64,000 nucleotides of DNA from positions 9,920,001 to 9,984,000 of the forward strand of contig OZ024759.1 in assembly GCA_964016885.1 (NCBI GenBank), in the 5' to 3' direction. This document shows, piece by piece, positions 1-64,000 of this stretch; the first letter of the stretch is position 1; every line of letters starts with the position of its first letter. This DNA comes from Eledone cirrhosa. Lineage: Eukaryota. A program made the translations under genes and the position numbers. The notes beneath the pieces are model-generated. The model saw only the letters and a program-made list of their open reading frames with translations, was not told where the DNA came from and made no database searches.

Positions 1-750
1 TTATATATACACACATTATATATACACTCATTATATATATATATACATTATATATACACACATTATATATACACTCATTATATATACACTCATTATATAT
101 ATATATATACATTATATATACACTCATTATATATATATATATACATTATATATACACACATTATATATACACTCATTATATATACACTCATTATATATAT
201 ATATATATATATACATTATATATACACACATTATATATACACTCATTATATATATATACATACAAGGGCGGTGGATTGGCAGTATAGGTAGAGAGTCGGA
301 CACCATGCTTTGCAGCATAGAGTTACGGCCCTTTACAATCTGAGTTCAAATCCCACCGAGGTTAACTTTGCCTTTCATCCTTACGGGGTCGATAAAATAA
401 AGTACCAGTAATGTACTGGGTAATTGCTGGCCTTGTGCCTAAAGTAGAAACAATTATATATATACATTATATATATACACATTATATATACGCACATTAT
501 ATATACACATTATATATACACACATATATACACACATTATATATATATACACCCATTATATATATACACACATATATACACACATTATATATACACACAT
601 TATATATACATTATATATACACACATATATATACACACACATTATATATACACACATTATATATACACACATTATATATACACACACATTATATATACAC
701 ACACACATTATATACACACACACACATTATATACACACACCCATTATATA
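1..750. repeat. TA/CA-rich compound microsatellite with a SINE inserted at ~266-456
   Basis: (cattatatatacaca)n-like repeats. Confidence 0.9.
266..456 (+). mobile_element. tRNA-derived SINE with Meta-type core (octopod OK-like family)
   Basis: A-box (tggcagtataggtaga), B-box (gagttcaaatccc), core ttgcctttcatccttacggggtcgataaaataaagtacc, att tail; about 25 full or partial copies in the window. Confidence 0.85.
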
Positions 751-1194
751 TGGCATCCAACACCAGGATTGAGGGTCCGCTGTGAGGAGGGTTCTTTGTG
801 GCCAACTGGCCTGACATCTGGTGCCAGGCTCTGAAATCATGGCTCCTGAAATCAATTGTGCGAAGGGTTTGGTGCAGCCAACTGGCCAGACCCTCATCAT
901 AGCTGAACCATGCGGCATCTGACACCTCAACTGTGGGTCCACTTTATGAAGGGTTCGGAGCAGCCAACCGGCCAGTCCCTCATCATAGAGGTGAAGAAGA
1001 TGTCCCCAGATGAAGTGGCAACAGACAATTGACTGAAACCCATAAATGAAAGTTGGACCGATGCAGCACACCATGACCATTGGAGCAGCTTGGCTGCCTC
1101 GTGTGTCTCAAGACTCGGGAGCATCTATGTCTAAATCCATTTGACATTGTTGTAGCTTTCAAACCATAAACCTAGACACTTCAATGCTTCAATC

Positions 1195-2055
1195 AAACTA
1201 AAATGGCCTGTATCTGGTCAGAATTATCTCACCTCATTCTGTTCAAACCAGCTGTAACTGGCCATTCATTCTGACTTTAAGGTATTCTCAAACTAAAATC
1301 TTTGTAATCTCATAGTTTCAATATTATGTGAGATATTATGTAAGGTAAAGTCTTTACTGTGACAATACAATAGTATATATAGAGTAATGTAAATGTTATG
1401 TGAGATATTATGTGAGGTAAAGCCTTTACTGTGACAATACAATAGTATATATAGAGTAATGTAAATGTTATGTGAGATATTATGTGAGGTAAAGCCTTTA
1501 CTGTGAAAATACAATAGTATATATAGAGTAATGTAAATGTTATGCGAGATATTATGTGAGGTAAAACCTTTACTGTGAAAATACAATAGTATATATAGAG
1601 TAATGTAAATGTTATGTGAGATATTATGTGAGGTAAAGCCTTTACTGTGACAATACAATAGTATATATAGAGTAATGTAAATGTTATGTGAGATATTATG
1701 TGAGGTAAAGCCTTTACTGTGACAATACAATAGTATATATAGTGTAATGGAAATGTTATGTCAGATATTATGTGAGGTAAAGACTTTACTGTGACAATAC
1801 AATAGTATATATAGTGTAATGGAAATGTTATGTGAGATATTATGTGAGGTAAAGCCTTTACTGTGACAATACAATAGTATATATAGAGTAATGTAATTGT
1901 TATGTGAGGTATTATGTGAGGTAAAGCCTTTACTGTAAAAATGCAATAGTATATATAGAGTAATGTAAATGTTATGTGAGGTATTATGTGAGGTAAAGCT
2001 TTTACTGTAAAAATACAATAGTATATATAGAGTAATGTGAATGGTAAAGGGTTAA
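1195..2055 (+). mobile_element. TTAA/piggyBac-like MITE with internal 72-bp satellite array
   Basis: Family body plus ~10 units; ends ...taaagggTTAA. Confidence 0.75.
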
Positions 2056-2071
2056 ATTAAATATATATTAC

Positions 2072-2168
2072 CAATTTGTTTCAGAGGTTGAACCACAGAA
2101 AATCGGAACAAAGAGATGGGATTCAGCAGATGTGATGTTTGTCTCCAGCTGGATGCCAACGACTTAGC
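2072..2168 (-). CDS. MFSD10: MFSD10 coding exon 6 ([32 protein letters not shown])
   Basis: ttgtag acceptor, 97 nt, GTAATA donor; matches the central-loop 'LL.P..LFRFS.V' segment. Confidence 0.88.
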
Positions 2169-5100
2169 CTACAACAACAACAACAACATTAATTTCTAAG
2201 AAAATTCAAATTTCTATATTACACCCAACCACCTCACCACCTAACCACCTCACCACCCAACCACCTCACCACCCAACCACCTCACCACCCAACCACCTCA
2301 CCACCCAACCACCTCACCACCCAACCAACCAACCACCTCACCACCCAACACCTCACCACCCAACCAACCAACCACCTCACCAACAAACCACCTCACCACC
2401 CCAATCAATTTATTTCTACAAATATATGATTGCAAGCTATTTTCTTCACCTTAAAACATGTTCATCTAAGTAAGATTTAATGAAAAAAAAAAAAAACCAT
2501 AACCCACATATTTTAGAATGCACACAGTACACTATGTAAAGTCGTTGATGATAGGAAAGGCATCCATTTAAGCATAGAAAAGTTTTCTTCTTCACCAACT
2601 TGCTTCTGAGAGGGTTGAGGATTTTTTAAATATTTTCTGCTTCTTTTTAGAAGGTACTTTTCCAGAGATTCAAGCCACCCAGCACACACAAGGTTAAATT
2701 TTCCATTTAACCCTTTAGCGTAGAGCATAAAGCACTCTTCTTTTCTTTACCTTTTCTACGGAAATACTTAACACTATATACATAGATAGATAGATAGATA
2801 GATACACACACACAACTTATATAAAAAGACAGGGGATAAAGAAAAGAGGGGACACTCAGGTCCAGACCTCAAGGGTCGTTTGTTGAAAATAATAAACAAT
2901 TTGAAAGGATTTAGTAATTTAACTAACATTTTCATTATTAACCCTTTAGCATTTAAACTGGCCATATCCTGCCAGAATTCTCTCACCTCTTTCTGTTCAA
3001 ACCAGCAGTAAGTGGCTGTTCAGACTGATGTTAAGGTATTGTTTTCAACATGAATAATATCAAAATCTCATAGATTCAATATTATGAGAGATATTATGTG
3101 AGGTAAAGCCTTTACCATGAAAATATAATAGTTTATATAGAGTAATGTAAATATTATTTGAAGTAAAGCCTTTACTGTGAAAATACAATAGTATATATAG
3201 AGTAATGTAAATGTTATATGAGATATTATGTGAGGTAAAGCTGTTACTGTGAAAATACAATAGTATATAGAGAGTAATGTGAATGCTAAAGGGTTAAACT
3301 ATAGAATTAGTTAAAATGGATTTTTTAGTTACAATAATTTTGGATAGCTGGCTGACATTTAAAATTTAAAATGTCAAATACAATATGTTACTAGTGTGTT
3401 AAGTTACATCTAAGTATGTTATATGCCCCCAGGTGTTGCAAGCAGTGTGTTCAGCCAGTACTTATCCTGGTTTCATGGTGTGAAGCGACTGTGAGTACAA
3501 GACGCCAATCCATCGCAGGGTTAAACCCCCAGCTATTGCTGGTACTCATTTTCAGTTGAGTATGCTGGAGTAACATGAAATGAAGTCTTTTGCTCAAGAA
3601 CACAACACGCACACCCAGGAATCGAACCCACGACATTATGATCGTAAGTCCAACACCCTGAGTAAAACACTTCATTTCATGTCACTCCAGCATACTCAGC
3701 TGAAAATGAGTACCAGTAATAGCTGGGGGTTTAACCCTGCGATGGACTGGCGTCCTGTCCATAACAACAGTGTTAGCAGCACAATGCACGGCTGTTGATT
3801 GTCACCCAGAAATATTCTGTTTACACATTTATATTTATATACTCATACATATAAATGTATGCATATACACATATACACATAAACACATATACACAAACAC
3901 ACATACACACAAACACACATATACACACACATACACATACACACATAAACACAAACACATATACACATATATACACAAACACACATATATACATACACAC
4001 ACATATACACAAACACATATATACATACACACACCCATATACACACAAACACATACATACACACACACACACATACACATATACCCAAACACATACACAA
4101 ACACACACATACACACACACATATACACATATACACAAACACATATATACATACACACATATACACAAACACATATACATACACACACATATACACAAAC
4201 ACATATATACATATACACACACACACACACACACATATATACACAAATGCATCAGTGTATGGAAAACCTTCTAGTCTATATCCATCAATGGAGGTATGTA
4301 GTTGGTAGAAACATGAATAAAATAATTACTCACCCTTTTACTGGGAGGCAGGGACTCGTTCAGGCAGAATATGATGAACAATATATCTGTTAGGATTAAA
4401 CCAAGAGCAAATAGAGCAGGGATTGCAAATAGACCCTGCTGTTTCCCAGCCATCTTTGAGAACATGGCACCAATAAAAGGACCAAAGATGAATCCAAGAG
4501 AAAAAGCAATCCCGATCAGAGCCTAAGGAGTAAAGAGAAGAGTGATGCTAGAGCTGTGAAAGGAGTAAAGAGAAGAGTGATGCTAGAGCTGTGAAAGGAG
4601 TAAAGAGAAGAGTGATGCTAGAGCTGTGAAAGGAGTAAAGAGAAGAGTGATGCTAGAGCTGTGAAAGGAGTAAAGAGAAGAGTTATGCTAGAGCTGTGAA
4701 AGGAGTAAAGAGAAGATTTTTATACATGAATCAAACATCAACAGGGTTCTTTGGGAATATGTTTGTTTATTATTATTATTTAGGGCGGTGGATTGGCAGT
4801 ATCGGTAGAGGCTCGGACGTCATGCTTTGACGCATAGAGTTACGGCCCTTGCCATTCTGAGTTCAAATCCCGCCGAGGTTAACTTTGCCTTTCATCCTGA
4901 CGGGGTCGATAAAATAAAGTACCAGTAATACACTGGGTAATTGCTGGCCTTGTGCCAAAAGTAGAAACAATTATTATTTACGTCCCTTTACGGACTGAGT
5001 TCAAAGAGTTACCTCCCTTTATGGTTTGAGTTCAAATCCCACCGAGGTTAACTTTGCCTTTCATCCTTTCAATGTCGATAAAATAAAGTACCAGTAATAC

Positions 5101-8100
5101 ACTGGGATAATTGCTGGCCTTGTGCCAAAAGTAGAAACAATTATTTGGCAGTATCGGTAGAGGGTCGAACGCCATGCTTTGTAGCATAGAGTTACGCCCC
5201 TTTACGGTCTGAGTTCAAATTCCGTTGAGGTTAACTTTGCCTTTCATCCTTACGGGGTCGATAAATTAAAGTACCAGTAATACACTGATATAATTGCTGG
5301 CCTTGTGCCAAAAGTAGAAACAATTATTATTATTCCCATTATTATATGAGCGTGGATTGGCAGTATCGGTAGAGGGTCGGACGCCATGCTTTCCAGCATA
5401 GTTACGTCCCTTTACGATCTGAGTTCAAATCCCGCCGAGGTTGACTTTGCCTTTCATCCTTATGGGGTCGATAAAATAAAGTACCAGTAATGCACTGGAT
5501 ATTTGCTGGCCTTGTGCCTAAAGTAGAAACAATTATTATTCCCATTATTATTTTTATTGCATATCATTACTGCTTTACTGAGCACAGCTGTGTGGGCCTT
5601 GGGTATGTGCAGTGTAGTTTTTATGGTGTTGTTTCTATTGTATTGATAGTACTTTTCATATGTGTGCAGTGCTTAGTAGTGTTATCTTTTGTATGCTGTA
5701 TATATTTGTAAGTCTGGGATTTTGGCTATGTATTTGTCTGTGTGCTTTTTATCATTCCCAGACCACCCATTATTATAGTATTATTATTATTATTATTATT
5801 ATATATGGCGGTGGATTGGCAGTATCGGCAGAGGGTCGGATGCCATGCTTTGACGCAAAGAGTTATGACTACCTCATACTACTCCTCTCCTTGTGTGTGT
5901 GTGTGTGTGTGATTGTTGTGTGTGTAGGTGATGGTGGTGGTGGTGGTGATGGTGGTGGTGGTGGTGGTAGTGGTGATGATGGTGGTGGTGGTGGTGGTGA
6001 TGGTGATGGTGGTGGTGGTGATGGTGGTGGTGGTGGCGGTAGTGATGGCGGTGGTGGTAGTGGTGGTGGTGATGGTGGTAGTGGTTGTGTGGTGGTGGTA
6101 GTGGTTGTGTGGTGGTGGTAGTGGTTGTGTGGTGGTGGTAGTGGTTGTGTGGTGGTGGTGGTAGTGGTGGGGGTGGTGATGGTGGTAGTGGTAGTGGTGA
6201 TGGTGTGGTGGTGGTAGTGGTGGGGGTGGTAGTGGTGATGGTGTGGTGGTGGTAGTGGTGGGGGTGGTTGTGGTGGGGGTGGTAGTGGTGGTGATGGTGG
6301 TAGTGATGGTGGTAGTGGTGGTGTGGTGGTGGTGGTGATGGTAGTGGTGGTGAAGCTGGGGGTGGTGGTGGTAGTGGTGGTGGTGGTAGTGGTGGTGGTA
6401 TTGGTGATGGTGGTAATGGTAGTGGTGGTGTTGGTGGTGGTGGTGGTGGTGTTGGTGGTGGTGGTGGTGGTGGTGGTGGTGGTGTTGGTGGTGGTGGTGG
6501 TGGTAGTAGTGCTGATGATGGTAGTGGTGGCTGTGGTAGTGATGATGATGATGGTGGTGGTGGTGGTGGTGATTTATGATACTAAGAGATACTAATGACA
6601 AATTGCTATTTAATCGCAGGTCATCTATCATTGATCAAAAGACAGTCCATCCCGTCTGCCATTTTATGAGACAGCTTATATGATATATCGAAGATCACAT
6701 TATTGAATATGTCCCACCTTTTATTTCAAGATAGTCGGATAGCTTGATTGATATTTCTAGCATCAAGAATGACCACATAGAGGACACTGTCATTAACTTA
6801 CAAGACAAGTTTTATATCTAGGTCAGAGACTGATATGTCCATACTAAGTAGATCAAATAAAAGTTTAAACTAATTAGTAGAGGCATATATTACCACTTAG
6901 TTTACGGTTTCTCATATACAAATATAACCTACATATTAAGTAGGTTTTTATTTACAAGCTCAATTCAACTTTTCATAAACATCAAATACTGTTTGATACA
7001 ACACAACTTCTACTTAACCCTTTAGCATTTAAACTGTCCATATCTGGTCAGAATTATCTCACCTCTTTCTGCTCAAACTGACCGTAACTGGCCACTCATT
7101 CTGATGTTAAGGTATTGTTCTCAAAATAGATAATTGTTTCTACGTTTGGCATAAGGCCAGCAATTACCCAGTGCATTACTGGTACTTTATTTTATCTACC
7201 CCGTCAGGATGAAAGGCAAAGTTAACCTTGGCGGGATTTGAACTCAGAATAGATAAATAGATAATATCAAAATCTCATAGATTTTGATATTATGTGAGGT
7301 AAAGCCTTTACTGTGACAATACAATAGTATATATAGAGTAATGTAAATGTTATGTGAGATATTATGAGAGGTAAAGCCTTTACTGTGAAAATACAATAGT
7401 ATATATAGAGTAATGTAAATGTTGTGAGGTATTATGTGAGGTAAAGCCTTTACTGTGACGATACAATAGTATATATAGAGTAATGTAAATGTTATGTGAG
7501 ATATTATGTGAGGTAAAGCCTTTACTGTGAAAATACAATAGTATATATAGAGTAATGTAAATGTTGTGTGAGGTATTATGTGAGGTAAAGCCTTTACTGT
7601 GACAATACAATAGTATATATAGAGTAATGTAAATGTTATGTGAGATATTATGTGAGGTAAAGCCTTTACTGTGACAATACAATAGTATATATAGAGTAAT
7701 GTAAATGTTATGTGAGATATTATGTAAGGTAAAGCCTTTACTGTGAAAATACAATAGTATATATAGAGTAATGTAAATGTTATGTGAGATATTATGTGAG
7801 GTAAAGCCTTTACTGTGAAAATACAATAGTATATATAGAGTAATGTAAATGTTATGTGAGATATTATGTAAGGTAAAGCCTTTACTGTGAAAATACAATA
7901 GTATATATAGAGTAATGTAAATGTTATGTGAAATATTATGTGAGGTAAAGTCTTTACTGTGAAAATACAATAGTATATATAGAGTAATGTAAATGTTATG
8001 TGAGATATTATGTGAGGTAAAGCCTTTACTGTGAAAATACAATAGTATATATAGAGTAATGTAAATGTTATGTGAGATATTATGTAAGGTAAAGCCTTTA

Positions 8101-11100
8101 CTGTGAAAATACAATAGTATATATAGAGTAATGTAAATGTTATGTGAAATATTATGTGAGGTAAAGTCTTTACTGTGACAATATAATAGTATATATAGAG
8201 TAATGTAAATGTTATGTGAGATATTATGTGAGGTAAAGCCTTTACTGTGAAAATACAATAGTATATATAGAGTAATGTAAATGTTGTGTGAGGTATTATG
8301 TGAGGTAAAGCCTTTACTGTGACAATACAATAGTATATATAGAGTAATGTAAATGTTATGTGAGATATTATGTGAGGTAAAGCCTTTACTGTGACAATAC
8401 AATAGTATATATAGAGTAATGTAAATGTTGTGAGATATTATGTGAGGTAAAGCCTTTACTGTGAAAATACAATAGTATATATAGAGTAATGTAAATGTTA
8501 TGCGAGATATTATGTGAGGTAAAGCCTTTACTGTGACAATACAATAGTATATATAGAGTAATGTAAATGTTATGTGAGATATTATGTAAGGTAAAGCCTT
8601 TACTGTGAAAATACAATAGTATATATAGAGTAATGTAAATGTTATGTGAAATATTATGTGAGGTAAAGCCTTTACTGTGAAAATACAATAGTATATATAG
8701 AGTAATGTAAATGTTATGTGAGATATTATGTGAGGTAAAGCCTTTACTGTGAAAATACAATAGTATATATAGAGTAATGTAAATGTTATGTGAGATATTA
8801 TGTAAGGTAAAGCCTTTACTGTGAAAATACAATAGTATATATAGAGTAATGTAAATGTTATGTGAAATATTATGTGAGGTAAAGTCTTTACTGTGACAAT
8901 ATAATAGTATATATAGAGTAATGTAAATGTTATGTGAGATATTATGTGAGGTAAAGCCTTTACTGTGAAAATACAATAGTATATATAGAGTAATGTAAAT
9001 GTTATGTGAGATATTATGTGAGGTAAAGCCTTTACTGTGACAATACAATAGTATATATAGAGTAATGTAAATGGTATGTGAGGTATTATGTGAGGTAAAG
9101 CCTTTACTGTGACAATACAATAGTATATATAGAGTAATGTAAATGTTATGTGAGATATTATGTGAGGTAAAGCCTTTACTGTGAAAATACAATAGTATAT
9201 ATAGAGTAATGTAAATGTTATGTGAGATATTATGTGAGGTAAAGTGTTTACTGTGACAATACAATAGTATATATAGAGTAATGTAAATGTTATGTGAGAT
9301 ATTATGTGAGGTAAAGCCTTTACTGTGACAATACAATAATATATATAGAGTAATGTAAATGGTATGTGAGGTATTATGTGAGGTAAAGCCTTTACTGTGA
9401 AAATACAATAGTATATATAGAGCCATGTGAATGCTAAAGGATTAAATATTTAAAACAAATACATACTTTAGAAACCTGTTTTAATCAATCTCTACTATGA
9501 TCAAATACCTCTTAATTCAATTCAAACTATAAATTCTTTAGCTATTATATTCACCATCATCATTTAATGTCCCCCGTCCCTGCTAGCAATGGTTGGACAG
9601 GTCTACATAGACCAACAGTACTGAAGTGGAGCTATTGACCTCCAAGACAGCCTTACATTCTATCAAGTGTACAGGAGAGGTTGTCATGTTTTGACTCAAC
9701 CAAAGGGTCTTCCTAACTCTTTGTTTGGAACACTTTCTATGGCTGGATGCCCTTCCTATCACAAACACTAGAGAGGTTGTCCTGTCCTTGACACAATTGA
9801 AGTGTGTTCAACCGCCTTTTATTGTATATATTGCCCTCAACTAAATACAAATGTCCATGTCACTAATACATTTTTACTGTAAACACTTTACCTCACATAA
9901 TTATTTCACATAATATTGAATCTATGAGATTTTGATATTATATATTTTGAGAACAATACCTTAACATCAGTATGAGTGGTCAGTTACAGCCAATTTGAAC
10001 AGAAAGACGTGAGAGAATTCTGGCCAGATATGACTGGTTTAACCCTTTCACATTTCCTTTACTCTATATATACTATTATATTTTCACAGTAAAGGCTTTA
10101 CCTCCCATAATATCTCACATAACATTTACATTACTCTATATATACTATTATATTTTCACAGTAAAGGCTTTACCTCACATAATATCTCACATTACATTTA
10201 CATTACTCTATATATACTATTATATTGTCACAGTAAAGGCTTTACCTCACATAATATCTCGCATAACATTTACATTACTCTATATATACTATTATATTTT
10301 CACAGTAAAGGCTTTACCTCACATAATATCTCACATAACATTTACATTACTCTATATATACTATTGTATTTTCACAGTAAAGTCTTTACCTCACATAATA
10401 TCTCACAACATTTACATTACTCTATATATACTATTGTATTTTCACAGTAAAGACTTTACCTCACATAACATTTACATTACTCTATATATACTATTGTATT
10501 TTCACAGTAAAGGCTTTACCTCACATAATATCTCACATAACATTTACATTACTCTATATATACTATTGTATTTTCACAGTAAAGGCTTTACCTCACATAA
10601 TATCTCACATAACATTTACATTAATCTATATATACTATTGTATTTTCACAGTAAAGACTTTATCACACATAATTATCTCTACTCTATATATACTATTGTA
10701 TTTTCTCAGTAAAGGCTTTATCTCAAATAATTATCTCACATAATATCAAATCTACGAGATTTTGATATTATTTATTTTGAGAACAATACCTTAACATAAG
10801 TATGAGCAGCCAGTTATAGTCAGTTTGAACAGAAAGAGGCGAGAGAATTCTGGCTGGATATGGCCAGTTTAAATGCTAAAGGGTTAAAGATGTGACATGT
10901 TTTTATTATAAATTCAACAAAATATCAACATTTCTCATCAGCTTTTCATCATCGTAGTCCTTATTTTTATGTCTACTTTTCCACAGTTGAAAGGGTTGGA
11001 CAGGTCCTTCTCAGCACAGCATCTCTCCCCTGGTTGTGTTCCTGGCATGGGTTGGACAGGTCCTTCTCAGTACAGCATCTCTCCCCTGATTGTGTTCCAG

Positions 11101-14100
11101 GCATGGGTTGGACAGGTCCTTCTCAGTACAGCATCTCTCCCCTGGTTGTGTTCCTGGCATGGGTTGGACAGGTCCTTCTCAGCACAGCATCTCTCCCCTG
11201 ATTGTGTTCCTGGCATGGGTTGGACAGGTCCTTCTCAGCACACCATCTCTCCCCTGATTGTGTTCCAGGCATGGGTTGGACAGGTCCTTCTCAGCACACC
11301 ATCTCTCCACTGATTGTGTTCCTGGCATGGGTTGGACAGGTCCTTCTCAGCATACCATCTCTCCACTGATTGTGTTCCTGGCATGGGTTGAACATGTCCT
11401 TCTCAGCACACCATCTCTCTCCTGGTTGTGTTCCTGGCATGGGCTGGACAGGTCCTTCTCAGCACAGCATCTCTCCCCTGATTGTGTTCCTTGAAAGGGT
11501 TGGGTGAGTCCTTCTCAGTAATCCTTTGTCATCTCCTCTCTGAGCTTCAGTGATTTGAAGATCAGCTCACACCACCTCCATCTTGGTCTTCCTTGGTCTT
11601 CCTCTACTGCAGCTTCCTTCCACTGGCATTTCCTGGTGGTGGCGGCAATGACGGTGACAATACCAGTAATGATAGTGATGAGGATGGTGGTGATGGTGAT
11701 GATGGTGATGGTGGTGGTAATGGTGATGATGGTGGTGATGATGGTGGTGATGGTGGTGGTGATGATGGTGGTGATGATGGTGGTGATGATGGTTGTGGTG
11801 GTGATGGTGATATTGCTGAAGATGAAGGTGGTGGTAATGGTGACGATGGTGGTGATGATGATTATGATGATGGTTGTGGTGGTGATGGTGATATTGATGA
11901 TGATGATGGTGGTGGTGGTGATGGTGGTGGTGATAGTGATGATGGTTGTGGTGGTGATGGTGATATTGATGATGATGATGGTGATGATGGTGGTGATGAT
12001 GGTTGTGATGGTGATGGTGATATTGCTGATGATGATGGTGGTGGTGGTGGTGGTGATGGTGATGCCTATGATGGGGATGATAATGGTGATGATGATGATG
12101 GTGAGAATAACAGACTGAGAAGACTGCAGCCAACATGTCAATACAACGACCTAGCCCCATATTGAATTACGTAGGTATTCTTACCATTCCTCGGCCCCTT
12201 TTCTCAGCAGAAGAGACATCTGTGACTATGGCAGTAGACAGACTGATGTTACCTTTACTGACGCCACCAATAATTCTTGCGATGATGAACAACAAGAAGT
12301 TACTGGAGAGTGACCATATCAGGTGAGATATAGCTACACCTACCTGGACAAGGTGAGAGAAATAAAAAGAAAAAAAACATAGGTTAATTAAATCAGACCC
12401 TACACCTACCTGGAGAAGGTGAGATAAATTATAACATAGGTTAATTAAAACAGATCCTAATATAGTTACACCTACCTGTAGAAGGTGAGATAAATTATAA
12501 CATAGGTTAATTAAACTAAACCCTAACCCTACACCTACCTGGAGAAGGTGAGATAAATTATAACATAGGTTAATTAAAACAGATCCTAATATAGCTACAC
12601 CTACCTGGAGAAGGTGAGATAAATTATAACATAGGTTAATTAAACCAAACCCTAACCCTACACCTACCTGGAGAAGGTGAGATAAATTATAACATAGGTT
12701 AATTAAACCAAACCCTACCCTACACCTACCTGGAGAAGGTGAGATAAATTATAACATAGGTTAATTAAACCAAACCCTAACCCTACACCTACCTGGAGAA
12801 GGTGAGATAAATTATAACATAGGTTAATTAAACCAGATCCTAATATAGTTACACCTACCTGGAGAAGGTGAGATAAATTATAACAAAGGTTAATTAAACC
12901 AAACCCTAACCCTACACCTACCTGGAGAAGGTGAGATAAATTATAACATAGGTTAATTAAACCAGATCCTAATATAGTTACACCTACCTGGAGAAGGTGA
13001 GATAAATTATAACAAAGGTTAATTAAACCAAACCCTAACCCTACACCTACCTGGAGAAGGTGAGATAAATTATAACATAGGTTTGTTAAACTAGACCCCA
13101 ATATTACTTCATTAACAGACACTCATTATTCGTCAACACTTTCATTTGTTACTGTTTCCAGTCATTAGACTGTGGCCATGCTGATGTAATGCTGGTGTAA
13201 TGGTGGTGCCAGCATGGCAAATTTAATACATAGGTTATTTAGCTCCAGGAGCATGTCAATATATAGTTTAAATCTTTCTCTCTCCTAAAATAGCAGAGTT
13301 CTAAAGACAGCCATGTTGAGGGGGGTCTTTATTTACATGGCAGTAGGTGTCCCCAGCAACGACAGACTATTTTGCTAGTATATACATATACATATACATA
13401 TATATATATACACACAAACACACAGATGTAGATATAATATATATGTGCACACACATTAATTAGCAGAACAATGAAACATATCGTGAGGGTGGTAGAACAA
13501 TGAAACATATAGTGAGGATGGTAGAGGTGATTCATGAATGAATGGCTATACAACGTGTTTTCATGATAAAATGTGAATGTGAAATATGAAAGATGTAGTG
13601 CCAACATGCATATAACACCATGCACGTGTTTGTGCGCGTGTAGAGAAACATCGGCTTAGATACATGCATCAACATAAACATGCAAGTATCTCGTACCATT
13701 TGCTGAGAGATTCCAATACAAGTATTCATGAGAAATAGCTGTCTTTTGACTTATCCTTCACCCTTAGGTGAGACAGCCAGCACAACTTCACACCAGCAGT
13801 CTCTGTTTCCCCATCAAGGTTTGTAGGTCTTCCTTGCCAATTCAGGTGTCTGCTGCTATGGTATCCTGGTATGTAAGCTTTCTGATAGAAGAGATCATCC
13901 AAAACAAGAGGTCTGAAACCATCTCATACTTTACACGGAAGCAGTGACCAGCAAACCTTGTACAACATTCAACCAGTCGTGCACTTACTTTTGGGAATTT
14001 CCGTATATCTGATTAAGCGTGTGATGGGTCTGCCAAGGAATATTTTAAGCCTTTCTAAGAAGGGTAGTGTAACATTCATCTAAACGGCTCAGTAGACGGG

Positions 14101-17100
14101 AGTGTAAGGTCTGTTGACTCAGAAGGGTAGAGTACCCTCCATCTAAATAGAAGGGATGGGAATAATACCACACTAACTCTTAACATCCTGTACCACATGA
14201 GACCACATTAGCAAGACATTCTTGACAAATAAAAAAAGCATTTTTACTGCATCACATTAAATATTAAAGTCATTACTCTAATACAACAAAATTTCCACAA
14301 CAATCTGTCCACTGGTAAAGATACTATAAACATTTGAATTAACAAACCCCCCATTTTTAGATATTTTCTTCTAAACCACTACAGGATGTTTAACTTCTTC
14401 AATGCCGTAGATGAGATAACTCGCCCTAACATGTTTGAACTCTTTTCCAACAGTTCATAACTTCAAAGTTATGAACTTGTTTCTAATAGTTCATAACTTC
14501 AAAGCTAGATGGAGTTACTAGTTTATTGATGTGATATTTGTCAATCATTCAGATATGTTTTGTTAATAAATGTCTGTTTAAAAAAATAGTCATTTTGCTG
14601 GGAAAAAAAAACCTGGCACAGCAACTGTGGCTATGTAAAATATACATGGCAGTCAACAGGTTAAGATTTAATGTACCAAACCATTGAGTATTTCATTGTT
14701 GTGAGGGTGGTAGGTGGAGCGGAGTGGAGGGACACACATTGCGGAATTAAAGAAAAATAATTTACCATAGAAATAAGAAGCAAAGGTTTCCGTCCATAGA
14801 CATCAGATGCGACTCCAATAATTGGGGAGGATATGAACTGTAACAATGAAAACATGGAGCCAATCATACCTGACAACAGAGAGAAAGTTTTAAACTGATA
14901 ACATGGATACAGTTGATTTCATATAACACATTTTAAAGTAACTCATTGGTCATGTCATCAAAGACAAGGGTTTTTATGGGTGGTATGGGGTGACATGGGG
15001 TGGAGTGGGGTGGTAAAGGGTGGCCTGAGGTGGGGGTGGGTGACATGAGGTGGCATGGGTTGTATGGGGTGGCCTGAGGTGGGGTGGGATGGTATGGGGT
15101 GGCCTGGAGTGGCCTGAGGTGGTACGGGAGGGGTTTCTTTTGACGGAGGGAGTGACCATTGTGTTCCCGTCCACCTCAAACAAGCAATGTAAGAAACTGT
15201 CACCGAGACTTGGATGTTGGAACATACTGACCCTGACTACTGGTCAGTCTGATGATCTTTCAAAGATCAGTGACACCTGTAAAACAACAGTTACCAACAA
15301 CGAACTGCTATGACTTTGAGTGGACATTGCAGCACTTCTGGAGACATACCTCCCAGAATTGAGGACCCTTCGGACATTACAGCACTCCTGGAGACACACC
15401 TCCCAGAATTGAGGACCCTTTGGATATTACAGCACTTCTGGAGATACACCTCCCAGAATTGAGGACCCTTCAGACATTACAGCACTCCTGGAGACACACC
15501 TCCCAGAATTGAGGACTTTCAGTGGACATTACAGCACTTATGGTGACATACCCCCCAGAATTGAGGACCCTTCGGACATTACAGCACTCCTGGGGACACA
15601 CCTCCCAGAATTGAGGACCATTCATGAGAAAGAATATACCTTTTTCTGGCAGGGAAAAGACATAGATGAAGCTAAAGAACATTGTGTCTGCTTTGTTGCG
15701 AAGAACTCACTGTTGAATATGGCAGATCTCGGCAATGATGGTTCGGAGCAGATCTTCTCACTCTAATTGCACACTTTGAATGGGCCCGTCAACCTTGTCA
15801 GTGCTTATACCTCAACCTTCTATTCCACACCAGACAAGGATACATTTTATGATTAGCTCTCCAGAAAAATACAGGCATGTAATATATATACTGGAGAGAA
15901 ATGAAGCAAGTATGCTCCGTTAGATGTGCAATGTCAATGTGCGTGAATGACCCAGCATAGACGAGTTGAGAAAGAAACTGGGTATAAGAGGGATAAGTTG
16001 CGGTGTGCAGGAGAGAAGGCTGAGATGGTATGGACATGTGATGAGTTGAGAGAGAAACTGGGTATAAGAGGGATAAGTTGTGGTGTGCAGGAGAGAAGGC
16101 TGAGATGGTATGGACATGTGATGTGTTGACAGAGAAACTGGGTATAAGAGGGATAAGTTGTGTTGTGCAGGAGAGAAGACTGAGATGGTATGGACATGTG
16201 ATGTGTTGAGAGAGAAACTGGGTATAAGAGGGATAAGTTGTGGTGTGCAGGAGAGAAGGCTGAGATGGCATGGACATGTGATGTGTTGAGAGAGAAACTG
16301 GGTATAAGAGGGATAAGTTGTGGTGTGCAGGAGAGAAGACTGAGATGGTATGGACATGTGATGTGTTGAGAGAGAAACTGGGTATAAGAGGGATAAGTTG
16401 TGGTGTGCAGGAGAGAAGACTGAGATGGTATTGACATGTGATGTGTTGAGAGAGAAACTGAGTATAAGAGGGATAAGTTGTGGTGTGCAGAAGAGAAGGC
16501 TGAGATGGTTTCGACATGTGATGTGTTGAGAGAGAAACTGGGTATAAGAGGGATAAGTTGTGGTGTGCAGGAGAGAAGGCTGAGATGGTATAGACATGTG
16601 ATGTGTTGAGAGAGAAACTGGGTATAAGAGGGATAAGTTGTGGTGTGCAGGGGAGAAGACTGAGATGGTATGGACATGTGATGTGTTGAGAGAGAAACTG
16701 GGTATAAGAGGGATAAGTTGTGGTGTGCAGAAGAGAAGGCTGAGATGGTATGGACATGTGATGTGTTGAGAGAGAAACTGGGTATAAGAGGGATAAGTTG
16801 TGGTGTGCAGGAGAGAAGACTGAGATGGTATGGACATGTGATGTGTTGAGAGAGAAACTGAGTATAAGAGGGATAAGTTGTGGTGTGCAGGAGAGAAGAC
16901 TGAGATGGTATGGACATGTGATGTGTTGAGAGAGAAACTGGGTATAAGAGGGATAAGTTGTGGTGTGCAGGGGAGAAGACTGAGATGGTATGGACATGTG
17001 ATGTGTTGAGAGAGAAACTGGGTATAAGAGGGATAAGTTGTGGTGTGCAGAAGAGAAGGCTGAGATGGTATGGACATGTGATGTGTTGAGAGAGAAACTG

Positions 17101-18830
17101 GGTATAAGAGGGATCGTTGTGGTGTGCAGGAGAGAAGGCTGAGATGGTATGGACATGTGATGTGTTGAGAGAGAAACTGGGTATAAGAGGGATAAGTTGT
17201 GGTGTGCAGGAGAGAAGGCTGAGATGGTATTGACATGTGATGTGTTGAGAGAGAAACTGAGTATAAGAGGGATAAGTTGTGGTGTGCAGGAGAGAAGACT
17301 GAGATGGTATGGACATGTGATGTGTTGAGAGAGAAACTGGGTATAAGAGGGATAAGTTGTGGTGTGCAGGAGAGAAGGCTGAGATGGCATGGACATGTGA
17401 TGTGCATGGAGAATGAGCGCTGGGTGAAGAAGTGCCAAGAAATCCCAGTAGAAGGAAGACGCAATAGAGGTAGACCACGAAAAACATGGGCGGAGGTGGT
17501 GAGAGCAGACCTTAGATCGCTGAAACTCTCCGAGAAGATGACGAAGGACCGTGACAAGTGGAGAGATGCTGTGCTGAATAGGACCCATCCCACCCTTGCA
17601 AGCAGGGAAAAGCGGATGTAAAATGATGATGATGATGATGATGTAAGGTTTTCAAACTTTTGGGACCACTTCCCCCCTCATGGCCACATAATACCCTTAG
17701 TGCCCCCAACCCTATTTCTAGAGAGACCTCCCTACACACAAATTGTAAATAATATATAATAAATAAAATCGTTAATTGATATATAATAAATAATATAATA
17801 TATATTATGTATAAGTAAATATATATTTTATATTTTACTATCATCATCATTATCATCATTACACGTTCGCTTTTCCCTGCTTGCAAGGGTGGGATGGGCC
17901 CTATTCAGCACAGCATCTCTCCACTTGTCACAGTCCTTCGTCATCTCCTCCGTGAGCTTCAGCAATCTGTGGTCAGCTCTCACCACCTCTGCCCATGTTT
18001 TCTGTGGTCTTCCTCTACTGCGTCTTCCTTCAACTGACATTTCTTGGCACTTCTTCACCCATCGGCCATCCTCCATGCGCATCACATGTCCATACCCCCT
18101 CAGTCTCTTCTATATTTATATATAATATATATCATTTGATATTTAATATAGTATTATATTATCTCTACCACCCCACTACACCCTTAAGCTCTAACGCCCC
18201 ACTCTACCTTCTCAACGCCCCCAGGGGGCAGTAGCGCCCACTCTGAGAACCTCTGAGCTACACTATAGTGTGTAGTATATATTACACCATAGTATATATA
18301 GTGTGTAGTATACTACACATTAAAGTGTATATTACACTACTCTATAACTTGATAGAAACTGATGATGATAGTGTAGATGTAAATATTATTAAAAAGGTTA
18401 ATAGTTAATACTGCTCCTCCCCCTTCATATGGCAGTGCTCCAGCATGGTCTAAGCTGTGAAGGCTAAAGCAAATTAAAGAACACACACACACACATGCTG
18501 AAATCATACACACACACACACCACACATATGCAAACATTAAGGAGTGCCAAGGTTAAATGGTGTGGGTGAAATGGCAAAAGAAAGGATGTGTAATGCATG
18601 ATTATATATATATATATATATATACAGAAGGGTGTGCTGCAAAGTTCATAGGCTAATTATAAAGGAGTGATGCTAGAGCAGTGAAATCTTGCATGCATTA
18701 ATTTCAACTCTTCTCATTAATAACTGCATTGTTTGTTTCTTTCCAGGGACTATGTTGAAAAATAAACCTCATTTGGTCATTTCATGAGAGTATCTTGGTT
18801 AGACTATGGACTTTTCAGCTGACCCTTGAA

Positions 18831-18891
<61 letters not shown>

Positions 18892-19592
18892 GAAAATGAA
18901 ATTTTTATTTTTTCATTTTTTCCATTTACCGGCCGACTAACTCACTTGATATGCAAATTAGGCTGCTCAGCCGTTAATATGCATAAGGAAAGTATATACT
19001 TTCAAACGTTCAATCGACTGACAGGAAGGTATACGGTGCTGATGACAGCTAACAAGCTAGAAACTAGTTCATCGTTCCATTGTCAGTGTTGAACAAAAAG
19101 GCAACGATGGTTGCCAAACACTGTACGGCTTAATTTGGGCTGTTTGTTTACAAACAAACCGAACATTATAATAAATGTTCGGTAAACCCATACGTACATA
19201 TATATATGTGTACATGTATGTATATATATACATACTACTGTACGTCTGTATACATATATGTATGTACGTGTACATATATATTTATGTATATAATTCGAAG
19301 TTGGAAATCCACTACAATGCAGGTTTAGACAGAGAAGAATGAAACCACTTCCGGTCAGCATGGTATAGCAAGTCACATTGGACACTGGAATAGTTCCTAT
19401 ATTTTCCTGAGTCGAAGAGATACTAATCTTAAAATATCAGGTCATATGAACAAATTAAGGTAAAAAAGAACAAACCCTACTTTTTGTGTTTTTTGCATTT
19501 TAACTTTTCTCTGCTCAAACCTGCATTGTAGAGGCTTTACAGCTTCAAATTCTATATACCATAATATGCTTCAAGTAAATTACAAATTCCTT

Positions 19593-19649
<57 letters not shown>

Positions 19650-19975
19650 GGAGGCACATGGCTTAGTGGTTAGAGCATTAGCCTTGCAATCAAAAGGTTG
19701 AGTTCAATTCTCAGACCGGGTGATGTGTTGTTTCCTTGAGCAAGACACTTTATTTCACATTGCTCCAGTTTACTCAGCTGTAGAAATGAGATGATAGGGA
19801 CTGGGTTCCCTATCATTCCACTGCAAAGTGGACGTGTAGGCGCCACAGCAAAAAAGCACCCAGCACTCACTGTAAATGAGGTTGGTGTTAGGAAGGGCAA
19901 CCAGCTGTAGAAATCATGCCAGAATCAGTTCCCGTCCCACCCTTGCAAGCAGGGAAAAGTGGACGTAAAATGAAA

Positions 19976-20010
<35 letters not shown>

Positions 20011-20907
20011 GTTTGAATATGTGTAATAAGGCCAAGACAATGCAGGTATGGACATAGAAAAAAGAATGCAATAGTGAAAGATATTGATGTGAATTCGTCT
20101 TTCACCTTGAATTTATTTAAATGTCCTTAATTTTCGAGATAATATCTCTTCTTCGGAGGGAAGTAAAGGTCTCAAACCAGCGTCTTTAAATCTCTAGCCA
20201 AGCCATGCTGACCGGAAATATGGCTTGGCTAGAGATTTAAAGACGCTGGTTTGAGACCTTTACTTCCCTCCGAAGAAGAGATATTATCTCGAAAATTAAG
20301 GACATTTAAATAAATTCAAGGTGAAAGACGAATTCACATCAATATCTTTCACTATTGCATTCTTTTTTCTATGTCCATACCTGCATTGTCTTGGCCTTAT
20401 TACACATATTCAAACGTTTATACCTCATTACACAATGCTTCAAGTGAACTATAACCTCCTCCATATATATATATATATATATGGGATAACAAGTTATCGT
20501 TTAAGGTAATCCAATTAGAGGTTGTGAGTACTCTGTACTATGGATAGTTTTAACGTAGGGCTTTGTTTGACTCAACAAGAGGTTTCCTTAGTTAGGTGGC
20601 GAGTTTGCGAGAATTCCCATACAGGTTATTCTTGAAGTAATAGTAGTGAAAGATTGAAGAATAACATGGTCGGCTGTACAAAAAGGGTTTTATTTACAGT
20701 ACTAACAATTGTTTCATTGATCAGGTGAGTCTAAAGGCCGTTAATCATTCCGATGATCTGATCAGAGACACACACTGTATTTAAGATCAAGTGACGCAAC
20801 TTCGAGTGATTAGCGGTCTTTAGACTCACCTGATCAATGAAACAATTGTTAATACTGTAAATAAACCCTTTTTATACAGCCGACCATGTTATTCTTCACT
20901 CTTTCAC

Positions 20908-20949
<42 letters not shown>

Positions 20950-21136
20950 CGAAGGAAAAGTGGTAAGGAACCAGGTGGACCATAACACACCAAAGTACTC
21001 AATACTTAGGGTAGTAGAGTGGGTAATAGGAGTAAGTAAGATCCCGACGGCTGAGCTCAAGCCGTTTCGACGGCTAATTCTGTACAGAATTAGCCGTCGA
21101 AACGGCTTGAGCTCAGCCGTCGGGGTCTTACTTACT

Positions 21137-21215
<79 letters not shown>

Positions 21216-21403
21216 CAAGGAGATAACAAACAGAGGTACAAATAGTCTTATTAGTTTCACACTTTATATTGGAAAGAAAGATCAACATGTGGGGCTTCAG
21301 CCCTTCTTTAGGAGTACAACTAAAGACAGGATCTCAATGGAGGAAGAGAAAAAAGGTGCAGTAAAGACAAAAAAAAAATCAAAGATGAAGATTGAAATAT
21401 ACT

Positions 21404-21437
<34 letters not shown>

Positions 21438-21546
21438 TACACACATCTATATATACACACACACACATATACACACACAGACATACACACACATATATAC
21501 ACACGCACACACACGCACACATATACACACACACACATATACGCAC

Positions 21547-21589
<43 letters not shown>

Positions 21590-22053
21590 TAATATATATA
21601 CTAATATATATATATATATATATATATATACTATTAATAATGAGTTCAAAACTCAGGCAGTCCTTTACAATGAAATAGCTCAAAGAAAGAAGTATTTCTG
21701 AGCCATGTAATACAAGTTAATATAAATTAATATATTTGATAAACACAAATACCAACATATCCGTGTTTGTATTGTAAATGACTAAGTTAGCTAGATTGAA
21801 AAATACTAATTATAATAATACAGTTTGCCTGTCTCGATTTAAAATAATAAATCAATAAAAACAAAGCATATTGGCAAATGGCCGTGGTGCTTGGACAAAT
21901 TTAAATTTCAAAATCAAACCTGTTCCGTAGACAGGTATAATTATAATTACGTATTATTATAATTAGTATTTTTCAATCTAGCTAACTTAGTCATTTACAA
22001 TACAAACACGGATATGTTGGTATTTGTGTTTCTCAAATATATATATATATATA

Positions 22054-22088
<35 letters not shown>

Positions 22089-25000
22089 TAACATATATAC
22101 TACTATATACATATATATACTAATATATATATATATATATACTAATATATATAATAATATATATATATACTGATATATACTAACCTCCAAATAGAACTAT
22201 ATTCCATCTGGCTGTGTTTGGCATTCCGACCAAATTCTGAAAGTATTGCACTGCTTCCACCAGACTTCTGTAGAGAGTGCTCTGAAATGGAGAGTAATGT
22301 AAATATTATGTGAGGTAAAGCCTTTACTGTGACAATACAATAGTATATATAGAGTAATGTAAATGTTATGTGAGGTAAAGCCTTTACTGTGACAATACAA
22401 TAGTATATATAGAGTAATGTAAATGTTATGTGAGGTAAAGCCTTTACTGTGACAATACAATAGTATATATAGAGTAATGTAAATGTTATGTGAGATATTA
22501 TGTGAGGTAAAGCCTTTACTGTGAAAATACAATAGTATATATAGAGTAATGTAAATGTTATGTGAGATATTATGTGAGGTAAAGCCTTTACTGTGACAAT
22601 ACAATAGTATATATAGAGTAATGTAAATGTTATGTGAGATATTATGTGAGGTAAAGCCTTTACTGTGACAATACAATAGTATATATAGAGTAATGTAAAT
22701 GTTATGTGAGATATTATGTGAGATAAAGCCTTTACTGTGACAATACAATAGTATATATAGAGTAATGTAAATGTTATGTGAGATATTATGTGAGATAAAG
22801 CCTTTACTGTGAAAATACAATAGTATATATAGAGTAATGTGTAGTGACCTACATTCCGCGGGTTCTTATACATTCTCCGTGTGTTATTTGGCTCAGCCCA
22901 GCCAATGACCACCAGCGGAGGAGAACGTATCTCTACGCGCCCTGAGGGAAAATTTCCGCGCCAATTCGAGAAATCTCTCTCTTGCTGCTTGGACCATTGG
23001 AAGGTAAACACCTGCTTTTCTTTTGCCGTGAAATCACTGGCCAATATGTAACAACAATATAACCACGGCCTGGCAACACTTCAGCCAGTAGACCATACCT
23101 TTCTGAAAGTCTTAATGCGTTTGTTTTATTTCTCTTGGCATGTCAACTACTATTCAGCTCAACCTTTGTTAATAAATAACATAAAACAAAATAAACATAC
23201 ATTTCATCTCTTATTTCTGCTGTTGACATCATTATTATGCTTCACGGTGGATTGGCAGTATCGGTAGAGGGTCGGACGCCATGCTTTGAAGCATAGAGTT
23301 ACCTCCCTTTATGATCTGAGTTCAAATCCCGCCGAGGTCAACTTTGCCTTTCATCCTTACAAGGTCGATAAAATAAAGTACCAGTAATACACTGGGATAA
23401 TTGCTGGCCTTATGCCAAAAGTAGAAACAATTATTATGCTTCACATGGTGCTACTAACTATAACATATATTAAATGCTAAAAATGTAAATGGAAAAGGGC
23501 TAAGAAGCTAGGAATTACAATGAGGATGAGATTGTTGTAGAAAATGGCCTTGCTAGGAACAAGGATTCTAAGGTAGGTGTTAGAAAGTTGAAGGAGAAGG
23601 AAAGACTCAAAGGACCTTGGCCATTGACCATGGATCTCTCTTTTGCTATAGTGTTTGTATAACATCTGATATTGTTATTATAAATGATAATAATAATTGT
23701 TTCTACTTTTGGCACAAGGCCAGCAATTACCCAGTGTATTACTGGTACTTTATTTTATCGACCCCCCGTAAGGATGAAAGGTAAAGTTAACTTCGGCGGG
23801 ATTTAAACTCAGATCGTAAAGGGACGTAACTATGGCGGAAAGCATGTCCGACCCTCTACTGACACTGCCAATTCACCCAGGCTGGACAGACTAAGGAAAC
23901 TGTTGCAATTGTTGCTGCTAAGCACATAAAATTAATGGCAAAAGCAAAAGGTCAAGAGCAATTAGCATCAAAATGGGAGCAGAAACCTCTGCATGGCAAA
24001 TATGTGGCCCGTATCAAACAAGCTGATGTTGACCAAAAGCACACCCATCAGTGGCTACGTAGCTTAGGGCTAAAAGCAGAGAGCAAAGGATTCATCTTAG
24101 CTGCCCAAGATCAAATCTTACTGACATGGAATTACCAGGCCAATGTGACCAGAAATGGAGTAAATCCAAAGTGTCGATTCTGCAATGTTGAGGTTGAAAC
24201 AGTGGACCACTTAATCTTTGGATATAAAGTTTTAGCCCCAGTAGAGTTGACCAATATCTACACTGACAGAGTTGGCCAATATCTACACTGGGTAATATGT
24301 CAGCATTATAAAATCAAAGCTGCTGACAAGTATTACAATCATCACCCTGAGGCTGTAACTGAAGGAGGAAAAGTAACAATTCTTTGGGACTTTCCTGTAC
24401 ATACTGACTGGACCATAAAAGCTAATAGACCAGGTATCATTGTAAAAAACCAACATAACAAAGTCTGTTTATTGATTGATATGAGCATCCCATGTGATCA
24501 CAATATTGTGGCAAAAGAATTCAACAAGCTAAGAAAATATAAAGATCTGCTTATTGAAATCGAAAAAATGTGGCACCTCAAGGCCGTTACAATACCAGTG
24601 ATTGTGGGAGCACTGGGAATGATCAAGAAAGGAACAGAACAGTATTTGAGGATGACTCCTGGTTTACCCTCTCTGAAAGAGGTGCAAAAAATTGTTTTGA
24701 CTGGTACTGCACACATATTGAGAAGAGCACTATCTCTGTAAGAATGATATTCTTCTGTAAGAATGATTAGCTGTAGATTATATTCAATGTGGTGTATTAA
24801 CTGGCTTACCAATGTATACAGTGAGTTTATTGCCCTAGGTGTCAGGAAGACACTCGGCATATAATAGAAACAATACTGAAGGAAAAGGATAAAACAATAA
24901 TAATAATGATAAAGTGCAGAAGATGAAATGTGAGAGATTCTTACTTGATCATGTTGCTGATAATAATCTAGAATGGAAGGTAACAATGGTAGAATCAATG

Positions 25001-25139
25001 TGAAGGCCAAAAGATCTATAATTAGGGAGACAAAGACTACTTGTAGAATATACTTCTGTTGTTTGTGATGGAATGTTGAAGTGGAATTCTTCTTCTCAAT
25101 TGTTGAACCATTTCTTCTAGTTGTGGCTTGACACATCAT
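2072..25139 (-). CDS. MFSD10: MFSD10-like major facilitator superfamily transporter, multi-exon gene (5' part; join 25139-24945, 22281-22185, 14869-14766, 12343-12185, 4522-4334, 2168-2072; continues left of window)
   Basis: Six GT-AG bounded exons with compatible phases (0,1,0,0,0,1). They translate to contiguous MFSD10-type motifs: [45 protein letters not shown] (MFS motif A), [55 protein letters not shown]. Confidence 0.93.
2222..2402. repeat. 16-bp minisatellite (ccacccaaccacctca)
   Basis: Direct tandem copies. Confidence 0.9.
2938..3297 (+). mobile_element. TTAA/piggyBac-like MITE (short array)
   Basis: TTAA-CCCTTTAGCATT...AATGCTAAAGGG-TTAA terminal inverted repeats with TTAA on both sides. 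Confidence 0.85.
3820..4245. repeat. CA/TA microsatellite
   Basis: Low-complexity acac/atac. Confidence 0.9.
4334..4522 (-). CDS. MFSD10: MFSD10 coding exon 5 ([21 protein letters not shown]...[11 protein letters not shown])
   Basis: ccttag acceptor, 189 nt, GTGAGT donor; MFS motif C-like G....GP..G and ESLP. Confidence 0.93.
4525..4716. repeat. 35-bp minisatellite abutting the exon 5 acceptor
   Basis: aaggagtaaagagaagagtgatgctagagctgtga x5.5. Confidence 0.95.
4782..5540 (+). mobile_element. Cluster of four Meta-core tRNA SINE copies
   Basis: Repeated head/core/tail as at 266. Confidence 0.85.
5925..6572. repeat. (GGT/GAT/AGT)n trinucleotide microsatellite
   Basis: Direct inspection. Confidence 0.95.
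7014..9445 (+). mobile_element. TTAA/piggyBac-like MITE with ~30 x 72-bp satellite units and a nested SINE fragment (7131-7250)
   Basis: TTAACCCTTTAGCATT at 7014; aatgctaaaggaTTAA ending at 9445. Confidence 0.85.
9860..10887 (-). mobile_element. Two TTAA MITE copies; the second (10039-10887) carries a 72-bp array
   Basis: TTAACCCTTT at 10039; gctaaagggTTAA ending at 10887. Confidence 0.8.
10960..11640 (-). mobile_element. RTE LINE 3' fragment with 56-bp minisatellite (~9 copies, 10993-11517)
   Basis: [17 protein letters not shown] and [10 protein letters not shown] remnants; the unit derives from the LINE tail. Confidence 0.75.
11640..12105. repeat. (GAT/GGT)n microsatellite
   Basis: Direct inspection. 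Confidence 0.95.
12185..12343 (-). CDS. MFSD10: MFSD10 coding exon 4 ([53 protein letters not shown])
   Basis: ttgtccag acceptor, 159 nt, GTAAGA donor; [17 protein letters not shown] motif. Confidence 0.93.
12344..13105 (-). repeat. 63/66-bp minisatellite made of the exon 4 splice acceptor (12 copies including the real one)
   Basis: Unit ttaattaacctatgttataatttatctcaccttctccag|GTAGGTGTA. Confidence 0.95.
13760..14060 (-). mobile_element. Decayed RTE-like LINE 3' fragment
   Basis: RFAGHCFR...SDLLFW...LTY remnants. Confidence 0.5.
14766..14869 (-). CDS. MFSD10: MFSD10 coding exon 3 ([35 protein letters not shown])
   Basis: ttgtcag acceptor, 104 nt, GTAAAT donor; contains MFS motif A. Confidence 0.93.
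15130..15880 (+). mobile_element. RTE (BovB-type) endonuclease N-terminal fragment with internal 50-bp repeat x6
   Basis: [28 protein letters not shown] motifs; contains stops. Confidence 0.75.
15890..17642 (+). mobile_element. RTE LINE 3' end with 80-bp tandem array (~18 copies)
   Basis: [46 protein letters not shown], (gat)n tail. Confidence 0.9.
17643..18255. mobile_element. hAT-type MITE remnant with nested RTE 3' end (17843-18110, minus)
   Basis: Ends aaggttttcaaac / gagaacctctg; a similar end occurs at 57548. Confidence 0.5.
18625..18828. mobile_element. Tc1/mariner-like MITE in TA repeat
   Basis: Imperfect TIRs aagggtgtgctgcaaagttcatag / ctatggacttttcagctgaccctt. Confidence 0.55.
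19033..19075 (+). ncRNA. Minimal type I hammerhead ribozyme motif
   Basis: ACGGTG-CTGATGA-C AGCT AACA AGCT A-GAAAC TA GTT-CATCGT: stem I 6 bp, stem II 4 bp, minimal stem III, GUU triplet. Confidence 0.7.
19650..19980 (+). mobile_element. tRNA-derived CORE-type SINE with RTE-derived tail
   Basis: A-box tggcttagtggttaga, B-box gagttcaattctc, core ccttgagcaagacactt, tail shared with the RTE at 17586-17640. Confidence 0.85.
20004..20422. repeat. 203-bp-arm essentially perfect inverted repeat, 13-nt loop
   Basis: Arms 20004-20206 / 20220-20422. Confidence 0.95.
20640..20913. repeat. ~110-bp-arm imperfect inverted repeat
   Basis: tgaagaataacatggtcggctg... / ...cagccgaccatgttattcttca. Confidence 0.9.
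21026..21141. repeat. 116-bp loopless palindrome
   Basis: Axis between 21083/21084 (tgt|aca). Confidence 0.95.
21730..22042. repeat. ~90-bp-arm inverted repeat
   Basis: aaacacaaataccaacatatccgtg / cacggatatgttggtatttgtgttt. Confidence 0.9.
22185..22281 (-). CDS. MFSD10: MFSD10 coding exon 2 ([32 protein letters not shown])
   Basis: tttcag acceptor, 97 nt, GTTAGT donor; matches the MFSD10 'LY...V.YF...VGMP....N.VLFG' segment. Confidence 0.9.
22291..22840. repeat. 72/60-bp satellite array abutting the exon 2 acceptor
   Basis: Same unit as the MITE arrays; no MITE ends visible. Confidence 0.9.
23880..24870 (+). mobile_element. 5'-truncated R4/Dong-type non-LTR retrotransposon (zinc knuckle + restriction-like endonuclease)
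   Basis: KPLHGKY, CRFC...[39 protein letters not shown]; ORF 23935-24741; PD mutated to PG. Confidence 0.85.
24945..25139 (-). CDS. MFSD10: MFSD10 first coding exon (MMCQ...[10 protein letters not shown]); exon acceptor probably at 25189
   Basis: ATG at 25139, 65 codons, TM1 [24 protein letters not shown], donor GTAAGA after 24945, upstream ttgcag acceptor at 25190. Confidence 0.9.
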
Positions 25140-25220
25140 ATCAGCAGATACTTCTTGCTTGGACTTCTCTACACTTATCACCTGACAACCTGCAACAAAT
25201 TATATATTTATGTAGAAAGA

Positions 25221-25257
<37 letters not shown>

Positions 25258-25258
<1 letters not shown>

Positions 25259-25520
25259 AAGGCGGGTAAAATTCCCGAGATCTATGGACGAGTTCTCTCC
25301 AGCGGTCTCTGTCCCTCATTATCGCTGCCATATCCTGCATCTCCAACAGACCAGTGTCTGTCCTTAGGGCATCAACATACGTTAACCTTGGTCTTCCTCT
25401 TCTAGTGTGTCCATGTAGGGGCTCCCAAAGGAGTACTGAGTGCAATGTCAACTCTGGATGTCGGTGAGCATGTCCAGCTAACCTCAGTCTCCTCTGTGTC
25501 ACTTTTGAGCTGACTTTTGA
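25258..25520 (-). mobile_element. RTE-clade LINE 3' fragment
   Basis: RRLRLAGHAHRHPE...LLWEP...RGRPRLTYVD. Confidence 0.8.
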
Positions 25521-25567
25521 AATATATATATATATATATATAAATGAGACGTATAGAGATTGTTTTA

Positions 25568-25619
<52 letters not shown>

Positions 25620-25698
25620 ATAATAATAAATTTGAAGACTAAAATTCAAAGAGGGCTCAATAAGGATAAATATCAAATATATAAGAACCGTAGAGCAA

Positions 25699-25833
25699 AT
25701 ATTTATTAAAATAACAGATTAAAGTTTAAGCAAAGAATCGCTGCTTTCACCCTTAGCGGGTGATCTTCTGAAGATCCCGCTAAGGGTGAAAGCAGTGATT
25801 CTTTGCTTAAACTTTAATCTGTTATTTTAATAA

Positions 25834-25837
<4 letters not shown>
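25699..25837. repeat. ~65-bp-arm inverted repeat with hammerhead-like core
   Basis: CTGAAGA TCCC GCTAA GGGT GAAA in the right arm; a single-arm copy lies at 51890-51955. Confidence 0.85.
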
Positions 25838-25893
<56 letters not shown>

Positions 25894-25961
25894 TGTATAT
25901 ATATATATATAGAGTGTGTGTGTGGGTGGGGTGTGTGTGTGGATGGGTGTGTATGTGTGTG

Positions 25962-25997
<36 letters not shown>

Positions 25998-26164
25998 GTG
26001 TGTGTGTGTGGTGTGTGTGGTGTGTGTGGTGTGGTGTGGTGTGGTGTGGTGTGGTGTGGTGTGGTGTGGTGTGGTGTGGTGTGGTGTGGTGTGGTGTGGT
26101 GTGGTGTGGTGTGGTGTGGTGTGGTGTGGTGTGGTGTGGTGTGGTGTGGTGTGTGTGTGTGTGT

Positions 26165-27070
26165 GTATATCTGACTGTCGTGTTCCTCTGGTCTATAGGT
26201 GGTCAAGTGATTGTCTCGTTTTTTGAAGTTAGTGTTACAGATAGTTAGGTTGTTTGCATCACAGAATTCCAGGATTCTGGAGCCTTCCTCATTTCTAGTA
26301 CCAAACCCATAGCCTCCATGGATTCTGTCATAGTCGTCACAGTGTTGTCCAACGTGACCGTTTAGGTCGCCAGCAATAATTATATAGTCACTGCCAGTTA
26401 TTTGGGAGGTAATGAGCATTAACGATTCAAAGAATCTGTCTTTCATAATTGTTTCTACTTTTGGCACAAGGCCAGCAATTACCCAGTGCATTACTGGTAC
26501 TTTATTTTATCGACCCCTAATGCCAGGTAGTCCGGGTTGGGGTGCATACGCAGATATTATTGAGGACAAGTCTTATTTTAATTATTCTGTCGTTCACTCT
26601 ATTTACGTCTATTATCTTTTCTACCCATTTTTCTGCTAACATGATTCCTACTCCACCCTGCCCATTGTCATTTCCCACCCACAAAAGCTTATAGCATCGT
26701 TTCTTACCCACAATGAATCTAGCAGACCCACCCCTCCACCTGGTCTCTTGAATACAGCAAACATCAACCACCTTACGTTCAAGCATCTCTACAACCTCGT
26801 TAGAGCGACCTTTTAAGGTGCCTACATTCATGGTACCAACTCTGAAGTTTTGGATTGCGTTTGGTGGGTGGGGAGGACAGGGCGCAGGGAGGGGTGAGGG
26901 AGATGGGGCTATGTTAGCCGTTTGCGGCCTAAATAAAGAGGAGGAGTCCTTGCATTCACGTCCGGCAGCATGGGGTGAATTTGTCTTTGGCATTGTCACT
27001 GAGTGTCCAGATGTTTCAGACTCTCCAGAATTCCGTAGTCCATCCATCATATCGAAAGGCAACCAGGTCT
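26165..27070 (-). mobile_element. RTE-type LINE 5' region (APE endonuclease), interrupted by a SINE fragment at 26447-26518
   Basis: RVGTMNVGTL, DVCCIQETRW, IIAGDLNGHVG, GYGFGTRNEEG, ICNTNFKK. Confidence 0.88.
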
Positions 27071-27924
27071 AAACTTAAGTGATAACATAGGCCGCTGACT
27101 TATGATTGATCCAAATAATAATGGTGGTGAGTGGGGGGCAGGGAAGGGATCTGGGGTAGTTAGCGAGAAGGTTATAAAATAAAATCCACAAAATTTTGGC
27201 CATAATTGAACGAGCATATAACTGTAATAAGGGAAGAATTATGGGATTTTAAAATACAAGAAGATTATTTTGAACGATCAGACAGAATTATCGAATAGCA
27301 TTGAAAAAGATAAAAGAAGAGGTTGTATTCTGGACGATAAGATACAGATAGATGAATGGACAAGGGAACATGGAGAGACAAGAAAATAGGATTCGTACAT
27401 TACATTACATTTCACAGAAGTTTGAGCGAGCGATGTAGCAAAGAATATGGGTCAACAAATTCTGAGTTTCGTACACCGCAACAGTTTATTTTATGTTTGA
27501 AGAGAGAGGGGATGGGATTGAAAGAGAGCCAGCAGGCATGTATACAATGTATGGGGGGGGGAATAGTAGGGAGCAGGAAGGTTAATTTAATATATATTAA
27601 TTAAAGGTTAATTAGTCTCAATGAACGGATAAACTATTTAGATAAGATATCACTCAGAGAAGCAATATTACATTTTAAATTTAATTGAGAAAAACTCTAT
27701 TTATGGGAGTCTAAGGCAGACAGACAAAACTTGAAGAATTAAACTCCCCTGTAGAGTATTCCAGATTCTTCAAATATTGCTATTTCCAATAAATTATTTC
27801 TTCTGTAAATGAAACCATGATAGGGAGATCTTTATATAAGCAAAACTAACTAAAATATTTTATTTGTCCATCCGGCTTATACTCCCATAAATTGAGTTTT
27901 TCTCACTTGAATTTAATATGGAAT

Positions 27925-29145
27925 TCATCATCATCATCATCATCACCGTTTTACGTCCGTTCTTCCACGCTAGCATGGGTTAGACGGGTTGTCCTGTTGT
28001 GGGCAGTGTCTGGTCGGCTGACCATGCCTTGCTCATACAGGAACTGATCTGGCTTGATTTCTACAGCTGGATGCCCTTCCTAACACCAACCTCATTTACA
28101 GTGAGTGCTGGGTGCTTTTTCGTGGCGCCTACACGTCCACTTTACAGTGTGGGCTGGGTGCTTTTTTGCCGTGGCACCTCCACGACCACCTTGCGGTGGG
28201 GGGGGGGGGGCATATTGTTTATATGCTTCAGCATGTACCCATGGGAGGTCGGGTACCCTGTATTACTGCGTGACGCCAGAAGTCACGGTCGTGTATATAT
28301 TGTAAAGTGTTAGTGTAGGTATCACAACAAAAAGCACCCAGCCCACACTGTAAAGTGGTCGTGTAGGTGTCATGGCAAAAAGCACCCAGTCCACACTGTA
28401 AAGTGGTCGTGTAGGTGTCATGGCAAAAAGCACCCAGCCCACACTGTAAAGTGGTTGTGTAGGTGTCATGGCAAAAAGCACCCAGCCCACACTGTAAAGT
28501 GGTCGTGTAGGTGTCATGACAAAAAGCACCCAGTCCACACTGTAAAGTGGTCGTGTAGGTGTCATGGCAAAAAGCACCCAGCCCACACTGAAAAAGTGTT
28601 AGTGTAGGTGTCACAACAAAAAGCACCCAGTCCACATTGTAAAGTGGTCGTGTAGGTGTCACGACTAAAAGCACCCAGTCCACACTGTAAAGTGGTCGTG
28701 TAGGTGTCACAACAAAAAGCACCCAGCCCACACTGTAAAGTGGTCGTGTAGGTGTCACGACTAAAAGCATCCAGCCCACACTGTAAAGTGGTCATATAGG
28801 TGTCACAACAAAAAGCATCCAGCCCACACTGTAAAGTGGTTGTGTAGGTGTCACAACAAAAAGCACCCAGTCCACACTGTAAAGTGGTCGTGTAGGTGTC
28901 ACAACAAAAAGCACCCAGTCCATAATGTAAAGTGGTCGTGTAGGTGTCACAACAAAAAGCACCCAGTCCACACTGTAAATGTGGTTGGTGTTAGGAGAGG
29001 CATCCAACCGGAAAAACCAAGCCAAAATCAGTACTGTGTGACCGAAACATGGTCCCCTGACCTAATCACACTCAAAGGAACAGGCTGTCCTACCCATGCT
29101 AGCGTGAAAGATGGATGTTAAACAATGATGATAATGATGAGGATG
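27925..29145. mobile_element. Head-to-head RTE 3' tails; the right one carries a 40-bp minisatellite (28300-28985)
   Basis: (cat)n/(gat)n tails; unit aaaagcacccagtccacactgtaaagtggtcgtgtaggtgtc. Confidence 0.8.
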
Positions 29146-29308
29146 ATATATTATGATTGAATTTACAGTGATAAATCGAACAGCTGAATCACAGCTTTAA
29201 ATATCAAGAATATGTAATTGTTGATCTCTTGGACTTTTACAAAGTGCTGAGGGAATAAAGTTAATATAAAGAATGAAGCAGCTTATGGCAACTTCTTTTT
29301 CTATCTTT

Positions 29309-29833
29309 CAACCCTTTAGCATTTACATTATATATACTATTCAAATCCCACCGAGGTTGACTTTGCCTTTCATCCTTACGGGGTCGATAAAATAAAGTAC
29401 CAGTAATACACTGGGGAATTTGCTGGCCTTGTGCCTAAAGTAGAAACAATTATATATACTATTGTATTTTTTCAGTAAAGGCTTTATTTCACATAATCTA
29501 CTAGATTTTGATATTTATTTTGAGGGCAGTGGATTGGCAGTATCGGTAGAGCGTCAGACACCATGCTTTGCAGCATAGAGTTACGACTCTTTACGTCCTG
29601 TGTTCAAATGCTTCTGAGGTTAACTTTGCCTTTCATCCTTACGGGGGTTGATAAAATAAAGTACCAGTAGTGCACTGGGGTAATTGCTGGCCTTGTGCCA
29701 AAAGTAGAAACAATTATTTATTTTGAGAATAATACCTTCACACCAGAATGAGTGGCCGGTTACGGCCAGTTTGAACAAAAAGAGATGAGAGAATTCTGGC
29801 CAGATACAGCCGGTTTAAATGCTAAAGGGTTAA
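29309..29833 (-). mobile_element. TTAA MITE with two nested SINEs
   Basis: ccctttagcatt ... aatgctaaagggTTAA. Confidence 0.75.
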
Positions 29834-30114
29834 GGGTCTTCTTCACCCTATTTTATAGCATCTCAGCACATGAGAACATTCTTTATAGGAACAAAACATT
29901 TTGTTTAGATTGTTAGTTGTAAAACACTGCACACAGTATGGCATTTACTGGCATCCCCATTGCCATACCACCACCACCACTAATAAAGTGGTTGTGTAGG
30001 TGTCATGACAAAAAGCACCTAGTCCACACTGTAAAGTGGTCATGTAGGTGTCATGACAAAAAGCACCCAGTCCTCACTGTAAAGTGGTTGTGTAGGTGTC
30101 ATGACAAAAAGTAC

Positions 30115-31345
30115 CACCATCACCACCACTACCACTAATACCACCATCACCACCACCACTAATACCACCATCAACACCACTACCACCACTAATACCACCA
30201 TCATCACCACTACCAACACCGCCACCATCATCACCACTACCACCATCACCACCACTACCACCACCACTACCACCATCACCACCACTACCAGCATCATCAC
30301 CTCTACCACCATCACCATCACCACCACCACCACCAACACCGCCACTACCATCATCATCACCACTACCACCATCACCACCACCACCATCATCACCACTACC
30401 ACCACCACCATCACCACCAACACCACCACCACCATCATCATCACCACTACCACCATCACCACTACCACCACCATCACCACTACCACCACTACCACCATCA
30501 CCACCACACCATCATCACCACTACCACCAACACCGCCACTACCACCATCATCACCACTACCACCACCACCATCACCACCACTACCACCACCACCACCACT
30601 ACCACCATCGCCACTACCACCATCACCACCACACCATCATCACCACTACCACCAACACCGCCACTACCACCATCATCACCACTACCACCACCACCATCAC
30701 CACCACTACCACCACCACCACCACTACCACCATCGCCACTACCACCATCACCACCACCATCACCACCACTACCACCACCACTACCACCATCACCACCACT
30801 ACCAGCATCATCACCACTACCATCATCACCACTACCACCATCACCACTACCACCGCCACTACCATCATCATCACCACTACCACCACTACCACCACTAATA
30901 CCACCATCACCACCACCACCATCACCACCACTACCACCACCACCAACACTACCATCATCATCACCACTACCACCACTACCACCATCATCACCACTACCAC
31001 CACCACCACCACCACCACCAACACCACCACTACCATCATCATCACCACTACCACCACCATCACCATCACCACTACCGCCATCACCATCACCATCACTACC
31101 ACCACCACCACCACCACCATCATCACCACCAACACCACCACTACCATCATCATCACCACTACCACCACCATCACCACTACCACCACTACCACCATCATCA
31201 CCACTACCACCATCACCACCACACCATCATCACCACTACCACCAACACCGCCACTACCATCATCATCACCAATACCACCCCTACCACGACCACCATTCCC
31301 AACACCACCACCATCATCCCCACCACCACCGCCACCACCACCAAC
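30115..31345. repeat. (CAC/TAC/CAT)n microsatellite
   Basis: Direct inspection. Confidence 0.95.
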
Positions 31346-31574
31346 CAGCCCTTCATGTCACTGACTTCCAAGGAAACCTTTCAGTGACTGTCTATTGTCT
31401 CTTTAGAAAATAATCTGAAACTCCATATTAAAGTGAAACCTCACTCAACACAACACATTTTAAAATGTTACTGTGGAAATTGTGTTGAGCTTGTTTTAAC
31501 CCCAGGTCAGATCTGCTTGACAAGGAAACTAGGCATTGTATATGTGTATATGTGCAATACATCCAGTGAAGCTT

Positions 31575-33000
31575 CTAGTCCACTCTGTAAAGTGGTTGTG
31601 TAGGTGTCACAACATAAAGTACCCAGTCCACTCTGTAAAGTGGTTGTGTAGGTGTCACAACATAAAGTACCCAGTCCACTCTGTAAAGTGGTTGTGTAGG
31701 TGTCACAACATAAAGTACCCAGTCCACTCTGTAAAGTGGTTGTGTAGGTGTCACAACAAAGTACCCAGTCCACTCTGTAAAGTGGTTGTGTAGGTGTCAC
31801 AACATAATGTACCCAGTCCACTCTGTAAAGTGGTTGTGTAGGTGTCACAACATAAAGTACCTAGTCCACACTGTAAAGTGGTTGTGTAGGTGTCACAACA
31901 TAAAGTACCTAGTCCACTCTGTAAAGTGGTTGTGTAGGTGTCACAACAAAAAGTACCCAGTCTACACTGTAAAGTGGTTGTGTAGGTGTCACAACAAAAA
32001 GTACCCAGTCTACACTGTAAAGTGGTTGTGTAGGTGTCACAACATAAAGTACCCAGTCCACTCTGTAAAGTGGTTGTGTAGGTGTCACAACATAAAGTAC
32101 CCAGTCCACTCTGTAAAGTGGCTGTGTAGGTGTCACAACATAATGTACCCAGTCCACTCTGTAAAGTGGTTGTGTAGGTGTCACAACATAAAGTACCCAG
32201 TCCACACTGTAAAGTGGTTGTGTAGGTGTCACAACATAAAGTACCTAGTCCACTCTGTAAAGTGGTTGTGTAGGTGTCACAACAAAAAGTACCCAGTCTA
32301 CACTGTAAAGTGGTTGTGTAGGTGTCACAACATAAAGTACCCAGTCCACTCTGTAAAGTGGTTGTGTAGGTGTCACAACATAAAGTACCCAGTCCACACT
32401 GTAAAGTGGTTGTGTAGGTGTCACAACATAAAGTACCTAGTCCACTCTGTAAAGTGGTTGTGTAGGTGTCACAACAAAAAGTACCCAGTCTACACTGTAA
32501 AGTGGTTGTGTAGGTGTCACAACATAAAGTACCCAGTCCACTCTGTAAAGTGGTTGTGTAGGTGTCACAACATAAAGTACCTAGTCCACACTGTAAAGTG
32601 GTCGTGTAAGTGTCACAACATAAAGTACCCAGTCCACTCTGTAAAGTGGTTGTGTAGGTGTCACAACATAAAGTACCCAGTCCACTCTGTAAAGTGGTCG
32701 TGTAAGTGTCACAACAAAAAGTACCCAGTCCTCACTGTAAAGTGGTTGTGTAGGTGTCACAACATAAAGTACCCAGTCCACTCTGTAAAGTGGTCGTGTA
32801 AGTGTCACAACCAAAAGTACCCAGTCCTCACTGTAAATAAGGTTGGCGTTAGGAAGGGCATCCAGCTGTGGAAACCTAGTCAAAATCAGTTCTGTATGAG
32901 CAAGACATGGTCACCTGACCTAACATTGCCCACAACAGCACAACTCATCTAACCCATGCTAGCATGGAAAAGGGACGTTAAACGAAGATGATGATGATGA
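31575..33000 (+). repeat. 40-bp RTE-tail minisatellite (~31 copies) ending in an intact RTE 3' tail
   Basis: 40-bp period; terminal ggacgttaaacgaagatgatgat. Confidence 0.9.
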
Positions 33001-33008
33001 TATATACA

Positions 33009-33994
33009 TAGGGTGGCCCAACAGTTGCGATACATAAAAGAAATAATTGTATTTTATACCCCTTTAATGTTCAAACCGGCCAGAATTCTCTACCTTTTTC
33101 TGTTTAAACTGGCTGTAACTGGCCACTCATACTGATGTTAAGGTATTGTTCTCAAAATAAATACTTTCAAAATCTCATAGATTCAATATTATGTGAGATA
33201 TTATGTGAGGCAAAGCCTTTACTGTGAAAATACAATAGTAAATATAGAGTAATGTAAATGTTATGTGAGATATTATGTGAGGTAAAGCCTTTACTGTGAA
33301 AATACAATAGTATATATAGAGTAATGTAAATGTTATGTGAGATATTATGTCAGGTAAAGCCTTTACTGTGAAAATATAATAGTATATATAGAGTAATGTA
33401 AATATTATGTGAGATATTATGTGAGGTAAAGCCTTTACTGTGAAAATACAATAGTATATATAGAGTAATGTAAATGTTATGTGAGATATTATGTGAGGTA
33501 AAGCCTTTACTGTGAAAATACAATAGTATATATAGAGTAATGTAAATGGTATGTGAGATAATTATGTGAGTTAAAGCCTTTACCATGAAAATATAATAGT
33601 ATATATAGAGTAATGTGAATGTTATGTGAGATATTATGTGAGGTAAAGCCTTTACTGTGACAATACAATAGTATATATAGAGTAATGTGAATGTTATGTG
33701 AGATATGTTGAGGTAAAGCCTTTACCATGAAAATATAATAGTATATATAGAGTAAAGTAAATGTTATGTGAGATATTATGTGAGGTAAAGCATTTACCAT
33801 GAAAATATAATAGTATATATAGAGTAAAGTAAATGTTATGTGAGATATTATGTGAGGTAAAGCATTTACCATGAAAATATAATAGTATATATAGAGTAAT
33901 GTAAATGTTAAAGGGTTAAGAAACAATTTATTCAAAATAAATAAATATGGAAACTTAAAAATTTCCTACGTATTGCGACTTTTGGGCCACCCTG
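33009..33994. mobile_element. Tc1/mariner-like MITE with nested TTAA MITE/72-bp array (33059-33919)
   Basis: TIRs tagggtggcccaacagttgcgatac / gtattgcgacttttgggccaccctg in TA context. Confidence 0.75.
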
Positions 33995-34042
33995 TATACA
34001 TATATATATACATAGCAGAGTGTAAAAGTTTTAATATAGAAG

Positions 34043-34093
34043 AGCTTCTACAGGATTAGAACTGTTTCATTCTTGAGAAATCATCAGGAAGCT
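34043..34093 (-). ncRNA. Type I hammerhead ribozyme motif
   Basis: AGCTTC-CTGATGA-T TTC TCAA GAA T-GAA ACAG TTCTAATC CTGT A-GAAGCT: stem I 6 bp, stem III 4 bp, GUA triplet. Confidence 0.75.
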
Positions 34094-34251
34094 GGCTGTC
34101 CAAGTAAATGATAGTATTTATATCTTTTCTTATCTGATGGTAGGAGAGGGTGGGGATTGGGATGGGTGTAAATACATATATATATATCAATGGTATACAT
34201 ATATATATCAATGATATTAATAAATGGAAACTATATTTATAAAACCATATT

Positions 34252-34309
34252 TATTCTATTATATATATTTCAAGGGTACCAAAATTTTACGCTCTCATCA
34301 GATAAAATA
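34252..34309 (-). ncRNA. Hammerhead motif (left arm of palindrome; 3-nt deletion in stem II)
   Basis: Reverse complement of 34440-34500. Confidence 0.55.
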
Positions 34310-34439
34310 CAAAATTTGTTTTATAAATGGTGACATACCCAAGAAACCAGACCTTATCAGTTCAGGTTCAGTTTGAACTGAACCTGAACTGATAAGGTCT
34401 GGTTTCTTGGGTATGTCACCATTTATAAAACAAATTTTG

Positions 34440-34497
34440 TATTTTATCTGATGAGAGCGTACCAAAATTTTGGTACCCTTGAAATATATATAATAGA

Positions 34498-34500
<3 letters not shown>
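34440..34500 (+). ncRNA. Minimal type I hammerhead ribozyme motif
   Basis: TATTTTAT-CTGATGA-GAGCGTACCAAAATTTTGGTACCCTT-GAAA T ATAT A TA-ATAGAATA; palindromic stem III loop, AUA triplet. Confidence 0.7.
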
Positions 34501-34546
<46 letters not shown>

Positions 34547-34685
34547 CAAAGAGATATTTAATTTGTTGGTTATTCAACAAATTTATTTTTTAACAGATTC
34601 AAACATATATATATATATATTCCAATCTATTGTAAAACTCATTCTTTGATTTATTCATTGAACCTTGTTTAACCTTTAAATATAT

Positions 34686-35985
34686 CATAGCTGAATCAAT
34701 GGCTGAACTAGAGAAGAAATTCCAAACATGGAAGCATGGCCTAGAATCAAAAGGCCTTAAAGTTAACTTATCTAAGACTAAAGTTCTAGTTTGTAGAAAG
34801 GAAAATAGGGCAGAGGTACCCTCAGGGAAATGGCCATGCTCAGTGTGTAGGAAAGGAGTAGGCAGAAATTCCATTTTGTGTCCCAAATGCAAAGTATGGG
34901 TGTATAAAAGATGTAGTGGGATCACAGGTAAACTATCTAAGAACGTAGATTTTATATGTGGCCAATGCTCATGTGCAATAAGTATCAAGTGTCCAAAGGA
35001 TACTAGCTCCTTCTATTGCCCTGATGGTTCTATAGAAATAGTAGACACTTTCCGTTACCTGGGTGACAAAATCAGCAGTGGTGGAGGGTGTTCTGAAAGT
35101 ACAGTAGCTAGAGTCAGAACGGGATGGAAAAAGTTCAGAGAGCTTATACCGCTGTTGGCCACAAAAGGTTTCTCTCTAAAAATGAAAGGCAGATTGTATG
35201 ATGCATGTATACGAACAGCAATGTTACATGGCAGTGAGACTTGGGCATTGTGTGCAGAGGACCTGCGTAGACTGGAAAGGAACGAAGCATGCTCCATTGG
35301 ATGTGTAATAGTAATATACGTGAACGGCAAAGCATAAATGAACTAAGTGAGAAATTAGTAATAAGAGGGATCAGATGCTGTTTATTCGAGAGAAGACTAC
35401 GTTGGTATGGTCACGTGATGTGCATGAAAGACGACAGCTGCATAAAAAAGTGCAGGGCATTCAAAATTGATGGTAGTTACGGAGTAGGTAGACCCAGAAA
35501 AACCTGGGATGATCTCATAAATTCCGACCTCACACACTTACATCTCTCTAAGACAATGTCTCTGGACTGAGATCTTTGGCGCTACGCAGTAATACAGAAG
35601 ACCCGCCTTGCCTATGTACAAAGCGAAACCTACAGTCAGTAGGCACCTCTTAACCAAATATACACCCCAATCCACTACCTCTACCCTATCCTCCCACTCC
35701 CACCAACAGCACGAGATAATGAGATCGAGATCGTGTAGGTGTCACGACAAAAACACACACAGTCCACGTTGTAATATGGCCGTGTAGGTGTCACGGTAAA
35801 AAGTTCCCAGTTCCACACTGTAAATGTGGTTGGTGTTAGGAAGGGCATCCAGCCGTAGAAAACCTGCCAGATAGACCTATATGAGCGAGACACGGTCACC
35901 CGACCAACCTTGCCTCAAGTGGGACAACTCCCGTCTAACCCATGCTAGTGTGGAAAATGGACGTTAAACGAAGATGATGATGATA
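34686..35985 (+). mobile_element. RTE LINE 3' half (RT C-terminus with Cys-rich zinc-finger insert) and 3' UTR
   Basis: GLKVNLSKTK, WPCSVCRKGVG...C.KC...KRCSG...[22 protein letters not shown]; frameshift near 35290. Confidence 0.9.
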
Positions 35986-36286
35986 TATATAAAATTGAAA
36001 AAACATGAAGAATAACATGGTCAACAGTACAAAAAAGGGGAATTTATTTACCGTCTAACAATTGTTTCTCTGATTGAGTTGTCTAAAACTATCCATAATA
36101 GGAAGTATTCACAACCTCTAACTGGATTACCTATAACGATATTTTGTTATCCCTTATATATATATGTATATATAAACGCCAGTATCAACAGTTTGCCAAG
36201 AGACAGCAACACGAATGGACCTGTTATTTTTATCTAAAGACATTTTTTTCAATTCCACCCCTCAATCTGTCATATTTCTCATTCTT

Positions 36287-36322
36287 TCTTCTGATGAAGG
36301 ACTAGCGTCTGAAACGTTAAGA
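36287..36322 (+). ncRNA. Ultra-minimal hammerhead motif (no stem III loop)
   Basis: TCTT-CTGATGA-A GGAC TAGC GTCT-GAAACGTT-AAGA. Confidence 0.55.
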
Positions 36323-36517
36323 CCCTCTTCCTGCTATTTCAAGCGTTAACCTAATATATACCTTACATATACTGTACCGATTATGTTGTTATTTCTGTTT
36401 ACTTTTTACATACATACATATATATATATATATTTATATTAAGTGTATTGAGTTCAAAACTCAAGCATTCCTTTACAATGAAATAGCTCAAAGAAAGAAA
36501 TATTTCTGAGCCATATA

Positions 36518-36701
36518 ATACAAGTAAATATAAATTAATATATATGATGAAACACAAATACCAACATATCTGTGTTTATATTGTAAAAGAAATTAAGTTA
36601 GCTAGAATGAAATATACTAATTATAATTTCTTTTACAATATAAACACAGATATGTTGGTATTTGTGTTTCATCATATATATTAATTTATATTTACTTGTA
36701 T
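36518..36701. repeat. ~78-bp-arm inverted repeat (same family as 21730)
   Basis: aaacacaaataccaacatatctgtg and its reverse complement. Confidence 0.9.
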
Positions 36702-36909
36702 ATATATTTATATATATTAATCGCTCATACACATGAAACTGACTGGCCTATCTGCTGATATGCAAATCTGGCTGATCAGTGGATCTGCTAATATGCAGAT
36801 CTGACTGATCAGCCAGTAGGCTAATATGCAAATCACGCTGTTCATTCACTGTATATTTTAGAAAATATCATATATTTTCACTAGCACTGGCAGTTGGTAG
36901 GTGATCAGT

Positions 36910-36959
36910 GAACTGTACTGATGAAGGGTAATACCCAGAAACATTAATGTCTGCAGTTC
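36910..36959 (+). ncRNA. Type I hammerhead ribozyme motif
   Basis: GAACTGTA-CTGATGA-A GGGT AAT ACCC A-GAAAC ATTAAT GTC-TGCAGTTC: 8-bp stem I, palindromic stem III, GUC triplet. Confidence 0.8.
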
Positions 36960-37084
36960 TGTTTACATGCCAACACAAGAGCAAGAATGATGGGGTCATT
37001 CTACTGACATAGCTATAAAGAGGCTGTTTGCATAATTGTAAATGAATCGAATATTATTATTAATATTTTAAAAACTCAGATTAC

Positions 37085-37131
<47 letters not shown>

Positions 37132-38059
37132 GTGTTTATACAAAATGTCTTCATTCAAACAAACATTTGCCAGGACAATAGAATATTCTAGAAAGAGAAA
37201 TACAAGAAGAGATTCAAGTAGAGGTCTTTTGTGATTGAAGATGTCTTTTGTTGAGGAATGTTTATACTTCAAACTGTAGTCTGCACACTCTGGAATGCAA
37301 CATACTTACTCAGGGACGCCATCGACACACACAGTCACATTCAAACAGACACACCATTACCAGGCATATTTAACCCGTTAACATTTACATAACTCTATAT
37401 ATACTATTATATTGTGAGGTAAAGGCTTTACCTCACATAATCTCACGTACCATTTACATTACTCTATATATACTATTGTATTTTCACAGTAAAGGCTTTA
37501 CCTCACATATCTCATAACATTTACATTACTCTATATATACTATTGTATTTTCATGGTAAAGGCTTTACCTCACATAATATTTACATTACTCTATATTAAA
37601 GGTTCTCAACGGGGGGCATATGCACCCCCAGGGGGCGTTTTGTAACTCCGGGGGGGGGGGGCGTTTTGGAACAAGGGGGCATCTGGGGGGCGCTAGGGAG
37701 GCACTGGAAGGCTTTTTACTTTGGTAAGTTTTATAAGCCATATTTGTATGTCTCTGAGACAGCCAGTGTGAATGCATTTGAATGAGCATGCAGACAGTAT
37801 AACTATGGTCTGACCGCAGCTGTAAGCAGGTGTGCAGGCGTGTCTAAACATTAACCGGCAATTGTGATCCTAAAAATGGAAAAACCCCACAGTCAACTGG
37901 GTTAAGGACACTTTGAATCTTGTCTTTGCTTCACTGATAACAATGTATTTCATGTCTGAAATTATTGACTCAAGCGTAACGAGTTAACACTATGTAGATC
38001 TATTTTATTCCATATTGTATAAATAATATTACAAATGAAAAAAGAAAAGAAAAAACACA

Positions 38060-39035
38060 AAAGCGGGTAGCACACACATCTAGGACCACATACAACACAT
38101 AAGCAGGTAATACACACATCTAGGACCACATACAACACACAAGCAGGTAATACATACATCTAGGACCACATACAACACATAAGCAGGTAATACACACATC
38201 TAGGACCACATACAACACACAAGCAGGTAATACACACATCTAGGACCACATACAACACATATGCAGGTAATACACACATCTAGGACCACATACAACACAC
38301 AAGCAGGTAATACATACATCTAGGACCACATACAACACATAAGCAGGTAATACACACATCTAGGACCACATACAACACACAAGCAGGTAATACATACATC
38401 TAGGACCACATACAACACACAAGCAGGTAATACATACATCTAGGACCACATACAACACACAAGCAGGTAATACATACATATAGGACCACTAACAACACAT
38501 AAGCAGGTAATACACACATCTAGGACCACATACAACACATATGCAGGTAATACACACATCTAGGACCACATACAACACACAAGCAGGTAATACACACATC
38601 TAGGACCACATACAACACACAAGCAGGTAATACACACATCTAGGACCACATACAACACATATGCAGGTAATACACACATCTAGGACCACATACAACACAC
38701 AAGCAGGTAATACATACAGCTGGGACCACATGCAACACATAAGCAGGTAATACACACATCTAGGACCACATACAACTACATAAGCAGGTAATACACACAT
38801 CTAGGACCACATGCAACACATAAGCAGGTAATACACACATCTAGGACCACATACAACACACAAGCAGGTAATACATACAGCTGGGACCACATGCAATACA
38901 TAAGGAGGTAATACATACATACCCATGCAAGCGTGGAACACGGACGTTAAACGTTGATGATGATGATGATGATGATAGGACTGCATACAACACACAGAGA
39001 GGTAATACATACATCTAAGACCACATACAACACAC
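38060..39035. repeat. 40-bp minisatellite inside the hAT element
   Basis: taggaccacatacaacacacaagcaggtaatacacacatc, >20 copies. Confidence 0.92.
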
Positions 39036-39036
39036 A

Positions 39037-39610
39037 TTGTATCATGTGCTACGGATAACGCAAGAGCAATGGTCGGCCAACATAAGGGTTTCGTCACTCT
39101 TCTGAAGAGAGAAAATCTATCTGTTCATTGTGTCATTTACTGTTCATTGTGTCATTCATCAACAACACTTGGCTGCGAAGAAACTCAGTGAGCCACTGAG
39201 CAAGTCCTTGCAGGTGGCCATTGATGTCATCAATTTTATCAAACACCATTCCCTCAATGAACAAAATTTTCGGCAACTGTGCCAAGATAATGACAAAGAA
39301 TTCGTCAAGTTACTCCTTCATACTGAAGTGAGGTGGCTTTCAAAGGGCAAGTGCCTTACTCACTTCTTTAAACTGTTCGACTATCATTGAGTTTCTTCGA
39401 GGACGCAACACAGAACTGTACAAGAAAACCCTCGATGTGAGGCAAGACTGCGCCTACCTCGCTAACACCTTTGACAAATGCAATAGCGTCATTATGGCTT
39501 TGCAGGGGAAGAAGATCACTTTGCTTAAAGCAAGGAATGCCGTGAAAACATTCCTGGCCAAATTGAATGTCATCGAAAGGAATCTTTGTTGACGGGAATT
39601 CTATAATTTT
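39037..39610 (+). pseudogene. hAT (SCAND3/ZBED5-like) transposase fragment
   Basis: CATDNARAMVG, HCVIHQQHLAAK, LLLHTEVRWLSKG; frameshifts. Confidence 0.85.
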
Positions 39611-39986
39611 CATATATATAACTTGGATATGCTATTGTTACAAAGCAAACTAACAATTTTTTTATTTGTAGTTGCAGTCTGACTGCAATTCACTTACTCA
39701 TTTGTTGTATATATTTTACCATTTACTAATAAATACACCCTCTTATATAGTCATGAAAACCCCCTTCCACGGTCTCTAAGCTCACAAAGAGGAGGGGACA
39801 TCAAGTTAGATATCAACATTTATTCTGTCTGTTTCAATAAAAGGAAAGCTTTGAAATGATATAACTGCCACTTTCTTCCAGATAAGACCACTCTTTGGAT
39901 AGACAGAGTTGCTCTTGTATAAATGTTCAAAATAGCTGGTATCGCCTGGTGGTAATATAACAAATTCAACTGGTCCTTTAGCAGCA

Positions 39987-40415
39987 CCGTTTTACGTCCG
40001 TTCTTCCATGCTAGCATGGGTTAGACGGGTTGTCCTGTTGTGGGCAGTGTCCGGTCGGCTGACCTTGTCTTGCTCATACGGGAACTGATTCTAGCTCGAT
40101 TTCTACAGCTGGATGCTCTTCCTAACACCAACCTCATTTACAGTGAGTGCTGGGTGCTTTTTTTCGTGGCGCCTACACGTCCACTTCTACAGTGTGGGCT
40201 GGGTGCTTTTTTTGCCGTGGCACCTCCACGACCACTTTGCAGTGGAATGAAATGGACGCCAGTCCTATCATCTCATTTCTACAGCTGAGTAAACCGGAGC
40301 AATGTGAAATAAAGTGTCTTGCTCAAGGAAACTACGCATCACGCGGCCCGAGAATTGAACTCACAACCTTTCGATTGCAAGCCCAATGCTCTAACCACTA
40401 AGCCATGCGCCTTCC
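39987..40415 (-). mobile_element. CORE-type tRNA SINE with RTE tail
   Basis: Homologous to 19650. Confidence 0.8.
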
Positions 40416-42404
40416 TTATTCATAAAAAAGAACATTTATGTTCCTTTTTTTGAAATTTATATATTTCCTTTCAAGGAATGTATTTATACTCTCAGCTGCC
40501 TGCAATGGTATCTTTGGAATATTGTTAATCAATATTTTAGTAATCGACTGATATCAAAATCAGTAGTATATTGAAAAATGGAAAAATAGGGTAGGGGCGT
40601 TTCATGATTTTAATGGGACAAAAGGGGGCGTTTGTCCTAAATGTGTTGAGAACCTGTGCTCTATATTTACTATTGTATTTTCATGGTAAAGGCTTTATCT
40701 CGCATAACATTTACATTACTCTATATATACTATTGTATTTTCATGGTAAAGGCTTTACCTCACATAATATCTCACATAACATTTACATTACTCTATATAT
40801 ACTATTGTATTGTCACAGTAAAGCCTTTACCTCACATAATATCTCACATAACATTTACATTACTCTATATATACTATTGTATTGTCACAGTAAAGGCTTT
40901 ACCTCACATAATATCTCATAACATTTACATTACTCTATATATACTATTGTATTTTCATGGTAAAGGCTTTACTTCACATAATATCTCATAACATTTACAT
41001 TACTCTATATATACTATTGAATTTTCATGGTAAAGGCTTTACCTCACATAATATCTCACATAACATTTACATTACTCTATATATACTATTGTATTGTCAC
41101 AGTAAAGGCTTTACCTCACATAATATCTCATAACATTTACATTACTCTATATATACTATTGTATTGTCACAGTAAAGGCTTTACCTCACATAACATTTAC
41201 ATTACTCTATATATACTATTGTATTTTCACAGTAAAGGCTTTACCTCACATAATATCTCACATAACATTTACATTACTCTATATATACTATTGTATTGTC
41301 ACAGTAAAGGCTTTACCTCACATAATATCTCATAACATTTACATTACTCTATATATACTATTGTATTGTCACAGTAAAGGCTTTACCTTACATAATATCT
41401 CACATAACATTTACATTACTCTATATATACTATTGTATTGTCACAGTAAAGGCTTTACCTCACATAATATCTCATAACATTTACATTACTCTATATATAC
41501 TATTGTATTGTCACAGTAAAGGCTTTACCTTACATAATATCTCGCATAACATTTACATTACTCTATATATACTATTGAATTTTCATGGTAAAGGCTTTAC
41601 CTCACATAATATCTCACATAACATTTACATTACTCTATATATACTATTGTATTGTCACAGTAAAGACTTTACCTCACATAATATCTCATAACATTTACAT
41701 TACTCTATATATACTATTGTATTGTCACAGTAAAGGCTTTACCTCACATAATATCTCGCATAACATTTACATTACTCTATATATACTATTGAATTTTCAT
41801 GGTAAAGGCTTTACCTCACATAATATCGAATCTATGAGATTTTGATATTATTTATGTTGAGAAGGGCGGTGGATTGGCAGTCTCAGTAAAGCGTCAGAAA
41901 CCAGGATTCGCAGCATAGAGTTATGGCCCTTTACGTTCTGAGTTTAAATCCCGCCGAAGTTAACTTTGCCTTTCATCCTTATGGGGATCGATAAAATAAA
42001 GTACCAGTGATACACTGAGGTAATTGCTGGCCTTGCGCCAAAAGTAGAAACATTTATATTGAGAACAATACCTAAACAGCAGTAGGAGCGGTTGGTTACG
42101 GCCGGTTTGAACAGAAATAGGTGAGAGAATTCTGGCCGGTTATGGCTGGTTTAAATGCTAAAGGGTTAAAGAAGTCTTTTATTGATGAATGTTTATACTT
42201 TGAGCTGCACACTGTGGAATGCAATATATTTACTCAGAGACACCATCGACACACACCATTACCAGGCAGATTAAACAAAACACACAGAGACACACTATTG
42301 GTGAGTCACCAAGCAAGAGTTTCAATAATGCTTGGTGACATAAGAAACAACCTGAAAATGTATTCTTTAATTTTATTACTTGATAAAAATTTCTAACTTG
42401 ACTC

Positions 42405-42513
42405 AGAATGTTTATCTATAAAACATACAAATCTCTTGTATTATAAAACAACCTGTTTTATTTCAATGTTTATTTTATACAAGAGATTTTTATGTTTTAT
42501 AGATAAACATTCT
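42405..42513. repeat. ~45-bp-arm imperfect inverted repeat
   Basis: agaatgtttatctataaaacat / atgttttatagataaacattct. Confidence 0.8.
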
Positions 42514-42654
42514 TTAGGTTAGCCTGTAAGACATTGTGTAAGACCAGTTTAGCTCTCTTAAGTAAGGAAATCTTTTTATTTATTTATTTTCTGTATTGTG
42601 TGCAGAAGACTTACATAGATTAGAGAGAAATAAAACTTGCATACTTTGATGGAT

Positions 42655-43636
42655 GTCATCATCATCATCACCGTTTTACGTCTGTTCTTCCACGCTAGCA
42701 TGGGTTAGACGGGTTGTCCTGTTGTGGGCAGTGTCTGGTCGGCTGACCATGCCTTGCTCATGCAGGAATTGATCTGGCTTGATTTCTACAGCTGGATGCC
42801 CTTCCTAACACCAACCTCATTTACAGTGAGTGCTGGGTGCTTTTTCATGGCGCCTACACGTCCACTTTACAGTGTGGGCTGGGTGCTTTTTTGCCGTGGC
42901 ACCTCCACGACCACCTTGCGGTGGGGGGAGTGGGGGCATATTGTTTATATGCTTCAGCATGTACCCATGGGAGGTCGGGTACCCTGTATTACTGCGTGAC
43001 GCCAGAAGTCACGGTCGTGTGTCATTGACTTTGAGAGGTGTAATTGGGTAAGGTCGGCTTTTATCACCTCATCCCAAGTCATCTTGGGTCTCCCCACTCC
43101 GCGGTTTCCATCAACTTCTAGTGCTCTGCACCTTTTTATGCATGTGTAATAGTAATATACACGTGAACAACAAAGCATAAATGAACTGAGAAACTAGGCA
43201 TAAGAGGAATCAAATGCTGTGTGGAGGACAGGAGGTTGCATTGGTTTGGACACGTGATGTGTATGAAGGATGATAGCTGCATAAAAAGGTGCAGAGCACT
43301 CAAAGTCGATGGAAGCCTTGCAGTGGGGAGACCCAGGAAGACCTGGGATGAGGTGATAAAATCTTACCTTGCCCAACAGCACCTCTCTAAGGCAATGACA
43401 CAGGACCACTTTACAGTGTGGCCTGAGTGTTTTTGCTGTCGTGACATGGCTCTCCAGGTGAAACTGGAACCGTTAGAACCTTTAAGGTCTCATTCCTGGA
43501 TATGTCAATATTTATAAAACAAACTTTGTATTTTATCTGATGAGAGCGTACCAAAGTGTTGGTACCCTTGAAATATATATAATAGAATAAATATGGTTTT
43601 ATAAATATAGTTTCCATTTATTAATATCATTGATAT

Positions 43637-43668
<32 letters not shown>

Positions 43669-44355
43669 TTAACGGCCATCTTCCAAGCTTGCATGGGTTT
43701 GGACGGGAGTTTTCCCACTTGAGGCAAGAGTGGTTGTCTTGCTCGCATAGGACTGTCTGGCGGGTTTTCTACGGCTGGATGCCCTTCCTAGCACCAACCA
43801 CGTTTACAGTGTGGACTGGGAGGTTTTTACTGTGTTACCTACACGGCCACATTACAGCGTGGACTGTGTGTTTTATTGTCGTGACACCTACACGTCTGGC
43901 GGGTTTTCTACAGCTGGATGCCCTTCCTAACACCAACCACGTTTACAGTGTGGAACTGGGAGGTTTTTACCGTGTTACCTACACAGCCACATTACAGCGT
44001 GGACTGTGTGTTTTTTTTGTCGTGACACCTACACGACCTCATTTGTTTCGGGCTGGATGTTGTGGTACCAACATAACATTGAAAGGAGTGGTGTGGATGG
44101 GGTGGGGGTGGTGTGGATGGGGTGGGGGTAGTGGGACGGGGGTGTATTTTGTTAGAGGTGCCTACTGACTGTAGTAGGTTTCACTTTGTACTTAGGTAAG
44201 GCGGGTCTTCTGTATTACTGTGTAGCGCCAAAGATCTCGGTCCAGTGACATTGTCTTGGAGAGGTGTAAGTGTGTGAGGTCGGAATTTATCAAGTCGTCC
44301 CAGGTTTTTCTGGGTCTGCCTACTCCGTGGCTACCATCTATTTTTATTACCCTGC
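42655..44355. mobile_element. Cluster of RTE 3' fragments in both orientations
   Basis: GVGRPKMTWDEVIK, RLHWFGHVMCM, (cat)n tails. Confidence 0.8.
43529..43589 (+). ncRNA. Minimal type I hammerhead motif (same family as 34440)
   Basis: TATTTTAT-CTGATGA-GAGCGTACCAA AGTG TTGGTACCCTT-GAAATATATATA-ATAGAATA. Confidence 0.7.
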
Positions 44356-44536
44356 ACATATATCCAAAACAATTATTTTATCTGATGAACAGGCTAGACA
44401 TTTTTGGAAGAATCATCTAGTTTCTTCAAACCTTTGATAATGGAATAATTATACTGTGTTGTTTATTATGTAATTAAATAGCTCTGTACTATATATACCG
44501 CACTCTTTCCTTTACCTTTTCTATGGAAATACTTAA

Positions 44537-44585
<49 letters not shown>

Positions 44586-45068
44586 TAGATAGATACACAC
44601 ACACACAACTTATATAAAAACAGAGGGGGTAAAGAAAAGAGGGGACACTCAGTCCCAGACCTCAAGGGTCCTTTGTTGAAAATAATCAACAATTTGAAAG
44701 GATTTAGTAATTTAACTAACATTTTCATTATTAACCGTTTAGCATTTAAACCAGCCATATCCAGCCAGAATTCTCTCACCTCTTTCTGTTTAAATCGGCT
44801 ATAACTGTCCACTCATACTGATGTTAAGGTATTGTTCTCAAAATAAATAATATCAAAATCTCTCAGATTCAATACTATACTATTTCCAAGAAACAAGACA
44901 AAACAAGACTTAACTCTGGGGTTCATCCCATTATTTCTTCTCAACAGTCTTAAAATATATATTTTATTTTATGTTACTATGGAAATACGATACTAAATAT
45001 GTATGTATGTATATATGGTCCCATAACTCCTTGTAGACTCATAGGGGCGCCATATTGACATACAGTGT

Positions 45069-45438
45069 CCCTTTAGCATTTAAACCAGCCAGATCCGGCC
45101 AGAATTCTCTCACCTCTTTCTGTTCAAACTGGTCGTAACTGTCCATTAATACTTATGTTAAGGTATTGTTCTCTAAACAAATAATATCAAAATCTTGCAG
45201 ATTTAATATTATGTGAGATCATTATGTGAAATAGCATAGAGTTACGTCCCTTTATGATCTGAGTTCAAATCCCGCCGAGGTTAACAACTTTGCCTTTCAT
45301 CCTTACGGGGTCGATAAAATAAAGTACCAGTAATGTACTGGGTAATTGCTGGCCTTGTGCCTAAAGTAGAAACAATTATGTGAAATAGTGTTTACTGTGA
45401 ATAGTAAATATAGTATAATGTGAATGCTAAAGGGTTAA
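45069..45438 (+). mobile_element. TTAA MITE without array, with nested SINE
   Basis: ccctttagcatt ... aatgctaaagggTTAA. Confidence 0.7.
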
Positions 45439-45454
45439 GCTTGGCGGAGGCAGT

Positions 45455-46070
45455 CCATGCTTTTTCCTGCTTGCAAGGGTGGGACGGGTCTTATTCAGCA
45501 CAGCATCTCGCCACGGTCCTTCGTCATCTCCACCGTGAGCTTCAACGATCTGAGGTCTGTTCTCACCACCTCCGCCCATGTTTTTCGTGGTCTACCTCTA
45601 CCACGTCTTCCTTCCACTGGCATTTCCTGGCACTTCTTCACCCATCGGTCATCCTCCATGCGCATCACATGTCCATACCACCTCAGTCTCCTCTCCCATA
45701 CACTACATTCTATCCCTCTCAGACACAGTTTCTCTCTCAACACATCACATGTCCATACCACCTCAGTCTCCTCTCCCATACACTACATTCTATCCCTCTC
45801 AGACACAGTTTCTCTCTCAACACATCACATGTCCATACCACCTCAGTCTCCTCTCCCATACACTACATTCTATCCCTCTCAGATACAGTTTCTCTCTCAA
45901 CACATTCATGCTGGGTCGTTCACGCACATTGACATTGCACATCCAACAGAGCATGCTTGCCTCATTTCTCTCCAGCCGTCGCATATCCTCTGCAGTTTCT
46001 GCCCATGTCTCACTACCATGCAGCATCGCGCTCCTCACACGGGCATCATATAACCGGCCTTTCATAATGA
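45455..46070 (-). mobile_element. RTE LINE 3' fragment with 3 x 80-bp duplication
   Basis: MKGRLYDARVRSAMLHGSETW...RLRWYGHV. Confidence 0.85.
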
Positions 46071-46486
46071 ATATGCTAATGGATTAAGCTAGTGTTTGGA
46101 ACTTAAACCTTCTTATATAAAATTGTGATCAACGGTTTTGTTTTTGTTTTAGATAAATATAAGCATTTAAAATAAACAGATTTGTAATATAGAAACAGAG
46201 GCAATGCCCTATCATAGCCAAAGTCTGAAATCAGTAAAATAATGTGCATGTAAGAAGGAGCAGGAATTTGTAACTGGATGCATACCTACCTGCACAGATA
46301 ACAGTTTACCTGCTCCAGAGTTTAAGAATCTTTAGTGATAAACAACATTGATAATAATTCTCACACTTGAGAAATATTCCGACATAGGGCCCTTCCCCCC
46401 ATCTTAAAACTTCAGCCTTTTAACTCTTTTAATGTCAAACTACGAGGACTTGGCCCTCGTTGAATTTAACCTGTTTGTTTTAAAGT

Positions 46487-46832
46487 CATCATCATCATCA
46501 TCATTTCATTTTACATCCGCTTTTCCCTGCTTGCAAGGGTGGGACGGGAACTGATTCTGGCTTGATTTCTACAGCTGGATGCCCTTCCTAACACCAACCT
46601 CATTTACAGTGAGTGCTGGGTGCTTTTTTGACGTGGCACCTCCATGACCACTTTGCAGTGGAATGATATGGACCCCAGTCCCTATCATCTCATTTCTACA
46701 GCTGAGTAAACTGGAGCAATGTGAAATAAAGTGTCTTGCTCAAGGAAACAACACATCACCCGGTCTGAGAATTGAACTCACAACCTTTCGATTGCAAGGC
46801 CAATGCTCTAACCACTAAGCCATGTGCCTCCA
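46487..46832 (-). mobile_element. CORE-type tRNA SINE with RTE tail
   Basis: Homologous to 19650. Confidence 0.85.
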
Positions 46833-47059
46833 TGTGCCTCAAAGTGTTTATATTTATTCAAAAGCCTTCCATCACTGTTCCAAGTTTGAATTATTTTATA
46901 TCAAACTACCAACAACCGCCCCTAGTTCTACGATACTAAACCGTTTATTTTAAAACATTTATCTAAAACATTTATTTTAAAAAGTTCCATCATAATTTTA
47001 TGTAAGAACCTTTGTTAAGTTACGTTTCAAACACCAGCTTAATCATGAGAAAGCTACTA

Positions 47060-47710
47060 TCATCATCATCACTATTTAACGTCCATTTTTCCACACTAGC
47101 ATGGGTTAGATGAGTTGTCCTGTTGTGGGCAATGCCAGGTCAGGTGACCATGTTTTGCTCATACAGAACTGATGCTGGATTGATTTCTACAGCTGGATGC
47201 CCTTCCTAACACCAACCTCATTTACAGTGCATACATGGTGCTTTTTTACCGTGGTGCCTACACGACCACTTTACAGTGTGGCCTGGGTGTTTTTTGTCAT
47301 GACACCTACATGACCACTTTACAGTGTGGCCTGGGTGTTTTTTGTCATGACACCTACGCGACCACTTTACAGTGTGGCCTGGGTGTTTTTTGTTGTGACA
47401 CCTACATGACCACTTTACAGAGTGGACAGGGTACTTTTTTTTGTGACACCTACACGACCACTTTACAGTGTGGCCTGGGTGTTTTTTGTCAAGACACCTA
47501 CATGACAACTTTACAGTGTGGACTCAGTGTTTTTTGTCATGAACATACATGACCACTTTCCAGTGGGAGTGGGGTGGGGTCATACTCTCTATATGCTTCA
47601 GCTTCGGCTTATACCTGAGGGAAGTCGGGTTTTCTGTATTACTGCGTAACGCCAGAGGTCTCAGTCCTGTGTCATCGCCTTTGAGAGGTGCAATTGGGCA
47701 AGGTCAGCTT
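47060..47710 (-). mobile_element. RTE 3' tail with 40-bp minisatellite (47220-47562)
   Basis: Same unit family as 28300 and 31575. Confidence 0.8.
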
Positions 47711-47714
47711 TTCA

Positions 47715-48400
47715 AAATACTTCAACTCCACAGGCCTCTATGGTTTGTCCTGCCACCTGAATGCTGGTTGTTTCACATGCCACACCGAGCTAAACCTGAG
47801 CATTAAGTGGGCCCTGGCTCTGATAAATATCCCCTCAGTTCATGAGCCAGCTGGATTATCCAGAAATGATCGGAAGAGACCAGATGTCCTTATCCCTTGC
47901 CCCTGGGTAAGAAGTAGGTGTCTCCTCTGGGAAGCCACAGTCAGTGACTTTTTTGCTCCCTCCCACATTATGGGTCCGTGGTAAATGTGAGAATCACTGC
48001 ATCCATTGCCAAATGGAATAAAATCTGAAAATACTGGGAACTGTCAAACAATTATTTTTCCAGCCTGTGACATTTGAAATATTTGGTGAAGTTGGGCCAC
48101 TGACAGCAAAGTTCTTATATTTGGCAGCTCTCCTTACCAATGCCCGTGAGGGTGCCTGGTTATTTCAGCACCTTCACCTCACCTTACTGAGGTGTCAGGT
48201 GATACCCGTGAGGGTGCCTGGTTGTTTCAGCACCTTAGCCTCACCTTACTGAGGTGTCAAGTGATGCCCGTGAGGGTACCTGGTTGTTTCAGTACCTTAG
48301 CCTCACCATACTGAGGTGCCAGGTGATACCCCGTGAGGGTGCCTGGTTGTTTCAGCACCTTAGCCACGCCATCACCCATGGTAATATTGCGAGTATGTTG
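47715..48400 (+). mobile_element. CRE-like non-LTR restriction-like endonuclease fragment with 62-bp repeat
   Basis: HTELN.SIKWAL...EPAGLSRNDRKRPD...PW....LLWEATV.D. Confidence 0.75.
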
Positions 48401-48574
48401 TCTTGCCTCAAATTATTCCGTTGACCCTTGTCATGTGTTGTGTGACAGATTGTCACACTTGATTGTCACACTTGGTGGTCGTTTTTGTTTCTCTTTTTGT
48501 CTTTCTCTCGCTTTGATCGTTTATTTTGGTGTTATATTTGTGAGGTTCCTAGCAATAGTTAATTGTATTTATCA

Positions 48575-50155
48575 GAGTGTCAGACATGATTCTCGGCATA
48601 TAGTTACGGCCCTTTACGTTCTGAGCTCAAATACCGCCGAGTTTAGCTACTAAAGTACCAATAACGAACCAGGGTCGATATAATCGACTTTCCCCTTCCC
48701 GCAAAATTGCTGGCCTTGTGCCTAAAGTAGAAACAAGTGTACGTATTTATATTTTCATTCTGAAAGAATTGTGACCAAGTTATTTATACAACTGTGAATA
48801 AAACTATACATTTCTGTCTCTTTTCAAAACTATTTGAGATCCACGAAGCTTTTTTTTTCAGTAGAAATGTAATAACGAACGGGAATTATCAGTATCAGTT
48901 AATGGTTGGACGCCATGCTTTGTGGCACAGAGTTATAGCCCTTTGCGTTCTGAGTTCAAATCCCGCCGAGTTTAACTTTGTCTTTCATCCTTACGGGGTC
49001 GATAAAATAAAGTACCAGTCATACACTGGAGAAATTGCTGGCTTTCTGCCAAAAGTAGAAATAATTATATATAGTGTTTAACTATAATATGACACCCTGC
49101 TTCGCAGCATAGAGTTAAGACCCTTTACGTTCTGAGTTCAAATCCCGCCGAGTTTAACTTTGTCTTTCATCCTTACGGGGTCGATAAAATAAAGTACCAG
49201 TCATACACTGGAGAAAAATTGCTGGCTTTCTGCCAAAAGTAGAAATAATTATATATAGTGTTTAACTATAATATGACACCCTGCTTCGCAGCATAGAGTT
49301 AAGACCCTTTACGTTCTGAGTTCAAATCCCGCCGAGGTTAACTTTGCCTTTCATCCTTACGGGGTCGATAAAATCAGGGCCGGATTTAGATTTGATGAGG
49401 CCCTAAGCTATTTGAGATAATGGGGCCCTTTATATGTCCAAATGTCCTATGTCAGCGACAAATTGTCGCTGTTTTTTGTGTGGGGACCCTAAGCTATAGC
49501 TTGTTTAGCTTATACGTAAACGTAAATCCCACTCTGGATAAAATAAAGTACCAGTAATGCACTGGGTATTTGCTGGCCTTGTGCGAAAAGTAGAAACAAT
49601 TATAATAAATGTGTTTAACTATAATATGACACCCTGCTTCGCAGCACAGAGTTAAGACCCTTTATGTTCTGAGTTCAAATCCCGCCGAGGTTAACTTTGC
49701 CTTTCATCCTTACGGAGTCGATAGTCGATAAAATAAAGTACCAGTAATGCACGGTGGGTAATTGCTGGCCTTGTGCCAAAAGTAAAAACAATTATATATA
49801 GTGTTTAACTATATGACACCCTGCTTCGCAACATCGAGTTAAGACCCTTTACGTTCTGAGTTCAAATCCCGCCGAGGTTAACTTTGCCTTTCATCCTGAC
49901 GGGGTCGATAAAATAAAGTACCAGTAATGTACTGGGGTATTTACTTGCCTTGTGCCTAACGTAGAAACAATTATATATAGTGTTTAACTATAATATGACA
50001 CCCTGGTTCGCAGCACAGAGTTAAGACCCTTTATGTTCTCAGTTCAAATCCCGCCGAGGTTAACTTTGCCTTTCATCCTTATTCATAAAATAAAGTACCA
50101 GTGATGTACTGGTGAAAATTACTGGCCTTGTGCCAAAAGTAGAAACAATTATTAT
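48575..50155 (+). mobile_element. Tandem array of Meta-core SINE units (~7 copies)
   Basis: Each unit carries the same non-SINE linker atatagtgtttaactataatatgacaccctg. Confidence 0.85.
49375..49536. mobile_element. 162-bp hAT (Tip100-like) MITE
   Basis: cagggccggattta ... taaatcccactctg with 8-bp TSD GATAAAAT inside a SINE core. Confidence 0.85.
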
Positions 50156-50394
50156 TTCTGTTAAACATGGTAAATAATGTATTGGTAGAGAGGCTTCAGT
50201 TAAATATCGATACAGCTCCAAGGTAAACATAAAGCTGTGCTAAATATCATACGTAATAAAGAGTTAACTCTAGACATGGTATAAACATGGAAGTTTTTCT
50301 GTGGTTAAGGCCGGACACTTTGACAAATCGGGGAACGCATATTTGTCATCACATATTGAAGTGACATTACTGTGCTGGTGTGTGGATGGGTGTA

Positions 50395-51875
50395 CGTATA
50401 TATATATATATACACCCGTGCGTATATATGTGTATATATGTATGTATGTATACATATATATACATACACCCGTGCGTATATATGTGTATATATGTATGTA
50501 TGTATATATACATACACCCGTGTGTATATATGTGTATATATGTATGTATTTATACATACACCCGTGTGTATATATGTGTATATATGTATGTATGTATGTA
50601 TACATATATATACATACACCCGTGCGTATATATGTGTATATATGTATGTATGTATATATACATACACCCGTGTGTATATATGTGTATATATGTATGTATT
50701 TATACATACACCCGTGTGTATATATGTGTATATATGTATGTATGTATACATATATATACATACACCCGTGTGTATATATGTATGTATGTATATATACATA
50801 CACCCGTGTGTATATATGTGTATATATACATACACCCGTGTGTATATATGTGTATATATGTATGTATGTATATATACATACACCCGTGTGTATATATATA
50901 TGTATGTATACATACACCCGTGTGTATATATGTATGTATGTATATATACATACACCCGTGTGTATATATGTGTATATATGTATGTATATATATATACATA
51001 CACCCGTGTGTATATATGTATGTATATATACATACACCCGTGTGTATATATGTATATATACATACACCCGTGTGTATATATGTGTATATATACATACACC
51101 CGTGTGTATATGTGTATATATGTATGTATGTATATATACATACACCCGTGTGTATATATATATGTATGTATACATACACCCGTGTGTGTATATATGTATG
51201 TATGTATATATACATACACCCGTGTCTATATATGTGTATATATATATATGTATATATACATACACCCGTGTGTATATATGTATGTATATATACATACACC
51301 CGTGTGTATATATGTATGTATATATACATACACCCGTGTGTATATATGTATGTATATATACATACACCCGTGTGTCTATATGTGTATATATATATGTATA
51401 TATACATACACCCGTGTGTATATATGTATGTATGTATACATACACCCGTGTGTATATATGTATGTATGTATATATACATACACCCGTGTGTATATATGTG
51501 TATATATGTATGTATATATATATACATACACCCGTGTGTATATATGTATGTATATATGTATGTATATATATATACATACACCCGTGTGTATATATGTATG
51601 TATATATACATACACCCGTGTGTATATATGTATATATACATACACCCGTGTGTATATATGTGTATATATACATACACCCGTGTGAATATGTGTATATATG
51701 TATGTATGTATGTATATATACATACACCCGTGTGTATATATATATGTATGTATACATACACCCGTGTGTATATATGTATGTATGTATATATACATACACC
51801 CGTGTGTATATATGTGTATCTATATATGTATGTATATATACATACACCCGTGTGTATATATGTGTATATATATAT
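50395..51875. repeat. Compound microsatellite punctuated by catacacccgtgtg
   Basis: Variable TA/TG runs between a fixed motif. Confidence 0.92.
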
Positions 51876-51964
51876 AATAATAATAAATTTGAAGATCCCG
51901 TTAAGGGTGAAAGCAGCGATTCTTTCCTTAAACTTTAATCTGTTATTTTAATAAATATATATAT

Positions 51965-52003
<39 letters not shown>

Positions 52004-52396
52004 CATTGTTTACCACATATACACACATGCTCAGCACACACACACACACACATCTAAGTTTGTTCTGGGATGGATGTAAAAAAATGTCTATGCCAACAAA
52101 ATAGTAAAAAAACATGTTTTTGATTTGCTATCGAAACGGCAAGAGCTTAGCCGAAGGGCATGAAATCCTTAGTTTTCCTAAAGTAGAGTTCTATGTTGTC
52201 CGAGGTATGGCTCGATGTTTTGTAGAGCCACGGCTTTCTAAATGTTTATCTATAAACATACCGTATTTCTTTAGAAACACGAAATTTCAATACATATCTG
52301 TATACATATCAGCTATACATGAAGCTAAATCCTAATTATATATATATATATATATATAACTCAACTCAGATTTACACACAAACACACACACACACG

Positions 52397-52449
<53 letters not shown>

Positions 52450-52451
<2 letters not shown>

Positions 52452-53586
52452 TCATCATCATCATCATCATCATCATCGTTTAACGTCCATATTCCACGCT
52501 TGCATGGATTTGGACGGGAGTTTTCCCACGTTAAGTAAGAGTGGTTGTCTTGTTCGCATAGGACTGTCTGGCGGGTTTTCTACAGTCCTATGCGAGCAAG
52601 ACAACCACTCTTGCCTCAAGTGGGAAAACTCCCGTCCAAAACCATGCAAGCGTGGATGGGTTTGGACGGGAGTTTTCCCACTTGAGGCAAGAGTGGTTGT
52701 CTTGCTCTCATAGGACTGTCTGGCGGGTTTTCTACAGTCCTATGCGAGCAAGACAACCACTCTTGCCTCAAGTGGGAAAACTCCCGTCCAAACCCATGCA
52801 AGCGTGGATGGGTTTGGACGGGAGTTTTCCTACTTGAGGCAAGAGTGGTTGTCTTGCTCGCATAGGACTGTCTGGCGGGTTTTCTACAGTCCTATGCGAG
52901 CAAGACAACCACTCTTGCCTCAAGTGGGAAAACTCCCGTCCAAACCCATGCAAGCGTGGATGGGTTTGGACGGGAGTTTTCCCACTTGAGGCAAGAGTGG
53001 TTGTCTTGCTCGCATAGGACTGTCTGGCGGGTTTTCTACAGTCCTATGCGAGCAAGACAACCACTCTTGCCTCAAGTGGGAAAACTCCCGTCCAAAACCA
53101 TGCAAGCGTGGATGGGTTTGGACGGGAGTTTTCCCACTTGAGGCAAGAGTGGTTGTCTTGCTCGCATAGGACTGTCTGGCGGGTTTTCTACAGTCCTATG
53201 CGAGCAAGACAACCACTCTTGCCTCAAGTGGGAAAACTCCCGTCCAAAACCATGCAAGCGTGGATGGGTTTGGACGGGAGTTTTCCCACTTGAGGCAAGA
53301 GTGGTTGTCTTGCTCGCATAGGACTGTCTGGCGGGTTTTCTACAGTCCTATGCGAGCAAGACAACCACTCTTGCCTCAAGTGGGAAAACTCCCGTCCAAA
53401 ACCATGCAAGCGTGGATGGGTTTGGACGGGAGTTTTCCCACTTGAAGTAAGAGTGGTTGTCTTGCTCGCATAGGACTGTAGAAAACCCGCCAGACAGTCC
53501 TATGAGAGCAAGACAGGACAGTCTGGCTATCCTGTCTTGCTCGCATAAAACTGTCTGGCGGGTTTTCTACGGTCCTATGCGAGCAA

Positions 53587-53590
<4 letters not shown>
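52450..53590. repeat. 152-bp-period alternating inverted array derived from an RTE 3' tail
   Basis: Unit = ~65-bp arm + ctggcgggttttct + inverted arm + gcaagcgtgg. Confidence 0.92.
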
Positions 53591-53621
<31 letters not shown>

Positions 53622-53771
53622 AGAGAGAGAGAGAGAGAGAGAGATGTGTGTTTTGAACAATGAAAACAAAAGGCGAAACATTAGAACTAAATTGATCACT
53701 TCATTGCTGTACGATCGTTTCAGAGGTTTATTGATCACGACAAATCGATAGATTGACTTACTGATAATGGT

Positions 53772-53848
<77 letters not shown>

Positions 53849-54029
53849 GTGTGTGTGTGTATATATATATATGTGTGTGTGTATATATATATATAATATA
53901 TATATATACATGTTCAAAAGCAGGCGAAACACCAGAGTAACAAGAGTCACTGTTTAGCCTTAATAAAATGAATATTTAAACTCTACCTCGGTATTGAGTA
54001 CTCTTTTCTCTCAGCCGTCAACTACATAC

Positions 54030-54281
54030 GGATATATATATATATACACACATACACACAACATTTATATCTATCTATATATAAACACTCTGCCTGGATA
54101 TATATATACACACACACACACAACTTTTATATCTCTCTATATATAAACACTCTGCCTGGATATATATATACACACACACACAACATTTATATCTATCTAT
54201 ATATAAACACACTGCCTGGATATATATACACACACACACACACACAGCATTTATATCTATCTATATATAAACACTCTGCTG

Positions 54282-54321
<40 letters not shown>

Positions 54322-54356
54322 ATTTATATCTATCTATATATAAACACTCTGCCTGG

Positions 54357-54400
<44 letters not shown>

Positions 54401-54498
54401 CATTTATATCTATCTATATATAAACACACTGCCTGGATATATATACACACACACACACACACAGCATTTATATCTATCTATATATAAACACTCTGCTG

Positions 54499-54538
<40 letters not shown>

Positions 54539-54760
54539 ATTTATATCTATCTATATATAAACACTCTGCCTGGATATATATATATATACACACACACACA
54601 CAACATTTATATCTATCTCTATATAAACACTCTGCCTGGATATATATACACACACACACACCATTTATATCTATCTATATATAAACACTCTGCCTGGATA
54701 TATATATATACACACACACACACACAACATTATATCTATCTACATATAAACACTGCCTGT
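54030..54760. repeat. Variable-length minisatellite (tttatatctatctatatataaacactctgcctgg + TA/CA runs)
   Basis: ~11 copies. Confidence 0.9.
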
Positions 54761-54828
54761 CTGTTGTGGACCACAACAGACAGGCAGACACCGGTTAATA
54801 TAAAACGTTGGAATAAATAAGAACTTAC

Positions 54829-55070
54829 CTGAAATGGTGGCTATAGATTAAATCAAACAGGAACGATTTCTTAATTAAGGTGAAAATGTGTATATAACGA
54901 GGTCGGTGAGAGAAATAGAGACATAGAGATACGGTGCCGGGTTAAATGCAGTAGACGTTCCTGTGTACAGAATAGAACCCTCTTTCGTTAGATCCACCCT
55001 TCTCGGGAGATGTGAAGCAATTGACGAGATTCTCATCGAGATACCCCGTCCCTTGGTCGATGTGTAAGGG
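54829..55070 (-). promoter_or_regulatory. Candidate non-coding first exon / promoter region of MFSD10
   Basis: Consensus CAG|GTAAGT donor at 54829/54828 in a non-repetitive, locally CpG-rich stretch. An in-frame TAA just upstream fits a 5' UTR. The 5' boundary is approximate. Confidence 0.5.
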
Positions 55071-55600
55071 GGGGGAGCAGGAGAGGATGAAAGACTAGAA
55101 GTTGAAAGGAGAGAGGATGGGTGTGTGTGTGTGTGATTGGAGAGAGGGTGAGAAAGGAAGGCGTGGTAAGGAAATGATTTGAAATGAGAGAAAGAAAGTT
55201 TGTGACAGAGAGAAAGAGAGAAACAAGGGGTATGCGTGAAATTGTGTGTGTGTGTGTGTGTGTGTACGTACATATATGTATATGTGTGTGAGTGTGTACG
55301 TACATATATGTATGTGTGTATGCGTGTGTGTGTATATATATATGTATGTATATTTATATATATATATATATATATATAGGCGTGAAGGCGTGTGGCTGAG
55401 TGGTTAGAGAATTGGATTCGCAATCGTAAGGTTGTGAGTTCGATTCCTGGACCGGGCGATGCGTTATGTCCTTGAGCAAGACACTTTATTTCACGTTGCT
55501 CCTTCTACCTGGAGTTGCGACCGATAGATAGTATTAGCAATTGGAAAGACCAACGGAAACGTTGTTCCCTCGGTCCGATTTGACGAAAGTCGATCGTTCC

Positions 55601-55632
<32 letters not shown>

Positions 55633-55966
55633 AATTATATCTCATATAAAATAATACAACTGGCTTTCCACAAAATACATATAGTTAGCACCCCAAACAT
55701 AAAATTGGGATTATACTAAGGTATATCCTAATGTTTGTTGAGTGAGACGGTAGCCAGTCAGAGTATAGCTTAATGCTTTCTCTGTTAATGTATTGTATAT
55801 ATATATATATATATATATATTAAAGAGTTAAACAAGATTCAATGAGTATATCAAAGAATGAGTTTTACAGTAGATTGGAAGCACTCTACAGTTAAAAAAT
55901 ATTTTCCAGAGTTATTTTTATTAAAATTCAAATATTAATAAAATAGATGTTCTTGTGATCAATTAA

Positions 55967-56032
55967 ATTTTATTATACATATTTCAGAGATACTTGAATC
56001 AGGTTCCACAGTACGTCCTCATCAGATAAAAT
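55967..56032 (-). ncRNA. Hammerhead motif (left arm of palindrome)
   Basis: Reverse complement of 56048-56113 with one mismatch. Confidence 0.6.
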
Positions 56033-56047
56033 AAAATGATACATTTT

Positions 56048-56113
56048 ATTTTATCTGATGAGGACGTACTGTGGAACCTGATTCAAGTACCTCTGAAATA
56101 TGTATAATAAAAT
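56048..56113 (+). ncRNA. Minimal type I hammerhead motif
   Basis: ATTTTAT-CTGATGA-GGACGTAC...GTACCTCT-GAAA T ATGT A TA-ATAAAAT; perfect 7-bp stem I. Confidence 0.7.
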
Positions 56114-56153
56114 TTAATTGATCACAAGAACATCTATTTTATTAATATTTGAA

Positions 56154-56245
<92 letters not shown>

Positions 56246-56659
56246 ATATATACATGCCGACATACGTACATATATACCTGTGCATACATACATGCCTATA
56301 TACATACATGCCTATATATATATTATATATATATATATATACATACATATATATATATTATATATATATATATACATATATATATATGCATATACACACA
56401 CATATATACATACATACATACATACACTTATATACATATATACATACACTTATATACATACACTTATATACATATATACATACACTTATATACATATATA
56501 CATACACTTATATACATATTTACATACACTTATATACATACATGTGTGTATTTATATATACTATAAGAAGACTTGATAGTGATAATTGTTTCTACGTTTG
56601 GCACAAGGCCAGCAATTACCCAGTGCATTACTGGTACTTTATTTGATAGTAATAATGTT

Positions 56660-57050
56660 CATCATCATTTCATCATCATCATTTTACGTCCACTTTTCCC
56701 TGCTTGCAAGGGTGGGACGGAAACTGATTCTGGCTTGATTTCTACAACTGGATGCCCTTCCTAACACCAACCTCATTTACAGTGAGTGCTGGGTGCTTTT
56801 TTGCCATGGCACCTCCACAACCACTTTGCAGTGGAATGATAGGGACCCCAGTCCCTATCATCTCATTTCTACAGCTGAGTAAACTGGAGCAATGTGAAAT
56901 AAAGTGTCTTGCTCAAGGACACAGTAAACTGGAGCAATGTGAAATAAAGTGTCTTGCTCAAGGAAACAACACATCACCCGGTCTGAGAATTGAACTCACA
57001 ACCTTTCGATTGCAAGCCCAATGCTCTAACCACTAAGCCATGTGCCTCCA
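56660..57050 (-). mobile_element. CORE-type tRNA SINE with RTE tail
   Basis: Homologous to 19650; internal ~45-bp duplication. Confidence 0.85.
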
Positions 57051-57069
57051 TTGTTATCCTAAATAATTA

Positions 57070-57520
57070 GATAGATTTCTTTATTTGCCACAAAGGCACA
57101 CAAGAAATGGGACATTACGGGACGTGTCGGCAGGGGTTTTACATTTAAACATGTAAACAGTTTTAACAATTATAAAATAAATAATAAACAATCAAAATCC
57201 TCAATAGGGGGTAACATTACAACTGGGTTGTTTTACACGCTGTAGACAGAACAACCCTCAACACCAGGAACATGTTTTGCAAGAGCTCCTGTCTTCTCTC
57301 TCTTGTCCTCCACCACCTACAGGTTTATGTACAGTGTAGGCCCATTTATTCCATTTTCACAACATTCACCCAAATTTCAGCAAATCTACTGAGGTGCAGT
57401 GCCTCTCTCTCCACTCTCACCCTTCTTCTGAAATGGTATTTGAAGAAGGTAATGAGGTCCGGAGAGGAAGGGCGTTTGCCCTCAGCCCTAACTCCTTAAC
57501 AAAGGTAATCACAGCTGGGA
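57070..57520 (-). mobile_element. Probable L1/Tx1-type LINE 3' fragment
   Basis: LITFFKYHFRRRVRVERE....RFAEIW C-terminal pattern. Confidence 0.5.
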
Positions 57521-57809
57521 TACTTTTAATCTGATGTCCCTCTACTCCAGAGGTTCTCAAAGGGGGCGCTACCGGAGAGCATTGGGAAGGTCCAGGTGGC
57601 GCTGGTGGTAGAGATGATATAATAGTATATCAAATGACACATACTATATAAATATAGTAAAATAAAGGAAGTAGCCCAGCGAGGCAGGGTGGCTGTTGCA
57701 GCTGGCCATTCTCTGTGGGACACAGCCCAAATACTGCCCAACCCTTGGCTCAGAGCCCATCACCCCCTCTCCCTTTCTTCTGTGGCCCAAAGGTCCTCAC
57801 TTTTTCCTC

Positions 57810-60800
57810 TTGTTTCTTCTCTGCAGACCTTCTCCTGTCCAGCTCTCCTAAGAGTGTCTTCTCTGCAGACCTTCTCCTGTCCAGCTCTCCTAAGAGTGTC
57901 TTCTCTGAAGACCTTCTGCTGTCCAGCTGTCCTGAGAGTGTCTTCTCTGCAGAACTTCTGCTGTCCAGCCCTCCTGAGAGTGTCTTCTCTGCCGACCTTC
58001 TGTTGTCCAGCTCTCCTGAGAGTTTCTTCTCTGCAGACCTTCTGTTGTCCAGCTCTCCTGAGAGTTTCTTCTCTGCAGACCTTCTGTTGTCCAGCTCTCC
58101 TGAGAGTTTCTTCTCTGCAGACCTTCTGTTGTCCAGCTCTCCTGAGAGTGTCTTCTCTGCCGACCTTCTGTTGTCCAGCTCTCCTGAGAGTTTCTTCTCT
58201 GCAGACCTTCTGTTGTCCAGTTCTCCTGAGAGTTTCTTCTCTGCAGACCTTCTGTTGTCCAGTTCTCCTGAGAGTTTCTTCTCTGAAGACCTTCTGTTGT
58301 CCAGCTCTCCTGAGAGTGTCTTCTCTGCAGACCTTCTGCTGTCCAGCTCTCCTGAGAGTGTCTTCTCTGCAGACCTTCTGTTGTCCAGCTCTCCTGAGAG
58401 TTTCTTCTCTGAAGACCTTCTGTTGTTCAGCTCTCCTGAGAGTTTCTTCTCTGAAGACCTTCTGTTGTCCAGCTCTCCTGAGAGTGTCTTCTCTGCAGAC
58501 CTTCTGTTGTCCAGCTCTCCTGAGAGTTTCTTCTCTGCAGACCAGCTCTCCTGAGAGTTTCTTCTCTGCTGTCCAGCTCTCCTGAGAGTTTCTTCTCTGA
58601 AGACCTTCTGTTGTCCAGCTCTCCTGAGAGTTTCTTCTCTACAGACCAGCTCTCCTGAGAGTTTCTTCTCTGCTGTCCAGCTCTCCTGAGAGTTTCTTCT
58701 CTGCAGACCTTCTGTTGTCCAGCTCTCTTGTGAGTTTCTTCTCTGAAGACCTTCTGTTGTCCAGCTCTCCTGAGAGTTTCTTCTCTACAGACCTTCTGCT
58801 GTCCAGCTCTCCTGAGAGTGTCTTCTCTGCAGATATTCTGCTGTCCAGCTCTCCTGAGAGTTTCTTCTCTGAAGACCTTCTGTTGTCCAGCTCTCCTGAG
58901 AGTGTCTTCTCTGCAGACCTTCTGTTGTCCAGCTCTCCTGAGAGTTTCTTCTCTGAAGACCTTCTGTTGTTCAGCTCTCCTGAGAGTTTCTTCTCTGAAG
59001 ACCTTCTGTTGTCCAGCTCTCCTGAGAGTGTCTTCTCTGCAGACCTTCTGTTGTCCAGCTCTCCTGAGAGTTTCTTCTCTGCAGACCAGCTCTCCTGAGA
59101 GTTTCTTCTCTGCTGTCCAGCTCTCCTGAGAGTTTCTTCTCTGAAGACCTTCTGTTGTCCAGCTCTCCTGAGAGTTTCTTCTCTGAAGACCTTCTGTTGT
59201 CCAGCTCTCCTGAGAGTGTCTTCTCTGCAGACCTTCTGTTGTCCAGCTCTCCTGAGAGTTTCTTCTCTACAGACCAGCTCTCCTGAGAGTTTCTTCTCTG
59301 CTGTCCAGCTCTCCTGAGAGTTTCTTCTCTGCAGACCTTCTGTTGTCCAGCTCTCTTGTGAGTTTCTTCTCTGAAGACCTTCTGTTGTCCAGCTCTCCTG
59401 AGAGTTTCTTCTCTACAGACCTTCTGCTGTCCAGCTCTCCTGAGAGTGTCTTCTCTGCAGATATTCTGCTGTCCAGCTCTCCTGAGAGTTTCTTCTCTGA
59501 AGACCTTCTGTTGTCCAGCTCTCCTGAGAGTGTCTTCTCTGCAGACCTTCTGTTGTCCAGCTCTCCTGAGAGTTTCTTCTCTGCAGACCAGCTCTCCTGA
59601 GAGTTTCTTCTCTGCTGTCCAGCTCTCCTGAGAGTTTCTTCTCTGCAGACCTTCTGTTGTCCAGCTCTCCTGAGAGTTTCTTCTCTACAGACCTTCTGCT
59701 GTCCAGCTCTCCTGAGAGTTTCTTCTCTACAGACCTTCTGCTGTCCAGCTCTCCTGAGAGTTTCTTCTCTGAAGACCTTCTGCTGTCCAGCTCTCCTGAG
59801 AGTGTCTTTTCTGCAGACATTCTGCTGTCCAGCTCTCCTGAGAGTTTCTTCTCTGAAGACCTTCTGTTGTCCAGCTCTCCTGAGAGTGTCTTCTCTGCAG
59901 ACCTTCTGTTGTCCAGCTCTCCTGAGAGTTTCTTCTCTGAAGACCTTCTGTTGTTCAGCTCTCCTGAGAGTTTCTTCTCTGAAGACCTTCTGTTGTCCAG
60001 CTCTCCTGAGAGTGTCTTCTCTGCAGACCTTCTGTTGTCCAGCTCTCCTGAGAGTTTCTTCTCTGCAGACCAGCTCTCCTGAGAGTTTCTTCTCTGCTGT
60101 CCAGCTCTCCTGAGAGTTTCTTCTCTGAAGACCTTCTGTTGTCCAGCTCTCCTGAGAGTTTCTTCTCTGAAGACCTTCTGTTGTCCAGCTCTCCTGAGAG
60201 TGTCTTCTCTGCAGACCTTCTGTTGTCCAGCTCTCCTGAGAGTTTCTTCTCTACAGACCAGCTCTCCTGAGAGTTTCTTCTCTGCTGTCCAGCTCTCCTG
60301 AGAGTTTCTTCTCTGCAGACCTTCTGTTGTCCAGCTCTCTTGTGAGTTTCTTCTCTGAAGACCTTCTGTTGTCCAGCTCTCCTGAGAGTTTCTTCTCTAC
60401 AGACCTTCTGCTGTCCAGCTCTCCTGAGAGTGTCTTCTCTGCAGATATTCTGCTGTCCAGCTCTCCTGAGAGTTTCTTCTCTGAAGACCTTCTGTTGTCC
60501 AGCTCTCCTGAGAGTGTCTTCTCTGCAGACCTTCTGTTGTCCAGCTCTCCTGAGAGTTTCTTCTCTGCAGACCAGCTCTCCTGAGAGTTTCTTCTCTGCT
60601 GTCCAGCTCTCCTGAGAGTTTCTTCTCTGCAGACCTTCTGTTGTCCAGCTCTCCTGAGAGTTTCTTCTCTACAGACCTTCTGCTGTCCAGCTCTCCTGAG
60701 AGTTTCTTCTCTACAGACCTTCTGCTGTCCAGCTCTCCTGAGAGTTTCTTCTCTGAAGACCTTCTGCTGTCCAGCTCTCCTGAGAGTGTCTTTTCTGCAG

Positions 60801-61110
60801 ACATTCTGCTGTCCAGCTCTCCTGAGAGTTTCTTCTCTGCAGACCTTCTGTTGTCCAGCTCTCCTGAGAGTTTCTTCTCTGAAGACCTTCTGCTGTCCAG
60901 CTCTCCTGAGAGTTTCTTCTCTGCAGACCTTCTGTTGTCCAGCTCTCTTGTGAGTTTCTTCTCTGAAGACCTTCTGCTGTCCAGCTCTCCTGAGAGTTTC
61001 TTCTCTGCAGACCTTCTGTTGTCCAGCTCTCTTGTGAGTTTCTTCTCTGAAGACCTTCTGCTGTCCAGCTCTCCTGAGAGTGTCTTTTCTGCAGACATTC
61101 TGCTGTCCAA
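57810..61110. repeat. 39-bp minisatellite (~85 units) with higher-order 984-bp duplication
   Basis: gtccagctctcctgagagtttcttctctgcagaccttct unit; blocks at 59343/60327 and 59657/60641 repeat. Confidence 0.95.
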
Positions 61111-61744
61111 CCACATGTAGTTCAGTAACTAAGCAATGTAAACAATGGTTTCTGATTTAGACACATGGCCAACAATTTTGGGGGAGGGAAATGTCGATTA
61201 AATCAACTCCAGTACTTTACTGGTACTTTATTTTATTAACTGTGAGAATGAAAACCAAAGCTAACCTCAGCAGGATTTTAAATCAGAAAGGGGAAGGGGT
61301 TGGGCTCACACCCGCAGTTGGGCAACTCCACCCCCCACCACCCTACAGATAAACAGATGCATGCAACCTCTCATATTGAATCTATAAAGAATGATTGATT
61401 GACTGCTCAGGTGACGTCACTGCATCTCATGCCCCCATCCCCCAATCACCACGGTAACAAGGGAATGAGATATTGCAAGTTGACATTACTGTAACATACT
61501 GTCCTGTCTCGCCTGACAATATGTTACACTAACATTGACTTAACGACACAGACATTCAATAAGACAATATATTGAATTGAATTATTTTATTCATTCCGGA
61601 AGGATGAAATGTAAAATTAACTCTGTGGGATTTGAACTCAGAACACAGCAAGACAATTTCTCCAACTCTTCTGCCATATAACAAGTTTCTAATTTAGACA
61701 CAAGGCCAGCAATTTTGGGGGAAGAAGAAGGGGAAAAGTTGATT

Positions 61745-62725
61745 ATCATCATCATCATCATCATTTCATTTTATGTCCGCTTTTCCCTGCTTGCAAGGGT
61801 GGGACGGGAACTGATTCTGGCTTGATTTCTACAGCTGGATGCCCTTCCTAACACCAACCTCATTTACAGTGAGTGCTGGGTGCTTTTTTTGCCGTGGCAC
61901 CTCCACGACCACTTTACAGTGGAATGATAGGGACCCCAGTCCCTATCATCTCATTTCTACAGCTGAGTAAACTGGAGCAATGTGAAATAAAGTGTCTTGC
62001 TCAAGGAAACAACACATCACCCGGTCTGAGAATTGAACTCACAACCTTTCGATTGCAAGCCCAATGCTCTAACCACTAAGTCATGTGCCTCCATTATATC
62101 ATCATCATCATCACCGTTTTACGTCCGTTTTTCCACGCTAGCATGGGTTAGACGGGTTGTCCTGTTGTGTGCAGTGTCTGGTCGGCTGACCATGCCTTGC
62201 TCATACAGGAACTGATCTGGCTTGATTTCTACAGCTGGATGCCCTTCCTAACACCAACCTCATTTACAGTGAGTGCTGGGTGCTTTTTCGTGGCGCCTAC
62301 ACGTCCACTTTACAGTGTGGGCTGGGTGCTTTATTGCCGTGGCACCTCCACGACCACCTTGCGGTGGGGGGTGTGGGGGCATATTGTTTATATGCTTCAA
62401 CATGTACCCATGGGAGGTCGGGTACTCTGTATTACTGCGTGACGCCCGAAGTCACGGTCGTGTGTCATTGTCTTTGAGAGGTGTAATTGGGTAAGGTCGG
62501 CTTTTATCACCTCATCCCAGGTCATCTTGGGTCTCCCCACTCCGCAGTTTCCATCAACTTCTAGTGCTCTGCACCTTTTTATGCAGCTGTCATCCTTCAT
62601 ACACATCACATGTCCATACCAATGCCACCGCCTCTCCTGCACACAGCATTTGATTCCTCTTATGCTCAGTCTCTCTCTCAATTCATTTATGCTTTGTCGT
62701 TCACGTATATTACTGTTACACATCA
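61745..62725 (-). mobile_element. CORE SINE (61745-62092) adjacent to an RTE 3' fragment (62095-62725)
   Basis: Homology to copies above. Confidence 0.85.
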
Positions 62726-62889
62726 ACCCTAATATTTAATTGGTACTTTCATTTCTCCATTCTGAAAGGCAACGTTGACCTCTGCAGGATTTGAACTCAG
62801 AATGTAGAAAACCATGACCAAATACTTCAAAACATTTTGTCTGACGCTCTACCAATTCCCCAGCATAACAACAACAATGGTAACAATAA

Positions 62890-63775
62890 TAACAATCGTT
62901 TCTACTTTTGGCACAAGGCCTGCAATTATCCCAGTGTATTACTGGTACTTTATTTTATCGACCCCGTAAGGATGAAAAGCAAAGTTAACCTCGGCGGGAT
63001 TTGAACTCAGATCATAAAGGGACGTAACTCTTTGCTGCAAAGCATGGCGTCCGACCCTCTACCGATACTGCCAATCCACCACGTAAGGATGATAAGCAAA
63101 GTTAACCTCAGCAGGATTTGAACTCAGGGCCATAACTCTATGCTGCAAAGCATGTTTTCTGATGCTCTACCGATACTGCCAAAAATAATTGTTTCTACTT
63201 TAGGCACAAGGCCAGCAATTATCCCAGTGCATTACTGGTACTTTATTTTATCGACCCCGTAAGGATGAAAGGCAAAGTTAACCTCGGCGGGATTTGAACT
63301 CAGACCATAAACGGATCTCCCTGAGAACTAGACTGTACCTGTAATTTACAGGGCCAGCATATTCACACGTGTCATGCTGGATCTCCCTGAGAACTAGACT
63401 GTACCTGTAATTCAAAGAGCCAGCATTGCTACACACTGTGTCATGCAGGATCTCCCTGACAAATATCTTAAGAGTACATATGTCTGTGAAATGCTCAATA
63501 AAGGGCTGTACCTTTATACCTCAAAGCATGACCAACGCTCTACCGATTCTGCTAATTCAGCACCCTAATAATATAATAATAATAATTGTTTCTACTTTTG
63601 GCACAAGGCCAGCAATTATCCGAGTGTATTACTGGTACTTTATTTTATCGACCCCGTAAGGATGAAAGGCAAAGTTAACCTTGGCAGTATTTGAACTCAG
63701 AATGGCAAGGGCCGTAACTCTATGCGTCAAAGCATGGCGTCCGACCCTCTACCGATACTGCCAATCCACCGCCCT
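62890..63775 (-). mobile_element. Cluster of Meta-core SINE copies and other SINE fragments
   Basis: Reverse complement of the 266-type element at 62890, 63185 and 63580. Confidence 0.8.
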
Positions 63776-64000
63776 GGTTACTGCCAAAAATAATAGCCTT
63801 GTGATAACTTACTGAGTAATCTCTGCCAACAGACCAGATATCATCATAAAAAACAGATCATACATGTCGCCGTCTAGATATTTCTTTCTGACAAGAAGGT
63901 TGACTCCAGATCAGAAGGCTGCGTGTTCATATCACATCGGGGTCACCACTTTAGTGAATTGGTCACAGGGTTATTTACTTTGGTAAACGCCACTGCAGGC

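Follow-up and report, generated by a model that had tools for sequence, protein, structure and literature searches.

The closest described relatives of the locus studied here are the mirage minisatellites of lancelets, found in Adh3, troponin C, the globins BflGb6 and BflGb9, and PGBD5, which are reported not to disturb splicing (PMC3087553, PMC3902484). Human genes carry VNTRs on the donor side, in F7 intron 7 (37 bp), 6-16, CBS intron 13, LMNB2 and PDGF; according to PMC1557585, the true site alone is used in F7, LMNB2 and PDGF, and two pseudo-sites serve in addition in 6-16 and CBS. In CBS 844ins68, 68 bp across an acceptor junction are present twice; splicing goes to the downstream copy and yields a normal mRNA (PMC2630376). 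In potato RdRp, an intron was gained when a boundary with a cryptic donor was duplicated, as envisaged by the Rogers model (PMC4974935). Finally, the published recursive-splice (RS) sites are described as conserved and found preferentially in long introns, and it is splicing intermediates that define them (PMC6110456; bioRxiv 10.1101/2020.11.05.367888).

Here, we report on an array at the acceptor of exon 4 of the MFSD10 gene of Eledone cirrhosa. We regard it, with a probability of about 0.72, as a locus-specific minisatellite that contains eleven extra copies of the intron 3/exon 4 boundary, which likely arose through slippage or unequal crossing-over; since splicing would for the most part select the true acceptor next to the exon, the array is likely neutral. 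On this reading, it extends the mirage minisatellites to cephalopods. Searches of the open literature gave no report of a cephalopod mirage minisatellite, nor of any minisatellite cleared by recursive splicing, although subscription papers and supplements may contain one, and the available portion of PMC13196383 does not tie recursive splicing to splice-site minisatellites. Where octopod genomes are rich in repeats, decoy acceptors of this kind can cause errors in gene annotation and in the mapping of junctions, and they offer a test case for how the spliceosome settles on a single 3' site when a dozen copies are equally good.

The MFSD10 exon 4 boundary and its tandem copies

In tblastn searches, six MFSD10 coding exons were located in the window (the whole 64-kb stretch of DNA that was analysed), and the remainder of the gene lies in neighbouring DNA. 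Coding exons at ~25139-24945, 22284-22183, 14869-14766 and 12343-12185 bear out the numbering of exon 4 in an earlier note on this DNA. Exon 4, which follows the last AG, shares 87-92% identity with MFSD10 from Octopus and Argonauta. Exon 3 also begins with GT (AG/GTATGA; the slash marks the splice junction), yet it lacks an array. The features of the locus, together with the arrays found at other exons, are collected in Table 1.

Table 1. Coordinates of the MFSD10 exon 4 array, its flanking exons and further splice-site arrays of the same genome
Feature	Position	Strand	Basis and remarks
MFSD10 exon 3, motif A (DVYGRK)	14766..14869	-	donor ATG/GTAAAT at 14765
MFSD10 coding exon 4, 159 nt, 53 aa	12185..12343	-	starts GTAGGTGTA (Val-Gly-Val); donor ATG/GTAAGA; homology, tblastn
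Proximal unit, true acceptor	12344..12409	-	66 nt; diverged from other units, longer U-rich tract
Four further units (66, 63, 66, 63 nt)	12410..12667	-	motif positions
62-nt unit, 1 base short of 63-nt type	12668..12729	-	motif positions, copy alignment
Five distal units (63, 66, 63, 66, 63 nt), near-identical, 129-nt higher-order repeat	12730..13050	-	TRF, alignment
Distal partial copy ending in first decoy AG, diverged array boundary	13051..13104	-	TRF, alignment
MFSD10 exon 5 acceptor array, 35 nt x 5.5	4525..4716	-	abuts acceptor 4523; TRF
HECT-exon acceptor AG/GT array, 38/41-nt units	C1:702-708 kb (in C1:701000-710000, 1281-6913)	+	at least 131 sites; Pfam-supported exon
GATase_2 (glutamate-synthase-like) acceptor AG/GT array, 86 nt x 13	C20:7832000-7838500, 1784-3110	+	Pfam-supported exon
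fn3 donor-side array, 15 sites, 52-64 nt	C9:14678000-14687000	-	Pfam-supported exon
DUF7402 donor-side array, 39 nt, 11 sites	C17:43921500-43930500, 4190-4660	+	Pfam-supported exon

On the minus strand, the motif AGGTAGGT recurs with the G of its AG at 12344 (the true site), at the decoys 12410, 12476, 12539, 12605 and 12668, and at six distal sites (12730, 12793, 12859, 12922, 12988 and 13051). A motif search reproduced exactly the spacings that the earlier note had given (66, 66, 63, 66, 63, 62, 63, 66, 63, 66 and 63 nt from the exon outward), and the junction reads YAG/GTAGGT at all twelve sites, in line with the AG/GTAGGT that had been claimed. The description of a 12-fold acceptor is right as to the twelve sites, which are properly counted as 11 decoys plus the real site. 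The motif occurs at two other sites only in the window (46290, minus strand; 23571, plus strand); as a repeat, the twelve-site recurrence is far beyond chance. TRF resolves the array either into 11 copies of ~63 nt or, at 95% matches, into 5.5 copies of a higher-order unit of 129 nt (63+66).

The intron-like part of each unit, ~47-53 bases long, comprises a branch-like TTAAC, the pyrimidine tract and CAG; the start of exon 4 contributes a further 9-16 bases. Two types alternate, the 66-nt type carrying up to 16 exon bases and the 63-nt type 10. The spacer of the 63-nt unit also holds a telomere-like word, TTAGGG (e.g., at 12645-12657). Structural hallmarks of a mirage minisatellite are present: the unit spans an intron/exon boundary of its host, with the exon confirmed by homology, and an alignment of the 12 copies reveals homogenised, near-identical inner units next to a diverged true site and a diverged distal end. 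Furthermore, the array was born at its locus rather than derived from a dispersed satellite family; in a DNA search of its own 3.0-Gb genome, which scores the best candidates only, it matches nowhere else (6/6 matches, one candidate). A 10-nt word at +14 to +23 of exon 4 recurs, in frame, in the unit tail and may have seeded a first boundary duplication; expansion of the array by slippage or unequal exchange, together with homogenisation, would then have followed.

The array was also sought in three runs, all consisting of unspliced genomic contigs from one sample and compared over positions 12120-12560 (exon 4 and the three nearest units). The run contigs continue unspliced from exon 4 into the first array units, and the depth of the repeat-core contigs relative to that of the exon contig is 158 vs 10 and 203 vs 10.8 in two runs, i.e., 16-19x, with a mean of ~8.6 copies per array word in the assembly. 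Contig depth, which is not a copy number and here stems from contigs that are not independent of the assembly, fits the assembled array size or somewhat more in this one sample. Taken together, the unspliced contigs and the depth ratio speak for an array that is real and roughly as long as assembled. An origin of the whole array, or of most copies, in misassembly is highly improbable in our estimation, given these data, the substitutions that individual units carry and the higher-order pattern of 129 nt; in favour of an artefact, the three runs come from one sample, possibly the assembled one, no contig spans the whole array, and the compared interval ends before the 62-nt unit. Two of the three runs have another letter at position 12269, a third codon position of exon 4 at which Ile is kept, likely a heterozygous site.

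Splice-site strength, re-splicing and the reading frame

Splice sites were scored with a 20-nt acceptor matrix derived from 122, and a donor matrix derived from 115, inferred sites of this genome; both are rough since the training sites were inferred automatically. The real acceptor scores 10.9, ten decoys score 11.7 and one scores 10.8, corresponding to the 48th percentile of this genome's inferred sites for the real acceptor and to the 47th-59th for the decoys. A superior strength of the real acceptor in the 20-nt matrix was consequently rejected, and this absence of a preference counts against a neutral array; only the wider pyrimidine count differs (32/37 at -40..-4 at the true site vs 25-27 in the decoys). 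Exon definition would favour the last AG because this site alone opens an exon of normal length (159 nt) and is preceded by the richer pyrimidine tract; from the decoys, the exon would measure 225-866 nt. Where a decoy is used on rare occasions, the transcript might be repaired by re-splicing from the re-formed donor, or else would be degraded or be translated into a faulty protein whose membrane helix contains 21-22 additional residues. Leakage to the decoys, a further point against neutrality, is plausible by analogy, because human 6-16 and CBS intron 13 use their nearest pseudo-sites (PMC1557585).

The donor that is re-formed behind exon 3 by splicing to any of the decoys scores 8.5 (51st percentile), in comparison with 8.6 for the natural exon 3 donor. 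In the pre-mRNA, the decoy donor ranks in the 70th percentile, and one such donor lies 62-66 nt downstream of each decoy. The matrix scores agree with the ratchet-point-like geometry proposed in the earlier note: a strong acceptor abuts a donor, and the donor is re-formed after splicing. Re-splicing from the decoys is possible, as judged from the sequence, because the re-formed donor scores at the genome's donor median.

One might go further and propose that recursive splicing routinely clears the array, in that exon 3 joins a distal AG and then steps or jumps to exon 4, leaving a normal mRNA. Since the copied exon head is a near-consensus donor, each decoy AG/GTAGGT would serve as a ratchet point and each unit as an RS exon plus mini-intron; the distal AGs are transcribed first, and in published RS sites a 3' site adjoins a 5' site, with an RS exon downstream (PMC6110456). 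The decoys accordingly show both a re-formable donor at a strong 3' site and, in geometry, a downstream RS-exon donor. Against this proposal, intron 3 measures 2422 nt, in comparison with the minimum of 5 kb used in the pipeline of PMC6110456, and the AG/GT junction is not conserved. The first residue of exon 4 is Val in O. bimaculoides and Argonauta, Thr in Octopus vulgaris and O. sinensis, and Phe in two cuttlefish-type proteins; with Thr or Phe in four of the six other cephalopod proteins aligned, exon 4 cannot start with GT in these animals, provided that the intron position is shared, as we assume. Among the cluster members of five homologues, no protein is labelled as belonging to another octopod species. 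Arrays with a poor donor, or with none, also persist in this genome (see below). Hence, we consider routine clearance by recursion unlikely, and a self-clearing splice-site minisatellite, removed by stepwise recursive splicing, would be a doubtful designation for this array. Were it true, octopod genes would carry natural ladders of 11 to >130 ratchet points, the copy number of such ladders would alter splicing time and leakage, and the turnover of minisatellites would be linked to recursive splicing.

The AG/GT fusion was taken in the earlier note as a sign of function, a reading for which we find no support. GT begins 25 of 122 inferred exons, and GTR 11 of them; about one acceptor in five therefore starts its exon with GT, and the fusion is not conserved at exon 4 in O. 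vulgaris, O. sinensis and cuttlefish, under the assumption stated above.

The reading frame has likewise been invoked. In-silico joins from the donor at 14765 showed that the five proximal decoys (12410-12668, at the ends of the proximal unit and the four further units) indeed keep an open frame with exon 4 and add 21-22 aa each. The 62-nt unit alone breaks the frame, again as noted earlier, and because of this shift the six sites from 12730 outward run into stops. Ten of the 11 units are multiples of three and free of stops in the exon frame; the other two frames contain 2-4 stops per unit. The translated inserts are hydrophobic (mean 1.1-1.4). These properties would suit a regulated acceptor ladder in which proximal decoys add 21-22 hydrophobic residues, distal ones lead to NMD and the copy number tunes transporter output. 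However, the array descends from only two or three founding unit lengths, and when units were shuffled (3000 trials each), 35%, 38% and 59% of the shuffles had no stop in the exon frame. One of the three acceptor AG/GT arrays found among the matches listed keeps the frame, as chance predicts; the two others, as well as the exon 5 array of MFSD10, break it and add stops. Frame preservation is thus probably not meaningful here.

The insert would not lie at the start of the hydrophobic segment that follows motif A, as had been thought, but inside it: in the joint peptide of exons 3 and 4, the junction follows residue 34 and a 19-residue hydropathy peak is centred on residue 37. An insert within a membrane helix of the MFS fold would likely be harmful. 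None of the ten aligned homologues possesses an insert at this junction. The translated units matched no protein among 3132 candidates in a collection that probably lacks this species, which is weak evidence, and the decoy-extended exon gave 13 matches that each cover at most 65% of it in a collection from which the species is likewise probably absent. Weak Pfam hits of the translated array to membrane proteins, below the cut-off, were put down to composition. In view of these findings, a regulated ladder is, in our judgement, quite improbable. The earlier observation was correctly described; the functional reading attached to it is unproven, and its two supporting features correspond to chance expectation.

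Arrays at other exons and in the window

Within MFSD10, the array at exon 5 contains five decoy sites (pyrimidine tract plus CAG) at 4554-4694 that lack a GT; they score 11.3 vs 9.6 for the true exon 5 site, and use of any of the five would bring in a frameshift or stops. Its unit is partly found in other introns (L016, L129) and may derive from a dispersed repeat. Just upstream of the exon 7 acceptor, on the minus strand (L010, ~1620-1700), there is a two-copy duplication of ~38 nt. With exons 4, 5 and 7, three MFSD10 acceptors thus have adjacent duplications. Tandem repeats make up 44% of the window, and 23 minisatellite blocks account for 29% of it; as a consequence, exon boundaries get caught in minisatellites. 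It also contains, at 57812-61109 on the plus strand, a 42-nt x 83 array whose unit resembles a pyrimidine tract plus CAG, with no exon identified beside it, and six blocks of a 72-nt satellite family in both orientations (1320-2043, 7286-9433, 10050-10743, 22426-22840, 33185-33910 and 40696-41827) that is also present in neighbouring introns.

Motif searches of the genome, which selected for AG/GT, led to the four arrays of other genes in Table 1; the functionality of these genes (HECT, GATase_2, fn3 and DUF7402) is assumed from their intact exons. The HECT array, with at least 131 decoy acceptors over 5.5 kb, is far larger than the MFSD10 exon 4 array. The GATase_2 units copy the acceptor along with 26 exon bases, and their decoys are near-identical to the true site. 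At both arrays, the nearest decoys carry stops or shift the frame (5/5 and 4/4 tested, respectively). The intron between two fn3 exons mostly consists of 15 copies of the donor region, each with a pyrimidine tract and CAG/GTGAG.

These arrays do not amount to a genome-wide enrichment. Paired acceptor-GT motifs and their reversed controls gave 96 vs 47, 582 vs 631, 458 vs 377 and 152 vs 160 matches; the controls are similar and a few long arrays drive the counts, so that an enrichment of acceptor-like arrays was rejected. The matches listed comprised 96 of 96 (13 places), 100 of 582 (one array), and 100 of 458 plus 100 of 152 (30 places). At 39 of the 42 other motif places examined (12 + 30), no Pfam-supported exon abuts the array, in a scan that took in 74/144 and 47/81 of the flanking frames and that short or unmodelled exons would escape. 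In an unbiased sample of myosin and kinase exons (130 of 210 matches), a minisatellite lies within 45 nt of 16 of the 260 match ends. Inspection of 12 of these 16 ends revealed one small degenerate donor duplication and one borderline case, and the remaining four minisatellites begin 24-38 nt beyond the match end; a long array at an exon end was found at none of the 260 ends (with 12 of the 16 minisatellite-adjacent ends inspected). Very long open frames at some myosin loci were checked at three loci, where they proved not to be genuine.

Long arrays at splice sites are hence rare per exon, yet recurrent in this genome. Their rarity at exon ends (0/260) counts against the neutral reading of the MFSD10 array, and the sister arrays at other exons of the same genome support it, as do, by analogy, the published mirages and VNTRs, in which splicing is normal or nearly so. 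Collectively, these loci provide a graded series of natural controls: MFSD10 exon 4 with a strong donor in frame, the HECT and glutamate-synthase-like exons with weaker donors out of frame, and MFSD10 exon 5 as the case with no donor.

Comparison with known systems

Each of the systems introduced at the outset shares some features with the MFSD10 array. In common with the lancelet mirages, the 3' end of an intron and the 5' start of an exon are repeated in tandem; as in BflGb6, the inner units are homogenised to the exclusion of the boundary units, and the BflGb6 decoys also read AG/GT (supplement 4; PMC3087553, PMC3902484). The host, however, is a mollusc here and a chordate there. In addition, the MFSD10 array consists of 11 units of 62-66 nt, in contrast to 3-6 units of 150-160 nt in BflGb6, the donor that follows its AG is near consensus (GTAGGT vs GTTACT), and its units keep the frame.

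Similar to the human VNTRs, the end unit of the array constitutes the real splice site and identical pseudo-sites lie beside it (PMC1557585). There, the donor is repeated, whereas it is the acceptor at MFSD10; the choice among its copies would mirror, on the acceptor side, what the F7 experiments addressed for donors. On the donor side, the counterparts in this genome are the fn3 and DUF7402 arrays. An acceptor junction is duplicated in CBS 844ins68 too, in a unit of about equal size (PMC2630376), but there are eleven extra copies at MFSD10 and one in CBS.

As in AGGT-based intron gain (PMC4974935), the donor-like GT of the exon turns each unit into a GT...AG segment with a branch-like site and a pyrimidine tract; in contrast to the potato intron, AG and GT abut at MFSD10 and no exon lies between the copies. 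With recursive sites, the array shares the juxtaposed AG/GT and a second donor shortly downstream (PMC6110456; bioRxiv 10.1101/2020.11.05.367888). Those sites are conserved, occur singly and reside in long introns, whereas MFSD10 has tandem, probably young copies in a 2.4-kb intron.
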